A stretch of DNA of 64,000 nucleotides from an uncultured Bacilli bacterium (GTDB lineage: Bacteria > Bacillota_I > Bacilli_A > RF39 > UBA660), in the NCBI GenBank assembly GCA_934119955.1, contig CAKOSZ010000002.1, positions 18,505 through 82,504 of the forward strand, in the 5' to 3' direction. Within the stretch, counting starts at the first letter, position 1; every line of letters begins with the position of its first letter. The notes beneath the pieces were generated by a model that had not been told where the DNA came from, made no database searches, and saw only the letters and a list, made by a program, of their open reading frames with translations. Made by a program: the position numbers and the translations under genes. Shown here piece after piece: positions 1 through 64,000 of this stretch.

Positions 1-103
1 AATGCGATATTTTTAAAGAAGAATAGTTACCATTAATTATTCTTTTTTATCTTGTAAAATTTTTTAAATATGGTACAATAAATTTGTTTATTTGGAGGTG
101 TAT

Positions 104-1831
104 ATGGACTATGAATTAATATCTAAAATTAGAGAAAATACAGATATAGTAGAGTTTATTTCAAAATATATTCCTCTGGTTAAAAAAGGTAAAAATTATT
201 TTGGTTTATGTCCTTTTCATAATGATAATAATCCATCTTTAAGTGTATCAAGAGAAAAACAAATATATAAATGTTTTGTTTGTGGGGAATCTGGTAATGT
301 ATTTAATTTTTTAGAAAAATATGAAAATATATCTTTTTATGAAGCAGTTAAAATAATAGGGGATAGTGTAGGTATTAGTGTTTCAAATAAATTCCAAGTA
401 ACACATGAGGATAAAAATCAAATTTACTATGATATTTATGATATAACTAATAAATTTTTTCAAAATAATCTTTTTTCAAGTGAAGGATCTGAGGCAAGAA
501 AATATTTAGAACAAAGGAAATTAGACTTAGATACAATAAAAGAATTTCAAATAGGCTTATCTCTTAATAAAACTAATTCTTTATATGAATTGTTAGTTAA
601 AAAAGGTTATACAATGGAAGTATTAGAAAAATCAGGTTTAGTAAATTTGAATCATGATGTTTATATAAATAGAATAATATTTCCTCTTATGTCTCCAACT
701 GGTTTAATTAATGGCTTTTCAGGAAGAATTTATCATGGTGAAAATTTAAATAAATATTTAAATACCAGTGAAACACCTATTTTTAAAAAGGGTGAAAATA
801 TCTTTAACTATAAAAGAGCAAAAGAAGAGACTAGGATTAAAAAATATGTTATTTTAATGGAAGGATTCATGGCGGTTATAAGAGCATATACAATAGGAGT
901 TAAAAATTGTATAGCAACTATGGGGACTTCTTTAACCAAAGATCAAATTAATTTAATTAAAAGACTTACTAATACAGTTTATTTATGTTTAGATGGAGAT
1001 AATGCTGGAATTAATGCAACTATTAATAATGGAAAATTATTACTTGATAATAATTTAAATGTTAAAGTTCTTCCATTAAGTGATAACTTAGATCCTGATG
1101 ATTATATCTTGAAATATGGTAAAGAAAAGTTTTATTCACTTCTTGATAATCCGGTTAATTATGAAGATTTTAAAATAAAAGTTTTAAAAAAAGATGTTGA
1201 TTTTAATAGTACGACTGATTTAAGTGATTATATCAATAAGGTTTTAAAAGAAATAAGTTTGGTTGATGATGAAATTAAACGAGAAATAATGTTAAAAAAT
1301 CTTGCTAAGGAAACAAATGTGTGGTATAATACATTGGAAAAAAAATTAAATGAGTTGTTGTCTAAAAAAGAGGTTCCTAAAAAAGTTATTATTGATTTTC
1401 CTAAACGAGCTAAAAAGGATAAATATGAAAAAACTATGCAGACTATAATTTATTATATGTTAACAAGTAAAGAAGTAATTAACATAGTAGATAATAGTAA
1501 TATCTATTTTCCAGTTGATAGTTATAGAATGTTAGCAAGAGAAATAACCGATTATTATTTTAAATATGGAAGTATTAATTTGGCTGATTTTAGTTCTTAT
1601 ATAGAAAATTCAAGTATAAAATCTGTTTTTAAGGAAATAATGGGATTAGATTTAGACATGGATGTTTCAAATACAACTATTTTAGAATACTTAAAGGTAA
1701 TAAATGACTATAATGTGTCTCTTGAAATCAAAAGATTAGAGAATTTAATGAAAGATAAAGTTGATCCGTTAGAGCAGGCTAAAATAGGAGATGAAATTTT
1801 GAAACTTAAAATGGGGAGTGAAAAATCATGA
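104..1831 (+). CDS. dnaG: DNA primase DnaG. The track ORF starts at 92, but GGAGGTG at 94-100 overlaps that ATG, so the ATG at 104 is the likelier start.
   Basis: N-terminal CHC2 zinc finger ([13 protein letters not shown]...CFVCG), Toprim region (ILMEGFMAV...DGDNAG), conserved dnaG-sigA gene order. Confidence 0.88.
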
Positions 1832-2925
1832 TTAATGAAGTTAAATCATTTGATGAAAGAAAAAGTACGCTTGTAGAATTAGGAAAGAAAAAAGGGTATG
1901 TTACTTATGAAGAACTTGCAAATGAATTAAAAGGACTAGATATAGATGCTGATAGTCTAGATGATTTATATAATGTTTTACTTGAAAATAGAATAGATAT
2001 TATATCAGAAGATGAAGAAGTAAGTGAAACAGAAAATATAGTTCTTGAATCTCCTGATAAGATTTTAGAAGATTTAGGAAGTTCCAAAGATATTAAAATA
2101 AGTGATCCAGTTAGGATGTATTTAAAAGAAATAGGACGTATTAATCTTCTTACAAGTGATGAAGAGTTTGAATATGCAAAACTTGCTAATCAAGGTGATG
2201 AACATGCTAAATCAATGCTTGCTGAGTCTAATTTACGTTTAGTAGTCAGTATTGCTAAAAGATATGTAGGACGTGGTATGTTATTTCTTGATTTAATTCA
2301 AGAAGGAAACATTGGTCTTATGAAAGCAGTTGAAAAATTTGATCCAGGAAAAGGTTATAAATTTTCAACTTATGCAACTTGGTGGATTCGTCAAGCAATT
2401 ACTCGTGCAATTGCTGATCAAGCAAGAACTATTAGAATTCCTGTTCATATGGTAGAAACTATTAATAAACTTGCTCGTGTTCAAAGACAATTAACCCAAG
2501 AGTTAAATCGTGAACCAACTGATGAAGAAATTGCTAAAAAACTTGGAGTATCTTTGGATAAAGTACGCGAAGTATATAAAATAAGTCAAGATCCAGTAAG
2601 TCTTGAAACTCCAATTGGAGAAGAAGATGACTCACATTTAGGAGATTTTATTAAAGATGAAAGAACTATGTCACCAGAAGAATATGCAACTGTTGGTATG
2701 TTAAAAGAAGAATTATCAGGAGTATTATTAACTTTAACAGAAAGGGAAGAAAAAGTATTACGTCTTCGCTTTGGTCTTGATGATGGACAATGTAGAACCT
2801 TAGAAGAAGTTGGACAAATTTTTAATGTTACGAGAGAAAGAATTCGTCAAATTGAAGCCAAAGCATTAAGAAAACTAAGACATCCATCACGTAGTCGTAA
2901 ACTAAAAGACTTCTTAACTGACTAA
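1828..2925 (+). CDS. sigA: Primary RNA polymerase sigma-70 factor RpoD/SigA.
   Basis: Region 2 ([37 protein letters not shown]), region 3 and region 4 ([30 protein letters not shown]) are all recognisable. Its start overlaps the dnaG stop. Confidence 0.93.
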
Positions 2926-3578
2926 TGAAACTATCAAAAAGGCTACTAACAGTAGCCTCTTTTGTTCCAGATAATTCGAATTTAATAGATGTAGGGTGTG
3001 ATCATGCCTTACTAGATATTTATTTAATGAAAAATTTAAAAAATATTAAAATACTTGCAACTGATATAAACGAAAATCCCTTAAAAATAGCAAGAAACAA
3101 TATAGAAAAATATAATTTACAAGATAAAATTGAATTAAAACAAATGAATGGAATAGAAAATATCCCATCCTTTATTGATACAATTGTAATCTCAGGTATG
3201 GGTGGAATATTAATAACAGATATATTAAAAAAAGAAAAACTTAAAAATGTTAAAACAATTATTCTTGCACCTAATAATGAATTTACAAAAGTTAGACGTC
3301 ATTTAAAAAAAATAAACTTTTATATAGAAAAAGAACAACTTATAATTGATGATAAAAAAACATATTTAATTTTATTACTTAAAAAAGGCAAAAGAGAAAC
3401 TAATCCTTATTTTGGAACTTTAAAAAATAATAATTTAGAAACAATTTATTATTATACCAATATTTTAAATACTAATTTAAAAATACTTAAAAATTTACCA
3501 AGAAAGTATCTTTTTAAAAGAATAAAATTAAAATTAGAAAGTAAAAAAATAAAGAGATTTTTAAATAAAACTACTTGA
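2925..3578 (+). CDS. trmK: SAM-dependent tRNA (adenine22-N1)-methyltransferase, TrmK/YqfN-like.
   Basis: N-terminal SKRLLTVASFV...DVGCDHALLDIYL resembles TrmK, and the gene sits directly downstream of sigA as in Bacillus (yqfN). Confidence 0.6.
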   Translation: MKLSKRLLTVASFVPDNSNLIDVGCDHALLDIYLMKNLKNIKILATDINENPLKIARNNIEKYNLQDKIELKQMNGIENIPSFIDTIVISGMGGILITDILKKEKLKNVKTIILAPNNEFTKVRRHLKKINFYIEKEQLIIDDKKTYLILLLKKGKRETNPYFGTLKNNNLETIYYYTNILNTNLKILKNLPRKYLFKRIKLKLESKKIKRFLNKTT

Positions 3579-3600
3579 TTACCTAGTAGTTTTTTTGTAT
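3565..3600 (+). terminator. Rho-independent terminator overlapping the trmK stop.
   Basis: aaaactact / agtagtttt stem followed by a T-run. Confidence 0.55.
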
Positions 3601-3624
3601 AATTTATATATATTAGGAGGTTAT

Positions 3625-5187
3625 ATGATAATTAGAAAACCTTATGCCTTTTTAATTAAATATTTTAAAATTATTCATATAATAGTATTTATATTATTAA
3701 CTTTTTCTTTATTTAAGTTAAGAAATATTTACTTGTTTTTTAGAAATTATTTAATAAATGGGGCTTATTTATATACAGATAATATGGCAAGTAGTTATGT
3801 TGGTATTTTGTTTATAATAATAATAATCTTTTTAATTGGTATATTTTTAAGTATTTTTCTTTTAATGAAACAAAAGAAAAAGCCAATCATTTATTATGTT
3901 TTAGCCTTAGTTTATTCAGGTATTTGTTTTATATCTTCATTTGTTTTTATGAGTGCTTTTACATCTCTTGAATATAATACTTTTTCTAATCAATCCTTAG
4001 TATTATTAAGAGATTTGGCAATGATTCTTTATTATAGTGATTATTTATTAATTATTGTTGCCTTTGTTCGTGGTTTTGGTTTTAATATTAAAAAATTTAA
4101 CTTTGAACGTGATTTAAAAGACTTAAATATAACTGATAGTGATAGAGAAGAAATAGAAATAAATTCTTCAATTGACTATGAAAAAATAACAAATTCTTTA
4201 AGAAGAAGCAAAAGAAATTTTTCTTATTATATAAAGGAAAATTCTTATATATTAACAGTTTTCTTAGTAATTACTTTATTAATTATAACGTCAATTCTAG
4301 CAGTTAATAAATTAGTTTATAATAAAGTATACAGAGAAAATCAAGAAATTGTTATTGATAAAGCCAATTTAATTATTAATAATTCGTATTTAACAGATTT
4401 AGATTATAAAGGTAATCTTATTAAAAATAATAAAAAATATGTGATAGTTGATTTTAATATTTATAACCATTACGAAAAGGGAATAAAATTAGATTATTCT
4501 AATATGAAATTAAAGATTGATAATACTTATTATTATGCTAAAAATACTAATGTATTTAGTGATCTTGGTACAGTTTATAAGGGACAAAATATAAAAGCAA
4601 ATACTAATAATAATTATATTTTTGTCTTTGAACTTGCTAAAAATATAAATGTAGAAAATTGTTATTTTGAGTTTTATATTGGATCAAATACTAGTAATGG
4701 TGAGGTTAAGCAAATTGTTAAGAATATTAAAATTAATCCAACTACCTTTTCTTCAAAAGATTTAGGTAAATTTGAATTTAATTCTTTGGTTGAAATAAAC
4801 AATAATTTTATTAAATCTTCTAAATTCAATATAAGTAATGTTACAGTTTTAGATATAGATAATTATAAATATACTAAATGTGGAATAAATGAAAGTGAAT
4901 GCACAGATTATGAGGCAAGTATTTTACCAAGTGTAGGTAAATTATTACTTAAAATTGAGTATTCATATACTGGTAATAATGATTTATTTAAATATGTAAG
5001 TATAAAATATAAAAAGAATAATAAAACATATAAACTTACAAATATCGATAATGTTACTCCTAGTAACTATCCAAGAGAAGATGTTGTTTATCTTGATGTA
5101 CCAAATAGTTTTAAAGAAAGTGACTCTTTAATAATATCTTTTGATGTAAGAGGTACAACTTTTGAATACAATGTTAATAAAATATAG
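3625..5187 (+). CDS. Polytopic membrane protein with about 5 TM helices and a large extracytoplasmic Asn/Lys-rich C-terminal domain; function unknown. The likely start is the ATG at 3625, after AGGAGG.
   Basis: Hydrophobic segments in the first ~230 aa, then a ~300 aa polar domain. RBS aggagg at 3614-3619. Its 3-prime end is included in the tandem duplication described below. Confidence 0.5.
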   Translation: MIIRKPYAFLIKYFKIIHIIVFILLTFSLFKLRNIYLFFRNYLINGAYLYTDNMASSYVGILFIIIIIFLIGIFLSIFLLMKQKKKPIIYYVLALVYSGICFISSFVFMSAFTSLEYNTFSNQSLVLLRDLAMILYYSDYLLIIVAFVRGFGFNIKKFNFERDLKDLNITDSDREEIEINSSIDYEKITNSLRRSKRNFSYYIKENSYILTVFLVITLLIITSILAVNKLVYNKVYRENQEIVIDKANLIINNSYLTDLDYKGNLIKNNKKYVIVDFNIYNHYEKGIKLDYSNMKLKIDNTYYYAKNTNVFSDLGTVYKGQNIKANTNNNYIFVFELAKNINVENCYFEFYIGSNTSNGEVKQIVKNIKINPTTFSSKDLGKFEFNSLVEINNNFIKSSKFNISNVTVLDIDNYKYTKCGINESECTDYEASILPSVGKLLLKIEYSYTGNNDLFKYVSIKYKKNNKTYKLTNIDNVTPSNYPREDVVYLDVPNSFKESDSLIISFDVRGTTFEYNVNKI

Positions 5188-5890
5188 GTGAGTTATGAAA
5201 AATAAAAAAGGATTTGTATTACTAGAAACTTTGGTAGTAACTATATTTACTTTAATAATATTTACTCTTTTATACACATCAACTGTTCCACTTCTTGGTA
5301 AGTATAAAGATTTATCTTATTATAATGATATAGATATTACTTATGATTTATATTATTTAAAAAGATTAATAAAAAATGATAGTAAATATAATGATATTAA
5401 TAATAGTAGTTATCAAAGTATTAAATGTACTGATTTAGAGGATGCTAATACATGTAATAGTTACTTTGATGCTTTAAATATTAAGAAAAATGATGAACTA
5501 GTTTACTTAGATTTAAAAGAACTTAGTGCAAATAAAAAATATTTATCAAGTGATATACTTGATTATGTAAATAGAATTGATAAAAAATATAATAATTCTA
5601 AAATACTTATACTTAAAAGAAATGACTATATATCTTTTGTTAAATGGTTTGAACCAACTGAACCAACTATTGTTTTTGAAAACATAGGTGAAACTAATTC
5701 ATGTGGTTATAAAGATAGTGCAACTGTTAAAATTACTTGTAATTCTCCTGATGGATTTAAATCATTAAAAATAAACAATGAAGAAATTACTGATTTAGAA
5801 AATTTAAAAAGTAAAACTATCGAAAAAACAATTTCATCTTCAACTAGTTTTCAAGTAACTTGTACATCTAAATATGATTTAACTAATAGT
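5109..5890 (+). repeat. Tandem duplication unit 1, covering the 3-prime end of the upstream membrane-protein gene, the RBS and the 5-prime ~700 nt of the pilin-like gene.
   Basis: Near-identical DNA to 6267..7048 at an offset of 1158 bp, with mosaic identity. Confidence 0.8.
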
Positions 5891-6145
5891 GATAGTGGTG
5901 AATCACATGATTACACAGTTTGTGAGAAAGAAACAACTTGTACAAAGTATAATTGTACTTGTACATGTAAATATATAGTGTCAGCGGGATTACCATGCAG
6001 CGAAACAAAAAAAAGTACAACTGGTTCTTCTTGTAATAGTGCGTGTAGTAGTAAATGTACTAGTTCTCTTGGTTCTTCTTATTGTGGATATAGATATAAT
6101 ACAGGAACTTGTTCTTCAAGTACATCAAAATGGGTTAAAAAATAA
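5195..6145 (+). CDS. Prepilin-type (class III signal peptide) protein with a Cys/Ser/Thr-rich C-terminal tail, paralog 1.
   Basis: N-terminus MKNKKG|FVLLETLVV fits a type IV prepilin cleavage/methylation motif (G at -1, F at +1, E at +5, hydrophobic helix). The C-terminal ~90 aa carries many Cys in CTCTC-like clusters and ends WVKK. Confidence 0.55.
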   Translation: MKNKKGFVLLETLVVTIFTLIIFTLLYTSTVPLLGKYKDLSYYNDIDITYDLYYLKRLIKNDSKYNDINNSSYQSIKCTDLEDANTCNSYFDALNIKKNDELVYLDLKELSANKKYLSSDILDYVNRIDKKYNNSKILILKRNDYISFVKWFEPTEPTIVFENIGETNSCGYKDSATVKITCNSPDGFKSLKINNEEITDLENLKSKTIEKTISSSTSFQVTCTSKYDLTNSDSGESHDYTVCEKETTCTKYNCTCTCKYIVSAGLPCSETKKSTTGSSCNSACSSKCTSSLGSSYCGYRYNTGTCSSSTSKWVKK

Positions 6146-6266
6146 TGAGTAAGAGTCTTGTTTGGTAGGCTTTTCTGTTATAATTAATTAAATTAGAAGA
6201 TTATTATGTATTTAAAAAATAGAAATAACAGGTTTTAAATTATTATTTATTATAAGTACTTAATAG

Positions 6267-7048
6267 GTTTAAAGAAAGTGATGCTTTAATAATATCTTTT
6301 GATGTAAGAGGTGCAACTTTTGAATACAATGTTAATAAAATATAGGTGAGTTATGAAAAATAAAAAAGGATTTGTATTACTAGAAACTTTGGTAGTAACT
6401 ATATTTACTTTAATAATATTTACTCTTTTATACACATCAACTGTTCCACTTCTTGGTAAGTATAAAGATTTATCTTATTATAATGATATAGATATTACTT
6501 ATGATTTATATTATTTAAAAAGATTAATAAAAAATGATAGTAAATATAATGATATTAATAATAGTAGTTATCAAAGTATTAAATGTACTGATTTAGAGGA
6601 TGCTAATACATGTAATAGTTACTTTGATGCTTTAAATATTAAGAAAAATGATGAACTAGTTTACTTAGATTTAAAAGAACTTAATGCAAATAAAAAATAT
6701 TTATCAAGTGATATACTTGATTATGTAAATAGAATTGATAAAAAATATGATAATTCTAAAATACTTATACTTAAAAGAAATGACTATATATCTTTTGTTA
6801 AATGGTTTGAACCAACTGAACCAGTAATCAAGTTCGATAGTCCAGAAACTTCTAATACATGTGGCTATGAAAATGAAGTAACAATTAAAATTACTTGTAA
6901 TTCCCCTGATGGAATTAAATCATTTAAAATAAATAATGAAGAAATTACTGATTTAGAAAATTTAAAAAGTAAAACTATTGAAAAAACAATTTCATCTTCA
7001 ACTAGTTTTCAAGTAACTTGTACATCTAAATATGATTTAACTGAAAAT
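6267..7048 (+). repeat. Tandem duplication unit 2. It includes an orphan copy of the last ~80 nt of the 3595..5187 gene (FKESDALIISFDVRGATFEYNVNKI*).
   Basis: Direct sequence comparison with 5109..5890. Confidence 0.8.
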
Positions 7049-7417
7049 AATAATAGTGATGAATTTGCAGTTTGTGAATATAAAAGTACAGGTACATGTA
7101 TAGAATATAATTCGTGTCCAGATTCATCGTGTGGTTGTAAATCTTATAAATGCAGTGGATCATCTTGTGGTTATACTTATGGAAGTTGGGAAACGGGAAT
7201 TTGTAAAGATAGTAATCAAAGTAATACATCTTCAACAGAATGGAGTTGCAAGGTAACATATGAATATGATGTTTGCAATGCAACAAAAGCATATATATGT
7301 AAAAAAAGAAGTAGAACGGCAAAATGTTGTTCAAGTGCAGGATGCAAAACATATAAATCATGTCCTAATTCAACTTGTACTTGCAAAACTTATGAGCAAG
7401 CGTGGATTAAAAAATAG
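6353..7417 (+). CDS. Prepilin-type protein with a Cys-rich C-terminal tail, paralog 2.
   Basis: The first ~150 aa are nearly identical to 5195..6145. A divergent block follows, then a re-converged block (KINNEEITDLENLKSKTIEKTISSSTSFQVTCTSKYDLT), then a different Cys-rich tail ending WIKK. Confidence 0.55.
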   Translation: MKNKKGFVLLETLVVTIFTLIIFTLLYTSTVPLLGKYKDLSYYNDIDITYDLYYLKRLIKNDSKYNDINNSSYQSIKCTDLEDANTCNSYFDALNIKKNDELVYLDLKELNANKKYLSSDILDYVNRIDKKYDNSKILILKRNDYISFVKWFEPTEPVIKFDSPETSNTCGYENEVTIKITCNSPDGIKSFKINNEEITDLENLKSKTIEKTISSSTSFQVTCTSKYDLTENNNSDEFAVCEYKSTGTCIEYNSCPDSSCGCKSYKCSGSSCGYTYGSWETGICKDSNQSNTSSTEWSCKVTYEYDVCNATKAYICKKRSRTAKCCSSAGCKTYKSCPNSTCTCKTYEQAWIKK

Positions 7418-7420
7418 AAT

Positions 7421-7450
7421 AAAAGCCTTGTTTAATAGGCTTTTTTTTGT
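7421..7450 (+). terminator. Rho-independent terminator after pilin-like paralog 2. A weaker related hairpin follows paralog 1 at about 6150-6178.
   Basis: aagcct-tgtttaat-aggctt followed by tttttttt. Confidence 0.6.
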
Positions 7451-7478
7451 TATACTTATCTAGGTTAGAAGGTGTGTT

Positions 7479-10397
7479 ATGTATTTAAAAGAAATAGAAA
7501 TATCTGGTTTTAAATCATTTGCTGATAAAATAGATATTAATTTAGATAATGAAATAACCTGTATTGTAGGACCTAATGGATCTGGGAAAAGTAATATTGT
7601 AGATGCTATTCGTTTTGTTTTAGGTGAACAATCAGTTAAATCACTTCGAGGGGAATCTTTAATGAGTGATGTAATATTTTCAGGATCTAAAAATCGTCAG
7701 GGAATGCATGCAGCAAGTGTTAATTTAACTTTTGATAATACAGATAATTACTTGAAAATACCTTATAAAACAGTATCTGTTAAAAGAAGATTATATAAAA
7801 CAGGTGATAATGAATATTTTTTAAATGGAGAAAAATGTCGTTTAAAAGATATAGTAGATTTATTTCTCGATAGTGGCATGGGAAGAGATTCTTTCAATAT
7901 AATTAATCAAGGTGATATATCTAAACTATTATCAAATTCATCTTATGATAGACGTCTTGTAATAGAAGAAGCAGCCGGTATTTTAAAATATAAAAAAAGA
8001 AGAGAAGAAGCATTTAGAAAACTTGATAAAACTAATTTAAATCTTGATAGAGTAAATGATATTATTACAGAAGTAGAAGCAAGAGTAACTCCTCTTAAAG
8101 AACAAAGTGAAAAAGCAAGTCTTTATCTTGGCTTAAAAGAAAAACTTAAAAATGTAGAAGTAGGAGTATTAGTAACTTCAATTACTAATAGAAATCAAGA
8201 ATATTTAACCAGTAAAGAAAAAATAAATGAACTAAACACGGATATTATTTCATTAAGTAAAAAAGTAAATGATCCTGAAATAGATGAACTTAAAATAAAG
8301 TCTCTTAATTTAGAAAAAGATTTACAAAAAATTAATCAAGATTTATTAAACATAACTACATTAAAAGAAGAAATAAATGGAAAAAGATTACTTTTAAAAG
8401 AAAGAATAAAACTTAATGCTAATGATATAAAACAAGAAGAAAAATTAAGCTTTTTAACAGAAAATAAGTTTAAATTAGAAAAAGAAATTAATTTAACTGA
8501 AATTGATTTAAAAACTAAACAAGAAGAAAAAAGTGTTTTAGAAACTAATTTAAATAATAGTTTAAATAATTTAACTGCTTTAAAAGAAAAGGTAAGTTTT
8601 TTAAATAAAGAAATTAATAATAAAAGAAATGATTATGAAGTTTTGTTAAATAAAATAGATATTTTAAAAAGTAATATAACAGATAATATGTATTTAAATA
8701 GTAATGTTAAAAAAATACTTGATAATAAAAACTTAACTGGTATAAATGATGCTTTGCTAAATTTAATTAAAACAAGTGATATGTATAAAACTTGTTTTGA
8801 GGTTTTAACTCTTAGTAATAAGAACTTTATAATAATTGATACTAGTAATGATTCTAAAAATATAATTGATTATTTAAAACAAAATAATTTAGGAAGAGTT
8901 ACCTTTTTACCACGTGATGTTATAAAAAGCAAATATGTAGATTTAGATACAGCAAGAATTTTAACTGATAAAAAAGGTTATTTAGGTATTTTTAGTGATT
9001 TTTTAGAGTATGATTTAAAATATAAAAATATTGTTTTAAATCAATTTGGAAATATTTTGGTTGTTGATACCTTAGAAAATGCTAATAATATAAGTAAATT
9101 AATTAATAATAAATATAAAATAGTAACACTTGATGGAGAAGTTATTCATGTAGGAGGAAGTATAACAGGTGGTTCTTTAAATAATAGAACTATTACTAAA
9201 ACTAAGCAGGAATTAACTGATTTAGAAATAAAAAAGACAACTGATAAAAATATAATAGATAGATTATTAGAAGAAAATAATAATAATTTAGATGATATTT
9301 CTAAACTAGAACAATCTATTTATAAGGATAGAACAGATTTAATTATTAAAATAGAAAGTATTAAAAATTTAGAAAGTAAAGTTGATAATTTAAAGAAAGA
9401 ATTAGATAGTACTTGTTTAGAATTAAAATCTTATAATAATGATAGTGATTTAGAACTTAATGAGTTAAATACTAATTATTATAATAAAACTTTGGAATAT
9501 GAATTACTTTTAAAAGAAAAAGATAAAATTAGTTTAGAAAAAGACAAAATTGGAGAAATTATACTGGAAAAAGAAGGTATTTATAAAGAAAATAATCTTA
9601 ATTTAAAAGTTAAAGAAAAGGAATTAAAAGATCTTGAAATCTTAGTTAGTAAATTAGAAAATATGCTTGATAATGACTTAAATACTTTAAATCAAGAGTA
9701 TAGTTTAACTTATGAAAGAGCAAGAGATGAATATGAATTAGAATTTAATCTTGATGATGCTAAAACTATGGTTTTAGAGTATAAAAATAAATTAAAAAGT
9801 ATTGGTAATGTTAACTTAGATAGTATTGCAGAATATAAAGAAGTTAAAGAAAGATATGATTTTTTATCTAATGAAAGAAATGATTTAGTTAAGGCTAAGG
9901 ATATGTTATATTCTTTAATTAGTGAAATGGATGATGTTATGCAAAGTGATTTTTTAAGTACTTTTAAAGAGTTAGAAGTAGAGTTTAAAAAAGTATTTAG
10001 AGAATTATTTAAAGGAGGAGATGCTTCTTTAAAATTAACTGATCCAAGTAATTTAATGGAAACAGGAGTTGATATAATTGCAAGTCCACCGGGGAAAAAC
10101 TTAAAAACAATTACTCTTTTATCAGGTGGAGAAAAAACTTTAACAGCAATTAGTTTATTATTTGCAATTTTAAATATTCGTAAAGTTCCTTTTTGTATTT
10201 TTGATGAAGTTGAAGCGGCTCTTGATGAAGCAAATGTTGATAATTTTGGTTCATACTTACATTCTTATAAAGATAAAACTCAATTTTTATTAATTACTCA
10301 TAAAAAAAGAACAATGGAGTATGCTAAAACTTTATATGGTATTACAATGCAAGAATCAGGAGTATCTAAACTTGTAAGTGTTAAATTGGATAAATAA
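7479..10397 (+). CDS. smc: Chromosome segregation ATPase SMC. At 972 aa it is short, in the Mollicute/Erysipelotrichia size range.
   Basis: Walker A (GPNGSGKSN), long coiled coils, hinge (LTGINDAL...VVDTLENA), ABC signature LSGGEKTLTAISLLFAI, and D-loop FCIFDEVEAALD. Confidence 0.85.
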   Translation: MYLKEIEISGFKSFADKIDINLDNEITCIVGPNGSGKSNIVDAIRFVLGEQSVKSLRGESLMSDVIFSGSKNRQGMHAASVNLTFDNTDNYLKIPYKTVSVKRRLYKTGDNEYFLNGEKCRLKDIVDLFLDSGMGRDSFNIINQGDISKLLSNSSYDRRLVIEEAAGILKYKKRREEAFRKLDKTNLNLDRVNDIITEVEARVTPLKEQSEKASLYLGLKEKLKNVEVGVLVTSITNRNQEYLTSKEKINELNTDIISLSKKVNDPEIDELKIKSLNLEKDLQKINQDLLNITTLKEEINGKRLLLKERIKLNANDIKQEEKLSFLTENKFKLEKEINLTEIDLKTKQEEKSVLETNLNNSLNNLTALKEKVSFLNKEINNKRNDYEVLLNKIDILKSNITDNMYLNSNVKKILDNKNLTGINDALLNLIKTSDMYKTCFEVLTLSNKNFIIIDTSNDSKNIIDYLKQNNLGRVTFLPRDVIKSKYVDLDTARILTDKKGYLGIFSDFLEYDLKYKNIVLNQFGNILVVDTLENANNISKLINNKYKIVTLDGEVIHVGGSITGGSLNNRTITKTKQELTDLEIKKTTDKNIIDRLLEENNNNLDDISKLEQSIYKDRTDLIIKIESIKNLESKVDNLKKELDSTCLELKSYNNDSDLELNELNTNYYNKTLEYELLLKEKDKISLEKDKIGEIILEKEGIYKENNLNLKVKEKELKDLEILVSKLENMLDNDLNTLNQEYSLTYERARDEYELEFNLDDAKTMVLEYKNKLKSIGNVNLDSIAEYKEVKERYDFLSNERNDLVKAKDMLYSLISEMDDVMQSDFLSTFKELEVEFKKVFRELFKGGDASLKLTDPSNLMETGVDIIASPPGKNLKTITLLSGGEKTLTAISLLFAILNIRKVPFCIFDEVEAALDEANVDNFGSYLHSYKDKTQFLLITHKKRTMEYAKTLYGITMQESGVSKLVSVKLDK

Positions 10398-10469
10398 TAT
10401 TATGTTAAATAGAATTTATTTATAATTTTAAGAAAATAGACTTGAATAAAAGTTTTGAAAATGAAATAA

Positions 10470-10931
10470 CAAATTCTAAAAATAATTGAAGTTGCAAGAG
10501 CAATTAATTTAAAAGATAAAAGAAAAAGATATGAGTATATTTATGATACTATTTGTAATAAGTTAGATGCTAAAATTAAAACTAATTATTGTGAATTTGA
10601 AAATGGTATATGCCTTAAAGATAGATTACTTAATAATAATCATCTAAATGGTTGTTGCGAGTGTAGTGGTCGTAGAAAATGTAAATATTTAAATAATACT
10701 TGTACAATTAATTGTCTGGCTTGTAAGTTATTTACTTGTAAAACTTTAAGAAATTTAAATATTAAACAAAGTATAAATGATTTTATTCTGGCTAAGTATT
10801 TTTTTACAAGAAAGCAAAAAGATATTTTAGAACTTACTTTTTTTACAGAAAAAGAAGTAGTTATTGAAAAATTAATGAAAACAATTAAAAATAATAAAAA
10901 ATTAATAAGAGAATATGTTTACAAGGTCTAA
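10470..10931 (+). pseudogene. Stop-free ORF of 153 codons with no ATG/GTG/TTG start, encoding a Cys-rich sequence (..GCCECSGRRKCKYLNNTCTINCLACKLFTCK..). It may be a start-lost or 5-prime-truncated gene, or a gene with a non-canonical start.
   Basis: In ~25% GC DNA a 460-nt stop-free frame is very unlikely by chance. The first in-frame ATG lies only 18 codons from the end. This ORF is absent from the six-frame track. Confidence 0.3.
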
Positions 10932-10966
10932 AAAATAAGATATAATATGACCTGTTGGAGGAAATT

Positions 10967-12229
10967 ATGGAAAAAAATAATAAAAATAAACATGAAATTA
11001 CAATTAAAATTGAAGGAGAAGAATGGAAAAAAGCCTTAGAAAAAGCATTTTTAGACAATAATAAAAAAGCAAAAATTGATGGTTTTCGTCCAGGACATGC
11101 TCCATATGATATATTTGTAAAACATTACGGAGTAGAATCTTTATTTATGGATGCTGCTGATAAAGTTATTGAAGATGCTTATTTAAAAGCAATTAATGAA
11201 AGTAAATTAGTACCAGTAACTAGTCCAATTCCAAGTATTAAAGATGTAAATGAAGATGCTATTGAATTTGTATTTACAATTGTTACAAAACCTGAAATTA
11301 AAATTAAAAAATATTCTGGTTTAAAAGTTAAAAAAGATAAATTAGAAGTAAAAGAAGAAGAAATTCAAGATGAAATAGATCATTTACTAGAACATTATGC
11401 TGAACTTGTTGTTAAAGAAGGAACAGTAGAAAATGGAGATACAGTTATAATTGATTTTGAAGGGTCTGTTGATGGAGTTCCATTTGAAGGAGGAAAAGCT
11501 GAAAATCAAAGTTTAGTAATTGGATCTAATACATTTATTCCAGGATTTGAAGAACAATTAATTGGTATGGAAAAAGAAAGTGAAAAAGATATCAAAGTAA
11601 CTTTCCCAGAAGATTATCATGCTGAAAATCTAAAAGGAAAAGAGGCTACATTTAAAATTAAATTACATGAAATTAAAACTAAGAAAAATCGTGAATTAGA
11701 TGCTGAATTCTTTGAAGATTTAGGAATGGAAGGAGTTAATTCTCTTGAAACATTAAAAGATGCTATCAAAGAACATTTAGAAGCCCACAAGAAAACTGAC
11801 ATTGAAAATAAATTTGTAAATGATATGTTAGATGCTATTAGCAAAGAAACTGAAATTGATATTCCAGAAGAAATGGTAGAAGATGAAATTAATCGTTTAA
11901 TTGAAAGATTTGAAGAACAATTAAAGATGCAAGGTGCAAGTTTAGATTTATACTATAAATTAACTAAATCAACTGAACAAGATTTAAGAAGTCAAGTTGA
12001 AAAAGAAGCATTTAAAAATGTTTTATATCGTTTAATCCTTGAAGAATTAGTTAAAATACTTGAAATAAAAGTAACAGATGAAGAAGCAGAGGAAGAACTT
12101 AAAAAGATGGCTGATAATTACCATGCAACTGTTGAAGATATTGAAAAAGAACTTGGTGGTAAAGAAATGATTAAATATGACATCGAGGTTAAAAAGGCTT
12201 TCAATAAATTAGAAGAATTAAATAAATAG
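10967..12229 (+). CDS. tig: Trigger factor (ribosome-associated PPIase chaperone). The likely start is the ATG at 10967, after GGAGG.
   Basis: N-terminal GFRPGHAP ribosome-binding motif, and an FKBP-type PPIase domain (GDTVIIDFEGSVDGVPFEGGKAENQSLVIGSNTFIPGFEEQLIGM). Confidence 0.88.
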   Translation: MEKNNKNKHEITIKIEGEEWKKALEKAFLDNNKKAKIDGFRPGHAPYDIFVKHYGVESLFMDAADKVIEDAYLKAINESKLVPVTSPIPSIKDVNEDAIEFVFTIVTKPEIKIKKYSGLKVKKDKLEVKEEEIQDEIDHLLEHYAELVVKEGTVENGDTVIIDFEGSVDGVPFEGGKAENQSLVIGSNTFIPGFEEQLIGMEKESEKDIKVTFPEDYHAENLKGKEATFKIKLHEIKTKKNRELDAEFFEDLGMEGVNSLETLKDAIKEHLEAHKKTDIENKFVNDMLDAISKETEIDIPEEMVEDEINRLIERFEEQLKMQGASLDLYYKLTKSTEQDLRSQVEKEAFKNVLYRLILEELVKILEIKVTDEEAEEELKKMADNYHATVEDIEKELGGKEMIKYDIEVKKAFNKLEELNK

Positions 12230-12250
12230 ATTTTTTGTCTATTTATTTTT
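12222..12250 (+). terminator. Rho-independent terminator after tig.
   Basis: aaataga-ttttttg-tctattt followed by a T-run, then an extended -10 element (TGtTATAAT) for the next gene. Confidence 0.5.
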
Positions 12251-12277
12251 TTGTGTTATAATGAAAAGGGTGATGAT

Positions 12278-12955
12278 ATGCCAATTATTGGAATAGTTGC
12301 AAGACCAAGTGATAAAGATAAAAAAAAGAATAATTATGTTAGTGAAAATCTACGAAGAGCAGTTATTAAAAGTGGAGGGACGCCCTTAGCAATTTTATCG
12401 ACTGATGAAAGAGTTTATGAACTTGATAATTATTTAAAGGGTGGCTTAAATAAAGAAAGTAAGAAAAACTTAGATAAAGTTTTAAGTCTTTGTGATGGTA
12501 TAATCTTTCAAGGGGGCTCCAAGTTTTATCCAAATGATAAGTATATTGCTAAATATGTAATTAAAAATGATGTTCCAACTCTTGGAATATGTCTTGGTAT
12601 GCAACTTTTAAACCATGTTGATAATCAGGAAAAATCCACTTTAATTAAAATTGATGATCATTTAGATAATAAAAAGTATGTTCATAAAATAAAAATAGTT
12701 AAAAATACTTTATTAAGTGATATCTTAAATCTAGATGAAATGAAAGTTAATTCAAGACATAGACTATCTATTGTAAAATTAAATAAATTTAAAATATGTG
12801 CCACATCACCTGATAATATAATAGAAAGTATATATTATCCAGGAAAAAGATTTATCTTAGGAGTACAATTTCATCCAGAAGATATGTATTTTTATGATGA
12901 ATTTGCTAAATTAATATTTGAAAGATTTATAAAGGAGTGCAATAATGTTAGATAA
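12278..12955 (+). CDS. Class I glutamine amidotransferase-like hydrolase (peptidase C26 / gamma-glutamyl-GABA hydrolase family).
   Basis: Catalytic Cys in GICLGMQLLN and His in QFHPE. The start was moved to MPIIGIV (RBS aaaggg). Confidence 0.65.
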   Translation: MPIIGIVARPSDKDKKKNNYVSENLRRAVIKSGGTPLAILSTDERVYELDNYLKGGLNKESKKNLDKVLSLCDGIIFQGGSKFYPNDKYIAKYVIKNDVPTLGICLGMQLLNHVDNQEKSTLIKIDDHLDNKKYVHKIKIVKNTLLSDILNLDEMKVNSRHRLSIVKLNKFKICATSPDNIIESIYYPGKRFILGVQFHPEDMYFYDEFAKLIFERFIKECNNVR

Positions 12956-14378
12956 GTTTTTAGATGAATATGTTAATAAAATGTATTTAAATTCAAATGT
13001 AAATATGAGTTTAGAACAGAGAAATTTATATACAAGAGAAGATTATTATGCCCTGTTAAGACCAGTTGTTTCTTTGCTTCAAAAGTATCCAGATGATTCT
13101 TTACAAGAATTAAGAGAAAAGTTGTTTGTAAATTCTTCTTTAAGAGAAAAACTAGAAGAATTTATATATGAAAAAAGAATGGCTCCGGGAGCAGTTATTA
13201 CTTTTGGAACGAAGGATTACAAGGAGACTTTAATAGTAGGAAACAGAGAAGAAGTTAGATTAGAAGGAAATAAAATAGTTCCAAGTGTTAAAGAAATGAC
13301 TTATGATACCATTTTTGATTTAGCATCTATTACTAAAATTTTTACAAGTATTAGTATTTTATTATTAGCATCCAAAAATCTTATTAATTTAGATGATAAG
13401 ATTGTTAAATATGCAAGTAATTTTAAAAATTTAAGTGATGTTTCTATCTTTGATTTACTAAGTTTTAAAGTACCTCTTGTAACAAGTAAAAGATTAGATA
13501 ATATATCAGGTGATTCTTTAAAAGAGGTTTTAAATGATATAAAAGTTGGTTATCTTGAACCATACAAGAATCCTTATACAGATATGGGAGCAATTGTTTT
13601 AAAATATGTAATTGAAGCAGTAACGGGTATGCCTTTTTATGATTTTTTAGATAAAGAAATACTTGGACCTTTATTAATGAAAGATACTAATTATAAATTT
13701 CCTAAATATAAATTACAAAGAGTAGCATCTACTAGTTTAGGTGGAGTAATAACAAAGGATTTAAAATTTGATAGGGATACAACTGGAATAATAGGTGTAC
13801 CTCATGATAAAAAGGCTAGAAATTTAGAAATAGATGGCTTGCCAGGACATGCTGGCTTATTTTCGACAGCTCCTGATATGTCTTTATTTGCTAAGGGTTT
13901 AATTAATAATCAAGTTTTACCTCCTTCTTACTTGGAAAGCCTTGCTAAAAATAGAACTGGTAAGAAAGTTATGGTAGATGGAACTGAAAAATACGTTCAA
14001 TACCTAGGTTATCTATGTTATTCAAAACATCCTAACTTGGCAGATTCGGATCTTTTTCATGCAATGTCAGGGAAAAGTTTTGCCTCAGGTGGTTTTACCG
14101 GAGGAGAACTTACAGTTGATCCTTTAAATGAAATATATTTCTTTTTAGGAACTAATCGTGTGCATAATCGTATTGTAAGAGATCTTTCTGGAAATAAAAT
14201 TAAGGAAATGGAAGTAGATGGTAAGATTATACCAAATGTAAGTGATTTTGCCTGGCAAAGAGATAATTATATAATTCATCCTTGTTTATCTCTTGCTATT
14301 CAATATAAAATGTTAGAAGACTTTTATAAATTATGTAAAGAAAAAATTGAAAGTGAAGAATTTGTTAGAAAAATATAG
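12945..14378 (+). CDS. Serine hydrolase of the beta-lactamase / PBP4-like esterase family.
   Basis: S-x-x-K motif (ASITKIFTS) in an otherwise beta-lactamase-like context, and ~470 aa in length. Confidence 0.65.
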   Translation: MLDKFLDEYVNKMYLNSNVNMSLEQRNLYTREDYYALLRPVVSLLQKYPDDSLQELREKLFVNSSLREKLEEFIYEKRMAPGAVITFGTKDYKETLIVGNREEVRLEGNKIVPSVKEMTYDTIFDLASITKIFTSISILLLASKNLINLDDKIVKYASNFKNLSDVSIFDLLSFKVPLVTSKRLDNISGDSLKEVLNDIKVGYLEPYKNPYTDMGAIVLKYVIEAVTGMPFYDFLDKEILGPLLMKDTNYKFPKYKLQRVASTSLGGVITKDLKFDRDTTGIIGVPHDKKARNLEIDGLPGHAGLFSTAPDMSLFAKGLINNQVLPPSYLESLAKNRTGKKVMVDGTEKYVQYLGYLCYSKHPNLADSDLFHAMSGKSFASGGFTGGELTVDPLNEIYFFLGTNRVHNRIVRDLSGNKIKEMEVDGKIIPNVSDFAWQRDNYIIHPCLSLAIQYKMLEDFYKLCKEKIESEEFVRKI

Positions 14379-14411
14379 TGCTTAATTTACCATTAAAATG
14401 AATTAAAAATT

Positions 14412-14445
14412 AAGAAGGAATTTGTTATTTTCCTTCTTTTTTTAT
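14412..14445 (+). terminator. Rho-independent terminator.
   Basis: aagaagga-atttgttattt-tccttctt followed by ttttttt. Confidence 0.65.
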
Positions 14446-14449
14446 AAAA

Positions 14450-14466
14450 TGTGAACAAGTTTCACA
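14450..14466. promoter_or_regulatory. Perfect 6-5-6 palindrome TGTGAAcaagtTTCACA upstream of the bacteriocin exporter promoter; a candidate operator, possibly of Crp/Fnr or Rex type.
   Basis: Seen directly in the sequence. Half-sites resemble TGTGA/TCACA boxes, but the spacing differs by 1 nt from the canonical Crp (N6) and Rex (N4) arrangements. Confidence 0.3.
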
Positions 14467-14521
14467 TTTTAACCCTTGCAAACCCTTATAAAATAAGGGT
14501 TTTAAAAAATAAAAAAAATTT

Positions 14522-14550
14522 TTCAAAAATGTAGCATTCTCTTATATTAT
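14522..14550 (+). promoter_or_regulatory. Sigma-A type promoter for the bacteriocin export operon.
   Basis: TTCAAA, a 17-nt spacer, then TATTAT. The RBS GGAGGG and the start follow. Confidence 0.45.
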
Positions 14551-14565
14551 ATTTGGAGGGTGAAA

Positions 14566-16632
14566 ATGAGAAAAATTACATATGTTAAACAAACAGATTT
14601 ACGAGATTGTGGGGTATCCTGCTTACTTGCTATTACCAAATATTATGGTGGATATGCAACAAGAGAATATTTACGTGAAATTACTAAGACAACAAGAGAG
14701 GGGGTTAATATATATTCCTTAAAAGAAGGAAGTAAAGTCTTAGGTTTTGAAGCGGTAGCAGTAAAGGGGAATATTTTAAATATGAAATTAAAAGTTCCAT
14801 TTATAGCACATGTTGTAAAAAATAATCTTGGTCATTTTATTGTTATTATGAGTATTAAAGAAAAAAGTATTACTATTATGGATCCTAGTAGTGGTATTAA
14901 AAATATAACTTATGATGAATGGAATAATATTACAACTAATGTTTACTTGGAATTAAAACCAGTTACTAAAATTTTAAAACAAGAAAAAACTAATTCTTTA
15001 AAAAATTTATTAGTACCAATTATTAAAAGATATAAAATATTAATTATAATTTTATTTATCCTATCACTTATCTATACCTTAACAAATGTTTTAATATCAT
15101 ATCAGTTAAAATTCTTTATTGAATTACTTGATAATAGAAATATTAATATATTAAAAACAATATTTATATTTTTAATACTTGTAAATATACTAAAAGAATT
15201 ATCTAATTTGTTTAAAAATAATTTACTTAATTATATAAACCATACTCTTGATAAAACCTTGTTTAAAGACATATATAATCATATCATTAAACTTCCATAT
15301 TTATATTTTAAAAATCGTACAAAAGGAGATATAACAACTAGAATACAAGATGTATTTACTATAAGAGATTTTATAAGTAATTTAATTGTTTTAATAACAT
15401 CATTAGTTTTAATGATTACTACATTTATCTTTATGTTAAAAATAAATGTAAAATTAACTATAATTTGTTTAATTTTAACAATTGTATACATAAGTGTTAT
15501 TTATCTTTATAATAATTATTTAAGTAAAAAAATTAAAGAATTAAAAGATGAAGAAATAATTGTAAATAATCATATTATAGAATCAGTTTCATCTATTAAT
15601 ACCATTAAAAGTATGCAAATAGAAAATAAATTAACTGATAGTTTACTAAGTAAATATAAATTATTACAAGATGTAAGTTTTGATTTATATCAAAAAAATA
15701 ATCAAAGTAATTTCTTTAAAAATTTAATTTATGGTTTTTGTTTATTAATAATAATTTATTTAGGTATTAAAGAAGTTTTAAATAATAATTTATCACTTTC
15801 TAGTTTACTTGTTTATCATAGTTTATTATCATTTTATTTTGAACCAATTCAAAATTTAGCATCTATTTCTATGACTTTTAAAGAAGCAAGTGTATCTTTT
15901 ATTAGAATTAATGAGTTATTCAGTGTTAAAGAAGAATTAATAGAACCTGATAATAAAACCATAAATCATCATTTAAAAGGAAATATAAAAGTTAATAATT
16001 TAATATATTCTTATAATGGAGTAGAAAACATAATTAAATGTAATAATTTAGATATTAAAGAAGGAAATAAAGTTTTAGTCTATGGCAAAAGTGGTTGTGG
16101 TAAATCTACTTTAATGAAATTATTGGTTAAATATATTAAAGATTATTCAGGAAGTATTTTAATAGATGATAGAGATTTAATGACTTATAATATTTTTGAT
16201 ATTAGAAGAAAAATAACTTTTGTATCTCAACAAGAAGTACTATATACTGATACTATCTATAATAATATAGTTTTAGATAATAATATTTCTTATCCTGAAT
16301 ATTTAGAAATTATTAAATTAACAGGTGTTGATAATATTATTAAAAGAAGTATTTTAAAAGATGATATGTTAATTGAAAATAATGGTTCTAATTTATCAGG
16401 TGGAGAGGTTCAAAGAATAATTCTTGCTAGATCTTTATGTAAAAAAAGTGATATTTATATATTTGATGAATCTTTAAGTGCTATTGATATTCAAAGTGAA
16501 AGAAAAATTATGGAGAATTTATTTAGTTATTTAAATAATAAAACAGTTATAGTAATAAGTCATAGATTTAATAATCGAGATTTATACCAACAATTTGTTT
16601 GTATGCAAAAAGGAGTAGTATATGATTATTAG
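14566..16632 (+). CDS. Bacteriocin-processing and export ABC transporter with an N-terminal C39 peptidase domain (ComA/LagD/SunT type). The track's GTG start at 14560 abuts the RBS, so the ATG at 14566 is preferred.
   Basis: C39 Cys (DLRDCGVSCLLAI) and His (GHFIVIM). A six-helix TM domain. Walker A GKSGCGKST, signature LSGGEVQRIILARSL, Walker B IYIFDESLSAID. Confidence 0.85.
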   Translation: MRKITYVKQTDLRDCGVSCLLAITKYYGGYATREYLREITKTTREGVNIYSLKEGSKVLGFEAVAVKGNILNMKLKVPFIAHVVKNNLGHFIVIMSIKEKSITIMDPSSGIKNITYDEWNNITTNVYLELKPVTKILKQEKTNSLKNLLVPIIKRYKILIIILFILSLIYTLTNVLISYQLKFFIELLDNRNINILKTIFIFLILVNILKELSNLFKNNLLNYINHTLDKTLFKDIYNHIIKLPYLYFKNRTKGDITTRIQDVFTIRDFISNLIVLITSLVLMITTFIFMLKINVKLTIICLILTIVYISVIYLYNNYLSKKIKELKDEEIIVNNHIIESVSSINTIKSMQIENKLTDSLLSKYKLLQDVSFDLYQKNNQSNFFKNLIYGFCLLIIIYLGIKEVLNNNLSLSSLLVYHSLLSFYFEPIQNLASISMTFKEASVSFIRINELFSVKEELIEPDNKTINHHLKGNIKVNNLIYSYNGVENIIKCNNLDIKEGNKVLVYGKSGCGKSTLMKLLVKYIKDYSGSILIDDRDLMTYNIFDIRRKITFVSQQEVLYTDTIYNNIVLDNNISYPEYLEIIKLTGVDNIIKRSILKDDMLIENNGSNLSGGEVQRIILARSLCKKSDIYIFDESLSAIDIQSERKIMENLFSYLNNKTVIVISHRFNNRDLYQQFVCMQKGVVYDY

Positions 16633-17023
16633 TTGTTTTGATAAATTTAGTTTAAAAATAAAATTTAAAGAATTTATGTATGTATTTTTAATTATAATTA
16701 TGTTATTTATAATTACTTTAAACTTATTTAATATTAAAAATAGATATGAAAGTACTATGAAATTTAATTTATTAAGTAATAATATATTGGAGTTAAATAA
16801 AGTAGATTTAATTGATTTAAAAAGAATTAGTAACTGTAAAAAAGTAATAATAGATAACAATTATTTTAATTTTAATCTAATAGATATAAAAGAGAATAAA
16901 ACTAACTATCTAGTTAAAATTGAAGTATTAAATCTTGATAAAGTTAATTCTTATCAAGTAACATTTCTTGAAAAAGAAGAAAATTTACTTAAATTTATAA
17001 TAAGAAATATGAAAGGAGAATAA
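16622..17023 (+). CDS. Small single-TM protein translationally coupled to the exporter (11-nt overlap); a candidate accessory or immunity factor.
   Basis: N-terminal hydrophobic helix and operon position. There is no similarity to the large HlyD-like accessory proteins. Confidence 0.35.
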   Translation: MIISCFDKFSLKIKFKEFMYVFLIIIMLFIITLNLFNIKNRYESTMKFNLLSNNILELNKVDLIDLKRISNCKKVIIDNNYFNFNLIDIKENKTNYLVKIEVLNLDKVNSYQVTFLEKEENLLKFIIRNMKGE

Positions 17024-17026
17024 AAT

Positions 17027-17173
17027 ATGCAAAAATTAAGTATTAAAGAAATGAAAAATATAAATGGAGGGGGAGTATCAGGAGTAATTGCTGCTATATT
17101 TGGAATTGGTTCATTTATAGCCTTTCTTGCTGGGGTTTTAGATGGTTATACTAGACCTATTAGATGTAATTAG
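17027..17173 (+). CDS. Bacteriocin precursor peptide 1 with a double-glycine leader (MQKLSIKEMKNINGG | GVSGVIAAIFGIGSFIAFLAGVLDGYTRPIRCN).
   Basis: Absent from the ORF track (48 aa). RBS gaaaggag lies 6 nt upstream. A 15-aa GG leader is typical of C39 substrates. The mature peptide is hydrophobic with a GxxxG motif (GVLDG) and a single C-terminal Cys. Confidence 0.7.
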   Translation: MQKLSIKEMKNINGGGVSGVIAAIFGIGSFIAFLAGVLDGYTRPIRCN

Positions 17174-17181
17174 GAGGTTTT

Positions 17182-17352
17182 ATGGAAAAATTAAGTATTA
17201 TAGAAATGAAAAAGATAAAGGGAGGATTAACTTTATCAGGGGCTTTAATTAGTGCTTTTAAAGGATATTACACGGTTTTAAGAGAAATAGGTCAATATTT
17301 TGGCAGTGGTATTAGAAGAATTACAAGTGGTTCATATTGTTCTGTGAGGTAA
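17182..17352 (+). CDS. Bacteriocin precursor peptide 2 with a double-glycine leader (MEKLSIIEMKKIKGG | LTLSGALISAFKGYYTVLREIGQYFGSGIRRITSGSYCSVR).
   Basis: Absent from the track (56 aa). RBS aggagg is present. The leader is homologous to that of peptide 1. The mature peptide is amphipathic, with GxxxG (GQYFG) and a single Cys near the C-terminus. This points to a two-peptide (class IIb-like) bacteriocin. Confidence 0.7.
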   Translation: MEKLSIIEMKKIKGGLTLSGALISAFKGYYTVLREIGQYFGSGIRRITSGSYCSVR

Positions 17353-17355
17353 TTT

Positions 17356-17523
17356 ATGAGTTTAAAATTGAAAAATATTTTTCTTAGTTATATCTTACCA
17401 ATTGCTAGTTTAGTTTTAATGATGATGTTTTCAAAAGTTATGTTTATGTTTCTTTTTCAAATAGGTAGACAGTATGGTTCATTTTTAAGAAATATGTTTG
17501 AATTTAGTTGTAATTTAGTCTAA
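17356..17523 (+). CDS. 55-aa two-TM membrane protein directly after the peptide genes; candidate bacteriocin immunity protein.
   Basis: MSLKLKNIFLSYILPIASLVLMMMFSKVMFMFLFQIGRQYGSFLRNMFEFSCNLV. Small, hydrophobic and positioned as expected for an immunity gene. Confidence 0.4.
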   Translation: MSLKLKNIFLSYILPIASLVLMMMFSKVMFMFLFQIGRQYGSFLRNMFEFSCNLV

Positions 17524-17597
17524 AATGTAACTTTAATAAAAAAAAACATATAATAATTTAGAAAAAGTTAAAAATTATGTTGAATTTTGTTTTAAAG

Positions 17598-17608
17598 TTT
17601 GATATAAT
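17598..17608 (+). promoter_or_regulatory. Extended -10 promoter element (TGaTATAAT) for rpsU.
   Basis: tttgatataatc at about 35 nt upstream of the RBS. Confidence 0.4.
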
Positions 17609-17642
17609 CTATTTGATTTTAAAACGAAGGGAGGGAATGAGA

Positions 17643-17837
17643 ATGACACATGTTGCTGTTAGAAACGGTAATCTAGATGGGGCTTTAAGAAAGTTTAAAC
17701 AAAAAGTTGCACGAGATGGTATCCCTTCTGAATTCAAAAAAAGAGAAGCATATGATAAACCAGGCGTAAAAAGACGTGAAGCTAAAAAAGCAGGTATAAA
17801 GAATGCTCGTAAACGTGAAAGAAATAACAGAGACTAG
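17643..17837 (+). CDS. rpsU: 30S ribosomal protein S21. The track's 5-prime extension to 17577 is not supported.
   Basis: MTHVAVRNGNLDGALRKFKQKVARDGIPSEFKKREAYDKPGVKRREAKKAG... matches the S21 family. RBS aagggaggg is present. Confidence 0.85.
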   Translation: MTHVAVRNGNLDGALRKFKQKVARDGIPSEFKKREAYDKPGVKRREAKKAGIKNARKRERNNRD

Positions 17838-17854
17838 TTTCTAGTCTCTTTTTC
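17829..17854 (+). terminator. Rho-independent terminator after rpsU.
   Basis: agagactag-ttt-ctagtctct followed by ttttt. Confidence 0.65.
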
Positions 17855-17905
17855 AATTATTGTTTTTTAATTTTAAAAATATATTATAATATTAAAGGAG
17901 GACTA

Positions 17906-19309
17906 ATGAAAATAAAAAATTTAGGACAAGTATTTACCCCAATAAACATAGTTAAGGATGTACTAGATGCTGCTGGTTATTCTGGGGAAGTTATTCTTAA
18001 TAAACATGTTATTGATAATAGTTGTGGAGATGGAGCCTTTTTAGTTGAAATAATAAATAGATATATAGATGCTTACTATGAAAAATATAATATACTTACT
18101 AATATTTCAGATGATTTAAAAAAATATATTCACGGAATTGAAATAGATCAAGAAATATATGATATGTGTATTAAAAACTTAAATAATTTATTAGATAGTA
18201 GAAATATAAAAAAAGTTAAATTAGATATTTTAAATAAAGATGCCTTAGGTGTTATAAAATATAATCACAAAATGGACTTTGTTTTAGGTAATCCTCCTTA
18301 TGTAAGAGTTCATAATTTAAGTAGTCAGTATGAAAATGTAAAAAAATATTCATTTTGTAATACAGGAATGACTGATTTATATATTGTGTTTTATGAAATA
18401 GGTCTTAAAATGCTAAACGAAAAAGGGGTTTTATGTTATATTACACCAAATTCCTTTTATAATAGTTTAGCAGGAAGAAAATTAAGAGAATATTTAGAAG
18501 ACAAAAAAAACTTAGAATTAATAATGGATTTAGGTCACTATCAACCATTTAGTGTTACAACTTATACTACTATTTGTAAAATAGTTAATAATCAAAAATT
18601 TCTTGGTTGTAAATATTATAAATATAATACTAAAACAGGAACCAAAGAATTTATTGATTTAATAGAATATAAAAATTTATTTGTAAACAATAATATAATT
18701 TTAGATAATGATTTAAAATATATTAAAATTTTAAACTATGAATTAAAAAAGGATTTAAAAGTAGTTGTAAAAAATGGTTTTGCTACTTTAAATGATAAAG
18801 TATTTATTCAAGATGAGTTTCCTTTTAAGGGAAATCAAATAGATGTTATAAAGGGTTCTACTAATGAAATTAAAAAATGTATTTATCCTTATGATAAAGA
18901 GGGAAAATTAATTCCATTTGAAAGACTAGATAAAAATGTGCAAGAATACCTAGAAAATCATAAAAAAGATTTGATAAAAGAAAATTCTAAGAAAGATTCA
19001 GTTTGGTATGCCTTTGGTAGATCACAAGGTATAAATGATGTGAAATTAAATAAAATATCAATTAATACAACTATTAAAGATCTTAAATCAATTAAATTAA
19101 ATGAAGTACCTGCTAATAAAGGTGTTTATAGTTCCCTATATTTGTTAACTGATGTTTCATTTGAAAAAATTAAATCTCTCATTTATAGAGATGATTTTAT
19201 TGAATATTTAAAGATATTAAATAAATGTAAAAGTGGAGGATATTTTACTTTATCTTCAAAAGATTTAGCAAAATATTTAAATTATTATTTGGAGGAAGAA
19301 AATGAATAA
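17906..19309 (+). CDS. N6-adenine DNA methyltransferase, gamma class and TaqI-like, of a type II restriction-modification system.
   Basis: GQVFTP near the N-terminus (as in M.TaqI x-x-ETP), motif I DNSCGDGAFL, and motif IV NPPY (VLGNPPYVRV). Confidence 0.75.
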   Translation: MKIKNLGQVFTPINIVKDVLDAAGYSGEVILNKHVIDNSCGDGAFLVEIINRYIDAYYEKYNILTNISDDLKKYIHGIEIDQEIYDMCIKNLNNLLDSRNIKKVKLDILNKDALGVIKYNHKMDFVLGNPPYVRVHNLSSQYENVKKYSFCNTGMTDLYIVFYEIGLKMLNEKGVLCYITPNSFYNSLAGRKLREYLEDKKNLELIMDLGHYQPFSVTTYTTICKIVNNQKFLGCKYYKYNTKTGTKEFIDLIEYKNLFVNNNIILDNDLKYIKILNYELKKDLKVVVKNGFATLNDKVFIQDEFPFKGNQIDVIKGSTNEIKKCIYPYDKEGKLIPFERLDKNVQEYLENHKKDLIKENSKKDSVWYAFGRSQGINDVKLNKISINTTIKDLKSIKLNEVPANKGVYSSLYLLTDVSFEKIKSLIYRDDFIEYLKILNKCKSGGYFTLSSKDLAKYLNYYLEEENE

Positions 19310-20006
19310 TGAAGATTTTTTAAAAGTTATAAAAAAATCATTTAATAAGTATTTAGAAACAGGTTCAAGGAGTAATTCTAAATTAAAAATATTACATGGA
19401 GCAATTACAAGTGATTTAAACAAAAGACTAGAAAATTGTTATCAATTACATTCCTTAGGTTATAATGATGATAAAGAATTTAATATGAAGGGACGTTACA
19501 TGGATAAAAAGGTTGATATTGCAATAAGTAACGATAAAGAAGTAATAGCAGGAATTGCTTTAAAGTTTATTATGCGAAATTATTCTCAAAATTCTAACAA
19601 TTATTTTGAGAATATGTTGGGTGAAACAGCAAATATCAGAACTATTGGTAAACCATATTTTCAAATAGTTATAATTCCCTCAAAAATTCCATATTTTAAA
19701 AACGATGGAGTACTTGATCATGTAGAAGTATTATCAGAGAATAACTTGAAAAAATATATTAAATTATCCCATGATAATGTTTTAGAATTTATGCATACAC
19801 CTACTAAAACCTTGATTTATTTAATTGATATGCCTGAAATACCATTAGAAAAAATAAAAAACTATGATGATTATAAAAAATATTATCAAGAAAATGAGAT
19901 AGAAATTTTAGAAAATAATACTAAGTATGATTTTGGTAATTCAGTTATATATAATGATTATAATAAATTTATTGAAAAAATTGTTCATTATATAAAATAT
20001 ATGTAG
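19302..20006 (+). CDS. Putative cognate type II restriction endonuclease. Its start overlaps the methyltransferase stop.
   Basis: Called by position only: it is translationally coupled to an otherwise orphan-looking methyltransferase. It contains a possible PD-(D/E)xK-like segment (VDIAISNDKEVIAGIALK), but no robust motif was identified. Confidence 0.35.
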   Translation: MNNEDFLKVIKKSFNKYLETGSRSNSKLKILHGAITSDLNKRLENCYQLHSLGYNDDKEFNMKGRYMDKKVDIAISNDKEVIAGIALKFIMRNYSQNSNNYFENMLGETANIRTIGKPYFQIVIIPSKIPYFKNDGVLDHVEVLSENNLKKYIKLSHDNVLEFMHTPTKTLIYLIDMPEIPLEKIKNYDDYKKYYQENEIEILENNTKYDFGNSVIYNDYNKFIEKIVHYIKYM

Positions 20007-20012
20007 GTGTTT

Positions 20013-20450
20013 ATGATAAAAGAAAAAACTTATATTGGCTGCTATGCAGTTGTAATTGAAAATGAAATGATTGCTTTAATAAAAAAAGCAAGAGGTGGTT
20101 ATAAAGGTAAACTTGATTTACCAGGTGGTGGAATTGAATATAAAGAAATGCCTGATGTTACTTTAAAAAGAGAAATAAAGGAAGAACTAGGTGTTAATAT
20201 TAAAAGTTACAAACTATTAGATGTTACAAGTAATAATATAAAATGGAAAATGGCTGATAATTTATATGAAGATTTACATCATATAGGAATACTTTATCAA
20301 GCAAGTATTATTGATAATGAATTAAAAAATTATCCAGATGGTCATGATTCAGATGGAGCAAATTGGTATAAAATAACTGATTTAAAAGAAGAAAATTTAA
20401 CTCCATTTTTAATTTTTTCTTTAAAAAAACTTGGATATAAATTAAAATAA
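20013..20450 (+). CDS. NUDIX hydrolase.
   Basis: Nudix box GGGIEYKEMPDVTLKREIKEELGV (G-x5-E-x7-REUxEExGU). Confidence 0.8.
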   Translation: MIKEKTYIGCYAVVIENEMIALIKKARGGYKGKLDLPGGGIEYKEMPDVTLKREIKEELGVNIKSYKLLDVTSNNIKWKMADNLYEDLHHIGILYQASIIDNELKNYPDGHDSDGANWYKITDLKEENLTPFLIFSLKKLGYKLK

Positions 20451-20506
20451 TAAATCTTGCTTTTTAAAAAGAAATAATTTAAAATAAATAACTGATTGAG
20501 GAAATT

Positions 20507-21193
20507 ATGGAAACAGTTTATAAAAACAATAAAACAAAACTAAGAAGTATTATGAAATATGGATATTATGGTTCTTTATCTAAAAACACAGGTTATATAG
20601 CAGGTACTATAACCTTAAAAAAGATAGATGATGAAATAGAAAATAAAAGAAAATTAAGACATGAAATATTAAAAAGATTTTATGATGATATTACTAATAA
20701 ATTACTTTCTAAAAAAATAACTGGTTTTAAAATGATAGTTGATTCTAGAAGAATTTGGAATAATGATTTTCTAAATTTTAAAATAGAAAAAAATGATTTT
20801 ATTGCTTATCCTAAGGTATCAATTGCTGGTATAGAAAAATCTTATAATGATGATATCAATGAGTGCTTAGAAATTATTTTTCCTTTTATAAAAGGAATGT
20901 GTCAAATTCATAAAGAAATAGATTTATTAGAAAATAATTTCTATGATTCTGTATTAGTTAAATTAATGGGAAGCTTGAAACCAATTTTTAGTATTAGTGG
21001 TGATGGAATTAGTATTGTTCATGATGATGAATTAAAACAAAGTCAATATGAAGACTTGGTAAGATTTTTAGAAACTTATAAATATGAGATATTAAATAAT
21101 GTTACAATTTTTGATAATGAGTCACTTAATCCATATAGAACAGATTTAACCAAAAGGAAAGCACTTTCTATTTATAAAAGAGGTATGAAATGA
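20507..21193 (+). CDS. Hypothetical protein.
   Basis: ORF of 228 aa with a start overlapping the upstream gene arrangement; no recognisable motif. Confidence 0.3.
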   Translation: METVYKNNKTKLRSIMKYGYYGSLSKNTGYIAGTITLKKIDDEIENKRKLRHEILKRFYDDITNKLLSKKITGFKMIVDSRRIWNNDFLNFKIEKNDFIAYPKVSIAGIEKSYNDDINECLEIIFPFIKGMCQIHKEIDLLENNFYDSVLVKLMGSLKPIFSISGDGISIVHDDELKQSQYEDLVRFLETYKYEILNNVTIFDNESLNPYRTDLTKRKALSIYKRGMK

Positions 21194-22059
21194 AATTAAT
21201 AGTTATAATTGGTCCAACTGGGGTTGGAAAAACAAAATTAAGTATTGCCCTTGCTAAAAAACTAGATGCTTATATAATAAATGGTGATAGTATGCAAGTA
21301 TATAAAGGTTTAGATATTGGAACTGCTAAAATAAAAGAAAATGAAAAGATGGGAATAAAACATTTTCTTTTTGATATAGTAGAACCAACTGAAAATTTTA
21401 ATATCTATGAATATCAAAAACTAGGAAGAGAACTCCTTAATAAATTTATTAAAGAAAATAGAAATGTTATAATTGTAGGAGGGTCAGGTTTATATATTAA
21501 AAGTTTATTATATGATTATAGATTTCAAGAAGAAGAAAAACTAAATGAATATAATGATTTAACAAATGAAGAAATTTTAGAAAAAATAAAAAAGATACAT
21601 GATACAAATATTCATGTAAATAATCGAAAAAGATTAGTAAGAGAACTTAATAAAATAGAAAACAATAATAATATCAAAAGTGATATTTTTAAAAAAATGT
21701 ATGATTTTAAAGTTCTTGGTTTAACAACAGAGAGATGCCTTTTATATAAAATAGTAGATGATAGAGTTGATATGATGATTGCAGATGGCTTAATTGAAGA
21801 AGTAAAAAATTTATATGATAAAAATATTCGTTCTAAAAGTATTTTAACCGGGATTGGTTATAAAGAATTATATGATTACTTTGATAAAAAAGTATCTCTT
21901 GAAGAAGCAATTAATAATATTAAAAAGAATACTAGACATTTTATCAAAAGACAATATACTTTTTTTAATAGGCAAATGGATGTTGATTGGATTAAGGTAA
22001 ACTTTACAAATTTTGATGAAACTATAAATGAGGTTTTACAAAAATTAGAAATAAATTAA
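21190..22059 (+). CDS. miaA: tRNA dimethylallyltransferase MiaA.
   Basis: MKLIVIIGPTGVGKTKLSIALAKKLDAYIINGDSMQVYKGLDIGTAK contains the P-loop and the conserved MiaA N-terminus. Confidence 0.88.
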   Translation: MKLIVIIGPTGVGKTKLSIALAKKLDAYIINGDSMQVYKGLDIGTAKIKENEKMGIKHFLFDIVEPTENFNIYEYQKLGRELLNKFIKENRNVIIVGGSGLYIKSLLYDYRFQEEEKLNEYNDLTNEEILEKIKKIHDTNIHVNNRKRLVRELNKIENNNNIKSDIFKKMYDFKVLGLTTERCLLYKIVDDRVDMMIADGLIEEVKNLYDKNIRSKSILTGIGYKELYDYFDKKVSLEEAINNIKKNTRHFIKRQYTFFNRQMDVDWIKVNFTNFDETINEVLQKLEIN

Positions 22060-22119
22060 TATAATTAGTTTATTTTCTTTAAATTATGTTATACTTATTA
22101 TTGAATAGTAGGAGTAATT

Positions 22120-23694
22120 ATGAGAAATAATGAGAAAAAAATAAATAATAAAAAATTAGATGAATCATCAAGTTCTAAAACTATAAAAACAAAAAAAGAA
22201 TTAACTAAACAAGAAAATATGGCGCCTAAAAAGAAGAATAGTAATATTAATAAAAAAGGTAATAATAGTTTAGATAATTCTAGTAAAAAGCAAAAACAAG
22301 TTAAGAATAATTATAAGAAAAATGAAAGTATTAAAAAAAGTAGTAATTTAGATGATAACTATACAAATAATGATAATAAATTAAAAAGAAATTATCATGA
22401 GAATAATAATTTTAAAACTAAGAAACAAGATAAGGTTACTAATAAGTCTAAAAAGAAAATAGTTTTAATTTTATTTATTATAATATTCTTGATATTTATT
22501 AGTTTAACAACTTATAATATTTTAACATTTATTAAATATAAAAGTATAGTAGTTAACAATAGTCCTAAAACTAGTAAAATAAATTATCTTGATTATTATA
22601 GCACTAGTATTGTTACTTTAAATAAGAAAGTATTATATAAAAGAGAAAATGAAGAATTTGTTAAAAGTGGTGTAGTAAATTCTTCTATTTATTTAAGTTT
22701 AGAAGAAGATGAATTTAGTAAGGATGGTTATTTTAGAATAAAAAATACTTCTTACTATATAGATTACAAGAATATAAAAAAAGAAGAACTAAAAGAAGAA
22801 AAGACAACGTATTTAAATTATATTCCTTTTAATGAAAATGTTAAAGTTACTAATCCTAAGTTTTACTTAGATGAAAAAATAGTATTTTCGATACTTGGAG
22901 AGTATGAATATCAGGTTTTAGTTAAAGAAAAATCTTATTACGGAGTACTTGTTAATAATAAATTATATTATTTAAAAAAAGAAGATTGTTCTTTTTATAA
23001 AAATAAAAATACGAATTTAAAAGCAACAAATGGAGTTGCGGTTTTAGTATACCATTATACGTATGATTCTAATAGTGCTGAGGATAAAAAAGGTTGTCCT
23101 AGTATTATTTGTTTATCTGATAAACAGTTTGATAGTCACATGAAATTTATTAAAGATAATAATTTTTATACAGCAACTCTTAATGATTTAGAAATGTTTA
23201 TAGATGGTAAAATAAGACTTCCTGAGCATACGGTTGTAATTACTGTTGATGATGGTGCTTATGTACCTAAAACAATAGAAATTTTAGAAAAATATGATCT
23301 ACATGCAACTTTGTTTTTAATTGGCGAATTTAAAAGAATTACAGGCTTTGATTATAATTCACCTAATTTAGAAATACATTCACATACTGATAATTTGCAT
23401 TATACAGGAGCATGTCCTGGTGGACAAGGCAGTCCGCTTAAATGCTTAGCCAAAGATAAAATCCTAGCCGATTTAAAAAAGTCAAGAGAAAGTTTAAATA
23501 ACACACCTTATTTTTGTTATCCTTTCTTTGAATATAATGATTATGCAATTAGTTTATTAAAAGAAGCAGGGTTTAGAATGGCATTTGCTGGGCATAGAAT
23601 GAAAGTTAGAGTAGGTGCTAATAAATATAAATTACCAAGATATGGTATTATTAATACAACTTCAACTAGTGATTTGAAAAATATAATATATTAA
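22120..23694 (+). CDS. Membrane-anchored polysaccharide deacetylase of the NodB/CE4 family, with a long Lys/Asn-rich cytoplasmic N-terminal region.
   Basis: TM helix (IVLILFIIIFLIFISL) and a C-terminal NodB-like domain (HTVVITVDDGAYVP...ATLFLIGEF...H..H). Confidence 0.65.
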   Translation: MRNNEKKINNKKLDESSSSKTIKTKKELTKQENMAPKKKNSNINKKGNNSLDNSSKKQKQVKNNYKKNESIKKSSNLDDNYTNNDNKLKRNYHENNNFKTKKQDKVTNKSKKKIVLILFIIIFLIFISLTTYNILTFIKYKSIVVNNSPKTSKINYLDYYSTSIVTLNKKVLYKRENEEFVKSGVVNSSIYLSLEEDEFSKDGYFRIKNTSYYIDYKNIKKEELKEEKTTYLNYIPFNENVKVTNPKFYLDEKIVFSILGEYEYQVLVKEKSYYGVLVNNKLYYLKKEDCSFYKNKNTNLKATNGVAVLVYHYTYDSNSAEDKKGCPSIICLSDKQFDSHMKFIKDNNFYTATLNDLEMFIDGKIRLPEHTVVITVDDGAYVPKTIEILEKYDLHATLFLIGEFKRITGFDYNSPNLEIHSHTDNLHYTGACPGGQGSPLKCLAKDKILADLKKSRESLNNTPYFCYPFFEYNDYAISLLKEAGFRMAFAGHRMKVRVGANKYKLPRYGIINTTSTSDLKNIIY

Positions 23695-23914
23695 AAAAAT
23701 CTTGGTTTTTTAATAAAATCAAGTATTAGTGAAATGAAAAGTTAAATTTCAGATTAAGTAAATAATTGCTAAATGCAAGACTAATTTGGTAGAAAATAAA
23801 AAAAATACTACCATTTTTATTAAATATATGGTAATATATATACGAAATTTAGTAGTTCAAAGCACGAAAAAAAGTATACACTAATATTTAGTGCATAACT
23901 AAGTTTCAGTTTTA

Positions 23915-25219
23915 GATATATTACTTGTATATCAATTTTAGATAGCTATGTTAGGTTTAGCTATCTTTTTTCTTATAATTAAATAATTCTTTTTTTAAAA
24001 TAATATTTTTTTGTTCTATTTCAAATATATTAAAATAATCAATAAATTTTTTAGGGAAAGAAGGTATCATTAACTCATAAGGATTATAGCCAGAAAGTGA
24101 ATCACGTTTAACGGAATTAATATGGTTAATCATAAGATTAATGTCGTCTTGATTATAATTGTTAAATGAAGTTCCTTTTGGTATAAATCTTCTAATATAT
24201 TCGTGATTATTTTCAATTTTGCCTTTTTGCTCAGAATGACCAGGATCACAATAAAATAGTTTAGTTTTATAAACATGATAACCATTAAATTCTATATCAT
24301 CGGGTTTAGAAAATTCAATACCATTATCTGTAAGAATAATTGGAAAAATTTCATGAAATTTTTCATAACCTAAAATTTTTTTTAAATTCTTGAAAAAATT
24401 ATTAACAGTATCCGCTTCTTTATTATCGATTTTAAAAGCAAGCATAAAGTTAGCTTGTCTCCATAAAAGAGTAAGTAAAAGAGATTCGCCTTTAATACCT
24501 TCAACAGTGTCCATTTCAATAATATTGATATTAAAATCATTATCATTATAATTTTTAACATAATCTCTAAAATCTTCATATGTTCTATTAATTTTAATTT
24601 TAGTATCTTTTTTAGGTTTATTGATATTGCTTCTTTTTCTTTTTTTATATCTTACTTTTCTAGGTAGATCTAGATTAATAATATCTAAATAACCATTTTC
24701 AACATAATTATATAAAGTTCTTTTACCAACAGGAAATTCATTTTTGTGATTTCTGATAATCATAGAAAAAGAATGTCCTTTTTTTATTTCATCAGATACA
24801 ATATCATTTAAATGTTTAAATTTAGTAGATGTAATATCAATACCTTGCCTAGATTCACTTCTTAGTTTTTCATATTTACCCTGAGCATCCTCAGCATAAT
24901 AATAGTATCTTGTTTTTCTACAACCTTTTCTTAAAGGACAAGCATTACAAACATAAGGTGGTTTTGAGGTTTTATCACATATTTTTTCTTTACCATACCA
25001 AGAAGTGCAATGTTCAATATTTCTATTTTTTAATATCTCATAAGAAATAGTTCTTGGAGATTTATTAATATCATTTGCAATTTTAGAAAATGTCCAATTA
25101 TTTTCAATACCTTTTTCTATTTTAATTCTTTTATTTAAATCAAGATGTTTTTGATATACATTACTAGTATTTTTCTTTTTCAAAATATCACTCCTTTTAC
25201 ATAATACAAGTAATATATC
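23915..25219 (-). mobile_element. IS30-family insertion sequence of about 1.3 kb.
   Basis: 16-bp perfect terminal inverted repeats (GATATATTACTTGTAT at 23915-23930; ATACAAGTAATATATC at 25204-25219) bracket a single transposase ORF. No clean 2-3 bp target duplication was seen. Confidence 0.7.
23957..25183 (-). CDS. IS30-family DDE transposase.
   Basis: N-terminal HTH region, and a C-terminal DDE region with the IS30 signature ...CDPGHSEQKGKIENNHEYIRRFIPKGTSF... Confidence 0.85.
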   Translation of the reverse strand: MKKKNTSNVYQKHLDLNKRIKIEKGIENNWTFSKIANDINKSPRTISYEILKNRNIEHCTSWYGKEKICDKTSKPPYVCNACPLRKGCRKTRYYYYAEDAQGKYEKLRSESRQGIDITSTKFKHLNDIVSDEIKKGHSFSMIIRNHKNEFPVGKRTLYNYVENGYLDIINLDLPRKVRYKKRKRSNINKPKKDTKIKINRTYEDFRDYVKNYNDNDFNINIIEMDTVEGIKGESLLLTLLWRQANFMLAFKIDNKEADTVNNFFKNLKKILGYEKFHEIFPIILTDNGIEFSKPDDIEFNGYHVYKTKLFYCDPGHSEQKGKIENNHEYIRRFIPKGTSFNNYNQDDINLMINHINSVKRDSLSGYNPYELMIPSFPKKFIDYFNIFEIEQKNIILKKELFNYKKKDS

Positions 25220-25399
25220 AAGTGATATTATATATATAAATTGAAAAAGTACAAGACTGATAATTTATATAAAATTAATTTATAATAAAAATTATGATTT
25301 TATGTGTAATTTATAGTGAAAGACTTAATTTCAGTTGTATATCTTCAAGCGCAATTTACTTTTTCATTTAACAAAATTAAGTATTTAAGTGTCTAATAA

Positions 25400-25432
25400 T
25401 TTACAAGCATTTTTAAATATGTTAAAATATAT
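25400..25432 (+). promoter_or_regulatory. Candidate promoter of the rml / polysaccharide operon.
   Basis: TTACAA, a 16-nt spacer, then TAAAAT. The RBS AGGAGG follows. Confidence 0.35.
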
Positions 25433-25445
25433 CCAGGAGGTATTT

Positions 25446-26360
25446 ATGAAAGGAATAGTACTAGCGGGAGGATCTGGAACAAGATTATATCCAATTACTA
25501 AAATAATTAGTAAACAAATGTTACCAATTTATGATAAACCAATGATTTATTATCCTTTATCAGTTTTAATGCTAGCCGGTATTAGAGATATTTTAATTAT
25601 TTCAACAAGAGAAGATACACCTAAATTTGAAAAAATGCTTGGCGATGGGTCTAACTATGGAATTAACTTAACTTATAAGATTCAAGAAGAACCAAAAGGA
25701 TTAGCCCAAGCATTTACCATTGGGGAAGATTTTATTCATGATGATACTGTTTGCATGATTTTGGGTGATAATATTTTTTATGGAAACGGATTACAAAAGA
25801 AATTACAAAATGCTATTAAAAATGCTGAAAAAGGAATAGCATCTGTGTTTGGTTATCATGTAAATGATCCGGAAAGATTTGGAGTTGTTGAATTTGATAA
25901 GAAAGGGAAGGTTATTTCAATCGAAGAAAAACCAGAAAAACCAAAATCAAATTATGCAGCAACAGGTTTATATTTTTATGATAATCGAGTTATTGAATAT
26001 GCTAAGAATTTAAAACCATCTAAACGAGGAGAACTTGAAATAACTGATATAAATAGAATTTATTTAGACAAAGAAGAATTATCAGTAGAAGTTTTAGGTC
26101 GTGGTTATTCTTGGCTTGATACGGGAACATTTGATAGTTTAAATGAAGCATCTGATTTTGTTAGAACAGTTGAATTAAATGGCCAAATGATTGCTTGTCT
26201 TGAAGAAATTGCTTATTTAAAAGGTTGGATTGACAAGGAAATGGTACGTGAAATTGGCTTAGGTATGCAAAAAAATAGTTATGGTAAATATTTAATTAAT
26301 TTAGCCGACAAAGAAATAGATAAAGATCCAGCAAGAATTCTTTTGGAGCAAGAAAAATGA
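25446..26360 (+). CDS. rmlA: Glucose-1-phosphate thymidylyltransferase RmlA. The track's N-terminal extension to 25389 is rejected.
   Basis: [18 protein letters not shown]... and a typical length. Confidence 0.92.
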
Positions 26361-26917
26361 AAAAAATAGAAACAGGACTTGAAGATTGCTATATTTTAGA
26401 ACCTAATCGTTTTGGCGATAATCGTGGTTATTTTTCCCCGGTTTATATAAATCAAGAATTAAGAGAATTAGGATTTGAAAATTTAGTTCAAATAAGTAGA
26501 AGCAAGAGTAGTAAAGGGGTTTTAAGAGGAATGCATTTTCAACATAATCCAAAATGTCAAGCAAAAATAGTTGAAGTTATTAAAGGAAGAGCACTTGATG
26601 TTGTAGTTGATTTAAGAAAAAACTCTAAAACTTATAAAAAATGGACTAGTGTTTTATTAACTGATGAAAATAATCGTCAATTATATGTACCACGAGGATT
26701 TGCTCATGGTTATTTAAGTTTAGAAGATGATACAGTTTTTCAATATTTTATTGATAATGATTATGCTCCTGATATGGAAGGTGGCATACCTTATAATGAT
26801 AAAAGTATTGGTATTGATTGGAATAAAATATTTGAAGAATATGATATAAGTGTACCTAATTTATCAGAAAAAGATACTAATAGATTAGAACTTACAGAGC
26901 AAAATATAGAATTTTAG
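26357..26917 (+). CDS. rmlC: dTDP-4-dehydrorhamnose 3,5-epimerase RmlC.
   Basis: Cupin fold sequence (NRGYF...RGMHFQ...[10 protein letters not shown]). Confidence 0.9.
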
Positions 26918-26925
26918 GAGAATAT

Positions 26926-27777
26926 ATGAAAATATTTATAACAGGTGGAGCAGGGCAACTTGGCTATGATTTAATTAAAGAACTAACTAAAAGAGGCTTT
27001 AATGATTATCTTGCTCCAACAATAGATGAATTAGATATTACAAATTTAAGTGAATTAAAAAAAGTTATAACTGATTATAACCCGGATGTAATTTATCATT
27101 TAGCAGCCTATACGGCAGTTGATAAAGCAGAGGAGAATAAAGAACTTTGTTATAAAATAAATGTTTCAGGAACTGAAAATATTTGTGAATGTGCAAGACT
27201 TACCAATAGTAAAGTAGTTTATATCAGTACTGATTATGTTTTCCAAGGTAATAAAGATGGTATATATGAAGTTTTAGATGAACCCAATCCTGTTAACTAC
27301 TATGGATATACTAAATATTTAGGTGAAGAATGCGTTAAAAAACTAAAAGATTATTTAATAGTTCGTATTTCTTGGGTATTTGGAATAAACGGGAATAATT
27401 TTATTAAAACTATGTTAAGGCTAGCAAGTGAAAAAAAAGAGTTATCAGTTGTATCTGATCAAATAGGAAGTCCTACTTATACTAAGGACTTAGCAAGATT
27501 ATTAGTCGACATGATAGAAACTAAAAAAACAGGAATTTATCATGCTACTAATGAAGGTTATACATCATGGTATGAATTCGCTAAATATATATTTGATATA
27601 AGTAATATAAAAATAAAACTTAATGGTATTAAAACAAGTGAATATAAAACTCTTGCTAAAAGACCATTGAATTCAAGGTTATCAAAAGATAAATTAGATG
27701 AAGAAAATATTCTAAGACTTCCTAGTTGGCAAGATGCAACTAAGAGATTTTTAGAAGAGATGAAGGAGGAAAAATGA
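26926..27777 (+). CDS. rmlD: dTDP-4-dehydrorhamnose reductase RmlD.
   Basis: MKIFITGGAGQLGYDL, Rossmann fold and YTKY active-site region. Confidence 0.88.
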   Translation: MKIFITGGAGQLGYDLIKELTKRGFNDYLAPTIDELDITNLSELKKVITDYNPDVIYHLAAYTAVDKAEENKELCYKINVSGTENICECARLTNSKVVYISTDYVFQGNKDGIYEVLDEPNPVNYYGYTKYLGEECVKKLKDYLIVRISWVFGINGNNFIKTMLRLASEKKELSVVSDQIGSPTYTKDLARLLVDMIETKKTGIYHATNEGYTSWYEFAKYIFDISNIKIKLNGIKTSEYKTLAKRPLNSRLSKDKLDEENILRLPSWQDATKRFLEEMKEEK

Positions 27778-28778
27778 AATATTTAGTAACCGGGGGAGCA
27801 GGATTTATTGGTAGTAATTTCTTACATTATATGACAAGTACTTATAGTGATGATATGTTCTATTGCATCGATGCTCTAACTTATGCAGGAAACTATAATA
27901 ATATTAAAAATTTAGAAGGAAAAAGTAATTTTAAATTTATTCATGGAGATATAACTGATAAAGAATTAATCGATAAATTATTTAATGAATATCATTTTGA
28001 CTATGTAGTTAATTTTGCTGCTGAAAGTCATGTTGATAATTCTATTAAAAATCCAAGTATCTTTTTAACAACAAATATTTTAGGTACGCAAACTTTAATG
28101 GATGCTTGTAGAAAATATGGAATTAAAAGATATCATCAAGTATCAACTGATGAAGTTTATGGAGATTTACCACTTGATAGACCAGATTTATTATTTAAAG
28201 AAACTAATCCAATTAAAGCATCTAGTCCTTATTCAGCAAGTAAAGCCGGAGCAGATTTATTAGTTTTAGCATATCATAGAACTTTTAAATTACCTGTAAC
28301 AATTTCAAGATGTTCTAATAACTATGGTCCTTATCAATTCCCAGAAAAATTAATTCCGGTTGTAATTAGTAAGGCCCTTAATGATGAAAGTATTCCAGTA
28401 TATGGAAATGGTTTAAATGTTCGTGATTGGATTCATGTTCATGATCACAATGTTGGAGTTGATATGATTATTAAAAATGGACGTGACGGGGAAGTGTATA
28501 ACCTTGGAGGTCATTCTGAAAAAACAAATTTAGAAGTTGTTAAAACTATTTTACATGAACTTGGTAAACCAGAAAGTTTAATAACTTATGTAACTGATAG
28601 ACCAGGTCATGATTTAAGATATGCAATCGATTCAACAAAAACAGAAGAAGAACTTGGTTGGAAGTTAACTTATGACTTTAATCAAGGTATTAAAGATACA
28701 GTTAGATGGTATATTAATAATGAAGATTGGATTTTAGATATAAAGTCAGGTAATTATAAAAATGCTTATAAAGACTAA
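27774..28778 (+). CDS. rmlB: dTDP-glucose 4,6-dehydratase RmlB.
   Basis: TGGAGFIGSNF, YSASKAG catalytic motif and extended SDR fold. Confidence 0.9.
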   Translation: MKYLVTGGAGFIGSNFLHYMTSTYSDDMFYCIDALTYAGNYNNIKNLEGKSNFKFIHGDITDKELIDKLFNEYHFDYVVNFAAESHVDNSIKNPSIFLTTNILGTQTLMDACRKYGIKRYHQVSTDEVYGDLPLDRPDLLFKETNPIKASSPYSASKAGADLLVLAYHRTFKLPVTISRCSNNYGPYQFPEKLIPVVISKALNDESIPVYGNGLNVRDWIHVHDHNVGVDMIIKNGRDGEVYNLGGHSEKTNLEVVKTILHELGKPESLITYVTDRPGHDLRYAIDSTKTEEELGWKLTYDFNQGIKDTVRWYINNEDWILDIKSGNYKNAYKD

Positions 28779-28792
28779 AAAGGAAGTGAATC

Positions 28793-29530
28793 ATGAAAAA
28801 TAGTTGTGTTGCTGTTGAAATTAACAATATGTCCAAAGATTTTATTATTTATGGAGATAAAGCTAATACTTTAAAAGAAAGAATTATAAGATTTTCTAAT
28901 AATAAAAAAGAAGTTAGACATATTTTAAAAAATATAAATTTAAAAATTAACAAGGGAGAAACTGTTGCTTTAATTGGAGTAAATGGAAGCGGTAAATCTA
29001 CTCTTTTAAAATTAATTACAAAAATTATTTATCCAACATCTGGTTCAATTAAAGTTCATGGAAAACTTGCTTCACTTCTAGAACTTGGAGCAGGTTTTCA
29101 TCCTGATTTTTCTGGAAGAGAAAATATTTATTTCAATGCTTCTATTTTTGGATTGACTAAAAAGGAAATAGATGCAAGACTAGATAAAATTATTGAATTT
29201 TCTGAATTAGGAGATTTTATTGATACACCTGTTAGGACTTATTCATCAGGTATGTATATGCGTCTTGCTTTTTCTGTTGCAATAAATGTTGATGCTGATA
29301 TTATTTTAATTGATGAAATACTCGCTGTTGGAGATCAAAGATTTCAAGAAAAATGTATGGATAAAATGTTGGAATTAAAAAAAATGGGTAAAACCATGAT
29401 ATTTGTATCCCATTCAAAAGAAGCAGTAGAATTTTTGTGTGACCGAGCTGTTTGGTTAAATGATGGAGTAATTCAAAAAGATGGCAAAGCAAAAGATGTA
29501 TTGAAAGAATATATTAAAATATGTGGGTAG
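28793..29530 (+). CDS. Polysaccharide/teichoic-acid export ABC transporter, ATP-binding subunit (TagH/RgpD/Wzt-like, without a C-terminal carbohydrate-binding domain).
   Basis: Walker A GVNGSGKST, signature SSGMYMRLAFSVA, Walker B ILIDEILAVGD. Confidence 0.85.
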   Translation: MKNSCVAVEINNMSKDFIIYGDKANTLKERIIRFSNNKKEVRHILKNINLKINKGETVALIGVNGSGKSTLLKLITKIIYPTSGSIKVHGKLASLLELGAGFHPDFSGRENIYFNASIFGLTKKEIDARLDKIIEFSELGDFIDTPVRTYSSGMYMRLAFSVAINVDADIILIDEILAVGDQRFQEKCMDKMLELKKMGKTMIFVSHSKEAVEFLCDRAVWLNDGVIQKDGKAKDVLKEYIKICG

Positions 29531-29537
29531 GTGAAGT

Positions 29538-30311
29538 ATGAAAATATTTAAAAAATTATATAACTATCGAGAATTTTTAAAAACATCTATAAAAAAAGAA
29601 TTTCGTGGTAAATACAAGAAATCTTTTTTAGGCGTTTTATGGAGCTTTTTAAATCCTTTATTTCAACTACTTATTTATGCTTTAGTATTTCCTTTTCTTT
29701 TAAAAAATAATGTTAGCAATTATACAATTTTTTTAATAGTTGCTCTTTTTCCGTGGAACTTTTTTAATTTAACAGTTATTCAAAGTGCTGCTTGTATTGT
29801 TGCTAATGGAGGAATTATTAAAAAGGTATATTTTCCACGTGAAATACTTCCAATTTCAACAGCTACTAGTAATTTAATTAACTTTCTAATTTCTAGTTTG
29901 ATAGTTTTTTCAGCTTTATTTATAAGTGGAATAGGTTTGACAAAAGCAGTTCTTGTTTTACCTCTCATTATTTTAATTCAGTATATATTACAACTTGGTT
30001 TATCTTTTATTTTATCAGCCATTACCGTTTATGTTCGTGATGTTGAATATTTAATTAATGTAATTATGATGCTAGCATTTTATCTAAGTCCAATTGTATA
30101 TTCAACTGATATGATACCTAGTAAATATTTGCCGTTTTTTAAATTAAACCCTATGTTTCATATAATAGGTTATTACCGAGATATTTTGTATTATGGTAAA
30201 ATTCCTGAAATGGGATCTGTTTTAATGCTGTTGTTTGCTTGTATTATAATATTAATGGTAGGATATTTAATATTCAGAAAATTTGAAAAAAGATTTGCTG
30301 AGGAATTATAG
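29538..30311 (+). CDS. ABC-2 type polysaccharide export permease (TagG/RgpC/Wzm-like).
   Basis: Six hydrophobic helices, ABC-2 family size, and adjacency to the ATPase. Confidence 0.8.
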   Translation: MKIFKKLYNYREFLKTSIKKEFRGKYKKSFLGVLWSFLNPLFQLLIYALVFPFLLKNNVSNYTIFLIVALFPWNFFNLTVIQSAACIVANGGIIKKVYFPREILPISTATSNLINFLISSLIVFSALFISGIGLTKAVLVLPLIILIQYILQLGLSFILSAITVYVRDVEYLINVIMMLAFYLSPIVYSTDMIPSKYLPFFKLNPMFHIIGYYRDILYYGKIPEMGSVLMLLFACIIILMVGYLIFRKFEKRFAEEL

Positions 30312-30326
30312 ATTGGAGAAATTAAA

Positions 30327-32327
30327 ATGGAAAAATGCGATGTAATTATACCGGTTTATAAATCACCGGAATGGGTAAAACTTTGTGTATATGCACTTTT
30401 TAAAAACACTCCTAATGATATTTTGGGTAATGTATATTTAATAAATGATTGTAATGATAATTTAACAATTAATTTATTAAATAATTTAAAAGAGAAATAT
30501 TCGAAGGTTATAGTAATGCAAAACGATAGTAATTTAGGATTTATTAAAACAACTAATCGTGGCTTAAAAGAATCAACTGCTGAATATGTTTTACTTTTAA
30601 ATACAGATTGTATCATATCCAATAATACAATTTCAAAATTAATCAAAAATATAAAAACAGATAAAAATATTGGATTAATATGTCCAATTTCTAATAATGC
30701 TGCTAATTTATCTTTACCAATATTTGAAGGATTTACTTATATGCAAATGAATAATTTATTAGAAAAAAAATTTGAAGGAAAAATGTTTGATGCATGTACA
30801 ATTGTTGGTAATTGTTTAATGATAACAAGAGAGTGTTTAAATAAAGTAGGGTATTTAGATGAAGTTTATGGAATGGGATATGGTGAGGAAACTGATTATC
30901 AATTTAAGGCAATGGAAAAAGGCTTTAAAGCAAAAGTTGCAATTGATACTTATGTTTTTCATAAAGCAGAAGTATCTTTTGGAAATAGTAAGGAAAAACA
31001 AGAACGTTTAAATAAAAATCGAGATTTGTTTTTTAAACGCTACGGTAAACAATATTATGAGTTATTATCTAAATATAAAAAAAATGATCCATTAAAATAC
31101 ATTGAAAACAATTTAACTGATGAAGATAAAAAGAACGAATTTAATTTTTTGGTTTATCTAATAGGATTATCTCAAAATGCTGGTGGTGTTCATATGTCGG
31201 TTGATATGATTAATTATTTAGTTATAAATAATATTGATTGTAATTTGGTATATGGTTTTTCAAAAGGCTATAATGAAATAATGTTGTTTAAACCGATTTT
31301 AATAAAAAAATTAGATAAATATAAATTTAAATTAATAGTTTCAACTTTATATCTTACAACGTTTTTAGGTAAAAAAATAGCAGATGAACATAATGTTCCA
31401 CTTGTTTATTTTGCACAAGGATATGAGCCATATTTTGAAAATGGAACTAACTATGCAATTACTGAATTAAGTTATAAATTAGCAGATAAAATCTTAACCA
31501 TTTCTGATTATTTAAGTTATAGATATAAAGATATGTTTGATCAAACAGCAACAGTTATATCAAATGGAATTAATTATGATTTATTACATAGAAAAAATAC
31601 TAATCAAAAACCAAGAGTTATAACTATTTTTCTAAGAAATGATTTTTTAAAAGGAGATTTTATCTTGCTAGATATAGTAAAAAAAATAACTAAAAAATAT
31701 AAAGATTTAGAAATTAATATTATGTATGCTAATAAAGCCATTAAATTTCCTTTTAATGATAACAAAAGTATTAAAATTAACAAATATTTAGCTCCATTAA
31801 CAAGAAAAGAAATATCAAATATTTTTCAACAATCAGATATTTTTATTGACTGCTCTTTAACAGAGGGATTTGGACTAATGGCACTTGAAGCTATTACAGC
31901 TGGAAATGTTGCTATTGTTTCAAATTCAGGTGGTATAAATGAGTATATGAATGATGGAGTTAATGGTTTCATTGTAAATGATGTTAATAATGTAGATTCG
32001 TACATTGAAGCATTAGATAAATTGTTAAATGATGAAGAGCTTTATAGAAAAATTAAAAATAATTCTTTGAAAACTATTGTTGAATTTGATTATGATTATG
32101 TAGTAGAAAAATATATTGAATTTTTTAATACGAAATTCATAAAACAAGAAATAAAATTAAATAAAGAAGAACAAGAATTGTATGAATATGTTATAAATAA
32201 AATATTTAAAAATAACGGTACAAATTCATTGAAATCGGTTGCTCATAAAGTTTTAAGAAAACTTCCAGAAGGTGTAAAAAATAAAATTAAACATGTAATT
32301 GAAAAATTATATAATTTTGCAAATTAA
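30327..32327 (+). CDS. Bifunctional glycosyltransferase with an N-terminal GT2 (GT-A) domain and a C-terminal GT4 (GT-B) domain.
   Basis: DVIIPVYKS...LINDCNDN (GT2) at the N-terminus; EGFGLMALEAITAGNVAIVSNSGGINEYMNDGVNGFIV (GT4 E-x7-E region) at the C-terminus. Confidence 0.75.
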   Translation: MEKCDVIIPVYKSPEWVKLCVYALFKNTPNDILGNVYLINDCNDNLTINLLNNLKEKYSKVIVMQNDSNLGFIKTTNRGLKESTAEYVLLLNTDCIISNNTISKLIKNIKTDKNIGLICPISNNAANLSLPIFEGFTYMQMNNLLEKKFEGKMFDACTIVGNCLMITRECLNKVGYLDEVYGMGYGEETDYQFKAMEKGFKAKVAIDTYVFHKAEVSFGNSKEKQERLNKNRDLFFKRYGKQYYELLSKYKKNDPLKYIENNLTDEDKKNEFNFLVYLIGLSQNAGGVHMSVDMINYLVINNIDCNLVYGFSKGYNEIMLFKPILIKKLDKYKFKLIVSTLYLTTFLGKKIADEHNVPLVYFAQGYEPYFENGTNYAITELSYKLADKILTISDYLSYRYKDMFDQTATVISNGINYDLLHRKNTNQKPRVITIFLRNDFLKGDFILLDIVKKITKKYKDLEINIMYANKAIKFPFNDNKSIKINKYLAPLTRKEISNIFQQSDIFIDCSLTEGFGLMALEAITAGNVAIVSNSGGINEYMNDGVNGFIVNDVNNVDSYIEALDKLLNDEELYRKIKNNSLKTIVEFDYDYVVEKYIEFFNTKFIKQEIKLNKEEQELYEYVINKIFKNNGTNSLKSVAHKVLRKLPEGVKNKIKHVIEKLYNFAN

Positions 32328-32363
32328 ATTATCTCATACAGTATATTCAAGAAAGGTGGAGTT

Positions 32364-33494
32364 ATGAAACATGTGTTTATAATAGGAAGCAGAGGTTATC
32401 ATGCCAAATATGGGGGATGGGAAACATTTGTTTCTAAACTAGTAGATAATTATAATGATAAAGATACAATATTTTATATAAGTTCTTTAAGTGATACTTT
32501 ATCATATGAATACAAGGTTAATGATAATATAATTGTTAAACCAATTTATGTTAAAGAACATATGGGTAGAATGTTATTTTGTACGATTAAAGCCTTAAAT
32601 TATTATTTAAAATATATAGAAAAACATGATATTAAAAATGCTTATATCTATATTTTAGGACTTAAATTAGGACCAGTTTTAAAAGTTAAGAAAAATAAAA
32701 TTAAAAGACTAGGAATAACTACCATAATTAATCCCGATGGCTTGGAATATAAAAGAAGTAAATGGGGTCCTCTTGTTAAAAAGTTCTTTCTTTTAAGTGA
32801 AAAATGGATGTTAAATAGTTGTGATTTAATTGTATGCGATGCTTTAGGTATTCAAAAGTATATTAACTTGAAATATCCTAAACTTAAAAATAAAACTACT
32901 TATATTGCTTATGGAACTGATAAAATAAATTTAAATAATGTTGATACTAAAAGCATATTAAAAGAATATAACTTAGATATGAATAACTATTTATTAATAA
33001 TAGGAAGATTTGTACCAGAAAATAACTATGAATTAATTATTAAAAGTTATATGAAATCAACTACTAAAAAAGAATTAATTATTATATCTAATATTTCTAT
33101 GACCAATTACTATAATACCTTAGTAAAAAATACTAATTGTTTAAGTGATAAAAGAATTCATTTTATTGATGGAGTCTATGATGAAATTAAGTTATCAGTT
33201 ATTAGAAAAAATGCTTATGCTTATATTCATGGTCATTCGGTAGGAGGAACTAATCCATCACTTTTAGAAGCATTAAGTTTAACAGATTTAAATATTTTAT
33301 ATGATGTTGAGTTCAATAAAGATGTAGGACATGATGCTTGTTTGTATTTTAAAAATGAAGATGATTTAGTAAAAATACTTGATAATCTAGAAACATTTGA
33401 TAAAGAAAAAATGGGTGCTTCTTGTAAAGAAATAATTAAAAATAATTTTACTTGGAATATAATTGTTAAAAGATATAAAAAGATATTTAAGTGA
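32364..33494 (+). CDS. GT4 glycosyltransferase with a DUF1972-type N-terminus (WchF/RgpA-like rhamnosyltransferase).
   Basis: MKHVFIIGSRGYHAKYGGWETFVSKLV closely resembles the WchF/RgpA N-terminus. Confidence 0.65.
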   Translation: MKHVFIIGSRGYHAKYGGWETFVSKLVDNYNDKDTIFYISSLSDTLSYEYKVNDNIIVKPIYVKEHMGRMLFCTIKALNYYLKYIEKHDIKNAYIYILGLKLGPVLKVKKNKIKRLGITTIINPDGLEYKRSKWGPLVKKFFLLSEKWMLNSCDLIVCDALGIQKYINLKYPKLKNKTTYIAYGTDKINLNNVDTKSILKEYNLDMNNYLLIIGRFVPENNYELIIKSYMKSTTKKELIIISNISMTNYYNTLVKNTNCLSDKRIHFIDGVYDEIKLSVIRKNAYAYIHGHSVGGTNPSLLEALSLTDLNILYDVEFNKDVGHDACLYFKNEDDLVKILDNLETFDKEKMGASCKEIIKNNFTWNIIVKRYKKIFK

Positions 33495-33500
33495 GGTAAT

Positions 33501-35297
33501 ATGAAAAAATTAAAAAATAAATTTTCTAAACTATTTTATTTAATTAAAAAATCAATTTATTTTGCTTGGCATAGACATCACTTCTTAATACCTCCAAGTG
33601 CAATGAAAAAATATATAAATTCTTTTTTTAGAATATTAAGACGAGGTGGAACGGCTTCTAATTTAATTGATAACAAAAAAGCATATAATGAATGGTTAGA
33701 TAAAAATAATAATTTTGATTTAATACCAAATTTTAAATATAATCCTTTAATATCAGTTATTATTCCAGTTTATAATGTTAAACCAGATTATTTAAGATGT
33801 TCTATTGAAAGTGTTTTAAACCAATCTTATCAAAACTTTGAAATAATTATTGTAGATGATGCATCAACTAATCTTGAAACTAAAAATTGTTTAAAAGAAT
33901 ATGAAAATAAGAAAAATATAAAAATAAAATATCGTAGTAATAATGGAATGATTTCTGTTTGTAGTAATGATGGGTTAAAACTTGCTAAAGGAGAATTTAT
34001 CGTTTTACTTGATAATGATGATATGTTAGATAAAAATAGTTTATATTATGTAGTTGAAGCTTTAAATAATAATCCAAAATTAGATTTTATTTATACAGAT
34101 GAAGATAAAATGGATATAAATGGTAATTTCTTTGAACCACATTTTAAACCAGATTTTTCACCTGATACTTTTTATGCTATGAATTATATTTGTCATATGG
34201 CATGTATTAGAAAAAGTTTAATTGATAAAGTTTTGGGTTTTAGAAAAGAATATGATGGGGCTCAGGATTATGATTTATTTTTAAGAATATTAGATATAAC
34301 TGATAATATTTATCATATACCAAGAATTTTATATCATTGGAGAGAAATTCCAACTTCAACTAGTTTTGCTCTTGGTAATAAATCTTATGCTTATCTTGCT
34401 GGTAAAAAAGCTCTTATTGATGAATTTAAAAGAAAAAATATTGAGGTAGAAATACTAGATAATAAAACAAGTAGTACTTATTTAGTAAAATACAAACATG
34501 ATAATCCCTTAGTTAGTATTATTATTCCTATGAAAGATAAAGTAAATATTACTAGAACTTGTATTGACTCATTACTTAATAAAAATACTTATCAAAACTT
34601 CGAAATAATAATAGTTGATAATAATAGCAAAGAAGAAGAAACATTTTTATATTTTGAAGAATTGAAAAAATATAAAAATATAAAAATATTAGAAGTAAAA
34701 GAAGAATTCAACTATTCAAGATTAAATAACTTAGCAGTTAAAAAAGCAAGGGGTGAATACATTTTACTTTTAAATAATGATACTGAGGTAAAAAGTCCAG
34801 ATTTTCTTGATTGGATGGTAGGGTATGCTAGTCAAGATCATATTGCTTGTGTTGGTTTGAAACTTTTATATAAAGATTTAAAAGTTCAACATGCTGGGGT
34901 TGTTCTTGGCTATGGAGGTGTTGCAGGGCACGTTTTTGTAACATCTAGTAACAAAGATATTGGAATATTTAATCGTCTTTCTATGCCTTATGATTATTCA
35001 GCCGTAACTGCCGCTTGCCTTATGATTAAAAAGGAAAAATATCTTGAAATAGGTGGCTTTGATGAAAAATTAAAAGTTGCTTTAAATGATGTTGATTTAA
35101 ACTTAAAAGCCCTTAGTGAAGGTTATTATAATGTTTGCTTGAATAACGTAGAAATGTTTCATTATGAATCAAAATCAAGGGGATATGAAACAACTAAAAA
35201 TGAAAACGTGAGGCTTAAAACTGAACAAGATTATATGTTAAAAAAATGGGGTAAAAAACTAGAAAAAGATAAGTTTTTTAGTTCTAATTATTTTTAG
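33501..35297 (+). CDS. Tandem-GT2 glycosyltransferase (RgpF/WbbL-like rhamnan-elongating enzyme).
   Basis: Two GT-A domains (ISVIIPVYNV...FEIIIVDDAS and VSIIIPMKDK...FEIIIVDNNS) with DxD motifs. Confidence 0.7.
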   Translation: MKKLKNKFSKLFYLIKKSIYFAWHRHHFLIPPSAMKKYINSFFRILRRGGTASNLIDNKKAYNEWLDKNNNFDLIPNFKYNPLISVIIPVYNVKPDYLRCSIESVLNQSYQNFEIIIVDDASTNLETKNCLKEYENKKNIKIKYRSNNGMISVCSNDGLKLAKGEFIVLLDNDDMLDKNSLYYVVEALNNNPKLDFIYTDEDKMDINGNFFEPHFKPDFSPDTFYAMNYICHMACIRKSLIDKVLGFRKEYDGAQDYDLFLRILDITDNIYHIPRILYHWREIPTSTSFALGNKSYAYLAGKKALIDEFKRKNIEVEILDNKTSSTYLVKYKHDNPLVSIIIPMKDKVNITRTCIDSLLNKNTYQNFEIIIVDNNSKEEETFLYFEELKKYKNIKILEVKEEFNYSRLNNLAVKKARGEYILLLNNDTEVKSPDFLDWMVGYASQDHIACVGLKLLYKDLKVQHAGVVLGYGGVAGHVFVTSSNKDIGIFNRLSMPYDYSAVTAACLMIKKEKYLEIGGFDEKLKVALNDVDLNLKALSEGYYNVCLNNVEMFHYESKSRGYETTKNENVRLKTEQDYMLKKWGKKLEKDKFFSSNYF

Positions 35298-35348
35298 TTG
35301 AAAATAAGTGAAAAATAAATTATAATTAAGAAGTAAGTAGGTGATTAT

Positions 35349-37109
35349 ATGAATGATATTCTTTTAGAGGATATAGATGATGAAGAAGTTAAAGATAAAA
35401 AGAATATCAAGAACGATATGAAGAATAAAAAGAATAAAAAGAAAAAAGTTAAAAAATTAAATATATATTTATTTATAATATCAATAATATTAATACTAAT
35501 GATATTTTTAACAACTTATTTAATTATTAAATATGATATTTTACCATTTAAATATTTAGTAATATTTATTATAGTAGTAATTGTTATACCTTTTGTTTTA
35601 ATATTTTTAACTTTAAAAAAGAAAAAGAAAAAAGGAAATAAATTAAAAGTATTTTTATCAATTATAGAAATTATTTATATATTAATTCTTAGTTTTGGTT
35701 TTTATTATTTAAATAAAACATTTAATTTTCTTGATGATTTTACTAGTAATAACAAGTATCAAATTAAAAACTTTTATGTAGTTGCTTTAAATAAAAGTGA
35801 TTATAAAGAAATTAAAGATTTGGATACAGAAAAAATAGGATTTGTTAATAATTTAAATAGTAGTATTGATAGTGCTAATAAAAAACTTTCGGAAGTAATT
35901 AAAGTAGATTTAGTTGAATATGATGATTATACTACTTTAATTAACAGTTTAGATAAAAAAGAAATAGAAGGATTTGTAATAGGAGATTCTTACTTTGATA
36001 GTCTAGTTGAAGAAGATGAAGAATTAAAAGAAAAATTAAAAGTTATTTATAAATTTTCTTTAAAAGAAAAATTAGAAAGTTTTAAAAAGGAAGTTAATTT
36101 ACAAAAAGATACTTTTAATATTTATATATCTGGAATTGATTCTTATGGTGATGTTAATAGTTTAACTAGAAGTGATGTTAATATTATAGTTAGTGTTAAT
36201 CCTAAAACTCATCAAATATTAATGATTAATATTCCAAGAGATTATTATGTTACTTTACATGGAACAGGTAAAAAAGATAAATTAACTCATGCCGGTATTT
36301 ATGGACTTGATATGAGTGTTAAAACCTTAGAAGATTTACTTGATATTGAAATAAATTATTATTTCAAAGTAAACTATGGAGCTCTTGTAAAACTTGTTGA
36401 TGCCTTAGGTGGAGTGGATGTTTATTCTAAGTATAATTTTACAACAGTTGGAACTGATAAAAGTTATTATTTTAAAAAAGGACTTAACAGAGTAAACGGA
36501 GAGAAAGCTTTATATTTTGTTCGTACAAGAGAAGCATTTAATGATGGTGATAGAGTAAGAGGAGAAAACCAACAAGCCATGATTCAAGCAATTATTAAGA
36601 AAGCTTGTTCAAAAGATATTTTATTTAAATATTCTAATATTTTAGACTCTTTAAAAGGGACCTTTACAACAAATTTTTCAACTGATGAAATAACTGATGT
36701 TATTAATATGCAACTTGATAAAATGCCAAGTTGGAATATAACTTCTATTAGTTTAAATGGATTTGATGCTAGTGAATATACATATAGTTACCCAGGTCAA
36801 AAGTTATATGTAATGAAGCCAAATGAAGAAACTATTAATAATGCCAAAGAAACTTTAAATAAAGTTAAAAATGGTGATATTTTAGATAGTTCCTACAATT
36901 ATACTAGTTCGACCGTTAATGAAGTTAATATAATTACACCTAAAAAAGAAGAACCAAAGAAAGAAACAAAAACTGAAACTGATACTAAATCAGGAACTAC
37001 TGAAAAAACTGATATTAGTGAAAAAACAGATGTTAGTGAAAAAAATGAAAATACTGTTCAAAATGATAAAAAGATAGTAGAAGAAGAAACAAAAAATAAT
37101 AATGAATAA
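35349..37109 (+). CDS. LytR-CpsA-Psr (LCP) family phosphotransferase that attaches glycopolymers to peptidoglycan.
   Basis: N-terminal TM helices; LCP core (NIYISGIDSYGD...SDVNIIVSVNPKTHQILMINIPRDYYV...NYGALVKLVDALGGVDV); Glu/Thr/Lys-rich C-terminal tail. Confidence 0.85.
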   Translation: MNDILLEDIDDEEVKDKKNIKNDMKNKKNKKKKVKKLNIYLFIISIILILMIFLTTYLIIKYDILPFKYLVIFIIVVIVIPFVLIFLTLKKKKKKGNKLKVFLSIIEIIYILILSFGFYYLNKTFNFLDDFTSNNKYQIKNFYVVALNKSDYKEIKDLDTEKIGFVNNLNSSIDSANKKLSEVIKVDLVEYDDYTTLINSLDKKEIEGFVIGDSYFDSLVEEDEELKEKLKVIYKFSLKEKLESFKKEVNLQKDTFNIYISGIDSYGDVNSLTRSDVNIIVSVNPKTHQILMINIPRDYYVTLHGTGKKDKLTHAGIYGLDMSVKTLEDLLDIEINYYFKVNYGALVKLVDALGGVDVYSKYNFTTVGTDKSYYFKKGLNRVNGEKALYFVRTREAFNDGDRVRGENQQAMIQAIIKKACSKDILFKYSNILDSLKGTFTTNFSTDEITDVINMQLDKMPSWNITSISLNGFDASEYTYSYPGQKLYVMKPNEETINNAKETLNKVKNGDILDSSYNYTSSTVNEVNIITPKKEEPKKETKTETDTKSGTTEKTDISEKTDVSEKNENTVQNDKKIVEEETKNNNE

Positions 37110-37261
37110 ACTTAGAATTAGAAATAATTTTAAGTTTTTTTTAGTGAATTTGCTTATTTTGTCAAGAAATACTAATTTTTATGGACTATAATTAAAAAAA
37201 ATGATATACTTTAATAGAAAAAGCTTATTAACAATAATAATTTGTAGTTGAGGTGATCATA

Positions 37262-39145
37262 GTGAAAAAAGTATTTAGAAAAAATCGTGGTTTATTAATT
37301 TTTATATTAGATATTTTAGTAATAATTTTAGGTTATATTTTATCAATTGCTTTTTTAAATCAGACAGGTGAATTAGATTTGATTCTTTTATTAAAAGGAA
37401 CAGCAATTAATTTATTAGTTTATCAGGCATTTTTAAATATTTTTGGATTATATCAAAATATGATTGAATATGAAGTAGGAAAAGATTATATTAAATATAT
37501 ATTTGTATCAGTTATTTCTATAATTTTAATAACAATATTTAGTTTAATCTTTAAGTTAACTTATGTATCTTTTAGAATAAATGTGTTAACGGGTATTTTT
37601 ATATCTGGTATGTTAATTATATATAGATTATTTTTAAGATTTGTATTTAATTCTAATAAAACATTGATAAATAATAAAAAAAATAATATTAGTAAAAATA
37701 ATTTATTGATAATAGGTGCCGGGATGGGAGCCAGAGAAATAATTATTTCCATTTTAAATAATCGAAGTGATAAATATAACATAGTTGGTTTAATTGATGA
37801 TGATAAAAGTAAAATAGGTCATAAAATACTTGGTATTAAAGTACTTGGAACAAGATATGATATACCAAGAATTGCTAAGGAAAATGATATTGATTTAATA
37901 TTTTTTGCGATTAATAAAATAGATCCAATATCAAGAAAAGAAATATTAAATATATGTCAAGAAACAAATGTTAAAACAAGAGTATTACCAACTACTGAAT
38001 CGGTTATTGATAAACAAGGTGCTTTAAATAGTTTAAGAGATGTTGAAATAGAGGATTTACTTGGAAGAGAACCAATTTATTTAGAAAACAAAAATATTAG
38101 AAATATTATTAAAAATAAAGTAGTTTTAGTAACAGGTGGAGGAGGATCAATAGGATCTGAATTATGTCGTCAAATTGCTAAATATAATCCTAAAAAATTA
38201 ATAATTTTTGATATTTATGAAAATAATTTATATGATATTCAAATGGAACTTATTAGTGATTATCCAAAGATGAATATTGAAGCAATTGTTGGAAGTGTTA
38301 GAGATAAAGCGTGCTTAAATAATTTGTTTTCTAAATATAAACCTAATTTAGTATTTCATGCAGCAGCTCATAAACACGTTCCTTTAATGGAAAAAAGTCC
38401 GTTGGAAGCAATTAAAAATAATATCTTTGGTACATATAATGTTGCAAATTGTGCTGATATGTATGGAGTTAGTAAATTTGTTTTAATTTCAACTGATAAG
38501 GCTGTTAATCCAACAAATGTTATGGGAGCATCTAAACGAGTTTGTGAAATGATTGTACAAACAATGGATAAAAAAAGTAAAACAGATTTTGTGGCTGTTC
38601 GGTTTGGAAATGTTTTAGGAAGTAATGGTTCTGTTATACCATTATTTAAAAAACAAATTGCAAAGGGTGGACCAGTAACAGTAACTGACAAAGAAATAAC
38701 AAGATTTTTTATGACAATCCCTGAAGCAGTTCAGCTTATTTTACAGGCTATGACTTATGCTGAAGTAGGAGAAATATTTGTTCTTGATATGGGTAAACCT
38801 GTTAAAATATATGATTTGGCTGTTAGTTTAATTAAATTAATGGGTTATGAACCAAACAAGGATATTCAAATAGAAATAACTGGCTTAAGACCAGGAGAAA
38901 AATTATATGAAGAAATACTTATGGCTGAAGAAGGATTAACAGCAACAAAACATAATAAAATATTTATTTCAAAACCGTTTGATTTTTCCGAAGAAGGATT
39001 AAGAGAAGGCTTAAAAAGACTTAAAAAATTAGAGTATAATGATAAATATAGTAATAAAAAAGTAGTTGAAGTTATGAAAAGTGTTGTCTCTACTTATAAA
39101 GATTACGAAGAGTTCAACAGACAAAGTAAGGAGGAAAAAAAATGA
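37262..39145 (+). CDS. Membrane-associated UDP-sugar 4,6-dehydratase (CapD/PglF/WbpM family). Start is the GTG at 37262 after GAGGTGA; the track uses the GTG at 37253.
   Basis: Four N-terminal TM helices, two Rossmann motifs (LLIIGAGMGAREI and VLVTGGGGSIGSEL), YxxxK. Confidence 0.85.
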   Translation: MKKVFRKNRGLLIFILDILVIILGYILSIAFLNQTGELDLILLLKGTAINLLVYQAFLNIFGLYQNMIEYEVGKDYIKYIFVSVISIILITIFSLIFKLTYVSFRINVLTGIFISGMLIIYRLFLRFVFNSNKTLINNKKNNISKNNLLIIGAGMGAREIIISILNNRSDKYNIVGLIDDDKSKIGHKILGIKVLGTRYDIPRIAKENDIDLIFFAINKIDPISRKEILNICQETNVKTRVLPTTESVIDKQGALNSLRDVEIEDLLGREPIYLENKNIRNIIKNKVVLVTGGGGSIGSELCRQIAKYNPKKLIIFDIYENNLYDIQMELISDYPKMNIEAIVGSVRDKACLNNLFSKYKPNLVFHAAAHKHVPLMEKSPLEAIKNNIFGTYNVANCADMYGVSKFVLISTDKAVNPTNVMGASKRVCEMIVQTMDKKSKTDFVAVRFGNVLGSNGSVIPLFKKQIAKGGPVTVTDKEITRFFMTIPEAVQLILQAMTYAEVGEIFVLDMGKPVKIYDLAVSLIKLMGYEPNKDIQIEITGLRPGEKLYEEILMAEEGLTATKHNKIFISKPFDFSEEGLREGLKRLKKLEYNDKYSNKKVVEVMKSVVSTYKDYEEFNRQSKEEKK

Positions 39146-40365
39146 ATAAAACTTTAATGAACATACCATTTTCTCCACCTGATATAAGTGAAGAAGAAAT
39201 AAATGAGGTTGTCGATACACTAAAATCTGGTTGGATTACAACGGGTCCTAAAACTAAATTATTTGAAAGTGAAATAGCAAAACTATGTGGTACAAAAAAA
39301 GTAGTATGCTTGAATTCGGCAACTGCTGCTTTGGAACTTATTTTAAGAGTCCTTGGAATAGGAGAAGGAGATGAGGTAATAGTTCCAGCATATACTTATA
39401 CAGCCTCAGCAAGCCCAGTATGTCATGTTGGTGCTAAACTTGTTTTAATTGATGTAGATAGAGATACCTTTGAAATGGATTACTCACAGTTAGAAAGTAA
39501 AATTACTCCTAATACAAAAGCAATAATTGCTGTTGATATTGCTGGAATTGTAGCAGATTATGATAAAATATATGAAATAGTAGAAAAAACAAAATCTAAA
39601 TTTACTCCTAAAAATGATATTCAAAAATTATATAATAGAGTTCTTGTTCTTGCTGATGCTGCTCATGCAATAGGCGCATCTAGAAATAATAAAATGGCAG
39701 GTAATATTGCAGATTTTACAAGTTTTTCTTTTCATGCTGTTAAAAATTTAACAACCGGTGAAGGAGGAGCTGCAACTTGGAGAAGTGTTGAAGGACTTGA
39801 TGATGAAGCACTTTATAAAGAATTTCAGTTATTATCACTTCATGGTCAAACAAAAGATGCCTTACATAAAAATCAAATTGGTGCTTGGGAGTATGATATA
39901 GTTGCACCTTTATATAAATGTAATATGACTGATATCATGGCTTCAATTGGCCTTGCTCAATTAAGACGTTATGCAGATTTATTAAATATAAGGCATAATA
40001 TTATAAAAAAATACAATGAAGCCTTTAAAGACTTACCTGTTAAAATATTAAATCATGAAGATAATAACCATAGATCATCAGGACATTTATATTTAGTAAG
40101 AATTGATGGAATTGATGAAAAAACTAGAAATGAAATAATAATTTCTCTTGCTAAAAGAGGAGTATCATCAAATGTTCATTATAAACCACTTCCAATTTTA
40201 ACTGCTTATAAAAAAATGGGATTTGATATTAAAGATTATCCAAATAGTTATTTACAATATCAAAACGAAATAACTTTACCATTATATAGTAAATTAACTA
40301 ATGAAGAAGTAGATTATATAATAGAAAACTTTATCAGTGTTTTAAAGGAATTTAAAATATGTTAG
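39142..40365 (+). CDS. DegT/DnrJ/EryC1/StrS (PglE-like) PLP-dependent sugar aminotransferase.
   Basis: Fold-type I aminotransferase motifs and the PLP-lysine in SFSFHAVKNLTTGEGG. Confidence 0.88.
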   Translation: MNKTLMNIPFSPPDISEEEINEVVDTLKSGWITTGPKTKLFESEIAKLCGTKKVVCLNSATAALELILRVLGIGEGDEVIVPAYTYTASASPVCHVGAKLVLIDVDRDTFEMDYSQLESKITPNTKAIIAVDIAGIVADYDKIYEIVEKTKSKFTPKNDIQKLYNRVLVLADAAHAIGASRNNKMAGNIADFTSFSFHAVKNLTTGEGGAATWRSVEGLDDEALYKEFQLLSLHGQTKDALHKNQIGAWEYDIVAPLYKCNMTDIMASIGLAQLRRYADLLNIRHNIIKKYNEAFKDLPVKILNHEDNNHRSSGHLYLVRIDGIDEKTRNEIIISLAKRGVSSNVHYKPLPILTAYKKMGFDIKDYPNSYLQYQNEITLPLYSKLTNEEVDYIIENFISVLKEFKIC

Positions 40366-41051
40366 TTAAATATGATAAATTACCTGATTTCATGAAAAAT
40401 AAAGAAGTTAAGTATTATTATGATATTTTGAAAAAGAAAAGATTTCAATTATTTTTAAAAAGATTATTTGATATTATCATGTCATTAATTCTTTTAATTT
40501 TAATATTTCCAGTTCTTTTAATAATTGGAATAACTATAAAAATTGATTCTAAGGGGCCAATTTTTTATAGGCAAACAAGAATTACTAAATATGGGAAAGA
40601 ATTTAGAATATTTAAGTTTAGAACCATGGTTGTTAATGCTGATAAAATGGGTAGTTTAGTAACAACTAATAATGATTCTAGAATAACAAGGGTTGGTTCT
40701 AAAATTAGAAAAATAAGACTTGATGAACTTCCTCAATTAATTAATATTTTACTTGGGGATATGTCTTTTGTAGGAACTAGACCAGAAGTTAAAAAATATG
40801 TTGATATGTATTCAAATGAAATGTATGCAACTTTATTACTTCCAGCAGGAGTTACTTCAAATGCTAGTATTGAATTTAGAAATGAAGATGAAATAATAAG
40901 TAAATATTCTAAGAATGATAATGTTGATAATATTTATGTAAAAAAAGTATTGCCTGAAAAAATGAAATACAATTTAGAATATTTAAAGCATTTTAATATA
41001 TTTCTTGATATAAAAATATGTATAAATACAGTTATAAAGGTAGGTAAATAA
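40359..41051 (+). CDS. Small bacterial sugar transferase (PglC/WbaP C-terminal domain type); the initiating undecaprenyl-phosphate phosphoglycosyltransferase.
   Basis: FKRLFDIIMSLILLILIFPVLL...GPIFYRQTRITKYGKEFRIFKFRTM...RLDELPQLINILLGDMSFVGTRP. Confidence 0.85.
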   Translation: MLVKYDKLPDFMKNKEVKYYYDILKKKRFQLFLKRLFDIIMSLILLILIFPVLLIIGITIKIDSKGPIFYRQTRITKYGKEFRIFKFRTMVVNADKMGSLVTTNNDSRITRVGSKIRKIRLDELPQLINILLGDMSFVGTRPEVKKYVDMYSNEMYATLLLPAGVTSNASIEFRNEDEIISKYSKNDNVDNIYVKKVLPEKMKYNLEYLKHFNIFLDIKICINTVIKVGK

Positions 41052-41794
41052 TGAAAGAATTAGTATCAATTATTGCTCCAACTTATAATTGCTCTAAGTT
41101 TATAGGGGCAACCATTGAATCGGTTTTAAATCAAACTTATAAAAACTTTGAAATGATTATAGTGGATGATGCTTCAACTGATGATACCGAAAGTGTTGTT
41201 AAAAGTTATAAAGATAAAAGAATTAAATATATAAAATTAAAGACTAATAGCGGTCCTGCTGTTGCTAGAAATACAGCTATGGAAGAAGCAAAGGGAAAAT
41301 ATATGGCTTTTTTAGATAGTGATGACTTGTGGATTCCAACTAAACTTGAAAAACAAATTAAATTTATTAAAAAAAACAAATATAAAATAATTTGTTCTGA
41401 TTATGAACAAATTGATGAACAAGGTAATAAATTAAATAAAATTATTCCTTGTAAAAAGAAAGTAAACTATAATGGAGTATTATTAAGTTGTCCTGTAGGT
41501 AATTCAACCGTTTTCTATGATGTTTCAAAACTTGGTAAGTTTAAAGTACCAAATATAAGAAAAAGAAATGATGATGCTTTGTGGCTTCAAATGTTAAAGA
41601 AAGAAGAATATATTTATGGTCAAAAAGAAGTTTTGATGCAATATCGTTTAAGAGAAAATTCAGTTTCTTCTAATAAATTAGACTTAGTTAAGTATCATTG
41701 GCAGTTATATAGAGAAATTGAACATTTATCAGTTATTAGATCAATTTTTCATATTGGTGTTTGGGGAATAATAAAAGTATTTCATATAAAGTAG
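41051..41794 (+). CDS. GT2 glycosyltransferase.
   Basis: VSIIAPTYNC...FEMIIVDDAS...DSDD. Confidence 0.8.
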   Translation: MKELVSIIAPTYNCSKFIGATIESVLNQTYKNFEMIIVDDASTDDTESVVKSYKDKRIKYIKLKTNSGPAVARNTAMEEAKGKYMAFLDSDDLWIPTKLEKQIKFIKKNKYKIICSDYEQIDEQGNKLNKIIPCKKKVNYNGVLLSCPVGNSTVFYDVSKLGKFKVPNIRKRNDDALWLQMLKKEEYIYGQKEVLMQYRLRENSVSSNKLDLVKYHWQLYREIEHLSVIRSIFHIGVWGIIKVFHIK

Positions 41795-41801
41795 GTGATA
41801 T

Positions 41802-42834
41802 TATGGTTAGTGTTACAATATGTGGCCATTTTGGTGGTAATAATAATTTTTTAGATGGTCAAACAGTTAAAACTAAAAATTTATATAAAGCTTTAACAGA
41901 TAAATATGGTTTTAATGAAGTAAAAAAAATAGATACTTATAATTGGAAGAAAAGACCAATAAAATTATTAAAAGAGTGTATAAATGCTGCTAAAAATTCT
42001 AGAAATATAATTATTTTACCAGCTCATAATGGTATAAAGGTGTTTGTTCCACTATTTACTTTTTTAAAGAAAAAATATAAATTTAATTTAATATATGCTG
42101 TCGTTGGCGGATGGCTATCTGTATATATAAATAACAAACCTAAATTATCAAAAAAGTTAAAATTAATTGATGAAATATTAGTAGAAACTAAAAAGATGAA
42201 AAAAGATTTAATAAATTTAGGGTTTTCTAATGTTGATATATTATTAAACTTTAAAATTATTTTGCCACTTTCTATTGATAAATTAAATTATAATTTTCAA
42301 AAACCTTATCCAGTATGCACTTTTTCACGTGTTATGAAAGAAAAAGGAATAGTTGATATCATTGAAATTATAAAAAATATAAATAAAGATAAAATTATTT
42401 ACACATTAGATATATACGGTCCAGTTTCAAATGAGTTTAAAGAGGAGTTTGAAACGTTAAAAAGAGAATTTCCAGAATATATAAAATATAAAGGCTGTGT
42501 TGATTCAAATAATTCGATTGAAGTCATAAGTAAATATTATTTATTGTTGTTTCCAACTCGTTTTGAAACTGAAGGAATACCTGGTACAATAATTGATGCT
42601 TTATTTTCTGGCGTTCCAGTTATTGCTACTAAGTGGGAAAATGCAACTGATATTATAATAGATAATCAAACGGGTTTCTTAGTTAATATGTATGATTTAG
42701 AAGAATTTAAAAATAAAATGATTGAATGTTTAGATTTAAAAAAAATAAAAGTAATTAAAAAAAATACTTTGTTAAAAGCAAATGATTATATTTCTACAAA
42801 TGCTATAAGAGGATTAATTAAATATTTAAAATAG
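41802..42834 (+). CDS. GT4-type (GT-B) glycosyltransferase. The start was moved to the ATG after AGGTGA.
   Basis: C-terminal FPTRFETEGIPGTIIDALFSGVPVIATKWENATDII (E-x7-E). Confidence 0.7.
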
Positions 42835-42842
42835 AGGAATTT

Positions 42843-43922
42843 ATGAAAAGATTATTATGTATTGTTTCAAGTATGGATAGAGGTGGAGCGGAAACTTTTT
42901 TAATGAAAGTTTATCGCCAGTTAGATAAATCAAAATATCAAATGGATTTTTGTGTTTCTAAAAAAGAATCAGGCTTTTATGATAATGAAATTAAAGATTT
43001 AGGAGGAAAAATTTTTTATGTTCCACCTAAATCTAAAAATATATTTAAAACTTTTAATAGTATTAAAAAACTTGTCAAACAACAAAACTATAAATATGTT
43101 TTAAGAACAAGTCAACAATCTCTTGCAACTCTTGATTTATTGGCAGCTAAGTTTGGAGGAGCTAAAACTTTGATATATCGATCTAGTAATGCTGGTTTAA
43201 CAGGTGGTAAAATGAGCAAATTAATTAATAAAACATTTAGTTTTTTACCTAAAATAATACCTAATGTAAAAATAGCACCATCAAAGTTAGCAGCTAAATT
43301 TGTTTTTGGTAATAGTAAAAATGTTTATATATTACATAATGCTTTAAACTATGATGACTTTGAGTTTAGTGAAGAAATAAGAAATAAAATAAGAAAAGAA
43401 TTAAAAATTGGTAACAAGACTTTATATGGTCATGTTGGTAGATTTAATGTTCAAAAAAATCATATGTTTTTACTTGAAATTTTTCAACAAATAGTAAAAA
43501 AAGATAAAGACAGTATTTTAGCCTTAATAGGTGAAGGTGAATTAGAAAATGATATTTTAATTAAAATTAAAGAACTTAAGCTAGAAAAAAATGTTTTAGT
43601 TTTAGGACCAAAGAAAAATGTTAATGAGTATTTAATGGCTTTTGATAAAATTATTTTTCCGTCTTTTTTTGAAGGAATGCCAAATGTTATTATCGAAGCT
43701 CAAGCATCAGGATTACCTTGCTTTATTTCAAATACAATTACCAAAGAAGCTAATATAACTGGTTTACTAACCTATATTGATTTAAACAAAACAAGTCTTG
43801 AATGGGCTGATATTATTATTAAAAGTAAAATTAAAAGAAAAGATACTAGAAAAAATTTTATAAATAATAATTATATGATAGAACAAATAGTTGAAGAATT
43901 TGTTGAAAAATGTTATCATTAA
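42843..43922 (+). CDS. GT4 glycosyltransferase.
   Basis: MDRGGAETFL at the N-terminus, and FPSFFEGMPNVIIEAQASGLPCFIS. Confidence 0.8.
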   Translation: MKRLLCIVSSMDRGGAETFLMKVYRQLDKSKYQMDFCVSKKESGFYDNEIKDLGGKIFYVPPKSKNIFKTFNSIKKLVKQQNYKYVLRTSQQSLATLDLLAAKFGGAKTLIYRSSNAGLTGGKMSKLINKTFSFLPKIIPNVKIAPSKLAAKFVFGNSKNVYILHNALNYDDFEFSEEIRNKIRKELKIGNKTLYGHVGRFNVQKNHMFLLEIFQQIVKKDKDSILALIGEGELENDILIKIKELKLEKNVLVLGPKKNVNEYLMAFDKIIFPSFFEGMPNVIIEAQASGLPCFISNTITKEANITGLLTYIDLNKTSLEWADIIIKSKIKRKDTRKNFINNNYMIEQIVEEFVEKCYH

Positions 43923-43950
43923 ATATAGTGAAATAGAAGGGAAGTATTTT

Positions 43951-45336
43951 ATGTCGAATACTAATTTTATTGTATTAATAATTTTATATACCATTTTTTT
44001 TATTGTAACATTTTTTTTGCTAGTAAAAAAAGTATTAAAAACTAAATCAATTGAATTGTCAGATTTTTTTAAATTGTTTTACATATTTTTTTATGGATTA
44101 GTTCCAATGTGTACTTTAATAGCAATTAGAGAAGGAAAAGAAAGTACAATAAAATGTTTCTTTATAGAAAATAAAGCTGATTATATAAAATATATTTTAT
44201 ATTTTTTGACTGTAACATTTTATGCATTATATAATATCGCTTTTAAATTGTTAAAAAAAAGAAAAATAAAATTTAATATAAATAAAATAAAACCAATTAA
44301 TGAAAATTCCAAAGAGTTTTATGTTGCAAATTTTGCACTTCTAATTGTTGGTTGGATTTCATTGTTTATATATACCTATGATTATGGAGGAATTTTTGCA
44401 ACCTTTAAGTATGCTGAAGATATAAGAAACAATGCTTGTTTAATAGTTAATAGATTTACCTATTTTCAACCTTTTACGATGATACTTGCATTTTTACCTT
44501 TTAATTATTTGGTATTATTAAGTAAAATCAAAAATAAAAATAAAAAATATAAAATTATAACATCGTTATTATCGACTTTTTCAATTTTGGGGTGTGTATT
44601 AGTTTTAATAATAATTGATAGTCGAAGTAGAATGCTAATGACAATTTTAATTATAGTATATTATTTTTATAAAAATAAAATATTGAATTTTAATAAAAAA
44701 AACTTTATAAAATTTGCAATTATAATACTTTTGTTTGTAGTTTTACTAGTTAATTCTGAAAATATCTCAGGATTTTTACATAATCAAGAAAGGACTAAGC
44801 AACAAACAAAAATAAATGAATTTGCCGCTCAGGAATTTGGATATACTTATTTAAATGGAATAAATGTTCTTGATAGAAAAGTTAAAGGTACAAATGGAAA
44901 TATACGTTTTTTTCATAATATTTTATCTATTTCAGTTTCATTATTTCCTAGAAGTATTCAAAGAAAAATAGTTACTAATATGCCTGTTTATAATACTAAA
45001 TTTTATCATAGAAGTAGAGGAATTGTTCCTAGTGATTTAATAACTAGTTCTGTTTATTCGCTTGGATATGTTGGACCATTTGTTTTTCCTTTTTGGTTAG
45101 CATTGTTGACATACTGTTTGAATTTAGTTATAAAAAACGGAAAAAGCAATAATTATTATAGAATGTTAGAAGCGTATTTTGGATTTCATGTTTGTATGGC
45201 ATTAATTTCAAATTATGATATATCAGCAATAATTTTTTCTTGTTTTGAATTTATTTTATGGATTATTGTTGTAAGATTATTATCAATGAAATATTTCAAA
45301 ACTATTGTGAAAAATACATATGATTTAATATCATAA
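43951..45336 (+). CDS. Polytopic membrane protein, probably the Wzy-type repeat-unit polymerase.
   Basis: Ten or more TM helices with a large periplasmic loop, no enzyme motifs, and location next to the flippase. Confidence 0.5.
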   Translation: MSNTNFIVLIILYTIFFIVTFFLLVKKVLKTKSIELSDFFKLFYIFFYGLVPMCTLIAIREGKESTIKCFFIENKADYIKYILYFLTVTFYALYNIAFKLLKKRKIKFNINKIKPINENSKEFYVANFALLIVGWISLFIYTYDYGGIFATFKYAEDIRNNACLIVNRFTYFQPFTMILAFLPFNYLVLLSKIKNKNKKYKIITSLLSTFSILGCVLVLIIIDSRSRMLMTILIIVYYFYKNKILNFNKKNFIKFAIIILLFVVLLVNSENISGFLHNQERTKQQTKINEFAAQEFGYTYLNGINVLDRKVKGTNGNIRFFHNILSISVSLFPRSIQRKIVTNMPVYNTKFYHRSRGIVPSDLITSSVYSLGYVGPFVFPFWLALLTYCLNLVIKNGKSNNYYRMLEAYFGFHVCMALISNYDISAIIFSCFEFILWIIVVRLLSMKYFKTIVKNTYDLIS

Positions 45337-45402
45337 TATAAATTTTCTAATGGATAAATTGAGATATTATTAAAAATGAAAACGATATTTAAGGAGTAAT
45401 AT

Positions 45403-46902
45403 ATGAAAAAAAAGACAATCAAAAATATTATATTTTCACTATTAACTCAAATTATTTGTATAATATGTGGATTTGTTGTACCAAAATTAATGATTCAAAA
45501 ATATGGCTCAGAAACATATGGGCTAGTTACTTCAATTACCCAATTTCTTGCATATATTACTTTATTTGAATCAGGAATAGGATTGGTAACAAAATCGGCT
45601 TTATATAAAGCAATTGCTTCAAAAAATAAAAAAGAAATTAGTTCTATTTTACATTACACTCAAAAGTTCTTTAATAAAATTCTTCTTATTTTTGTTTTTT
45701 ATATAGTAATATTGTGTTTTATATATCCGAATTTTAAGTCGGCTTCTAATTTTGATTCTTTTTTTACAATTTCTTTGATTGCAATAATTTCAATTAGTTG
45801 TATGTTTGAATATTTTATTGGAATAACTTACAAATTGTATTTACAAGCAGATCAAAAAAATTATATAGTTTCTTATATTCAAATTATAACTTATATATTA
45901 AATACAATATCCATATTTATTTTAATTAAATTAAATTGTGATATTAGAATAGTTAAATTAGTAAGTTCGGTTATATTTATTTCAAGGCCAATAATTCAAT
46001 CAATATATGTGAAGAAAAAGTTAAAACTTAATTTAAAAGAATATGATGAAAATTACAAATTAATTGGTCAAAAACATGGACTATCTCAGCATATTGCAGG
46101 AGTTATAAATACAAATATTGATGTGGTATTACTTACAATTTTTACTCCACTTATTAATGTATCAATATATTCTATATATAACTTAATTATATCTCAAATT
46201 AAAACTTTAATAAATGGATTCACAATGGGAACGGATGCTTTTTTTGGTGATTTGTATGCAAAAGGTGAAAAAGAAAAATTAAATAAGTATTTTAATGTAT
46301 ATGAAACAATTTATATTTTTATAGTTACAATAATTTTTTCTTGCTGTATAATTTTGATTGTACCTTTTGTTAAAGTATACACTAGTGGAATAAATGATGC
46401 TAATTATATTCAAAAGTTATTTGCAATTTTATTTGTTTTTTCTGGCTTGATGGCTTGTATAAAATCACCATATAATTCATTAGTTTATAATTCCGGAAAA
46501 TTTAAGGAAACAGAAAAAGGTGCTTGGGTTGAAGTTGTTATTAATATTGTTGTGTCAACTATTATGATAAATAAATATGGCCTAATTGGTGTTATATTTG
46601 GAACACTTTTAGCTACAATTTTTAGAGGAACAGAATTTTTAATTTATGCTTCAAAACAATTGTTAGAGAGAAAATGTATATTAAGTATAAAAAAAATAAT
46701 CGTTTCAATAATGGTAACTACTTTAGTATATTTTATAGGTTACAAGTTTATGTTTAATAGTATAAATTCTTACATATGTTGGATAAAATATGGTTTTTTA
46801 GGTTTTTTTATAACAATTCTAATTACATTTTTATTAAATTTAATCTTTAACAATAAAGAAATAAAAGAAACAATTATTTTTCTTAAAGAGGTGAAAAAAT
46901 GA
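45403..46902 (+). CDS. Wzx-type polysaccharide flippase (MOP superfamily).
   Basis: About 12-14 TM helices and ~500 aa, with the PST-family N-terminus. Confidence 0.7.
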   Translation: MKKKTIKNIIFSLLTQIICIICGFVVPKLMIQKYGSETYGLVTSITQFLAYITLFESGIGLVTKSALYKAIASKNKKEISSILHYTQKFFNKILLIFVFYIVILCFIYPNFKSASNFDSFFTISLIAIISISCMFEYFIGITYKLYLQADQKNYIVSYIQIITYILNTISIFILIKLNCDIRIVKLVSSVIFISRPIIQSIYVKKKLKLNLKEYDENYKLIGQKHGLSQHIAGVINTNIDVVLLTIFTPLINVSIYSIYNLIISQIKTLINGFTMGTDAFFGDLYAKGEKEKLNKYFNVYETIYIFIVTIIFSCCIILIVPFVKVYTSGINDANYIQKLFAILFVFSGLMACIKSPYNSLVYNSGKFKETEKGAWVEVVINIVVSTIMINKYGLIGVIFGTLLATIFRGTEFLIYASKQLLERKCILSIKKIIVSIMVTTLVYFIGYKFMFNSINSYICWIKYGFLGFFITILITFLLNLIFNNKEIKETIIFLKEVKK

Positions 46903-48062
46903 AAATTTGTTTTTTAATGGATAGTGTTAATGCTTTAGGTGGTGCTCAGAAATGTACTATAACGCTTGCTAATGAATTAATTAAAAAAAATAATGTTACT
47001 ATAATTTGCACGGATAATATTCAAGAAAGTAAAAGAGTATATCATCAAATAGATGAAAATATAAAAATTGTTTATATTAAATGGCATAATACATTTAATT
47101 CTGTTTTGAATATTTGGACTAGATTATTCAAGTTGATTAATAATAATACTAATTTACTTTTAAAAAAGAAAAAATTACTTACTTATATTTATTATAAAAA
47201 AAGCAATAAAAAAATAAAAGAATTACAAAAATATATAGATGATAATAAGTTTGATTGTATAGTAGGTGTTGGTGCTATTCATACAATGATTTTATCTTTA
47301 TTGAAAAAGAATAATAACGAAAAATTTATTGGATGGCAACATTCTACAACTGAAAGATATTTTAGATTAAAAGGACAGTTTTTATGGCATCAAGATTGCA
47401 TTTTTAAGGATGCACTTAAAAATTTAGACAATTACGTTGTTTTAACGGATTTTGATAAATTAAAAATCAAAGAGTATTTTAACTTTAATGCAATTAAAAT
47501 ATCAAATTCACTTAGCTTTGAATGTTCAATGAATATAAATGAAAGTAGAAAAAAAATAATACTTGCTGTTGGAAGATATAATAAAGTAAAAGGTTATGAT
47601 ATGTTAATTAGGGCATTTGAAATTTTTTCTAAGACAAATCAAGATTATATTTTAAGAATTGTTGGTGATGGACCAGAGCGTAATAATTTACAAGAATTAG
47701 CAATAAAATTAAATTTACAAGAAAAAATTCAACTTTCTGGCATGTCCAATAATGTTATTGAAGAATATATGAAAGCCGATTTTTTTGCTTTATCATCACT
47801 TGTTGAAGGGTTTCCAATGGTACTTTTAGAGGCAATGGAATGTGGTTTACCGATTGTTACCTTTGATTTACCATGTGTTCATGAAATTTTGAATGATCAA
47901 TGTGGATATATAGTCGAATATATGAACATTGAAGCGCTAGCTGATGCTATGTTAAAACTCGCTAGTATTCAAGATAAAAAAAATATTAGAAATGCATGTC
48001 ATGAACAAGCAAATAAATTTAAAGTAAAAAATATAATTAAAGAATGGGAGAAAATATTATGA
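46899..48062 (+). CDS. GT4 glycosyltransferase.
   Basis: SSLVEGFPMVLLEAMECGLPIVTFDLP. Confidence 0.8.
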   Translation: MKICFLMDSVNALGGAQKCTITLANELIKKNNVTIICTDNIQESKRVYHQIDENIKIVYIKWHNTFNSVLNIWTRLFKLINNNTNLLLKKKKLLTYIYYKKSNKKIKELQKYIDDNKFDCIVGVGAIHTMILSLLKKNNNEKFIGWQHSTTERYFRLKGQFLWHQDCIFKDALKNLDNYVVLTDFDKLKIKEYFNFNAIKISNSLSFECSMNINESRKKIILAVGRYNKVKGYDMLIRAFEIFSKTNQDYILRIVGDGPERNNLQELAIKLNLQEKIQLSGMSNNVIEEYMKADFFALSSLVEGFPMVLLEAMECGLPIVTFDLPCVHEILNDQCGYIVEYMNIEALADAMLKLASIQDKKNIRNACHEQANKFKVKNIIKEWEKIL

Positions 48063-48808
48063 AATATTATATTTGGAAAAATAAATTACATTTAAAATCT
48101 GCACAAGTTTGGTTTGCTAATATAGATGAATATAAAACTATAAAAGCAAGCGTTATTCATTTATCAGGTTATCCTGAGATTATAAAAGGATCAATTTGTC
48201 ATAAACAGAATAGTTTAATATTGAATTTAAATCAAAGTGAAGAGGATTTATTTGGTAAAATAAATAAAACGGTTAGATATGAAATCAATCGTTCTATCAA
48301 AGAAAACTTACAAGTTAAAATATTGAAATCAAACGAAATAACTGATGATATTATAGATAGTTTTAAAACATGTTATAATAAAATGTATGAAGAAAAAGGT
48401 ATAAATTGTCATTTACCAGTTGATGAGTTTAAAAGATATATTTCAAATGATATGTTAACGCTTACTTATGTTAGTGATGAAGAAGAAATTTTAGCTTATC
48501 ACGTTTATGTAGGTGATGAAAAAACTACAAGATTATTATACTCTTGTTCAACTTTTAGAGAAGATGATGCAAAAAAAGCATTAATTGGTCGTGCAAATAA
48601 ATTCTTACATTGGGAAGATATAAGATATTTTAAAAGTAATAATTATGAAAAGTACGATTTAGGTGGAATTTCCTCATTTGATAATCCAAATGGAATAGAT
48701 AAATTTAAAATGAACTTTAATGGAGAAAAAATTACATATTATAATATAATAACAGGAAATGACTTGTTAGGAAAAATTTTGTGTTTTTTAATTAAATTTA
48801 AAAGATGA
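48059..48808 (+). CDS. Hypothetical protein, possibly a FemAB-like GNAT-fold (Acetyltransf_6-type) acyl/aminoacyl transferase that modifies the polysaccharide.
   Basis: Weak resemblance only (..YSCSTFRED..KFLHWEDIRYFKSNNYEKYDLGG..), plus locus context. Confidence 0.25.
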   Translation: MKYYIWKNKLHLKSAQVWFANIDEYKTIKASVIHLSGYPEIIKGSICHKQNSLILNLNQSEEDLFGKINKTVRYEINRSIKENLQVKILKSNEITDDIIDSFKTCYNKMYEEKGINCHLPVDEFKRYISNDMLTLTYVSDEEEILAYHVYVGDEKTTRLLYSCSTFREDDAKKALIGRANKFLHWEDIRYFKSNNYEKYDLGGISSFDNPNGIDKFKMNFNGEKITYYNIITGNDLLGKILCFLIKFKR

Positions 48809-48814
48809 CGTTGT

Positions 48815-49363
48815 ATGGTGAAAAAAATGATTAATAAAATATATAATAAAATCCTAAAAAAAATAAATTATAAAAACTATTTAAAAAGAATTGGCTTAAA
48901 ATTCGATGATGATGTTCGGTTTGTTGGTAATATAAATTTTGGTTCAGAGCCATATTTAATAACAATCGGTGAACATGTAACTATTTCTAATGATGTTCAA
49001 TTTATTACACATGATGGTGGTACTTACGTTTTTAGACACGAAAAAAAATATAAAGATGTTTTAAAATTTGGAAGAATAAATGTAGGAAATAATTGCTTTA
49101 TTGGTGCAAGAAGTATTATTATGCCCAATATAAAAATAGGAAACAATGTAGTAGTAGCAGCTGGCAGTGTAGTTACTAAAAGTATACCTGACAATGTTGT
49201 AGTAGGTGGAAATCCAGCAAAAATAATTTGTAGTTTAGAAGAATATAAGAATAAGAGTTTAAAATCAACTCCAATTTATAATAAAGAAAATTATATCAAA
49301 AATAAAAAAAATGAAGTAATTAAAATATGTAATAATCAAGAATTTAAGAAGGAATTAAAATGA
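48815..49363 (+). CDS. Hexapeptide-repeat (left-handed beta-helix) sugar O-acetyltransferase.
   Basis: [49 protein letters not shown]. Confidence 0.8.
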
Positions 49364-50520
49364 AAAAACTATTGAAAAATAAAATAATTTTTTTGCTTTT
49401 TATACTAATATATATAAGTGTATTATTATTTTTAATAATTAATAATAATTATTTATATATGATAGTATTTATAATACTTTCAATTAGTGTAGTTATTTTT
49501 GTTTATAAAAAACTATTCAACATTTCATTTGTCAATTTAGATAAAATTAAAAAAAATAGAAATTATGAAAAATTAAAAAAGAATATTAATGAAGATGAAA
49601 TATATAGCGAAAATATGAATATTTCTACTTTTGATGGCTCGAATGAATTTACTCATCCATCAGTTTTATATTTTGAAAAAGGATTTAATGGATATAAGTT
49701 TTGGATGGCATATACACCATATTCAAATTGTAATGTTTCTTTGGAAAATCCTTGTATTGCAGTATCAAACGATGGAATAAATTATAAAAAACCAGATAAA
49801 TTAATTAATCCTTTACTTCCAATTATTAAAAATAATAATCAAGGATATATTGAATATTATAATGATCCAAGTTTAGTTTTTGTTAATAATAAATTAGAAC
49901 TATGGTATCGTTTAACATATGAATCAGATGATAAAAAAACATATAAACAGAAAATATTTAGAATAACTTCAACTGATGGTATTAACTGGAAAAAACCTGA
50001 ATTAATAATAAATGATATAAAAAATTCAAAAAATTTAATAAGCATAAGTTTATTATATGAAAATAATGAGTATTTTTTATATTATTTTGATTTAAATTTA
50101 AAACCAATTTTAATAAAATCATTTGATTTAGAAAAATGGAGTAAAGAACAGCAAGTGATAATTAGTGATTATTATGGAAAATTTTGGCATGGTGAAATAA
50201 AGAAGATTAATAACATATATAAGTTCATTTTCATTGATAATAGTTATAATTTATATATTAGTTCTTCAAATGATGGAATTCATTTTAATAATACGGAAAA
50301 AATAAATATAGTTTGTAAATCAAAAGATTATTTTTATTTTAAAAATGTGTTATATAAAACATCAATTGTCTATGACAATAAATATTATTATATTTATGTA
50401 CCATTTAGATTTGATAAGATAAAATTATTTAAAACAAATGATGTTACTTATCACAAATGGATAACCACTATTACAAAAATTGAAGAGAAAAATTTTAATA
50501 AATTTAAGGAGGGTTTATGA
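49360..50520 (+). CDS. N-terminally membrane-anchored hypothetical protein, possibly with a glycoside-hydrolase-like beta-propeller domain.
   Basis: One TM helix, and a soluble domain with repeated ..DG(I)N(W/Y)KKP.. blocks. No firm family assignment. Confidence 0.25.
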
Positions 50521-51485
50521 AAACATATTTTATAACAGGTGGAGCTGGTTTCATTGGTTCTACTTTAACTAAAAGATTATTAATGGAAGGCAATAAAGTT
50601 ATTGTAATAGATAATTTCTGTGATTATTATGATCCTTCAATAAAAGAGGATAATATAAAAGATTATCTTGATAATCCAAATTATAAATTATATCGTGATG
50701 ATATTAGAAATAGAAATATTATTAAAGAAATATTTGATAATAATAAAATAGATGTTATAGTTCATTTAGCTGCTATGGCAGGGGTTAGACCTTCAATTGA
50801 AAATCCTCTTTTATATCAAGAAGTAAATGGAATGGGTACGCAAATTATTTTGGAGGAAGCTAAACTTCATAGTATTAAATCACTAGTTATGGCATCAAGC
50901 AGCAGTGTATATGGAAATACCAAAGAAGTTCCATTTAAGGAGGATATGATAGTTGATTTTGCTATTAGTCCTTATGCAGCTACCAAAAAAGCCAATGAGG
51001 TAATGGCTCATGTTTATCATAAATTAAATGATATGAATATTATAATGTTAAGATTTTTTACAGTATATGGACCACGTCAAAGACCAGATCTTGCAATTAA
51101 TAAATTTACTAAATTGATGTTAGAAGGAAAAAATATACCAATGTTTGGAGATGGATCAACTTCTCGTGATTATACTTATGTTGATGATATAGTTGATGGA
51201 ATAGTAAGGTCTTGTTCTTACGTAATTAATAATAAAAATGTCTATGAAATAATTAATTTAGGTAGTAATAATCCAATTAGTTTAATTGAAATGATAAATT
51301 GTATAGCAGATACTCTTAATGTTACACCCAAAATAGAAAAATTAGGAATGCAACCAGGAGATGTTGATAGAACCTATGCATGTATTGATAAAGCTAAAAA
51401 ATTACTTGGTTATTCTCCTAAAACAACATTTAAAGAAGGAATTAAAAAATTTATAGAATGGCATAAAAATACTAATGAAAAATAA
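50517..51485 (+). CDS. NAD-dependent nucleotide-sugar epimerase, probably the UDP-glucuronate 4-epimerase type.
   Basis: ITGGAGFIGSTL, YAATKKANE (YxxxK), extended SDR fold, and proximity to ugd. Confidence 0.78.
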   Translation: MKTYFITGGAGFIGSTLTKRLLMEGNKVIVIDNFCDYYDPSIKEDNIKDYLDNPNYKLYRDDIRNRNIIKEIFDNNKIDVIVHLAAMAGVRPSIENPLLYQEVNGMGTQIILEEAKLHSIKSLVMASSSSVYGNTKEVPFKEDMIVDFAISPYAATKKANEVMAHVYHKLNDMNIIMLRFFTVYGPRQRPDLAINKFTKLMLEGKNIPMFGDGSTSRDYTYVDDIVDGIVRSCSYVINNKNVYEIINLGSNNPISLIEMINCIADTLNVTPKIEKLGMQPGDVDRTYACIDKAKKLLGYSPKTTFKEGIKKFIEWHKNTNEK

Positions 51486-51512
51486 TTAAAGTTATATAAG
51501 GAAGGGATAATA

Positions 51513-52055
51513 ATGGATATAACATTTAAAAAAGACTTATACAGATATTATGGTACAAATAAAGAAGAATTAAAAAAAAGAATTTTTAGACCACTAGAAA
51601 TTAAATATATTTATTATTTAAGAAAATGTCAAAATGTAAGTAATAAAATAATTAAAAATTATTACAAATTAAAACTTAGAAAAATTTCAAATAAAACTCA
51701 TATTCAAATAGGTTATGAAACTAGAATTGGTGAAGGATTTTATATAGGTCATTTTGGAAGAATTGTAATTAATCCAAGAGTAATACTTGGAAAAAACATT
51801 AATATAGCACCAGGTGTTATAATTGGTCAAGAAAATAGGGGTAAAAGAAAAGGCACACCAACGATAGGAAATGAATGTTGGATTGGGGCTAATGCTGTAA
51901 TTGTAGGAAATATAAAAATAGGTAATGATGTATTAATAGCACCTCTTTCATATGTTAATTTTGATGTTCCTGATCATTCCATAGTTCTTGGTAATCCAGC
52001 TAAAATTATCTCACGTGATGAGGCTACAAAAGATTATATTAATAATAAAATATAA
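51513..52055 (+). CDS. Hexapeptide-repeat acetyltransferase (CysE/WbbJ-like).
   Basis: IGNECWIGANAVIVGNIKIGNDVLIAPLSYVNFDVPDHSIVLGNPAKII. Confidence 0.75.
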   Translation: MDITFKKDLYRYYGTNKEELKKRIFRPLEIKYIYYLRKCQNVSNKIIKNYYKLKLRKISNKTHIQIGYETRIGEGFYIGHFGRIVINPRVILGKNINIAPGVIIGQENRGKRKGTPTIGNECWIGANAVIVGNIKIGNDVLIAPLSYVNFDVPDHSIVLGNPAKIISRDEATKDYINNKI

Positions 52056-52056
52056 A

Positions 52057-52100
52057 TAAAAGAATTAAAAAAATTTATAGAATGGTATAAAATAAGTAAA
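52057..52100 (+). repeat. ~40-bp remnant copy of the 3-prime end of the epimerase gene (50517..51485), reading KELKKFIEWYKISK*.
   Basis: aaagaattaaaaaaatttatagaatggtataaaat matches gaaggaattaaaaaatttatagaatggcataaaaat at about 51440-51475. Confidence 0.5.
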
Positions 52101-52155
52101 TAAGGTTGAAAAACTTTATTTATTTTGGTATTCTATTATTAGAAAAGAGGTAAAG

Positions 52156-53514
52156 ATGAAAATAGCAGTGGCAGGAACAGGTTATGTTGGTTTGGTTACA
52201 GGTGTTGCACTTGCTCATATAGGCCATAAAGTAACTTGTGTTGATATTGACGAAAATAAAATAAAAAAGATGCAAGAAGGAATTAGTCCAATTTATGAAG
52301 AAGGACTTGAAGAATTAATGCATTTAGACAGTAAAAATTTAAGTTATACAACTGATTATAAAAGTGCATATAAAGATGCTGATGTAATTTTTATAGGAGT
52401 TGGTACCCCAGAAAATAAGGATGGTTCAGCAAATTTAACATATTTATATGCTGTTTTAGATCAAATTGCTGAATCAGTTAGTAAGGATACAGTAGTTGTA
52501 ATTAAATCAACTGTTCCAATTGGAACTAATGATGAGGTTGAGGTATATATAAACGATAAAGTTGATTTTAATATTAGAATTGTAAGTAATCCTGAGTTTT
52601 TAGCACAAGGAACAGCAGTTCATGATACTTTATATGCAACAAGAATTGTTGTAGGAGTAAATGATGATTATGCTAAAAAAGTAATGACTAAATTATATAA
52701 ACCATTAACCGAAGAACCATATAACGTACCATTTTTAGTAATGGATAGAAGAAGTGCTGAAATGGTAAAATATGCATCAAATGATTTTTTAGCCTTAAAA
52801 ATATCTTATATAAATGAAATAGCAAATTTCTGTGAAGCCATAGGTGCTGATATTAGTTTAGTTACAAAAGGAATGAGTTTTGATCCAAGAATTGGAAATA
52901 AATTTCTAAATCCAGGAATTGGTTATGGAGGATCATGTTTTCCAAAAGATACAAAAGCTCTTCATTTTTTAAGTAAAGAACTAGGATGTGAAATAAAAAC
53001 CTTAAAAGCATCAATTGAAATTAATAAAAATCAAAAAATGGTTTTAATTAACAAATTAGAAAAATTAATTCCAGATTTTACTAATAAAACAATTTCTGTT
53101 TTAGGACTTACTTTTAAACCAAACACTGATGATTTAAGAGAAGCACCTTCAATTGAAAATATTAAATATTTATTAAAACAAGGTGTAACTATAAAAGCAT
53201 TTGATCCAATTGGAATTAATAATTTTAAAAAAGTATTATCATTCGATAAAACACTTGATAATTATTTGGACAACATAACTTATTATGATAATATAGATGA
53301 TGCTATTAAAGGTAGTGATGCTTGCCTAATCATGACTGAATGGAAAGATATAAAAGAATATCCTTTAATAAACTATGAAAAATTAATGAATTCACCAATT
53401 ATATTTGATGGTAGAAATTGTTATGATTTAGATAATGTTAAAAAACATAATATCTATTATAATTCAATTGGAAGACATGATATTGGAGAAATAAAAAATC
53501 TAATAAATAATTAA
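52156..53514 (+). CDS. ugd: UDP-glucose 6-dehydrogenase.
   Basis: MKIAVAGTGYVGLVTGVALA, catalytic GGSCFPKDT, and ~450 aa. Confidence 0.9.
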   Translation: MKIAVAGTGYVGLVTGVALAHIGHKVTCVDIDENKIKKMQEGISPIYEEGLEELMHLDSKNLSYTTDYKSAYKDADVIFIGVGTPENKDGSANLTYLYAVLDQIAESVSKDTVVVIKSTVPIGTNDEVEVYINDKVDFNIRIVSNPEFLAQGTAVHDTLYATRIVVGVNDDYAKKVMTKLYKPLTEEPYNVPFLVMDRRSAEMVKYASNDFLALKISYINEIANFCEAIGADISLVTKGMSFDPRIGNKFLNPGIGYGGSCFPKDTKALHFLSKELGCEIKTLKASIEINKNQKMVLINKLEKLIPDFTNKTISVLGLTFKPNTDDLREAPSIENIKYLLKQGVTIKAFDPIGINNFKKVLSFDKTLDNYLDNITYYDNIDDAIKGSDACLIMTEWKDIKEYPLINYEKLMNSPIIFDGRNCYDLDNVKKHNIYYNSIGRHDIGEIKNLINN

Positions 53515-53568
53515 AAAGTTCTTTTAAAAAGAATTTTTTTGTTATATAATGATAATAGAGGTGTTTGT

Positions 53569-54774
53569 ATGAATGATATATATGATTATGACGAATATTT
53601 AGAACCAAAAAAAGAAAAAGTATTACTTGATACTAATAAATCTAGTAGTGATAAGAAAAAAACAAATAAAAAAAAGATAAATAGTAATAAAAGTCCAAAT
53701 AAAAAGAAGATGAATGAAGAAAATAAGAAAAATTTAATACGTTCTATTATTTTAATAGTAGCCTTAATTGGTTTAGTAGGAGCATTTATCTTTTATAAAA
53801 AAATGAGTACTCCTTCAAGTAAACCTAGTAAACCTAATAATAATTCCGGTATAAAAGATGATAATAAGGAAGAAGTTAAAAAAGTTAGTATTATAGATAC
53901 TGATAGTAATACTCGTCCCTTTGCAGTTATGATTAATTGTCATAATGGAGCACTTCCGCAAGCAGGTCTTAATAATGCCTACATTGTTTACGAATTAATG
54001 GTTGAAGGTGGTATTACTAGAATGATGGCCTTATTTAAAGATAAAGAGGTTAATAAAATAGGATCAGTTAGAAGTGCTAGAACACAGTACTTGGATTATG
54101 TTTATGAAAATGATGCAATTTATGCTCATGCCGGAGGAGCAGCTGATGCGGACAGAAGACTTGCTAGTGAAAAAATAAATCACGTGGATGTAGACTCTGC
54201 TTATGGTATTCGTGATACCTCATTAAAACGTGCTTGGGAACATAAATTGTTTACAACAACAACTCTTATAAAAAAAGGTGCAACTGATAAAGGTTATAGA
54301 TTAACAACAGATGTTAAAAGTTTGCTTAAATATACTCCCAATGAAATAGATCCAACTACCTATCAAGGAAATAAAGTTGCTAATAATGTTAGTATTAAAT
54401 ATTCATATTATAGAACATCAAACTACACCTATGACATATCATCTAAAACTTATTTAAGAAGTATGAATAATACTAAAAATACTGATTTAGTAACAGGTGA
54501 ACAATATAAAGTTAAAAATATCTTAGTTTATGCTGTTAATTATTCTAGTTACTGTGATCATGGATATTGTCAATATCAAAAAATTGATAATGTTGGATCA
54601 GGCGAAGGATTTTATATAACAAACGGATATTCTATTCCAATTACTTGGGAAAAATCAAGTAAAAATACTAAAACTACTTATAAATTAAAGGAAACTGGTA
54701 AAGAACTTGAATTAAATGATGGAAATACTTATATTCAAATATACCCAACTAGTGGAAAATTAACAATTAATTAA
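53569..54774 (+). CDS. Membrane-anchored DUF3048 (YerB-like) family protein. The track uses a TTG start at 53539; the ATG after AGAGGTG is preferred.
   Basis: Lys-rich N-terminus, a TM helix, and a conserved block RPFAVMINCHNGALPQAGLNNAYIVYELMVEGGITRMMALF...SARTQYLDYV reminiscent of DUF3048. Confidence 0.45.
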   Translation: MNDIYDYDEYLEPKKEKVLLDTNKSSSDKKKTNKKKINSNKSPNKKKMNEENKKNLIRSIILIVALIGLVGAFIFYKKMSTPSSKPSKPNNNSGIKDDNKEEVKKVSIIDTDSNTRPFAVMINCHNGALPQAGLNNAYIVYELMVEGGITRMMALFKDKEVNKIGSVRSARTQYLDYVYENDAIYAHAGGAADADRRLASEKINHVDVDSAYGIRDTSLKRAWEHKLFTTTTLIKKGATDKGYRLTTDVKSLLKYTPNEIDPTTYQGNKVANNVSIKYSYYRTSNYTYDISSKTYLRSMNNTKNTDLVTGEQYKVKNILVYAVNYSSYCDHGYCQYQKIDNVGSGEGFYITNGYSIPITWEKSSKNTKTTYKLKETGKELELNDGNTYIQIYPTSGKLTIN

Positions 54775-54790
54775 AAAAATGAATAAAATT
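54669..54790 (+). repeat. Direct repeat copy A: the native 3-prime end of the DUF3048 gene plus ~15 nt downstream.
   Basis: ~105-120 bp at about 90% identity to 61330..61455. The first 53 nt are identical. Confidence 0.8.
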
Positions 54791-54890
54791 GCTAGAATAT
54801 ATTTTAGCTTGTAAATAGTTTGTAAACGTATGTTGATTTTCACTAAATAATTGATACAATATTAATTGTATTTAGTTGAAGGAGTAACAT

Positions 54891-54998
54891 ATGAATAATT
54901 GTTTAACCATGTTTTGTATTTTTTGTATAGAATTAATTAGTTGCGTTACAATTAGTTTTTTATTGACGCCTTTTGTTAGTGCATTTGTTATTTCTTAA
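54891..54998 (+). CDS. 35-aa hydrophobic Cys-rich small ORF (MNNCLTMFCIFCIELISCVTISFLLTPFVSAFVIS); a candidate leader/attenuator peptide or small membrane peptide.
   Basis: RBS aaggag at a 6-nt spacing. A strong intrinsic terminator follows immediately. Absent from the track. Confidence 0.3.
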   Translation: MNNCLTMFCIFCIELISCVTISFLLTPFVSAFVIS

Positions 54999-55040
54999 AA
55001 GATGATAAATTTCATTTTGATTTTTTATCATCTTTTTTAT
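54999..55040 (+). terminator. Rho-independent terminator / attenuator hairpin between the small ORF and the nucleotidyltransferase gene.
   Basis: Perfect 11-bp stem aagatgataaa / tttatcatctt, a ~14-nt loop, then ttttat. Confidence 0.6.
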
Positions 55041-55100
55041 ATCAACTTTAAATATTTTGATTTCATTAAAACGTTTTAAAAGAAAAAGTGAATAGGCTTT

Positions 55101-55946
55101 ATGGAGAAATGTATGGTAATTGAAAAATATAATAAGGAAATTGAAGAAACGATTAAAGTTTTAAAATCCATTAAAAGTTTATTTTTTTCATCAATTAATA
55201 TCTATGGTTCAGCTTTAGATGAAAAAATATTTAAAACAGGTTATTCTGATATTGATATGATATTAATGAGTGAGAATTTTAAGGACTTGGATTTAGAAAA
55301 AATAGTTGCTGATATTAGCAAATTAAATGCAGATTTTAAAGAAAAAAGACCAATGATTGTAGATGATCATTTGTGTAAAAGAATAGAATTTTATTTAAAA
55401 TATAAGGATATTGCTATTGATATTACAATAGCCCCTGCTCTTATACCATCTTATGAATCGTTAGAAAAAAACGTTTGGCATGATACTTTTGAGGCGTTGA
55501 TGGGTGGTGTATATGAAAGGTCTATTAGTTTATATGGTAAAATACCGGATTATGATAAATTTATAAAAGAATTTTATCCGTTTTATAGTGATGATTTACG
55601 AATTAAAAGGCTTGATATATTAGCAAATAGAATTTTAGCTACAAATGAGTCTATACTTGAAGATGTAAAAAATAAAAACTTAGATGCTGTTGATCATATA
55701 TATAAAATTAGAAAACATTTTCTTATGTTTTTGTATATTTATTATAGAAAATATTTTTTAAGTCCAGAAAAACATATCTATTATCAATTAGAAAACATTT
55801 TAAATCTATCTACTGAAGAAAAAAATATTCTATGTTTTAATAAAGGAAATGTATTTGATTCTTCAAGGGAATTTTTAGAAATGTCTAATGATTATATTAA
55901 TAGATATTATAATGATAAAAAAGTTTTAATTAAGGAGAAGAAATAA
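55101..55946 (+). CDS. Pol-beta-superfamily nucleotidyltransferase of the Lnu / ANT(6) / KNTase-like small-molecule O-nucleotidyltransferase type.
   Basis: IYGSALDEKIFKTGYSDIDMILM (the G-S ... D-x-D nucleotidyltransferase motif) resembles the LnuB/LinB N-terminus (YGSFTKGEGDQYSDIEF). ~280 aa with a helical C-terminal domain. Confidence 0.55.
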   Translation: MEKCMVIEKYNKEIEETIKVLKSIKSLFFSSINIYGSALDEKIFKTGYSDIDMILMSENFKDLDLEKIVADISKLNADFKEKRPMIVDDHLCKRIEFYLKYKDIAIDITIAPALIPSYESLEKNVWHDTFEALMGGVYERSISLYGKIPDYDKFIKEFYPFYSDDLRIKRLDILANRILATNESILEDVKNKNLDAVDHIYKIRKHFLMFLYIYYRKYFLSPEKHIYYQLENILNLSTEEKNILCFNKGNVFDSSREFLEMSNDYINRYYNDKKVLIKEKK

Positions 55947-55947
55947 T

Positions 55948-57624
55948 ATGAAAATAAATGAATATTTTGGAAATTATAAAGAAAATAATTTAAATCAATT
56001 AATAAGTTATATGGAAAAGTTAGATAGTAAATTAGACAAATATTATAACTTTGGTAAACCTTTTTTTAAAGGAGAATATAAACTTAAATATGGAGAATTT
56101 TTAGAACAAAAAAATTTAAATAAAAATTCATTAATTAGCGAAGATGTATTCAATTATATTGCCCCATATTTTAAAAATATACCTAATTGGAATAATCCAG
56201 GAACTATGATTAATGTTATTCCACCGGTTAATTTAATTTCTTTAGCAGTATCAAATATTGCTAGTATGTATAATCCAAATTTTGCTCAAGATACTTATGC
56301 AGGTATGCTTATTACTTCTGAAATGGAAGTTTCTAAATATTTATCAAATTTAGTAGGCTGGAATTGGAAACATACTCATGGTGTATTTACATTTGGCGGT
56401 AAAGGGACAAATTTATATGCAACTAAAATAGCCATTAATAAAGCAGATCCAAATGTAAAAAATAATGGATGTGAAAGAAATAAATATTTTATGTTAACAA
56501 GCAAAAATGGTCATCCATGTCATTATGAAGTATGCAATTGGCTTGGAATAGGAATTTCTAACTGCTATGAAATAGAATGTGACAAAAATGGTCAAATGGA
56601 CATAGATCAAGCAAGAGAAATAATAGAAAAAAATATTGAAAATGGAAAAACTTTTTTAGGTTTTAATCTAACAGCAGGAAGTACAAATGAATTATATGTT
56701 GATCCTATAAAAAAAGTTTATGATTTAAATAAAGAAATAATTTTAAAATATAAATTAAATTATGTTCCGCATATACATGCTGATGCAGTGTTAGGATGGG
56801 TATATTTATTTTTTAATACTTATGATTTTAGAAAAAATCCATTATTAATAGAAAAAGATAATTTAAAAAAAATTAAAAGCTTAAATAAAAAAGTAAAAGA
56901 ATTAAAATATGCAGATTCAATAGGTGTTGATTTTCATAAAACAGGTTTTTGTCCATATACTTCTAGTATTGTTTTATTTAAAAATAAAGAAGATTATTTT
57001 ACACTTGATTCAAAAGACAATATTTCTATTGAAGAACTTGAGTATGGAAATTATAATCCATATCATACAACCTTAGAATTAACACGTTCTAGTAATGGTC
57101 CATTAACATCATTATGTACATTAAAATCGCTTGGTATTGAGGGATTTCAAAAGATAATTAGTAAAATGTTTTCAACTACTGAATATTTTAGAAAAAAAAT
57201 TGCTCAAGATAAACGAATATGTTTGATAAATCCAGAAACTGAAGGCTTAGCTAGTTTATTTATTATAAAACCTACCAAATATATTACTTTATCACTGGAC
57301 GAAATATTAAAATTACCACCTGAAGAAATTGCTGAAATAAGAAATTATAATGTTAACTATGGTAAATATATTTTGGAGCAATCTAAAAATGGTTATATAA
57401 GTTTTACATATACATCTTCTAGAAGCTATATTGTTCCTGGTACGAATGTTAAAATAGGTGCATTGAAAGCATATCCAATGTCAGTATTTTTAAATTATGA
57501 AGAGATTGATAGAATATTAAAAGAAATTGATACATCTATAAACTCTTATAGTCAAATTGATAATAAAAAATTTGATAATAAAATTTCTATATCTGATAAC
57601 ATGGTATATCGTGAAAAAAAATAG
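55948..57624 (+). CDS. PLP-dependent group II amino-acid decarboxylase family protein.
   Basis: HIHADAVLGW (D-A-A/V-x-G) and the PLP-lysine motif DFHKTGFCPY. ~560 aa. Confidence 0.65.
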   Translation: MKINEYFGNYKENNLNQLISYMEKLDSKLDKYYNFGKPFFKGEYKLKYGEFLEQKNLNKNSLISEDVFNYIAPYFKNIPNWNNPGTMINVIPPVNLISLAVSNIASMYNPNFAQDTYAGMLITSEMEVSKYLSNLVGWNWKHTHGVFTFGGKGTNLYATKIAINKADPNVKNNGCERNKYFMLTSKNGHPCHYEVCNWLGIGISNCYEIECDKNGQMDIDQAREIIEKNIENGKTFLGFNLTAGSTNELYVDPIKKVYDLNKEIILKYKLNYVPHIHADAVLGWVYLFFNTYDFRKNPLLIEKDNLKKIKSLNKKVKELKYADSIGVDFHKTGFCPYTSSIVLFKNKEDYFTLDSKDNISIEELEYGNYNPYHTTLELTRSSNGPLTSLCTLKSLGIEGFQKIISKMFSTTEYFRKKIAQDKRICLINPETEGLASLFIIKPTKYITLSLDEILKLPPEEIAEIRNYNVNYGKYILEQSKNGYISFTYTSSRSYIVPGTNVKIGALKAYPMSVFLNYEEIDRILKEIDTSINSYSQIDNKKFDNKISISDNMVYREKK

Positions 57625-57641
57625 AGGAGATATTAAGTTAT

Positions 57642-58766
57642 ATGAAAAAAAATATTTATAAACCAAATTATGATAGAAGCATTTTATCTATCAGTTCTTC
57701 AATAATGAAGTATTATGGAATGAATTTAAATTATAAATCATTAGGTGAATTAGATAATTTATTAGAAAAAAAGTATAAAAATGTTATTTTTTTAATATTA
57801 GATTGCTTGGGAACAAAAGTGTTAACTGATAATTTGAAAGATGATTCTCTGTTAAGAACCAATTTAATAACAAATGTAACATCAGTATTTCCACCTACGA
57901 CCGCTGCAGCTACAACAGCATTTCATTCCGGAATATCACCACTAGAAAATGGATGGATTGGTTGGATGCCATATTTTAAAGAATATAATAAAATAATAGA
58001 ACTCTTTACTGGTAATGATTTTTATACAAGGGAAAAAGTAATTGAACCATTTGACGATAAGTTGTTAAAATATAAAACAATTTATGAAAAAATAAGTGAG
58101 ACTAATAAAAATGTAAAATATCATAAAATATTTCCAGCAAATATTGATGCTAATGGTGCATCTTCATTTAAAGAATTGTGTGATAAAATTAAAAAGTGTT
58201 GTAATAATAGGACAACCAATTTGATTTCGGCTTATTGGAATGAACCAGATCATACAATTCATAACAATGGTGTTAATAATGAAGCGGTAAAAAATGTTTT
58301 AAACGATATAGAAATGAATTTAAAAGAACTTACAACTAACTTAAAAGATAGTATTGTAATAATTTCTGCTGATCATGGTGCTGTTGATGTCAAAGAAGTT
58401 TATATAAATGAAATTGCGGATATTAATGATTGTTTAGCTATGCCACCTTCCATAGAATCAAGATTTGTAACTTTTTTTATAAAAAAAGGAATGAAAAATA
58501 AATTCAAAAAAGCAATCAAAGAACATTTTAAAGATGGTTATATTTTATATAATAAAGAGCAATTCATGCACGAAAACTTACTAGGTAGAGGTTTATCTAA
58601 TCAAAGAATAAATAGTTATTTTGGTGATTATATATTGATATTATATTCTAATTTAAATATTAGATATTCTATTTCTTCTCAAAAAGATAAAATACATTTG
58701 GCTGATCATGGTGGAATAACTAAAGAAGAAATGATGGTGCCATTAATTGTATTAGATTGTAAATAA
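57642..58766 (+). CDS. Alkaline-phosphatase-superfamily metalloenzyme of the type I phosphodiesterase / nucleotide pyrophosphatase (NPP) family, cytoplasmic (no TM helix).
   Basis: VIFLILDCLG (metal-ligand Asp), TSVFPPTTAAATTAFHSGISPLENG (Thr nucleophile region as in NPP T-FP...T..TG..P..HG), ISADHGAVD and LADHGG metal sites. Confidence 0.6.
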   Translation: MKKNIYKPNYDRSILSISSSIMKYYGMNLNYKSLGELDNLLEKKYKNVIFLILDCLGTKVLTDNLKDDSLLRTNLITNVTSVFPPTTAAATTAFHSGISPLENGWIGWMPYFKEYNKIIELFTGNDFYTREKVIEPFDDKLLKYKTIYEKISETNKNVKYHKIFPANIDANGASSFKELCDKIKKCCNNRTTNLISAYWNEPDHTIHNNGVNNEAVKNVLNDIEMNLKELTTNLKDSIVIISADHGAVDVKEVYINEIADINDCLAMPPSIESRFVTFFIKKGMKNKFKKAIKEHFKDGYILYNKEQFMHENLLGRGLSNQRINSYFGDYILILYSNLNIRYSISSQKDKIHLADHGGITKEEMMVPLIVLDCK

Positions 58767-58797
58767 AAAATAGGTGTAAAGCGGCTATATATATTAT

Positions 58798-58826
58798 TGT
58801 AAAGGAAAAAAATATATGCTAAAATA
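58798..58826 (+). promoter_or_regulatory. Candidate sigma-A promoter for leuS. No T-box leader is present; the 5-prime UTR is only ~115 nt.
   Basis: TTGTAA, a 17-nt spacer, then TAAAAT. Confidence 0.4.
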
Positions 58827-58882
58827 AAATACAATTTTATTAAATGTTTTTGTTACACATAATTGAAAGGATGTGAAAAATT

Positions 58883-61330
58883 ATGTACAATTTTAAAAAA
58901 ATAGAAGAAAAATGGCAAAAAAAATGGAGCGATGAAGATAGTTTTAAAGCAATAGATTTTCATCCTACAAAACCTAAGTATTATGTATTATATGAATTTT
59001 TTAATATAAGCGGAAATCTTCATTTAGGTCACTTGAAAGGAACTGTTCCAGCAGATGCATTAGCTCGAATGAAAAGATTTCAGGGCTATAATGTTTTATT
59101 TCCAATAGGAGGAGATTCATTTGGATTACCAGCAGAAAATGCTGCCATAAAAAATGGAATAGATCCTAAAGATTTTGTAGCAAACGGAATGAAAAAAGCC
59201 ATGGAACAGTCAAAAAAAATAGGATTATCATTTGATTTTGATAGATCATTTGCAACAAGTGATGAAGAATATTATAAATGGACTCAATGGATATTTTTAC
59301 AATTCTTAAAAAATAATAAGGCATATAAAGAAAAGGGAACAGTTAATTTTTGTCCTAATTGTAAAACAGTTTTATCAAATGAAGATAGTCAAGATGGAAT
59401 ATGTGATAGATGTCATGGAAAAGTAATTCAAGCAGAAAGATGGGTTTGGTATTTAAAGATGAAGGAATATTCTGAGAAGTTGCTTGAAAATGTTGAAAGA
59501 ATTAATATGAGTGAAAATTTAAAAGAACTTCAAAGAAACTGGATTGGAAAGTCAGAAGGAATGAAAGTATCATTTGATATTGTTGATGAGTTTGATAACC
59601 CAATAGGAAAAGAAGATATATTTACTACTTGTGTTGAAACTATTTATGGGATTACATTTTTAGTTATGTCACCAGAGCATAAATTTATAGAAAAGAATAA
59701 AAATCTAATAAAGAATTATGATGAAGTAATGAAATATAAGCATCAAACATCATTTAGAAGTGAATTGGATAGGATGGCTAATCAAAAAGAAAAAACAGGA
59801 TGTATTTTAGATGGAATCTATGCAGTAAATCCAGTAAATAATAAAAAAGTTCCAATATATATTTCTGATTTTGTATTACCTAATTATGGAACAGGAATGG
59901 TAATGGCAGTTCCTGCACATGATCAAAGAGATTATGAATTTGCTAAGAAATATAACATCCCAATGATTCAGGTTATAGAAGGTGATGTAAGTAAAAAAGC
60001 AATAGAAAATAGTAGCTATTTAAAAAACAATAGCAGACTTATTAATTCTTTAAGTTATGATGGAATGACCGTGAAAGAAGCAAAAAAAGCAATATCAGAT
60101 ATGCTTATTGCTAAAAAAGTAGGAAAGATGGAAGTAAATTACAAAATGCAGGATTGGCCTTTTAATAGACAAAGATATTGGGGAGAACCATTTCCAGTAG
60201 TATTTTGTGATGATTGTGGGATTGTGCCAATAGATGAGAAAGACTTACCAGTTACATTACCATACACAAGAGATTATAAACCAAGTAGTGATGGTAGTTC
60301 ACCCTTATCAAAAATTAATGATTGGGTTAATACAACATGTCCTAAATGTGGAGGCCTAGCAAGAAGAGAGACAGATACAATGCCAAATTGGGCAGGCTCA
60401 TCTTGGTATTGGTTAAGATATTGTGATCCACATAATAAAGAAAAATTTGCAGACTATGAATTATTAAAATATTGGGGTAGTGTTGATTGCTATACAGGAG
60501 GAACAGAACACATCACAAGACATGTATTATATGCATTTTTTTGGCAAAATTTCTTGTATGATATAGGAGTAGTGCCAACAAAAGATCCATTTATAAGAAA
60601 AATGGGAAGTGGATTAATTCTTGATAGTGAAGGTAAAAAAATGAGTAAAAGTTCTACTAATGGTGTTTCACCAATGGAAGTAATAGATAAATATGGAAGT
60701 GATGCTGCAAGATTACATATTCATTTTTTAGGTTCATATGAGGATAATACTCCTTGGACTTATGATGGAATAAACGGAATTACTAATTTTTTAAATAGAG
60801 TATGGGAGTTACCAAATTTATTAAATGGTGATAAGATATCAGAACAACATAATGTAGAAATACAAAAATTAATTAAAAAGGTGACTGATGATATAGAAGG
60901 GCTTAGATTAAATACGGCCATTGCAGCTTGCATGTCATTTGTAAAAAAAGTAAGAGAAGATAAATTTATTACTAGAGAAGAATTGAAAATATTCTTAATG
61001 TTATTAAATCCATTAGCTCCACATATAACAAGTGAAATATATGAAAAAGTATTTAACAAAAATATTTTAGATGATGTATGGCCAAAATATAATGAAAAAT
61101 TAATTAATAATGAATTAGTGAATATAGTAATTAATGTTGATAATAAGAAAAGAATGATAATTAAGTGTCCTCTTGGATTATCACAAGATATGTTAATGAA
61201 TTATTTGTCTTTTCAAGAAAATTCAAAAGAATTATTAGAAGAAATAGATATAAGTGATATATATTTTGTACAAGATAGAATGATTAATTTAATTACAGCA
61301 AAATCAAAAGTAAAAAAATTAACAAAATAA
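58883..61330 (+). CDS. leuS: Leucyl-tRNA synthetase, a divergent copy located inside the repeat-bracketed segment.
   Basis: Bacterial-type LeuRS throughout: KPKYYVL, HLGH (the HIGH motif), ARMKRFQGYNVL, GLPAENAAIKNG, CP1 editing motifs GTGMVMAVPAHDQRDYEFA, and KMSKS. The usual [22 protein letters not shown] and TTRPDT positions are substituted (see findings). Confidence 0.88.
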   Translation: MYNFKKIEEKWQKKWSDEDSFKAIDFHPTKPKYYVLYEFFNISGNLHLGHLKGTVPADALARMKRFQGYNVLFPIGGDSFGLPAENAAIKNGIDPKDFVANGMKKAMEQSKKIGLSFDFDRSFATSDEEYYKWTQWIFLQFLKNNKAYKEKGTVNFCPNCKTVLSNEDSQDGICDRCHGKVIQAERWVWYLKMKEYSEKLLENVERINMSENLKELQRNWIGKSEGMKVSFDIVDEFDNPIGKEDIFTTCVETIYGITFLVMSPEHKFIEKNKNLIKNYDEVMKYKHQTSFRSELDRMANQKEKTGCILDGIYAVNPVNNKKVPIYISDFVLPNYGTGMVMAVPAHDQRDYEFAKKYNIPMIQVIEGDVSKKAIENSSYLKNNSRLINSLSYDGMTVKEAKKAISDMLIAKKVGKMEVNYKMQDWPFNRQRYWGEPFPVVFCDDCGIVPIDEKDLPVTLPYTRDYKPSSDGSSPLSKINDWVNTTCPKCGGLARRETDTMPNWAGSSWYWLRYCDPHNKEKFADYELLKYWGSVDCYTGGTEHITRHVLYAFFWQNFLYDIGVVPTKDPFIRKMGSGLILDSEGKKMSKSSTNGVSPMEVIDKYGSDAARLHIHFLGSYEDNTPWTYDGINGITNFLNRVWELPNLLNGDKISEQHNVEIQKLIKKVTDDIEGLRLNTAIAACMSFVKKVREDKFITREELKIFLMLLNPLAPHITSEIYEKVFNKNILDDVWPKYNEKLINNELVNIVINVDNKKRMIIKCPLGLSQDMLMNYLSFQENSKELLEEIDISDIYFVQDRMINLITAKSKVKKLTK

Positions 61331-61455
61331 AAACTACTTATAAATTAAAGGAAACTGGTAAAGAACTTGAATTAAATGATGGTAACACTTATATTCAAAT
61401 ATATCCAACAAGTGGTAGTTTAACAATTAATTAAATAAAAATTAAATGAATAAAA
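61330..61455 (+). repeat. Direct repeat copy B: an orphan 3-prime fragment of a DUF3048-gene homolog immediately after (and overlapping) the leuS stop codon.
   Basis: Reads ..KTTYKLKETGKELELNDGNTYIQIYPTSGSLTIN*. It differs from copy A by 6 codon changes, 5 of them synonymous. Confidence 0.8.
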
Positions 61456-61494
61456 AAATCTTCTTTAAACAATATAAGTTTGAAGGAGATTTTT

Positions 61495-62265
61495 ATGGCT
61501 AAAAACAAAGTTGAAATTACAGGAGTTAATACAAATGAAATAATTGTTTTAAGTAGCAAAGATACAGAAGAATTGTTTAAAAGATATAGAAATGGTGATA
61601 ACCATGCTAAGGAATTACTTGTAAATGGTAATTTAAAACTAGTATTATCAATTCTAAAAAAATATACATCTAGAATAAGTGATTTAGATGATTTATTTCA
61701 AATAGGAGTGATTGGTTTAATTAAAGCAATTGATAATTTTGATATATCCTTAGGTCTTAAACTTTCAACCTATGCAATTCCTATGATAAGTGGAGAAATA
61801 AGAAGATATTTAAGAGATAAAAGCATAATAAGAGTTAGTAGAAGTATGAAAGATTTAGCTTATAAAGCAATTATGAAAAGAGATGAATTAACTAATACCT
61901 TAGGATATGTTCCAAGTTATGAATTAATAGCCAAAGAACTTGGAGTATCAGAACTTGATGTAATAACTAGCATAGATGCTATGTCAGATCCAATTAGTAT
62001 CTTTGAACCAATTTATAATGATGGGGGAGATACAATTTATTTATATGAACAATTAGAAGATAAAAACAGTAATAATGTAGAAATGCAACTTGCTTTAAAA
62101 AAAGCTATAGCTGATTTATCTTTAAGAGAACAAAATATTCTAGATAAAAGATATGTAATTGGTAAAACTCAAATGGAAATAGCAGAAGAGTTAGGTATTA
62201 GTCAAGCTCAAGTATCAAGAATTGAAACAAATGCAATTAAAACATTGAAGAAAACTTTAAAATAA
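61495..62265 (+). CDS. sigG: Sporulation sigma factor SigG-like (forespore late sigma). Start moved to MAKNKVEITGV after GAAGGAG.
   Basis: KVEITGVNT..., region 2 LVNGNLKLVLSILKKY...DLFQIGVIGLIKAIDNFD, STYAIPMISGEIRRYLRD, IRVSRS, DPISIFEPIYNDGGD and GKTQMEIAEELGISQAQVSRIE. These closely match B. subtilis SigG/SigF. Confidence 0.8.
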   Translation: MAKNKVEITGVNTNEIIVLSSKDTEELFKRYRNGDNHAKELLVNGNLKLVLSILKKYTSRISDLDDLFQIGVIGLIKAIDNFDISLGLKLSTYAIPMISGEIRRYLRDKSIIRVSRSMKDLAYKAIMKRDELTNTLGYVPSYELIAKELGVSELDVITSIDAMSDPISIFEPIYNDGGDTIYLYEQLEDKNSNNVEMQLALKKAIADLSLREQNILDKRYVIGKTQMEIAEELGISQAQVSRIETNAIKTLKKTLK

Positions 62266-62300
62266 TATGTTATAATTATTATAGAAAGGAGGTGAATCAA

Positions 62301-62780
62301 GTGAAGAAAGTTTTAACCTTAATTTTAATTATTTTTTCAATAACTATAATAATAACAGGATGTGGTAAAAAAGAAGAACCTAAAAATAATGATAATACCC
62401 TTGCAGTTAATTTAGTCCAAGAATTTGAAAAAGAAATAACTGAAACCAAAAATATTAAAAAAGTTGCTAAAAAACTAGCAAAAAGCAATTTTGATATGCC
62501 TGATTTAGAAGTTTCTAATGTAAGTAATGCCGATTATTTAACAGGTTTTAATGAAAAAATACAAGGCTATAAAAAAGCATACGTGATTGCTCCAACTATT
62601 AGTACAATTCCTTTTATAGCATATATCTTTGAATCAGATAAACCAAATGAACTAGCTAATACTTTAAAAGAACAAGCAAATTTAAGATGGAATATTTGTA
62701 CTGAGGCTGATGAAATGAAAGTAAGTGTTGTTGATAATTACGTTTTCTTTGTAATGTCACCAAATAATTTTGATAATTAG
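62301..62780 (+). CDS. Putative lipoprotein. GTG start after GGAGGTG; lipobox ITGC.
   Basis: VKKVLTLILIIFSITIIITGCGKKEE... is a signal peptide with a lipobox. Confidence 0.5.
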   Translation: MKKVLTLILIIFSITIIITGCGKKEEPKNNDNTLAVNLVQEFEKEITETKNIKKVAKKLAKSNFDMPDLEVSNVSNADYLTGFNEKIQGYKKAYVIAPTISTIPFIAYIFESDKPNELANTLKEQANLRWNICTEADEMKVSVVDNYVFFVMSPNNFDN

Positions 62781-62788
62781 GAGAATTT

Positions 62789-63748
62789 ATGAAAAATAAA
62801 AAAGTAATAATGACTTTTTCTTCCTTAATGATAATAATATTTCATTTATGGCTTTATGTAACAAAACCAGATAGTAATTTATACATAATAGAAACATATC
62901 TAAGATATATCTCCTATATTGGGGTTGATATATTCTTTTTTCTTTCAGCATACTCCTTAGCAAGAAGTAAAATCGATAATTATTCTAGTTTTATTAAAAG
63001 TAGATTTCAAAAAATATATGTGAAATTTATCTTTTTCTCAATTCTTGCTTTCCTTTTAAATAACTGGAAATTTCTAAAACTTTTAAAAATAATTTCTGGT
63101 TTTGAATTTTTTCTTAAAGGAGGAGGATCATTTCTTTGGTTTATTCCAGCCATAATGATTATTTATCTACTTTTACCTTTATATAAAAAAATAGATAACA
63201 AAAAACTAACACCTATAATAACTATAATTAGTTACTTATTATTAGTAATAATTTTAAGTATATATGAAAAAACAACCTTACTTATTTTTCTAAATAGAAT
63301 ACCAATTATTTTACTTGGCTATTATTTTTCGAAATTAAATGTCTTAGAAAAACTGGATAAAAACAATTTTCTATATTTTAGTCTTACATTATTTTTAGGA
63401 ATACTTGGTTTATTATTAAACTACTATGTATACAAGAATCATTTTTCTTTAAAATATTTTCAAGATATATTTTATTGTTTAAGTATTCCTTTAACCCTTG
63501 GAGTAATTTTATTATTAAACAAGATTAAAACTAATAAAATATTTAATTATCTGGGTTCAATTACCTTAGAAACTTATGCTATTCAAATGATTTTTGGTTA
63601 CTCTTTAACAAGTAAATTACTTAAAATAATTAATAATAATTTATTAGTTAATATATTAAGTATTATATTAGTATTCTCAATTTCAGCCATTTTTAATTTT
63701 ATATTTAATAATATTTTACATAGACTTTTAAGCAAAAATCATATATAA
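62789..63748 (+). CDS. Acyltransferase family 3 (membrane O-acyltransferase) protein.
   Basis: About 10 TM helices, and the conserved N-terminal segment (...IFHLW...) typical of acyltransferase_3. Confidence 0.6.
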   Translation: MKNKKVIMTFSSLMIIIFHLWLYVTKPDSNLYIIETYLRYISYIGVDIFFFLSAYSLARSKIDNYSSFIKSRFQKIYVKFIFFSILAFLLNNWKFLKLLKIISGFEFFLKGGGSFLWFIPAIMIIYLLLPLYKKIDNKKLTPIITIISYLLLVIILSIYEKTTLLIFLNRIPIILLGYYFSKLNVLEKLDKNNFLYFSLTLFLGILGLLLNYYVYKNHFSLKYFQDIFYCLSIPLTLGVILLLNKIKTNKIFNYLGSITLETYAIQMIFGYSLTSKLLKIINNNLLVNILSIILVFSISAIFNFIFNNILHRLLSKNHI

Positions 63749-63765
63749 TATTTCTAGGTGATTTT

Positions 63766-64000
63766 ATGGAAAGAGTTCAAAAAGTAATTGCAAATCTTGG
63801 TTATACATCAAGACGAGGAGCCGAGGAACTTATTAAAAATGGAAAAGTTTTAATTAATGATAGGGTTGCTTGTTTAGGAGATAAAGTGGGGAGCACTGAT
63901 ATTATTAAAATTAATGGAGTAGTTCTCGATAAAACTAAACGTAATGATAAAGTTTATTATTTATTAAATAAACCACGTTTTGTTGTAACTACTGCCAAAG
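63766..64000 (+). CDS. Pseudouridine synthase (RluB/RsuA family, S4 domain N-terminus), truncated by the window end.
   Basis: MERVQKVIANLGYTSRRGAEELIKNGKVLINDRV... is the S4 RNA-binding domain. YYLLNKPRFVVTTAK begins the catalytic domain. Confidence 0.75.
   Translation, partial: MERVQKVIANLGYTSRRGAEELIKNGKVLINDRVACLGDKVGSTDIIKINGVVLDKTKRNDKVYYLLNKPRFVVTTAK

Follow-up and report, generated by a model that had tools for sequence, protein, structure and literature searches.

Two adjacent genes of an uncultured human-gut bacterium encode proteins that are nearly identical over their first halves and different at their ends, which raises the question of what these proteins are, how the pair arose and why only one part of each gene is kept alike. 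The genes lie in a 64,000-nt stretch of DNA (the window), and all features described within it are on its forward strand. The original prediction had read them as a tandem duplication giving two proteins with a prepilin signal and hypervariable, Cys-rich tails.

Duplicated segment and neighbouring genes

The predicted direct repeat was present with an offset of exactly 1158 bp (5098-6255 and 6256-~7520), and it holds two intact genes. Copy 1 (5195-6145) encodes a 316-aa pilin-like protein identical to P0005 (4 contigs), and copy 2 (6353-7417) encodes a 354-aa protein belonging to a cluster of 38 strain variants, all of 354 aa. Both are complete ORFs, each with its own ribosome-binding site. 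The repeat unit extends beyond the pilin-like genes, which had been missed earlier. Specifically, unit 1 (5098-6255) comprises the final 90 nt of the membrane-protein gene that lies upstream (end at 5187), copy 1, a decayed terminator (6151-6174, aligned to 7421-7444) and, at its right end, a decayed remnant of smc that covers its start codon and first ~13 codons (6206-6246). This remnant matches the smc 5' end (7479-7519) over ~40 nt with a 2-nt deletion. The smc gene itself (7479-10397) forms the right-hand boundary, and its first ~40 nt belonged to the duplicated segment. The duplication junction lies at ~6247-6257 and is followed by a remnant of the membrane-gene 3' end (6256-6352; 6 mismatches in 97 nt compared with unit 1), within which the AGGTGAG ribosome-binding site before copy 2 was retained. 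Because decayed copies of the terminator and of the smc 5' end follow copy 1, the layout is a classical tandem duplication, with one end within the upstream gene and the other within smc.

Position-by-position comparison of the repeat copies also bore out the mosaic identity described before. Five mismatches to the partner copy occur in 5098-5125, followed by a homogenised, gene-conversion tract (5126-5665; partner 6284-6823) with only 3 mismatches in 540 nt (at 5155, 5526 and 5591), although graph collapse in short-read assemblies can inflate the identity between repeat copies. Downstream, 29 of 64 positions differ in 5666-5729 and 5 of 155 in 5730-5884, and beyond 5885 the two copies are no longer alignable.

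Public assemblies annotate the upstream partner gene (3625-5187) as encoding 520 aa, and its longest ORF begins at a TTG at 3595. A transmembrane scan gave ~5 TM segments and an extracellular part of ~290 aa for its product, and no Pfam or NCBIfam match was found for it. Close relatives (L016-L019, L030 and L032) likewise have this gene adjoining the pilin-like one; the two are separated by 7 nt here and overlap by 17 nt in L003. An intrinsic terminator after copy 2 (7421-7444; 8-bp stem followed by a T run), just before smc, ends the unit formed by the membrane gene, copy 1 and copy 2. It was the only one that scored in the terminator scan; the decayed counterpart at 6151-6174 was undetected, and read-through into copy 2 is therefore plausible. 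Just upstream of the window are two N_methyl pilins of 1151 aa (also called as 1148 aa, with an alternative start) and 1631 aa, with N_methyl scores of 31 and 29 bits, respectively, against a cut-off of 21.2. Both giant pilins terminate in the same Ig plus Cys-tail module as copies 1 and 2.

Pilin-like architecture and family context

Copy 1 starts with a leader and class III motif (5195-5275) within a head module (aa 1-152; 5195-5650), followed by an EPTEP linker and Ig-like domain (aa 153-238; 5651-5908) and a class A Cys-rich tail (aa 239-316; 5909-6142). Copy 2 likewise consists of a head (aa 1-152; 6353-6808), an Ig-like domain (aa 153-238; 6809-7066) and a class B Cys-rich tail (aa 239-354; 7067-7414). 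Between the proteins, 2 of the first 157 residues differ, aa 158-178 are divergent, 4 of 53 residues differ in aa 179-231, and different tails follow.

The N-terminus of the copies, MKNKKG|FVLLETLVVTIFTLIIFTLLY, has the features of a class III signal, with MKNKKG|FVLLETLVV common to both proteins. All the sequence hallmarks of the proposed prepilin signal were found, and G6 (G-1), F7 (F+1) and E11 (E+5) were conserved at 90% or more in 95 and in 75 homologues. Neither copy matched Pfam N_methyl (PF07963 / IPR012902) at E <= 0.1. The NCBIfam models for ComGD, ComGE and ComGF (NF040982, NF041013 and NF041002) gave weak N-terminal matches of ~7-20 bits against cut-offs of 49-80, aligning only with the N-terminal helix (model positions 1-36; residues ~1-40). 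Membership in these equivalogs of Com pilus minor pilins was rejected on scores so far below the cut-offs. The copies resemble ComGD, ComGE and ComGF in their monoderm host, short leader, GF.L.E motif and head of ~140-150 aa, and differ from them in sub-cut-off scores, in alignment over residues 1-40 alone and in gene context.

An AF2 model of copy 2 (pLDDT 78) predicted a helix (residues 5-42), then an alpha/beta head reaching residue 150 and an Ig-like sandwich (158-234); beyond these, a hairpin (240-253) pairs with a C-terminal strand (344-353). The hairpin and this strand flank a low-confidence Cys-rich stretch, and the tail has a pLDDT below 50; the head modelled alone reached 88. Foldseek with the head found no solved pilin or other structure resembling it, and a profile search against PDB sequences gave a sub-threshold helix match to a geopilin (E = 0.44). 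The Ig-like part showed weak matches to PKD- and Ig-like domains.

The head, of ~150 aa, is lineage-specific, and its family comprises 431 protein clusters and 180 genomic matches in GTDB species-representative genomes. In many relatives it occurs alone as proteins of 146-170 aa, and elsewhere it is extended by an Ig plus Cys tail, DUF6273, LRR_5 or SH3. Among the distant head homologues, a T2SSE ATPase gene (Pfam E ~1e-115) lies adjacent in 60 of 61 loci, in the opposite direction, and a second N_methyl pilin usually follows. One locus (L055) has, in addition to T2SSE, a T2SSF platform gene and an A24 peptidase gene, and the relatives have minimal machinery that consists of an ATPase, a platform, a peptidase and two pilins. 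In L088, the T2SSE cluster directly follows dnaG-rpoD-trmK, occupying the chromosomal site seen in the window. This linkage to T2SSE, T2SSF and A24 in relatives supports a type IV filament origin of the family. A search of the 84 kb visible around the genes (-10 kb to +74 kb) found none of the three, and T2SSE is absent from the locus throughout the close subclade; in its closest members, the 520-aa membrane gene occupies the place of the ATPase.

Modular type IV pilins are known from Streptococcus sanguinis, where PilB joins a pilin to a vWA module and PilC joins a pilin to a lectin (Raynaud et al. 2021, PMC8179133; PMC9934059). The proteins described here likewise combine a pilin module with extra, non-pilus modules (an Ig-like domain and a Cys-rich tail). 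As in PilB and PilC, a small class III pilin serves as a carrier to which effector modules are attached through a short C-terminal linker; one carrier is found with many different modules, and a tip location and an adhesive role would be expected. Unlike in PilB and PilC, the head misses the N_methyl HMM, and neither its sequence nor its fold could be matched to a solved pilin; a Cys-rich knob not described before takes the terminal place of a catalogued domain, and the genes lie outside a pil operon as a tandem pair evolving in concert. The pair is thus a known modular-pilin design with an undescribed head and an undescribed Cys-rich knob, and its function is putative. CofB of ETEC and TcpB of Vibrio cholerae, the large type IVb tip minor pilins, act as initiators or adapters (PMC8179133). 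They resemble the present copies in that a pilin module is followed by beta-rich domains unrecognised by databases, and unlike the copies they are encoded inside their own pilus operons. Neither is known to have a Cys-rich terminal domain.

Concerted carrier halves and conserved tails

The 5' halves of paralogues within a genome are almost identical, whereas those of orthologues from different strains differ by 4-5%. Over codons 1-157, no synonymous differences were found between the paralogues, compared with a pS of 0.12 between strains. Moreover, strains do not share the same conversion tracts: in copy 1 of L010 and L011, nt 471-690 are of the copy-2 type. The paralogue/orthologue contrast and the strain-specific tracts place gene conversion, suspected at first from the repeat, on firmer ground. 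The carrier halves evolve in concert, and the effector tails stay distinct.

The tails contain 14.1% and 14.7% Cys compared with a background of 1.0%, are basic (pI 8.6-8.8), include CxC and CxxC motifs, and end in WVKK and WIKK. A common framework was recognised in both: a CxC..Y start, and an end of the form C..C[WCY]H[TS] or W[IVF]KK. Because no Pfam or NCBIfam family covers the tails, their description as not belonging to a described family holds for these two libraries; homology to metallothioneins or keratin-associated proteins was rejected, there being no match in either.

The proposal that the tails are hypervariable and under diversifying selection was not supported. The tail of copy 2 varies least, at 6 of 116 positions among 15 strain variants, and its pN/pS was ~0.12 between the window strain and one diverged strain; it is under purifying selection. 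Each slot retains its own tail class across strains, and each class also terminates giant pilins (1100-2500 aa) and further surface proteins of other species. The two tails did not arise by one diverging at random from the other; they represent two pre-existing conserved tail classes. In an HMMER search of 1.84 billion representatives, only 4 proteins had the Ig plus tail module, and the three strongest of these matches were bacterial surface proteins with the same module. In P0160, the module stands on an ordinary signal-anchor N-terminus, and a 21-aa tail stretch is identical between this protein and the copy-2 allele P0001. Additionally, a copy-1-like body is combined with other tails in two rare alleles (P0002 and P0003).

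Possible origin and function of the pair

We favour, at a probability of roughly 0.6, the reading that the tandem pair encodes modular, type-IV-pilin-like surface proteins with two alternative knobs, which would be cleaved, incorporated into a filament, exposed at the surface and engaged in binding. The basic leader ending in Gly, together with F+1, E+5 and a hydrophobic helix of ~21 residues, would act as membrane anchor and polymerisation helix, and the clade-specific head of ~150 aa would form the carrier module. The segment from the membrane-gene end to the smc start was duplicated, after which one copy presumably gained or kept a different tail class, probably via recombination with another pilin gene. 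Ongoing gene conversion would keep the carrier halves identical, so that both proteins could stay compatible with the same processing and assembly partners, while the class A knob of copy 1 and the class B knob of copy 2 would each persist as a conserved module of its own. A prepilin peptidase would cleave the proteins, which may then be presented at a type IV filament tip or, alternatively, as short membrane-anchored stalks reaching through the wall. The two knobs would be stabilised by disulfides or metal and might bind a ligand on the surface of the host, of food particles or of partner cells.

Modular pilins are seen as the way in which simple filaments acquire many functions; few have been studied, and the catalogued ones mostly depend on N_methyl. 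The head family escapes this signature, is abundant in uncultured gut Bacillota and displays natural recombination of carriers and effectors, and the tandem pair offers a clean natural case of concerted evolution that affects only the carrier half of a gene. In these not yet culturable bacteria, which may rely on contact between cells, the Cys-rich knob is a candidate for a new adhesion domain. Should the knobs recognise host or microbial ligands, they could serve as handles in studying the bacteria and possibly in their enrichment or culture. A bolder scenario, rather improbable as a whole, would be that this low-GC, reduced-genome gut Firmicutes clade rebuilt its type 4 filament around a head fold unseen in solved pilins and a new, mobile Ig/Cys-knob module (at least 3 classes) swapped among small pilins, giant 1100-2500-aa pilins and signal-anchored proteins. 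At the ancestral site, the ATPase gene would have been replaced by the novel 520-aa membrane protein in the closest relatives, display would be non-canonical, and the metal- or disulfide-stabilised knobs would be ligands for partner cells in an episymbiosis resembling the T4P-dependent attachment of Saccharibacteria.

It is also conceivable, though unlikely, that these proteins are former pilins, with the machinery lost or uncoupled in the subclade, the class III helix reduced to a mere anchor, and the products acting as static stalks or adhesins with the co-transcribed 520-aa membrane protein. Such a history would fit the failure to find machinery genes in the 84 kb, the membrane gene between trmK and the pilin-like gene in L003 and L016-L019, where L088 has T2SSE, the tight spacing of the two genes (7 nt here, overlapping in L003) and the signal-anchored Ig plus Cys-tail module of P0160. 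However, G-1, F+1 and E+5 are essentially invariant in the subclade, which is hard to explain without cleavage and polymerisation, given that a plain anchor tolerates a charged Glu poorly. Moreover, the neighbouring giant proteins exceed the N_methyl threshold, and five loci (L020, L026, L033, L097 and L098) keep the pilin-like gene without the membrane partner.

A role as minor pilins of a Com pseudopilus, in which basic, zinc-ribbon-like Cys-rich tails would capture DNA for uptake and aid nucleotide scavenging in a reduced genome, appears very improbable. The basic tails with CxC and CxxC, the minimal machinery of the relatives and the ComGD, ComGE and ComGF N-termini as best (weak) HMM matches point that way, but these low-scoring matches align with the helix alone, a comG-type operon order is absent, and no other com genes were seen in the window. 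The extensions in relatives (DUF6273, BspA-type LRR, SH3, MBG and Ig) are, furthermore, typical adhesin modules rather than DNA binders. In Neisseria pilE/pilS, non-reciprocal recombination takes place between copies of pilin genes whose 5' part is conserved and whose 3' part varies. Antigenic or phase variation of this type, with conversion shuttling 3' cassettes into an expression site to evade immunity or phage, would account for the conserved-5', variable-3' layout, the tract end points varying among strains (L010 and L011), the mixed alleles P0002 and P0003 and the tail identity between P0160 and P0001. It is nevertheless highly improbable here: unlike in pilE/pilS, both copies are full genes with ribosome-binding sites, the observed conversion homogenises the carrier and does not diversify the tail, and the tails are stable between strains, with slot-specific classes and the least variation in the copy-2 tail. 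A pilE/pilS-type locus of silent, promoterless 3' cassettes was rejected on the complete ORFs and the conserved slot-specific tails. An assembly artefact, by which two alleles of one gene from co-existing strains were wrongly placed in tandem, is scarcely credible. The data are metagenomic short reads, and some low-coverage contigs (L002, L013 and L015) end within the repeat or have the 354-aa form immediately after the membrane gene; yet the unique decayed remnants of the terminator, smc and the membrane gene at the junction cannot come from allele mixing. The arrangement of 316 aa plus 354 aa was also seen in at least five independent metagenome assemblies from different samples, built as SPAdes, MEGAHIT and scaffold-type assemblies with coverage of up to 35x.

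Layout of the locus and extent of the duplication

The GC content of the window is ~23%, and nearly all genes are carried on the plus strand. The gene order at the locus is dnaG-rpoD-trmK-membrane gene-copy 1-copy 2-smc-tig, with the two pilin-like genes, copy 1 (5195-6145, 316 aa) and copy 2 (6353-7417, 354 aa), located between a 520-aa membrane-protein gene and smc. Repeat finding and alignment confirmed a direct repeat with an offset of exactly 1158 bp, as originally predicted. In a base-by-base comparison, the two repeat copies showed 5 mismatches in 5098-5125, 3 mismatches in the 540 nt of 5126-5665, 29 differences at the 64 positions of 5666-5729 and 5 at the 155 positions of 5730-5884; past 5884 they were unalignable. 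The duplication is thus real, but the unit first proposed was too short. Decayed copies of the terminator following copy 2 (6151-6174 vs 7421-7444) and of the smc start (6206-6246 vs 7479-7519) were found 3' of copy 1, and directly 5' of copy 2, the last 90 nt of the membrane gene persist as a remnant that includes the ribosome-binding site. Therefore, the tandem duplication covered a segment that starts within the membrane gene and ends within smc.

In a terminator scan, the decayed copy was no longer recognised and the one after copy 2 was, so that the membrane gene, copy 1 and copy 2 probably form a single transcription unit. The promoter scan was uninformative at 23% GC (38 sites vs 41 expected), and Rfam gave no match anywhere in the window.

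The membrane gene (3625-5187) encodes a conserved protein of 520 aa with four N-terminal transmembrane segments, a charged loop, a fifth transmembrane segment and a beta-rich ectodomain of ~290 aa, and the protein has no match in Pfam or NCBIfam. The gene is confined to the closest relatives, in which it precedes the pilin-like gene; it is 7 nt away from that gene or overlaps it. The T2SSE ATPases (type IV filament ATPases) of relatives carry long extensions at the C-terminus, and kinship of the 520-aa protein with these extensions was considered and rejected; no similarity was found, and they are of low complexity.

An assembly artefact was ruled out by the junction remnants and by multiple assemblies. 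A contig from a Hadza gut metagenome was 100% identical to the window over 16 kb, and the pair of 316 and 354 aa recurred in further samples processed with different assemblers. The copy-2 cluster at 90% identity comprised 38 distinct sequences, every one of them 354 aa long. Among low-coverage contigs, L002 breaks inside the repeat and L013 and L015 jump across it, which is the behaviour expected of a repeat. A sister species (~83% nucleotide identity) carries one gene of 372 aa at the corresponding place.

Architecture of the pilin-like heads and Cys-rich tails

The N-terminus of the copies (MKNKKG|FVLLETLVVTIFTLIIFTLLY) has a class III layout, and G-1, F+1 and E+5 are at least 90% conserved among homologues, which upholds the prepilin signal read from the sequence at the outset. 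The Pfam pilin motif N_methyl did not match the copies, and NCBIfam yielded only weak N-terminal matches to ComGD, ComGE and ComGF, far under the cut-offs. Searching with the full-length query recovered 30 protein clusters, compared with 431 for a profile of the first ~150 aa (the head). All 180 genomic matches among GTDB species-representative genomes were uncultured gut Bacillota-type MAGs. Many family members consist of the head alone (146-170 aa); in others, the head is followed by an Ig-like domain plus a Cys-rich tail, by two DUF6273 domains, by a BspA-type LRR or by SH3.

AlphaFold models predicted a helix (residues 4-42) and a compact alpha/beta head extending to about residue 150. These are followed by an Ig-like sandwich (158-234) and a beta-hairpin (240-253) that pairs with the last strand (344-353); the intervening Cys-rich stretch of 80 residues was modelled with low confidence. 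With Foldseek, the middle domain matched PKD/Ig structures weakly and the head matched nothing. A PDB sequence search with the head profile produced no significant match, and one with a stand-alone giant-pilin head produced only sub-threshold matches to the PilE1 and geopilin helices. The head is therefore pilin-like by motif and helix, and a canonical pilin fold is not demonstrable.

The two tails contain 14.1% and 14.7% Cys compared with a background of 1.0%, and both are basic. Among the 1206 ORFs of the collected loci, genuine Cys-rich C-termini were nearly all on pilin-like proteins. By-eye alignment revealed a common framework consisting of the final Ig strand (..V[ST]C[TS]S), a Cys-ended strand, CxC..Y, a variable Cys-rich core and an ending, which is W[IVF]KK in the window species and its closest alleles (P0003 and P0010) and C..C[WCY]H[TS] in the others. 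The tails are thus not idiosyncratic, and at least three classes were distinguished: class A (copy 1, P0011, P0017, P0024 and the giant pilins of L016, L020 and L033), class B (copy 2, the 2521-aa pilin of L026, P0161 and P0160) and class C (P0002, P0010, the two giant pilins beside the window, and L021). P0160, which has an ordinary signal-anchor N-terminus, shares a stretch of 21 residues (EWSCKVTYEYDVCNASKAYICK) with the copy-2 allele P0001, indicating that tails have been exchanged between different carriers. Of 1.84 billion representative proteins searched with HMMER, only four contained the Ig plus class B module, so this module is confined to a small clade.

Total Cys counts were mostly even, which fits disulfides; metal binding is equally possible. 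The metallothionein- or keratin-like reading of the tails was set aside, as it draws on composition only. A word-indexed protein search with the C-terminal half of copy 1 (5651-6145) returned no match, with identical full-length proteins present in the database; this seems to be an artefact of the index or of low complexity, by which Cys/Ser/Thr-rich queries are lost.

Larger pilins occur nearby and in relatives. Two giant pilins (1151 and 1631 aa; L007:313-9279), both above the N_methyl threshold, are encoded 5' of dnaG, directly before position 1 of the window. They form a diverged tandem pair of their own, in which nucleotide identity is 95% over the first ~1270 nt and mosaic beyond, and in the larger one an internal block of roughly 260 aa is repeated. 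Each has an Ig-like domain and a class C tail (...YKCT.FACKTYKTCCHT) at its C-terminus, and a signal-anchored protein of 211 aa follows the pair. In relatives (L026:1940-9505, L031:2553-8546, L020:2643-6647 and L033:6107-10360), canonical class III N-termini were found on pilins as large as 1334-2521 aa, which far exceeds the usually described pilin size. A small signal-anchored protein (~145-170 aa) follows the giant pilin in L020, L026 and L033.

Concerted evolution of the heads and conservation of the tails

In L011, a strain whose smc is 2.8% different from that of the window, the two copies are mutually identical over codons 1-157, and each differs from the window's copies at 18-20 of 471 nt; compared with all four other strains, the L011 copies differ at 18-25 nt over these codons. 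There were 0 synonymous differences between paralogues over codons 1-157 compared with a pS of 0.12 between strains; De Bruijn-graph assemblers can inflate the likeness of repeat copies, and the block with 29 differences is too divergent for such merging. The flanking remnants of the duplication, which are unselected, have visibly decayed. The carrier halves therefore evolve in concert by gene conversion, in agreement with the original prediction. The ends of the conversion tract vary by strain: in L010 and L011, nt 471-690 of copy 1 are of the copy-2 type. Some copy-2 alleles are variable in the corresponding block (aa 158-178).

The tails had been proposed to be hypervariable and under diversifying selection. 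Across 15 alleles, only 6 of the 116 positions of the copy-2 tail were variable (pN/pS ~0.12), which contradicts hypervariability. The copy-1 tail was more variable (26 of 78 positions; pN/pS ~0.5, still below 1). Because pN/pS was below 1 for both tails, diversifying selection was rejected.

Link to type 4 filament machinery and neighbouring genes

Among the more distant loci (L034-L094), 60 of 61 have the homologue next to a T2SSE ATPase gene of opposite direction, and most of these 60 carry a second pilin, one with N_methyl, after the homologue. In L055, genes for the T2SSF platform protein and the A24 prepilin peptidase are located 8-9 kb downstream. Directly after dnaG-rpoD-trmK, L088 (5684-9176) carries the T2SSE ATPase (minus strand), pilin A and pilin B, whereas the same site in the window (3595-7417) carries the membrane gene and the duplicated pilin-like genes, indicating that the ATPase gene was lost or moved from this site in the window's subclade. 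Throughout this subclade, the ATPase is absent at the locus and the pilin-like gene is always immediately 5' of smc.

The main rival explanation is that in this subclade, the pilin helix serves solely as a membrane anchor and acts jointly with the new membrane protein of 520 aa. No machinery genes were found in the window or in the 10 kb upstream and 10 kb downstream of it. The two giant pilins pass the N_methyl threshold, which argues for a prepilin peptidase in the window organism. The data are best read as a tandem pair of modular type-IV-pilin-like proteins, with carriers homogenised by conversion and two distinct, conserved Cys-rich knobs as effectors. PilB and PilC of Streptococcus sanguinis are the comparison system for pilins with bulky C-terminal modules (PMC8179133, PMC9934059), and by analogy with them, the knobs would be expected at the filament tip, where they might bind ligands. 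Modular pilins are a known kind; the undescribed head and the undescribed Cys-rich terminal domain are new here. In the literature library searched, no paper on pilins with such Cys-rich tails was found.

Several other features were identified by eye from translations. A cell-surface polysaccharide cluster of ~29 kb (25389-54774) contains rfbA/C/D/B-type dTDP-rhamnose genes, a Wzm/Wzt-type ABC exporter, many glycosyltransferases, a flippase, an O-antigen-polymerase-like gene, an LCP-family protein (35349-37109) and UDP-glucose dehydrogenase, indicating that the organism has a substantial wall glycopolymer that any pilin-anchored stalk would have to cross. The sole large minus-strand gene encodes an IS30-like transposase (23957-25183), and a DNA methyltransferase and restriction-enzyme-like gene pair (17906-20006) is located just upstream of it; both look like insertions in an otherwise co-directional housekeeping region.

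Based on Pfam annotation of the public gene call, 14560-16632 encodes an ABC exporter with an N-terminal C39 peptidase domain (bacteriocin/double-glycine peptide export type), followed by an ORF of 133 aa. The smc-tig spacer holds a 211-aa gene in the diverged strain (L011:10050-10685) and is a 557-nt gap in the window (10398-10954) that contains none of the listed ORFs of ≥90 aa. At L095:15730-20231, 5-10 kb downstream of the window end, and at 61480-62265 in the window, there are GerA/GerAC spore-germination genes, a sporulation-type sigma factor and a gene of the IS605 OrfB/TnpB type; the organism likely forms spores, even though its GC content is very low and its genome apparently small.

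Follow-up and report, generated by a model that had tools for sequence, protein, structure and literature searches.

The window, by which we mean the whole 64-kb stretch of DNA that was analysed, contains a packed operon of five genes that code for an exporter, an accessory protein, two short peptide precursors (PepA and PepB) and a third small protein, ORF3, with a Shine-Dalgarno site in front of all five (Table 1). The start of the accessory ORF overlaps the stop codon of the exporter gene by 11 nt, and the gaps that follow are 3 nt between the accessory gene and pepA, 8 nt between pepA and pepB, and 3 nt between pepB and ORF3.

Table 1. Genes and sequence features of the peptide cassette and its flanks, numbered from the first position of the window.
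Feature	Position	Strand	Details
Palindrome TGTGAAcaagtTTCACA, candidate operator	14450-14466		100 nt before the exporter start
Conserved TATAAAAT box	14487-14494		approximately 20 nt downstream of the palindrome
C39-peptidase ABC exporter (PCAT), 688 aa	14566-16632	+	Pfam domains
Accessory protein, 133 aa	16622-17023	+	single-pass
pepA precursor, 48 aa	17027-17173	+	leader 17027-17071 (MQKLSIKEMKNINGG); mature part 17072-17170
pepB precursor, 56 aa	17182-17352	+	leader 17182-17226 (MEKLSIIEMKKIKGG); mature part 17227-17349
ORF3, 55 aa	17356-17523	+	candidate immunity protein
Promoter-like site of rpsU	17580-17608		promoter scan
rpsU (S21)	17643-17837		downstream of the cassette
Terminator-like hairpin	17829-17849	+	first one 3' of the cassette, after rpsU; terminator scan

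The three small ORFs have exactly the positions and lengths (48, 56 and 55 aa) given in the original prediction, which had described them as missing from the ORF track. This is correct for the track on which that prediction was based, but all three are called in public assemblies, where they are nameless or annotated as "hypothetical", and the exact pepA sequence is present in at least 134 public contigs. Apparent "fused" pepA-pepB and accessory-pepA proteins were rejected as read-through gene predictions in which W or Q takes the place of the stop codon, consistent with table-4 calling. Short ORFs in a very AT-rich genome (approximately 22-27% GC) could in principle be open frames that have arisen by chance, but the comparative data effectively refute this explanation. 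Frames, lengths and motifs are kept in 62, 62 and 44 orthologs of pepA, pepB and ORF3, from loci that range from 19 to 44% GC, the dN/dS ratios are 0.11-0.22 in close pairs, and all of the frames have Shine-Dalgarno sites. Moreover, a regular expression scan of both strands of the 64 kb recovered pepA and pepB as the sole ORFs with double-glycine leaders, which argues against a chance pattern.

ATG 14566 is the most likely start codon of the exporter, which then has 688 aa; exactly this protein is already on record. The alternative GTG at 14560, which would yield 690 aa, is less likely. It has a C39 peptidase domain (PF03412, 99.5 bits), a six-helix ABC membrane domain (PF00664, 114.7 bits) and an ATPase domain (PF00005, 88.3 bits), which is the three-domain layout of peptidase-containing transporters of the ComA, LagD and PCAT1 type. 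The catalytic Cys/His/Asp residues of the C39 domain are intact, and the motifs Q-x4-D-C17-G, G-H92-F and M-D108-P (690-aa numbering) are kept in six of six orthologs. In spite of the full architecture, the exporter differs from these transporters in that it scores below the curated cutoff of TIGR01193 (375.4 bits, cutoff 523.85) and belongs to a separate orthologous group, with 41-66% identity among its members, in uncultured Bacilli.

The two leaders are homologous and 15 aa long, as predicted, with an alignment score of 52 compared to a mean of 16.7 for shuffled sequences. The same leader length was observed in 55 of 62 family members, and alignments show the consensus L(-12)..E(-8)[LM](-7)..I(-4).GG. 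The pepA leader passed the threshold of the double-glycine leader model TIGR01847 (17.2 bits, cutoff 15.7). From the homology of the adjacent exporter to peptidase-containing ABC transporters, we infer that it cleaves the leaders and exports the peptides.

Double-glycine leaders and peptidase-containing ABC exporters also serve pheromones of the ComC, BlpC and PlnA type, and there are weak matches to the models of ComC, of the EntF induction factor and of the VP1 pheromone. These matches are limited to the leader and are all below the cutoffs. In addition, the mature peptides of the family, with lengths of 29-43 aa, a TM-like or amphipathic character and glycine zippers, are unlike known short pheromones, and genes for histidine kinases, response regulators or Rgg-type regulators are not conserved beside the cassette in any of the annotated loci. 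As stated in the original prediction, two-component and quorum-sensing genes are absent from the vicinity, with none within approximately 8 kb in the Pfam-annotated syntenic loci. We thus consider secreted pheromones an improbable explanation for the peptide pair.

Upstream of the exporter, the palindrome TGTGAAcaagtTTCACA occurs as a single copy in the 64-kb window, compared to a chance expectation of 0, and is located in the same place (-115 to -119) in the loci L017 and L018. It was identified in 3 of 28 distinct upstream regions, all from the closest relatives, against a background expectation of 0.007 per 220 nt, and may represent an operator. Control by SOS/LexA was also considered and rejected: a divergent LexA-like gene is located upstream in only 4 of 38 loci, and no Cheo box was found.

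The accessory protein has a TM helix at its N-terminus and a short helix, ending in ..NMKGE, at its C-terminus; between them, approximately 85 aa form a compact domain rich in beta-strands. In an AlphaFold2 model with a pLDDT of 82.9, helices are predicted for residues 2-36 and 122-131, with strands across residues 39-121. The accessory proteins of bacteriocin systems are usually HlyD/LcnD-like and approximately 450 aa long. The suggestion that a 133-aa single-TM protein coupled to the transporter takes the place of the HlyD-like gene agrees well with the 11-nt overlap and with the lack of HlyD-type similarity, in that none of 17 accessory members had an HlyD-type match in Pfam or NCBIfam. A profile search against the PDB gave no match for the accessory protein, and the best Foldseek hits to its fold in the PDB were unrelated small beta-barrels (E 0.011, TM approximately 0.3), none of which was significant. 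An exhaustive phmmer search recovered only proteins of 98-143 aa, with 18 representatives that all have 132-143 aa, and the interval between the ABC gene and pepA contains a comparable ORF of 128-160 aa in most loci, TM stubs of approximately 40 aa in some, and is empty in a few.

A sister pairing of an exporter with a small accessory protein may be present in the mycoplasmas, as judged from matches to the NCBIfam pair NF045998 and NF045999, for which no published function was found. The window exporter is, with 319.7 bits, the second-best match to NF045998 (Mbov_0121 family of ABC transporters with a C39 peptidase domain), and distant accessory orthologs match NF045999 (MAG1140 family) with 19.9 and 17.4 bits over positions 4-126 of 126. 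Both matches are below the respective cutoffs of 500 and 35 bits, and the accessory protein of the window itself has no match to NF045999 at E<1.

The mature peptides have the predicted lengths of 33 aa for PepA and 41 aa for PepB and the predicted hydrophobic or amphipathic character. Mature PepA (GVSGVIAAIFGIGSFIAFLAGVLDGYTRPIRCN; 3355.9 Da unmodified, net charge +1) is TM-like, with a hydropathy maximum over 19 aa of 2.51, and ends in ..DGYTRPIRCN. Mature PepB (LTLSGALISAFKGYYTVLREIGQYFGSGIRRITSGSYCSVR; 4492.1 Da unmodified, net charge +4) is amphipathic and contains the motif IGQYFGSGIRRI...C. The two show no relatedness to each other (hhalign 0.3%). Both of the GxxxG motifs pointed out in the original prediction, GVLDG and GQYFG, are present, and such motifs are a property of the family: at least one GxxxG was identified in 100% of the mature PepA and in 98% of the mature PepB sequences, with means of 3.5 and 4.4 [GAS]xxx[GAS] motifs per peptide, respectively. 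Among 62 non-redundant orthologs of each peptide, PepA has the invariant motif FL[IA]GV[IL]DG[YF]xRPxxC and PepB the motif [LI]G[RKQ]xxGxA[IF]RR, which is followed by a cysteine exactly 8 residues further on in 58 of 58 sequences.

The single cysteine near the C-terminus of each peptide, from which an intermolecular disulfide had been proposed, is invariant in 62 of 62 orthologs of both, and the two peptides may be linked through these residues. The calculated mass of an oxidised PepA-PepB heterodimer is 7846.0 Da (2-Da loss). Formation of an extracellular disulfide is uncertain because the gut is anaerobic, and a single-chain AlphaFold proxy for the heterodimer had a pLDDT of 59 and yielded nothing reliable about packing or the proximity of the cysteines. 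An invariant near-C-terminal cysteine could also be a modification site, as in precursors of RiPPs (S-glycosylated glycocin-like peptides, lanthipeptides or sactipeptides), and weak matches at the level of the leader to lantibiotic and rSAM-RiPP precursor models point in the same direction. All of these matches are below the cutoffs, and a single cysteine cannot give a typical lanthionine or sactionine pattern. Genes for glycosyltransferases, LanM/LanBC, radical-SAM proteins and thioredoxins are not conserved in or beside the cassette in the 85 loci compared, whose five-gene core is constant in spite of variable flanking genes, and no modification enzyme is conserved in the cassette in the annotated loci. 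Modified peptides are thus very improbable.

We compared the gene products to curated families. All six of the PepA family members tested match TIGR03949, the class IIb model of lactobin A/cerein 7B, over the leader and the G/A-rich core (profile positions approximately 2-45). The score of PepA from the window is 17.9 bits, which is below the cutoff of 21.5; the orthologs from L015 (22.6) and L016 (23.1) pass this cutoff, while those from L019 (21.0), L017 (15.5) and L018 (15.1) do not. The family thus straddles the threshold, and the membership of PepA, as estimated from these profile scores, is borderline. In contrast to the TIGR03949 peptides, the C-terminal motif DG[YF]xRPxxC[NR] of PepA is located outside of the region matched by the model, and no corresponding match was obtained for PepB. 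None of PepB, ORF3 and the accessory protein reached a curated family in Pfam or NCBIfam, including the bacteriocin and immunity families. The best scores to NF038034 and NF038035, the models of lactococcin G beta/alpha and enterocin 1071, and to PF10439 (Bacteriocin_IIc), 23.1, 17.8 and 20.2 bits, are below the cutoffs of 37, 37 and 27.1, respectively. The peptides may resemble PlnJ in the SSxKG and GxAIRR motifs; a profile search against the PDB failed to recover PlnJ and gave no match to solved structures of two-peptide bacteriocins. The main text of the IIBacFinder gut survey does not mention this clade.

ORF3 had been described as a two-TM protein, which was not borne out: its single unbroken hydrophobic stretch spans approximately 26-30 residues, and the tail behind it is amphipathic. 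The N-terminus is basic, and the amphipathic module on the C-terminal side of the one TM helix resembles the C-terminus of PepB (QIGRQYGSFLRNMFEFSC). A comparison of mature PepB with ORF3 by hhalign gave a probability of 89.6% and an E-value of 1.9e-6 over 27 columns, as compared to 0.1-0.3% in controls with PepA. The score of 29.1 was not equalled in any of 600 column shuffles, for which the means were 7.5-7.9 and the maximum 16.8. In PepB, the module common to the two proteins has the pattern G-x3-G-x2-[IF]-R with a cysteine 8 residues on, and a cysteine is located among the last 8 residues in 31 of the 44 non-redundant ORF3 orthologs. ORF3 is adjacent to pepB in 50 of 75 loci. The resemblance to PepB suggests a role more specific than that of a generic immunity factor, and ORF3 is a candidate immunity protein that would use the PepB-like module as a decoy.

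A lack of conservation in related strains, which the original prediction had named as evidence against its assignment, was clearly not observed: the cassette is kept in 85 related loci. While a word-indexed search with pepA alone recovered only variants with at least 88% identity, more distant relatives were reached through synteny with the exporter and a scan of metagenomes, and the family was identified in many related bacteria from gut, rumen and digesters, which are uncultured low-GC Bacilli. The exporter is located directly upstream of pepA in 42 of 43 loci, pepB is located downstream of pepA in 78 of 81 loci and directly adjacent to it in 76, and the peptide pair was present in all five loci that were selected by the exporter alone.

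The close pairs have dN/dS ratios of 0.116 for pepA, 0.108 for pepB and 0.22 for ORF3. Since ratios for the whole set are inflated by saturation of dS in the AT-rich DNA, we used a binned comparison to the exporter ATPase domain and S21. The mature peptides have ratios of 0.11-0.12, equal to that of the ATPase domain, with no signal of diversification, and mature pepA evolves at half the rate of the ATPase domain at intermediate divergence.

Such a pattern would also be expected if the membrane-active peptide pair were exported, by way of the bacteriocin export machinery, for the physiology of the producer itself, in the envelope, the membrane or in contact with kin, instead of for killing competitors, and if the clade retained the cassette for this core function. 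Many bacteriocin loci are strain-variable and mobile. In contrast, searches of plasmid, phage and viral collections (IMG/VR included) recovered no copy of the cassette, and its contig counts match those of the flanking housekeeping genes, as for a vertically inherited core gene of the species. Each locus has a single peptide pair, multi-bacteriocin expansions were not observed, and in 32 of 57 loci, across deep divergence, rpsU follows pepA at a distance of up to 1.5 kb. The core-like abundance, the purifying selection, the linkage to rpsU and the absence from mobile collections together leave room for a non-antagonistic function, to which the sub-threshold matches of the exporter and accessory protein to the mycoplasma pair may be added.

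On the other hand, all of the class IIb sequence hallmarks are there, including an immunity-like third gene, and decay and loss were observed, which argues against an essential role: the cassette is frameshifted in L072, some lineages are without the accessory protein or ORF3, and ORF3 was undetected in a third of the loci. In addition, conserved chromosomal two-peptide bacteriocins exist. The pneumococcal CibAB pair is chromosomal and conserved in the species, and its genes are followed by a gene for the small membrane immunity protein CibC; CibAB is a member of the competence regulon, and its transporter is encoded elsewhere. Since CibAB-CibC is conserved, conservation is compatible with a killing function. 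A role in the physiology of the producer is a serious alternative that we nevertheless regard as rather unlikely.

We therefore favour, with some reservation, the interpretation that the cassette codes for an unmodified two-peptide bacteriocin of class IIb-like type and of a previously unnamed family, together with its own exporter and an immunity protein that would act like a decoy. The class IIb assignment of the original prediction holds for the hallmarks that can be tested in the sequences, and is qualified by the borderline status of PepA, the lack of a family for PepB, the single TM helix of ORF3 and an evolutionary pattern that is closer to a core gene set than to a typical strain-variable island. 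Antimicrobial activity and an attack on membranes are what this interpretation predicts for PepA and PepB.

In the mechanism that we propose, PepA (48 aa) and PepB (56 aa) would be synthesised with 15-residue double-glycine leaders, cleaved after Gly15 by the C39 domain of the adjacent exporter and secreted by the transporter, with some form of help from the extracytoplasmic beta-domain of the accessory protein, which would be co-translated with the pump. Mature PepA (33 aa) would fold into a TM-like helix that has a glycine zipper and a short cationic tail, and mature PepB (41 aa) into a cationic amphipathic helix. The two peptides would pair by their GxxxG faces in the target membrane, which would thereby be permeabilised, and the invariant cysteines could possibly connect them into a disulfide heterodimer, for which a parallel orientation would be needed. 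ORF3 would be located in the membrane of the producer with the PepB-like module facing outward, where, acting as a decoy for either PepA or the receptor, it could protect the cell. A more far-reaching version of this model, in which the toxin is an obligate disulfide heterodimer, ORF3 is a decoy derived from or mimicking the PepB module, and the cassette is a core trait that a large lineage of uncultured Bacilli has inherited vertically since ancient times, that has a sister system in the mycoplasmas and that serves in kin discrimination or niche defence and not as a mobile weapon, is unlikely to be correct in all of its parts.

Should the peptides be active, they would add a new family to the unmodified two-peptide bacteriocins, one that stems from abundant, uncultured Bacilli of the human gut, the rumen and digesters. 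The motifs FLIGVIDG[YF]VRPLKC[NR] for PepA and [LI]G[RK]xxGxAIRR-x7-C for PepB could be used in annotation models. The cassette also raises the mechanistic ideas of disulfide-linked peptides, of an immunity protein that copies a module of a peptide and of an accessory protein of approximately 130 aa in place of an HlyD-like protein, none of which was found in the searchable literature. Because it is conserved in the manner of a core gene, the cassette is also well suited to the question of whether non-antagonistic roles exist among "bacteriocin" cassettes.

Class IIb bacteriocins are characterised by double-glycine leaders of 15-30 residues on both preforms, by GxxxG motifs in all of the characterised peptides, by a dedicated ABC transporter for leader cleavage and peptide export, and by an immunity gene in the same operon (PMC2850506). 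At the sequence level, the adjacent genes for two differing peptides, the leaders, the C39-ABC exporter and the GxxxG motifs described here conform to this definition. Several features set the cassette apart from class IIb operons such as that of lactococcin G. The exporter gene comes first, the accessory protein of approximately 130 aa is unrelated to the usual type, ORF3 has the module of the beta-type peptide, each peptide has one invariant cysteine, and the conservation is core-like, with no copies found on mobile elements. Furthermore, the mature peptides have no detectable sequence similarity to lactococcin G or enterocin 1071. Yet the likeness to the lactococcin G operon, lagA-lagB-lagC-lagD-lagE (PMC2850506), extends to the paired peptide genes, the double-glycine leaders of 15-30 aa, the GxxxG motifs, the immunity-type gene after the peptide genes, the genes for a dedicated C39-ABC exporter and for an "accessory" protein within the operon, and the pairing of a hydrophobic peptide with a cationic amphipathic one.

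The three small ORFs downstream of the C39-peptidase ABC exporter, namely the peptide genes pepA and pepB and the candidate immunity gene ORF3, were located exactly where the original prediction had placed them, and the peptide lengths, GxxxG motifs and single cysteines all match its description. They had been thought to be uncalled, but all three are already called in public assemblies, where they lack names. Together with the exporter gene and an accessory gene they form a tightly packed cassette, in which the ABC gene shares 11 nt with the accessory gene, the following spacers measure 3, 8 and 3 nt, and each of the five genes is preceded by a Shine-Dalgarno site. In a promoter and terminator scan, the first terminator-like hairpin 3' of the cassette was located past rpsU, the gene for ribosomal protein S21, which has a promoter-like site of its own. 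The 15-residue leaders of PepA and PepB are clearly homologous (score 52, as compared to a shuffle mean of 16.7), and when both strands of the window (64 kb) were scanned with a regex, these two were the only ORFs with a double-glycine (GG) leader to be recovered.

Coordinates of the cassette and associated features (window positions, unless a related locus on another contig is named by its L-number)
Feature	Position	Strand	Description
Beta-lactamase-fold gene	12945-14378		PF00144, 477 aa; directly upstream of cassette
Hairpin terminator of PF00144 gene	14414-14443		GAAGGAA..TTCCTTC then T7
Palindrome TGTGAAcaagtTTCACA	14450-14466		perfect; half-sites GTGAA/TTCAC, 5-nt spacer
TATAAAAT box	14487-14494		conserved; ~20 nt downstream of palindrome
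Exporter	14566-16632 (ATG start; 14560 if GTG)	+	C39-peptidase ABC transporter
Low-GC segment	15000-17000		exporter membrane domain and accessory gene
Accessory ORF	16622-17023	+	133 aa, upstream of pepA
pepA	17027-17173	+	48 aa
pepB	17182-17352	+	56 aa
ORF3	17356-17523	+	55 aa
Terminator-like hairpin	17829-17849		past rpsU
Restriction-modification island	17906-20006		between rpsU and NUDIX gene
LexA/S24-like repressor	L015 3300-3839; L017 3283-3837; L018 3291-3836; L066 1880-2410	minus	divergent from exporter
Decayed cassette	L072 4200-5320		frameshifted
Inserted ORF	L026 597-1280		~228 aa
IS605 OrfB/TnpB gene	L015 8017-9165		just 3' of cassette

The peptide families were characterized from 62 non-redundant pepA/pepB pairs, in which the leader is 15 residues long in 55/62. 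PepA scores 17.2 against the curated double-glycine leader model, above the cutoff of 15.7, and the window PepA scores 17.9 bits against TIGR03949 (class IIb), just under the cutoff of 21.5, which two orthologs pass at 22.6 and 23.1. Mature PepA (29-33 aa, mean net charge +1) is a G/A-rich, TM-like helix with the near-invariant C-terminus FL[IA]GV[IL]DG[YF]xRPxxC[NR]. Mature PepB (37-43 aa, mean net charge +3.2) is amphipathic and carries the motif [LI]G[RKQ]xxGxA[IF]RR, followed exactly 8 residues later by a Cys in 58/58 sequences. A near-C-terminal Cys is present in 62/62 members of each family and is the sole Cys of the mature peptide in 61/62 PepA and 56/61 PepB sequences; GxxxG occurs in 100% and 98%, respectively. 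PepA and PepB may form a parallel helix pair, possibly linked by a disulfide. The searchable literature yielded neither the pepA/pepB motifs nor any class IIb peptides joined by an intermolecular disulfide, profile searches of PDB sequences gave no match for either family, and PepB, ORF3 and the accessory protein match no Pfam or NCBIfam family.

The exporter contains Peptidase_C39, ABC_membrane and ABC_tran domains (Pfam), and the catalytic motifs Q-x4-D-C17-G, H92 and D108 are kept in the window protein and five orthologs. It scores under the curated cutoffs of both TIGR01193 (375 bits, cutoff 524) and NF045998, the mycoplasma "Mbov_0121" C39-ABC family (320 bits, cutoff 500). The mechanical ORF list begins the gene at the GTG (690 aa), while public calls begin it at the ATG (688 aa), which is most likely the true start, as judged from these calls and from where the ribosome-binding site lies. 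A protein identical to the 688-aa form is present in public records, and orthologs with 41-66% identity were identified in MAGs that carry the label Erysipelotrichaceae, Bacilli or Firmicutes bacterium. GC content is 15-21% in the low-GC segment, as compared to ~25-30% in the flanks and 27% in the peptide genes, which probably reflects an I/L/F/N/K-rich membrane-protein composition and not a foreign origin.

The prediction of a small, translationally coupled single-TM protein at the place of the usual HlyD-like accessory was upheld. An exhaustive HMMER search of 1.84 billion representatives recovered 18 relatives, all of 98-143 aa with 29-41% identity, and no long HlyD/LcnD-type proteins among them; as judged by this search, the accessory protein is a separate family. 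In most loci, the gap between the ABC gene and pepA holds a comparable ORF of 128-160 aa, whose start overlaps the ABC stop and whose end abuts pepA; otherwise, it holds a ~40-aa TM-only stub (some loci) or nothing (a few). Two distant accessory orthologs align over their full length with NF045999 ("MAG1140 family protein", 126 aa), under its cutoff. NF045998 and NF045999 are consecutive NCBIfam accessions, both built on mycoplasma proteins, and the sub-threshold matches together with the adjoining accession numbers hint at an uncharacterised sister exporter/accessory cassette in Mycoplasmopsis. No function has been published for this mycoplasma pair.

The exact pepA sequence was identified on 134 contigs, most of which derive from human-gut metagenomes. 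The full cassette was recovered in 8/8 syntenic loci from different samples, flanked by trigger factor, GATase and beta-lactamase-like genes on one side and by rpsU, NUDIX and miaA on the other. Since the pepA contig counts agree with those of the flanking housekeeping genes and the syntenic loci carry the full cassette, it looks like part of the core gene set in the source species. In five loci selected by the exporter alone (63% down to 42% identity), pepA-like and pepB-like genes were located directly downstream in 5/5. Searching metagenomes with the pepA alignment brought in another 79 loci, whose sources were the human gut, the rumen and anaerobic digesters, and 85 loci were annotated systematically. 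Among loci with enough sequence, pepB was found downstream of pepA in 78/81 (76 directly adjacent), the exporter directly upstream in 42/43, ORF3 adjoining pepB in 50/75 and rpsU within 1.5 kb downstream in 32/57. The related loci have a GC content of 19-44%, some lineages are missing the accessory gene or ORF3, and no relatives were identified on the plasmids, phages or IMG/VR contigs searched.

Individual loci deviate from this layout. The cassette in L072 is frameshifted and decayed, with an intact counterpart in L068; an unrelated ORF is inserted between intact pepA and pepB in L026; and L015 has an IS605 gene beside the cassette. Public calls of some relatives outside the window fuse pepA with pepB, or the accessory gene with pepA, reading W or Q at the stop position (P0148-P0152, P0172, P0177, P0178, P0181), consistent with low-GC contigs called under translation table 4. 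The PepA end, ..C[NR]-stop, is conserved whichever type of stop codon is used, which argues for TGA being read as stop in these organisms.

Because dS saturation distorts whole-set dN/dS, locus pairs were binned by the divergence of the exporter ATPase domain (close, n=25; intermediate, n=84). Among close pairs, dN/dS was 0.116 for mature pepA, 0.108 for mature pepB, 0.133 for the ATPase domain and 0.221 for ORF3 (no value for S21), and dN among intermediate pairs was 0.150, 0.399, 0.316 and 0.578, respectively, and 0.276 for S21, all of these values being descriptive since the pairs are phylogenetically non-independent. Purifying selection clearly acts on both mature peptides, and the binned dN/dS comparison gave no sign of their diversification. 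This pattern of strong constraint, vertical inheritance and core-like presence, along with the possible mycoplasma sister system, speaks for the main rival explanation, in which the exported peptides serve a non-antagonistic, clade-conserved role; we consider this rather unlikely.

ORF3 was originally described as a two-TM protein, but its single hydrophobic stretch and amphipathic tail correspond to one TM helix. In the family, a basic N-terminus precedes the TM helix, in which a Pro is conserved, and the helix is followed by [FY]x[LI]GxYxG[TS]F[LIV]R; 31/44 members have a Cys among their last 8 residues. This C-terminal module resembles the C-terminal half of mature PepB (89.6% probability by hhalign, E 1.9e-6, 27 columns including the Cys), while controls with PepA gave 0.1-0.3%. 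The observed score of 29.1 compares to means of 7.5-7.9 and a maximum of 16.8 when the columns of either alignment were shuffled (300 times each), and to 10.0 for a reversed ORF3 alignment. Given these results and the literal PepB motif GQAVG...C in the ORF3 of one lineage, ORF3 is best described as a putative membrane-anchored protein that copies or mimics the PepB module, a likeness that may have arisen by either duplication or convergence. Its assignment as an immunity gene is putative and positional, and the immunity would be of a decoy type.

The palindrome TGTGAAcaagtTTCACA ahead of the exporter is a candidate operator. Its position is unchanged in L017 and L018, yet it was found in only 3/28 upstream regions (chance expectation 0.007), and is thus not family-wide. 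A conserved TATATTATAT lies directly 5' of the exporter's ribosome-binding site, no canonical GAAC-N4-GTTC box was found upstream of the exporter, and a gene for a LexA/S24-like repressor of ~180 aa is present in 4/38 loci. There is an 11-nt overlap between the PF00144 gene and the GATase gene before it; as the PF00144 gene is not conserved beside the cassette in other lineages, it does not belong to the system. The restriction-modification island is strain-variable: in the window and L004 it comprises a gene for an Eco57I-type methylase (PF07669, 467 aa) and, overlapping this gene, an ORF of 234 aa without family, and it is replaced by a 37-aa ORF in at least six other strains of the same species.

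Public sources name the peptides no further than "hypothetical protein". A large 2025 survey shows thousands of GG-leader precursors to exist in gut genomes (PMC12648112), and a putative bacteriocin operon is therefore ordinary in itself. What goes beyond the ordinary is the breadth and constancy of the family, the module common to PepB and ORF3, the invariant Cys in each peptide and an accessory protein of a non-HlyD kind.

No gene for a modification enzyme, a kinase or a regulator consistently accompanies the cassette in the annotated syntenic and exporter-chosen loci, which argues against RiPP and pheromone readings. According to a review, class IIb bacteriocins are defined by two adjacent peptide genes whose products act in synergy, have GxxxG motifs and carry 15-30-aa GG leaders, which a dedicated ABC transporter removes, and by an immunity gene within the same operon (PMC2850506). 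Since the sequence-level features of this class were found in the cassette, with ORF3 as a candidate immunity gene by its position, and the RiPP and pheromone readings are disfavoured, we suggest with moderate confidence that it encodes a class IIb-like two-peptide bacteriocin.
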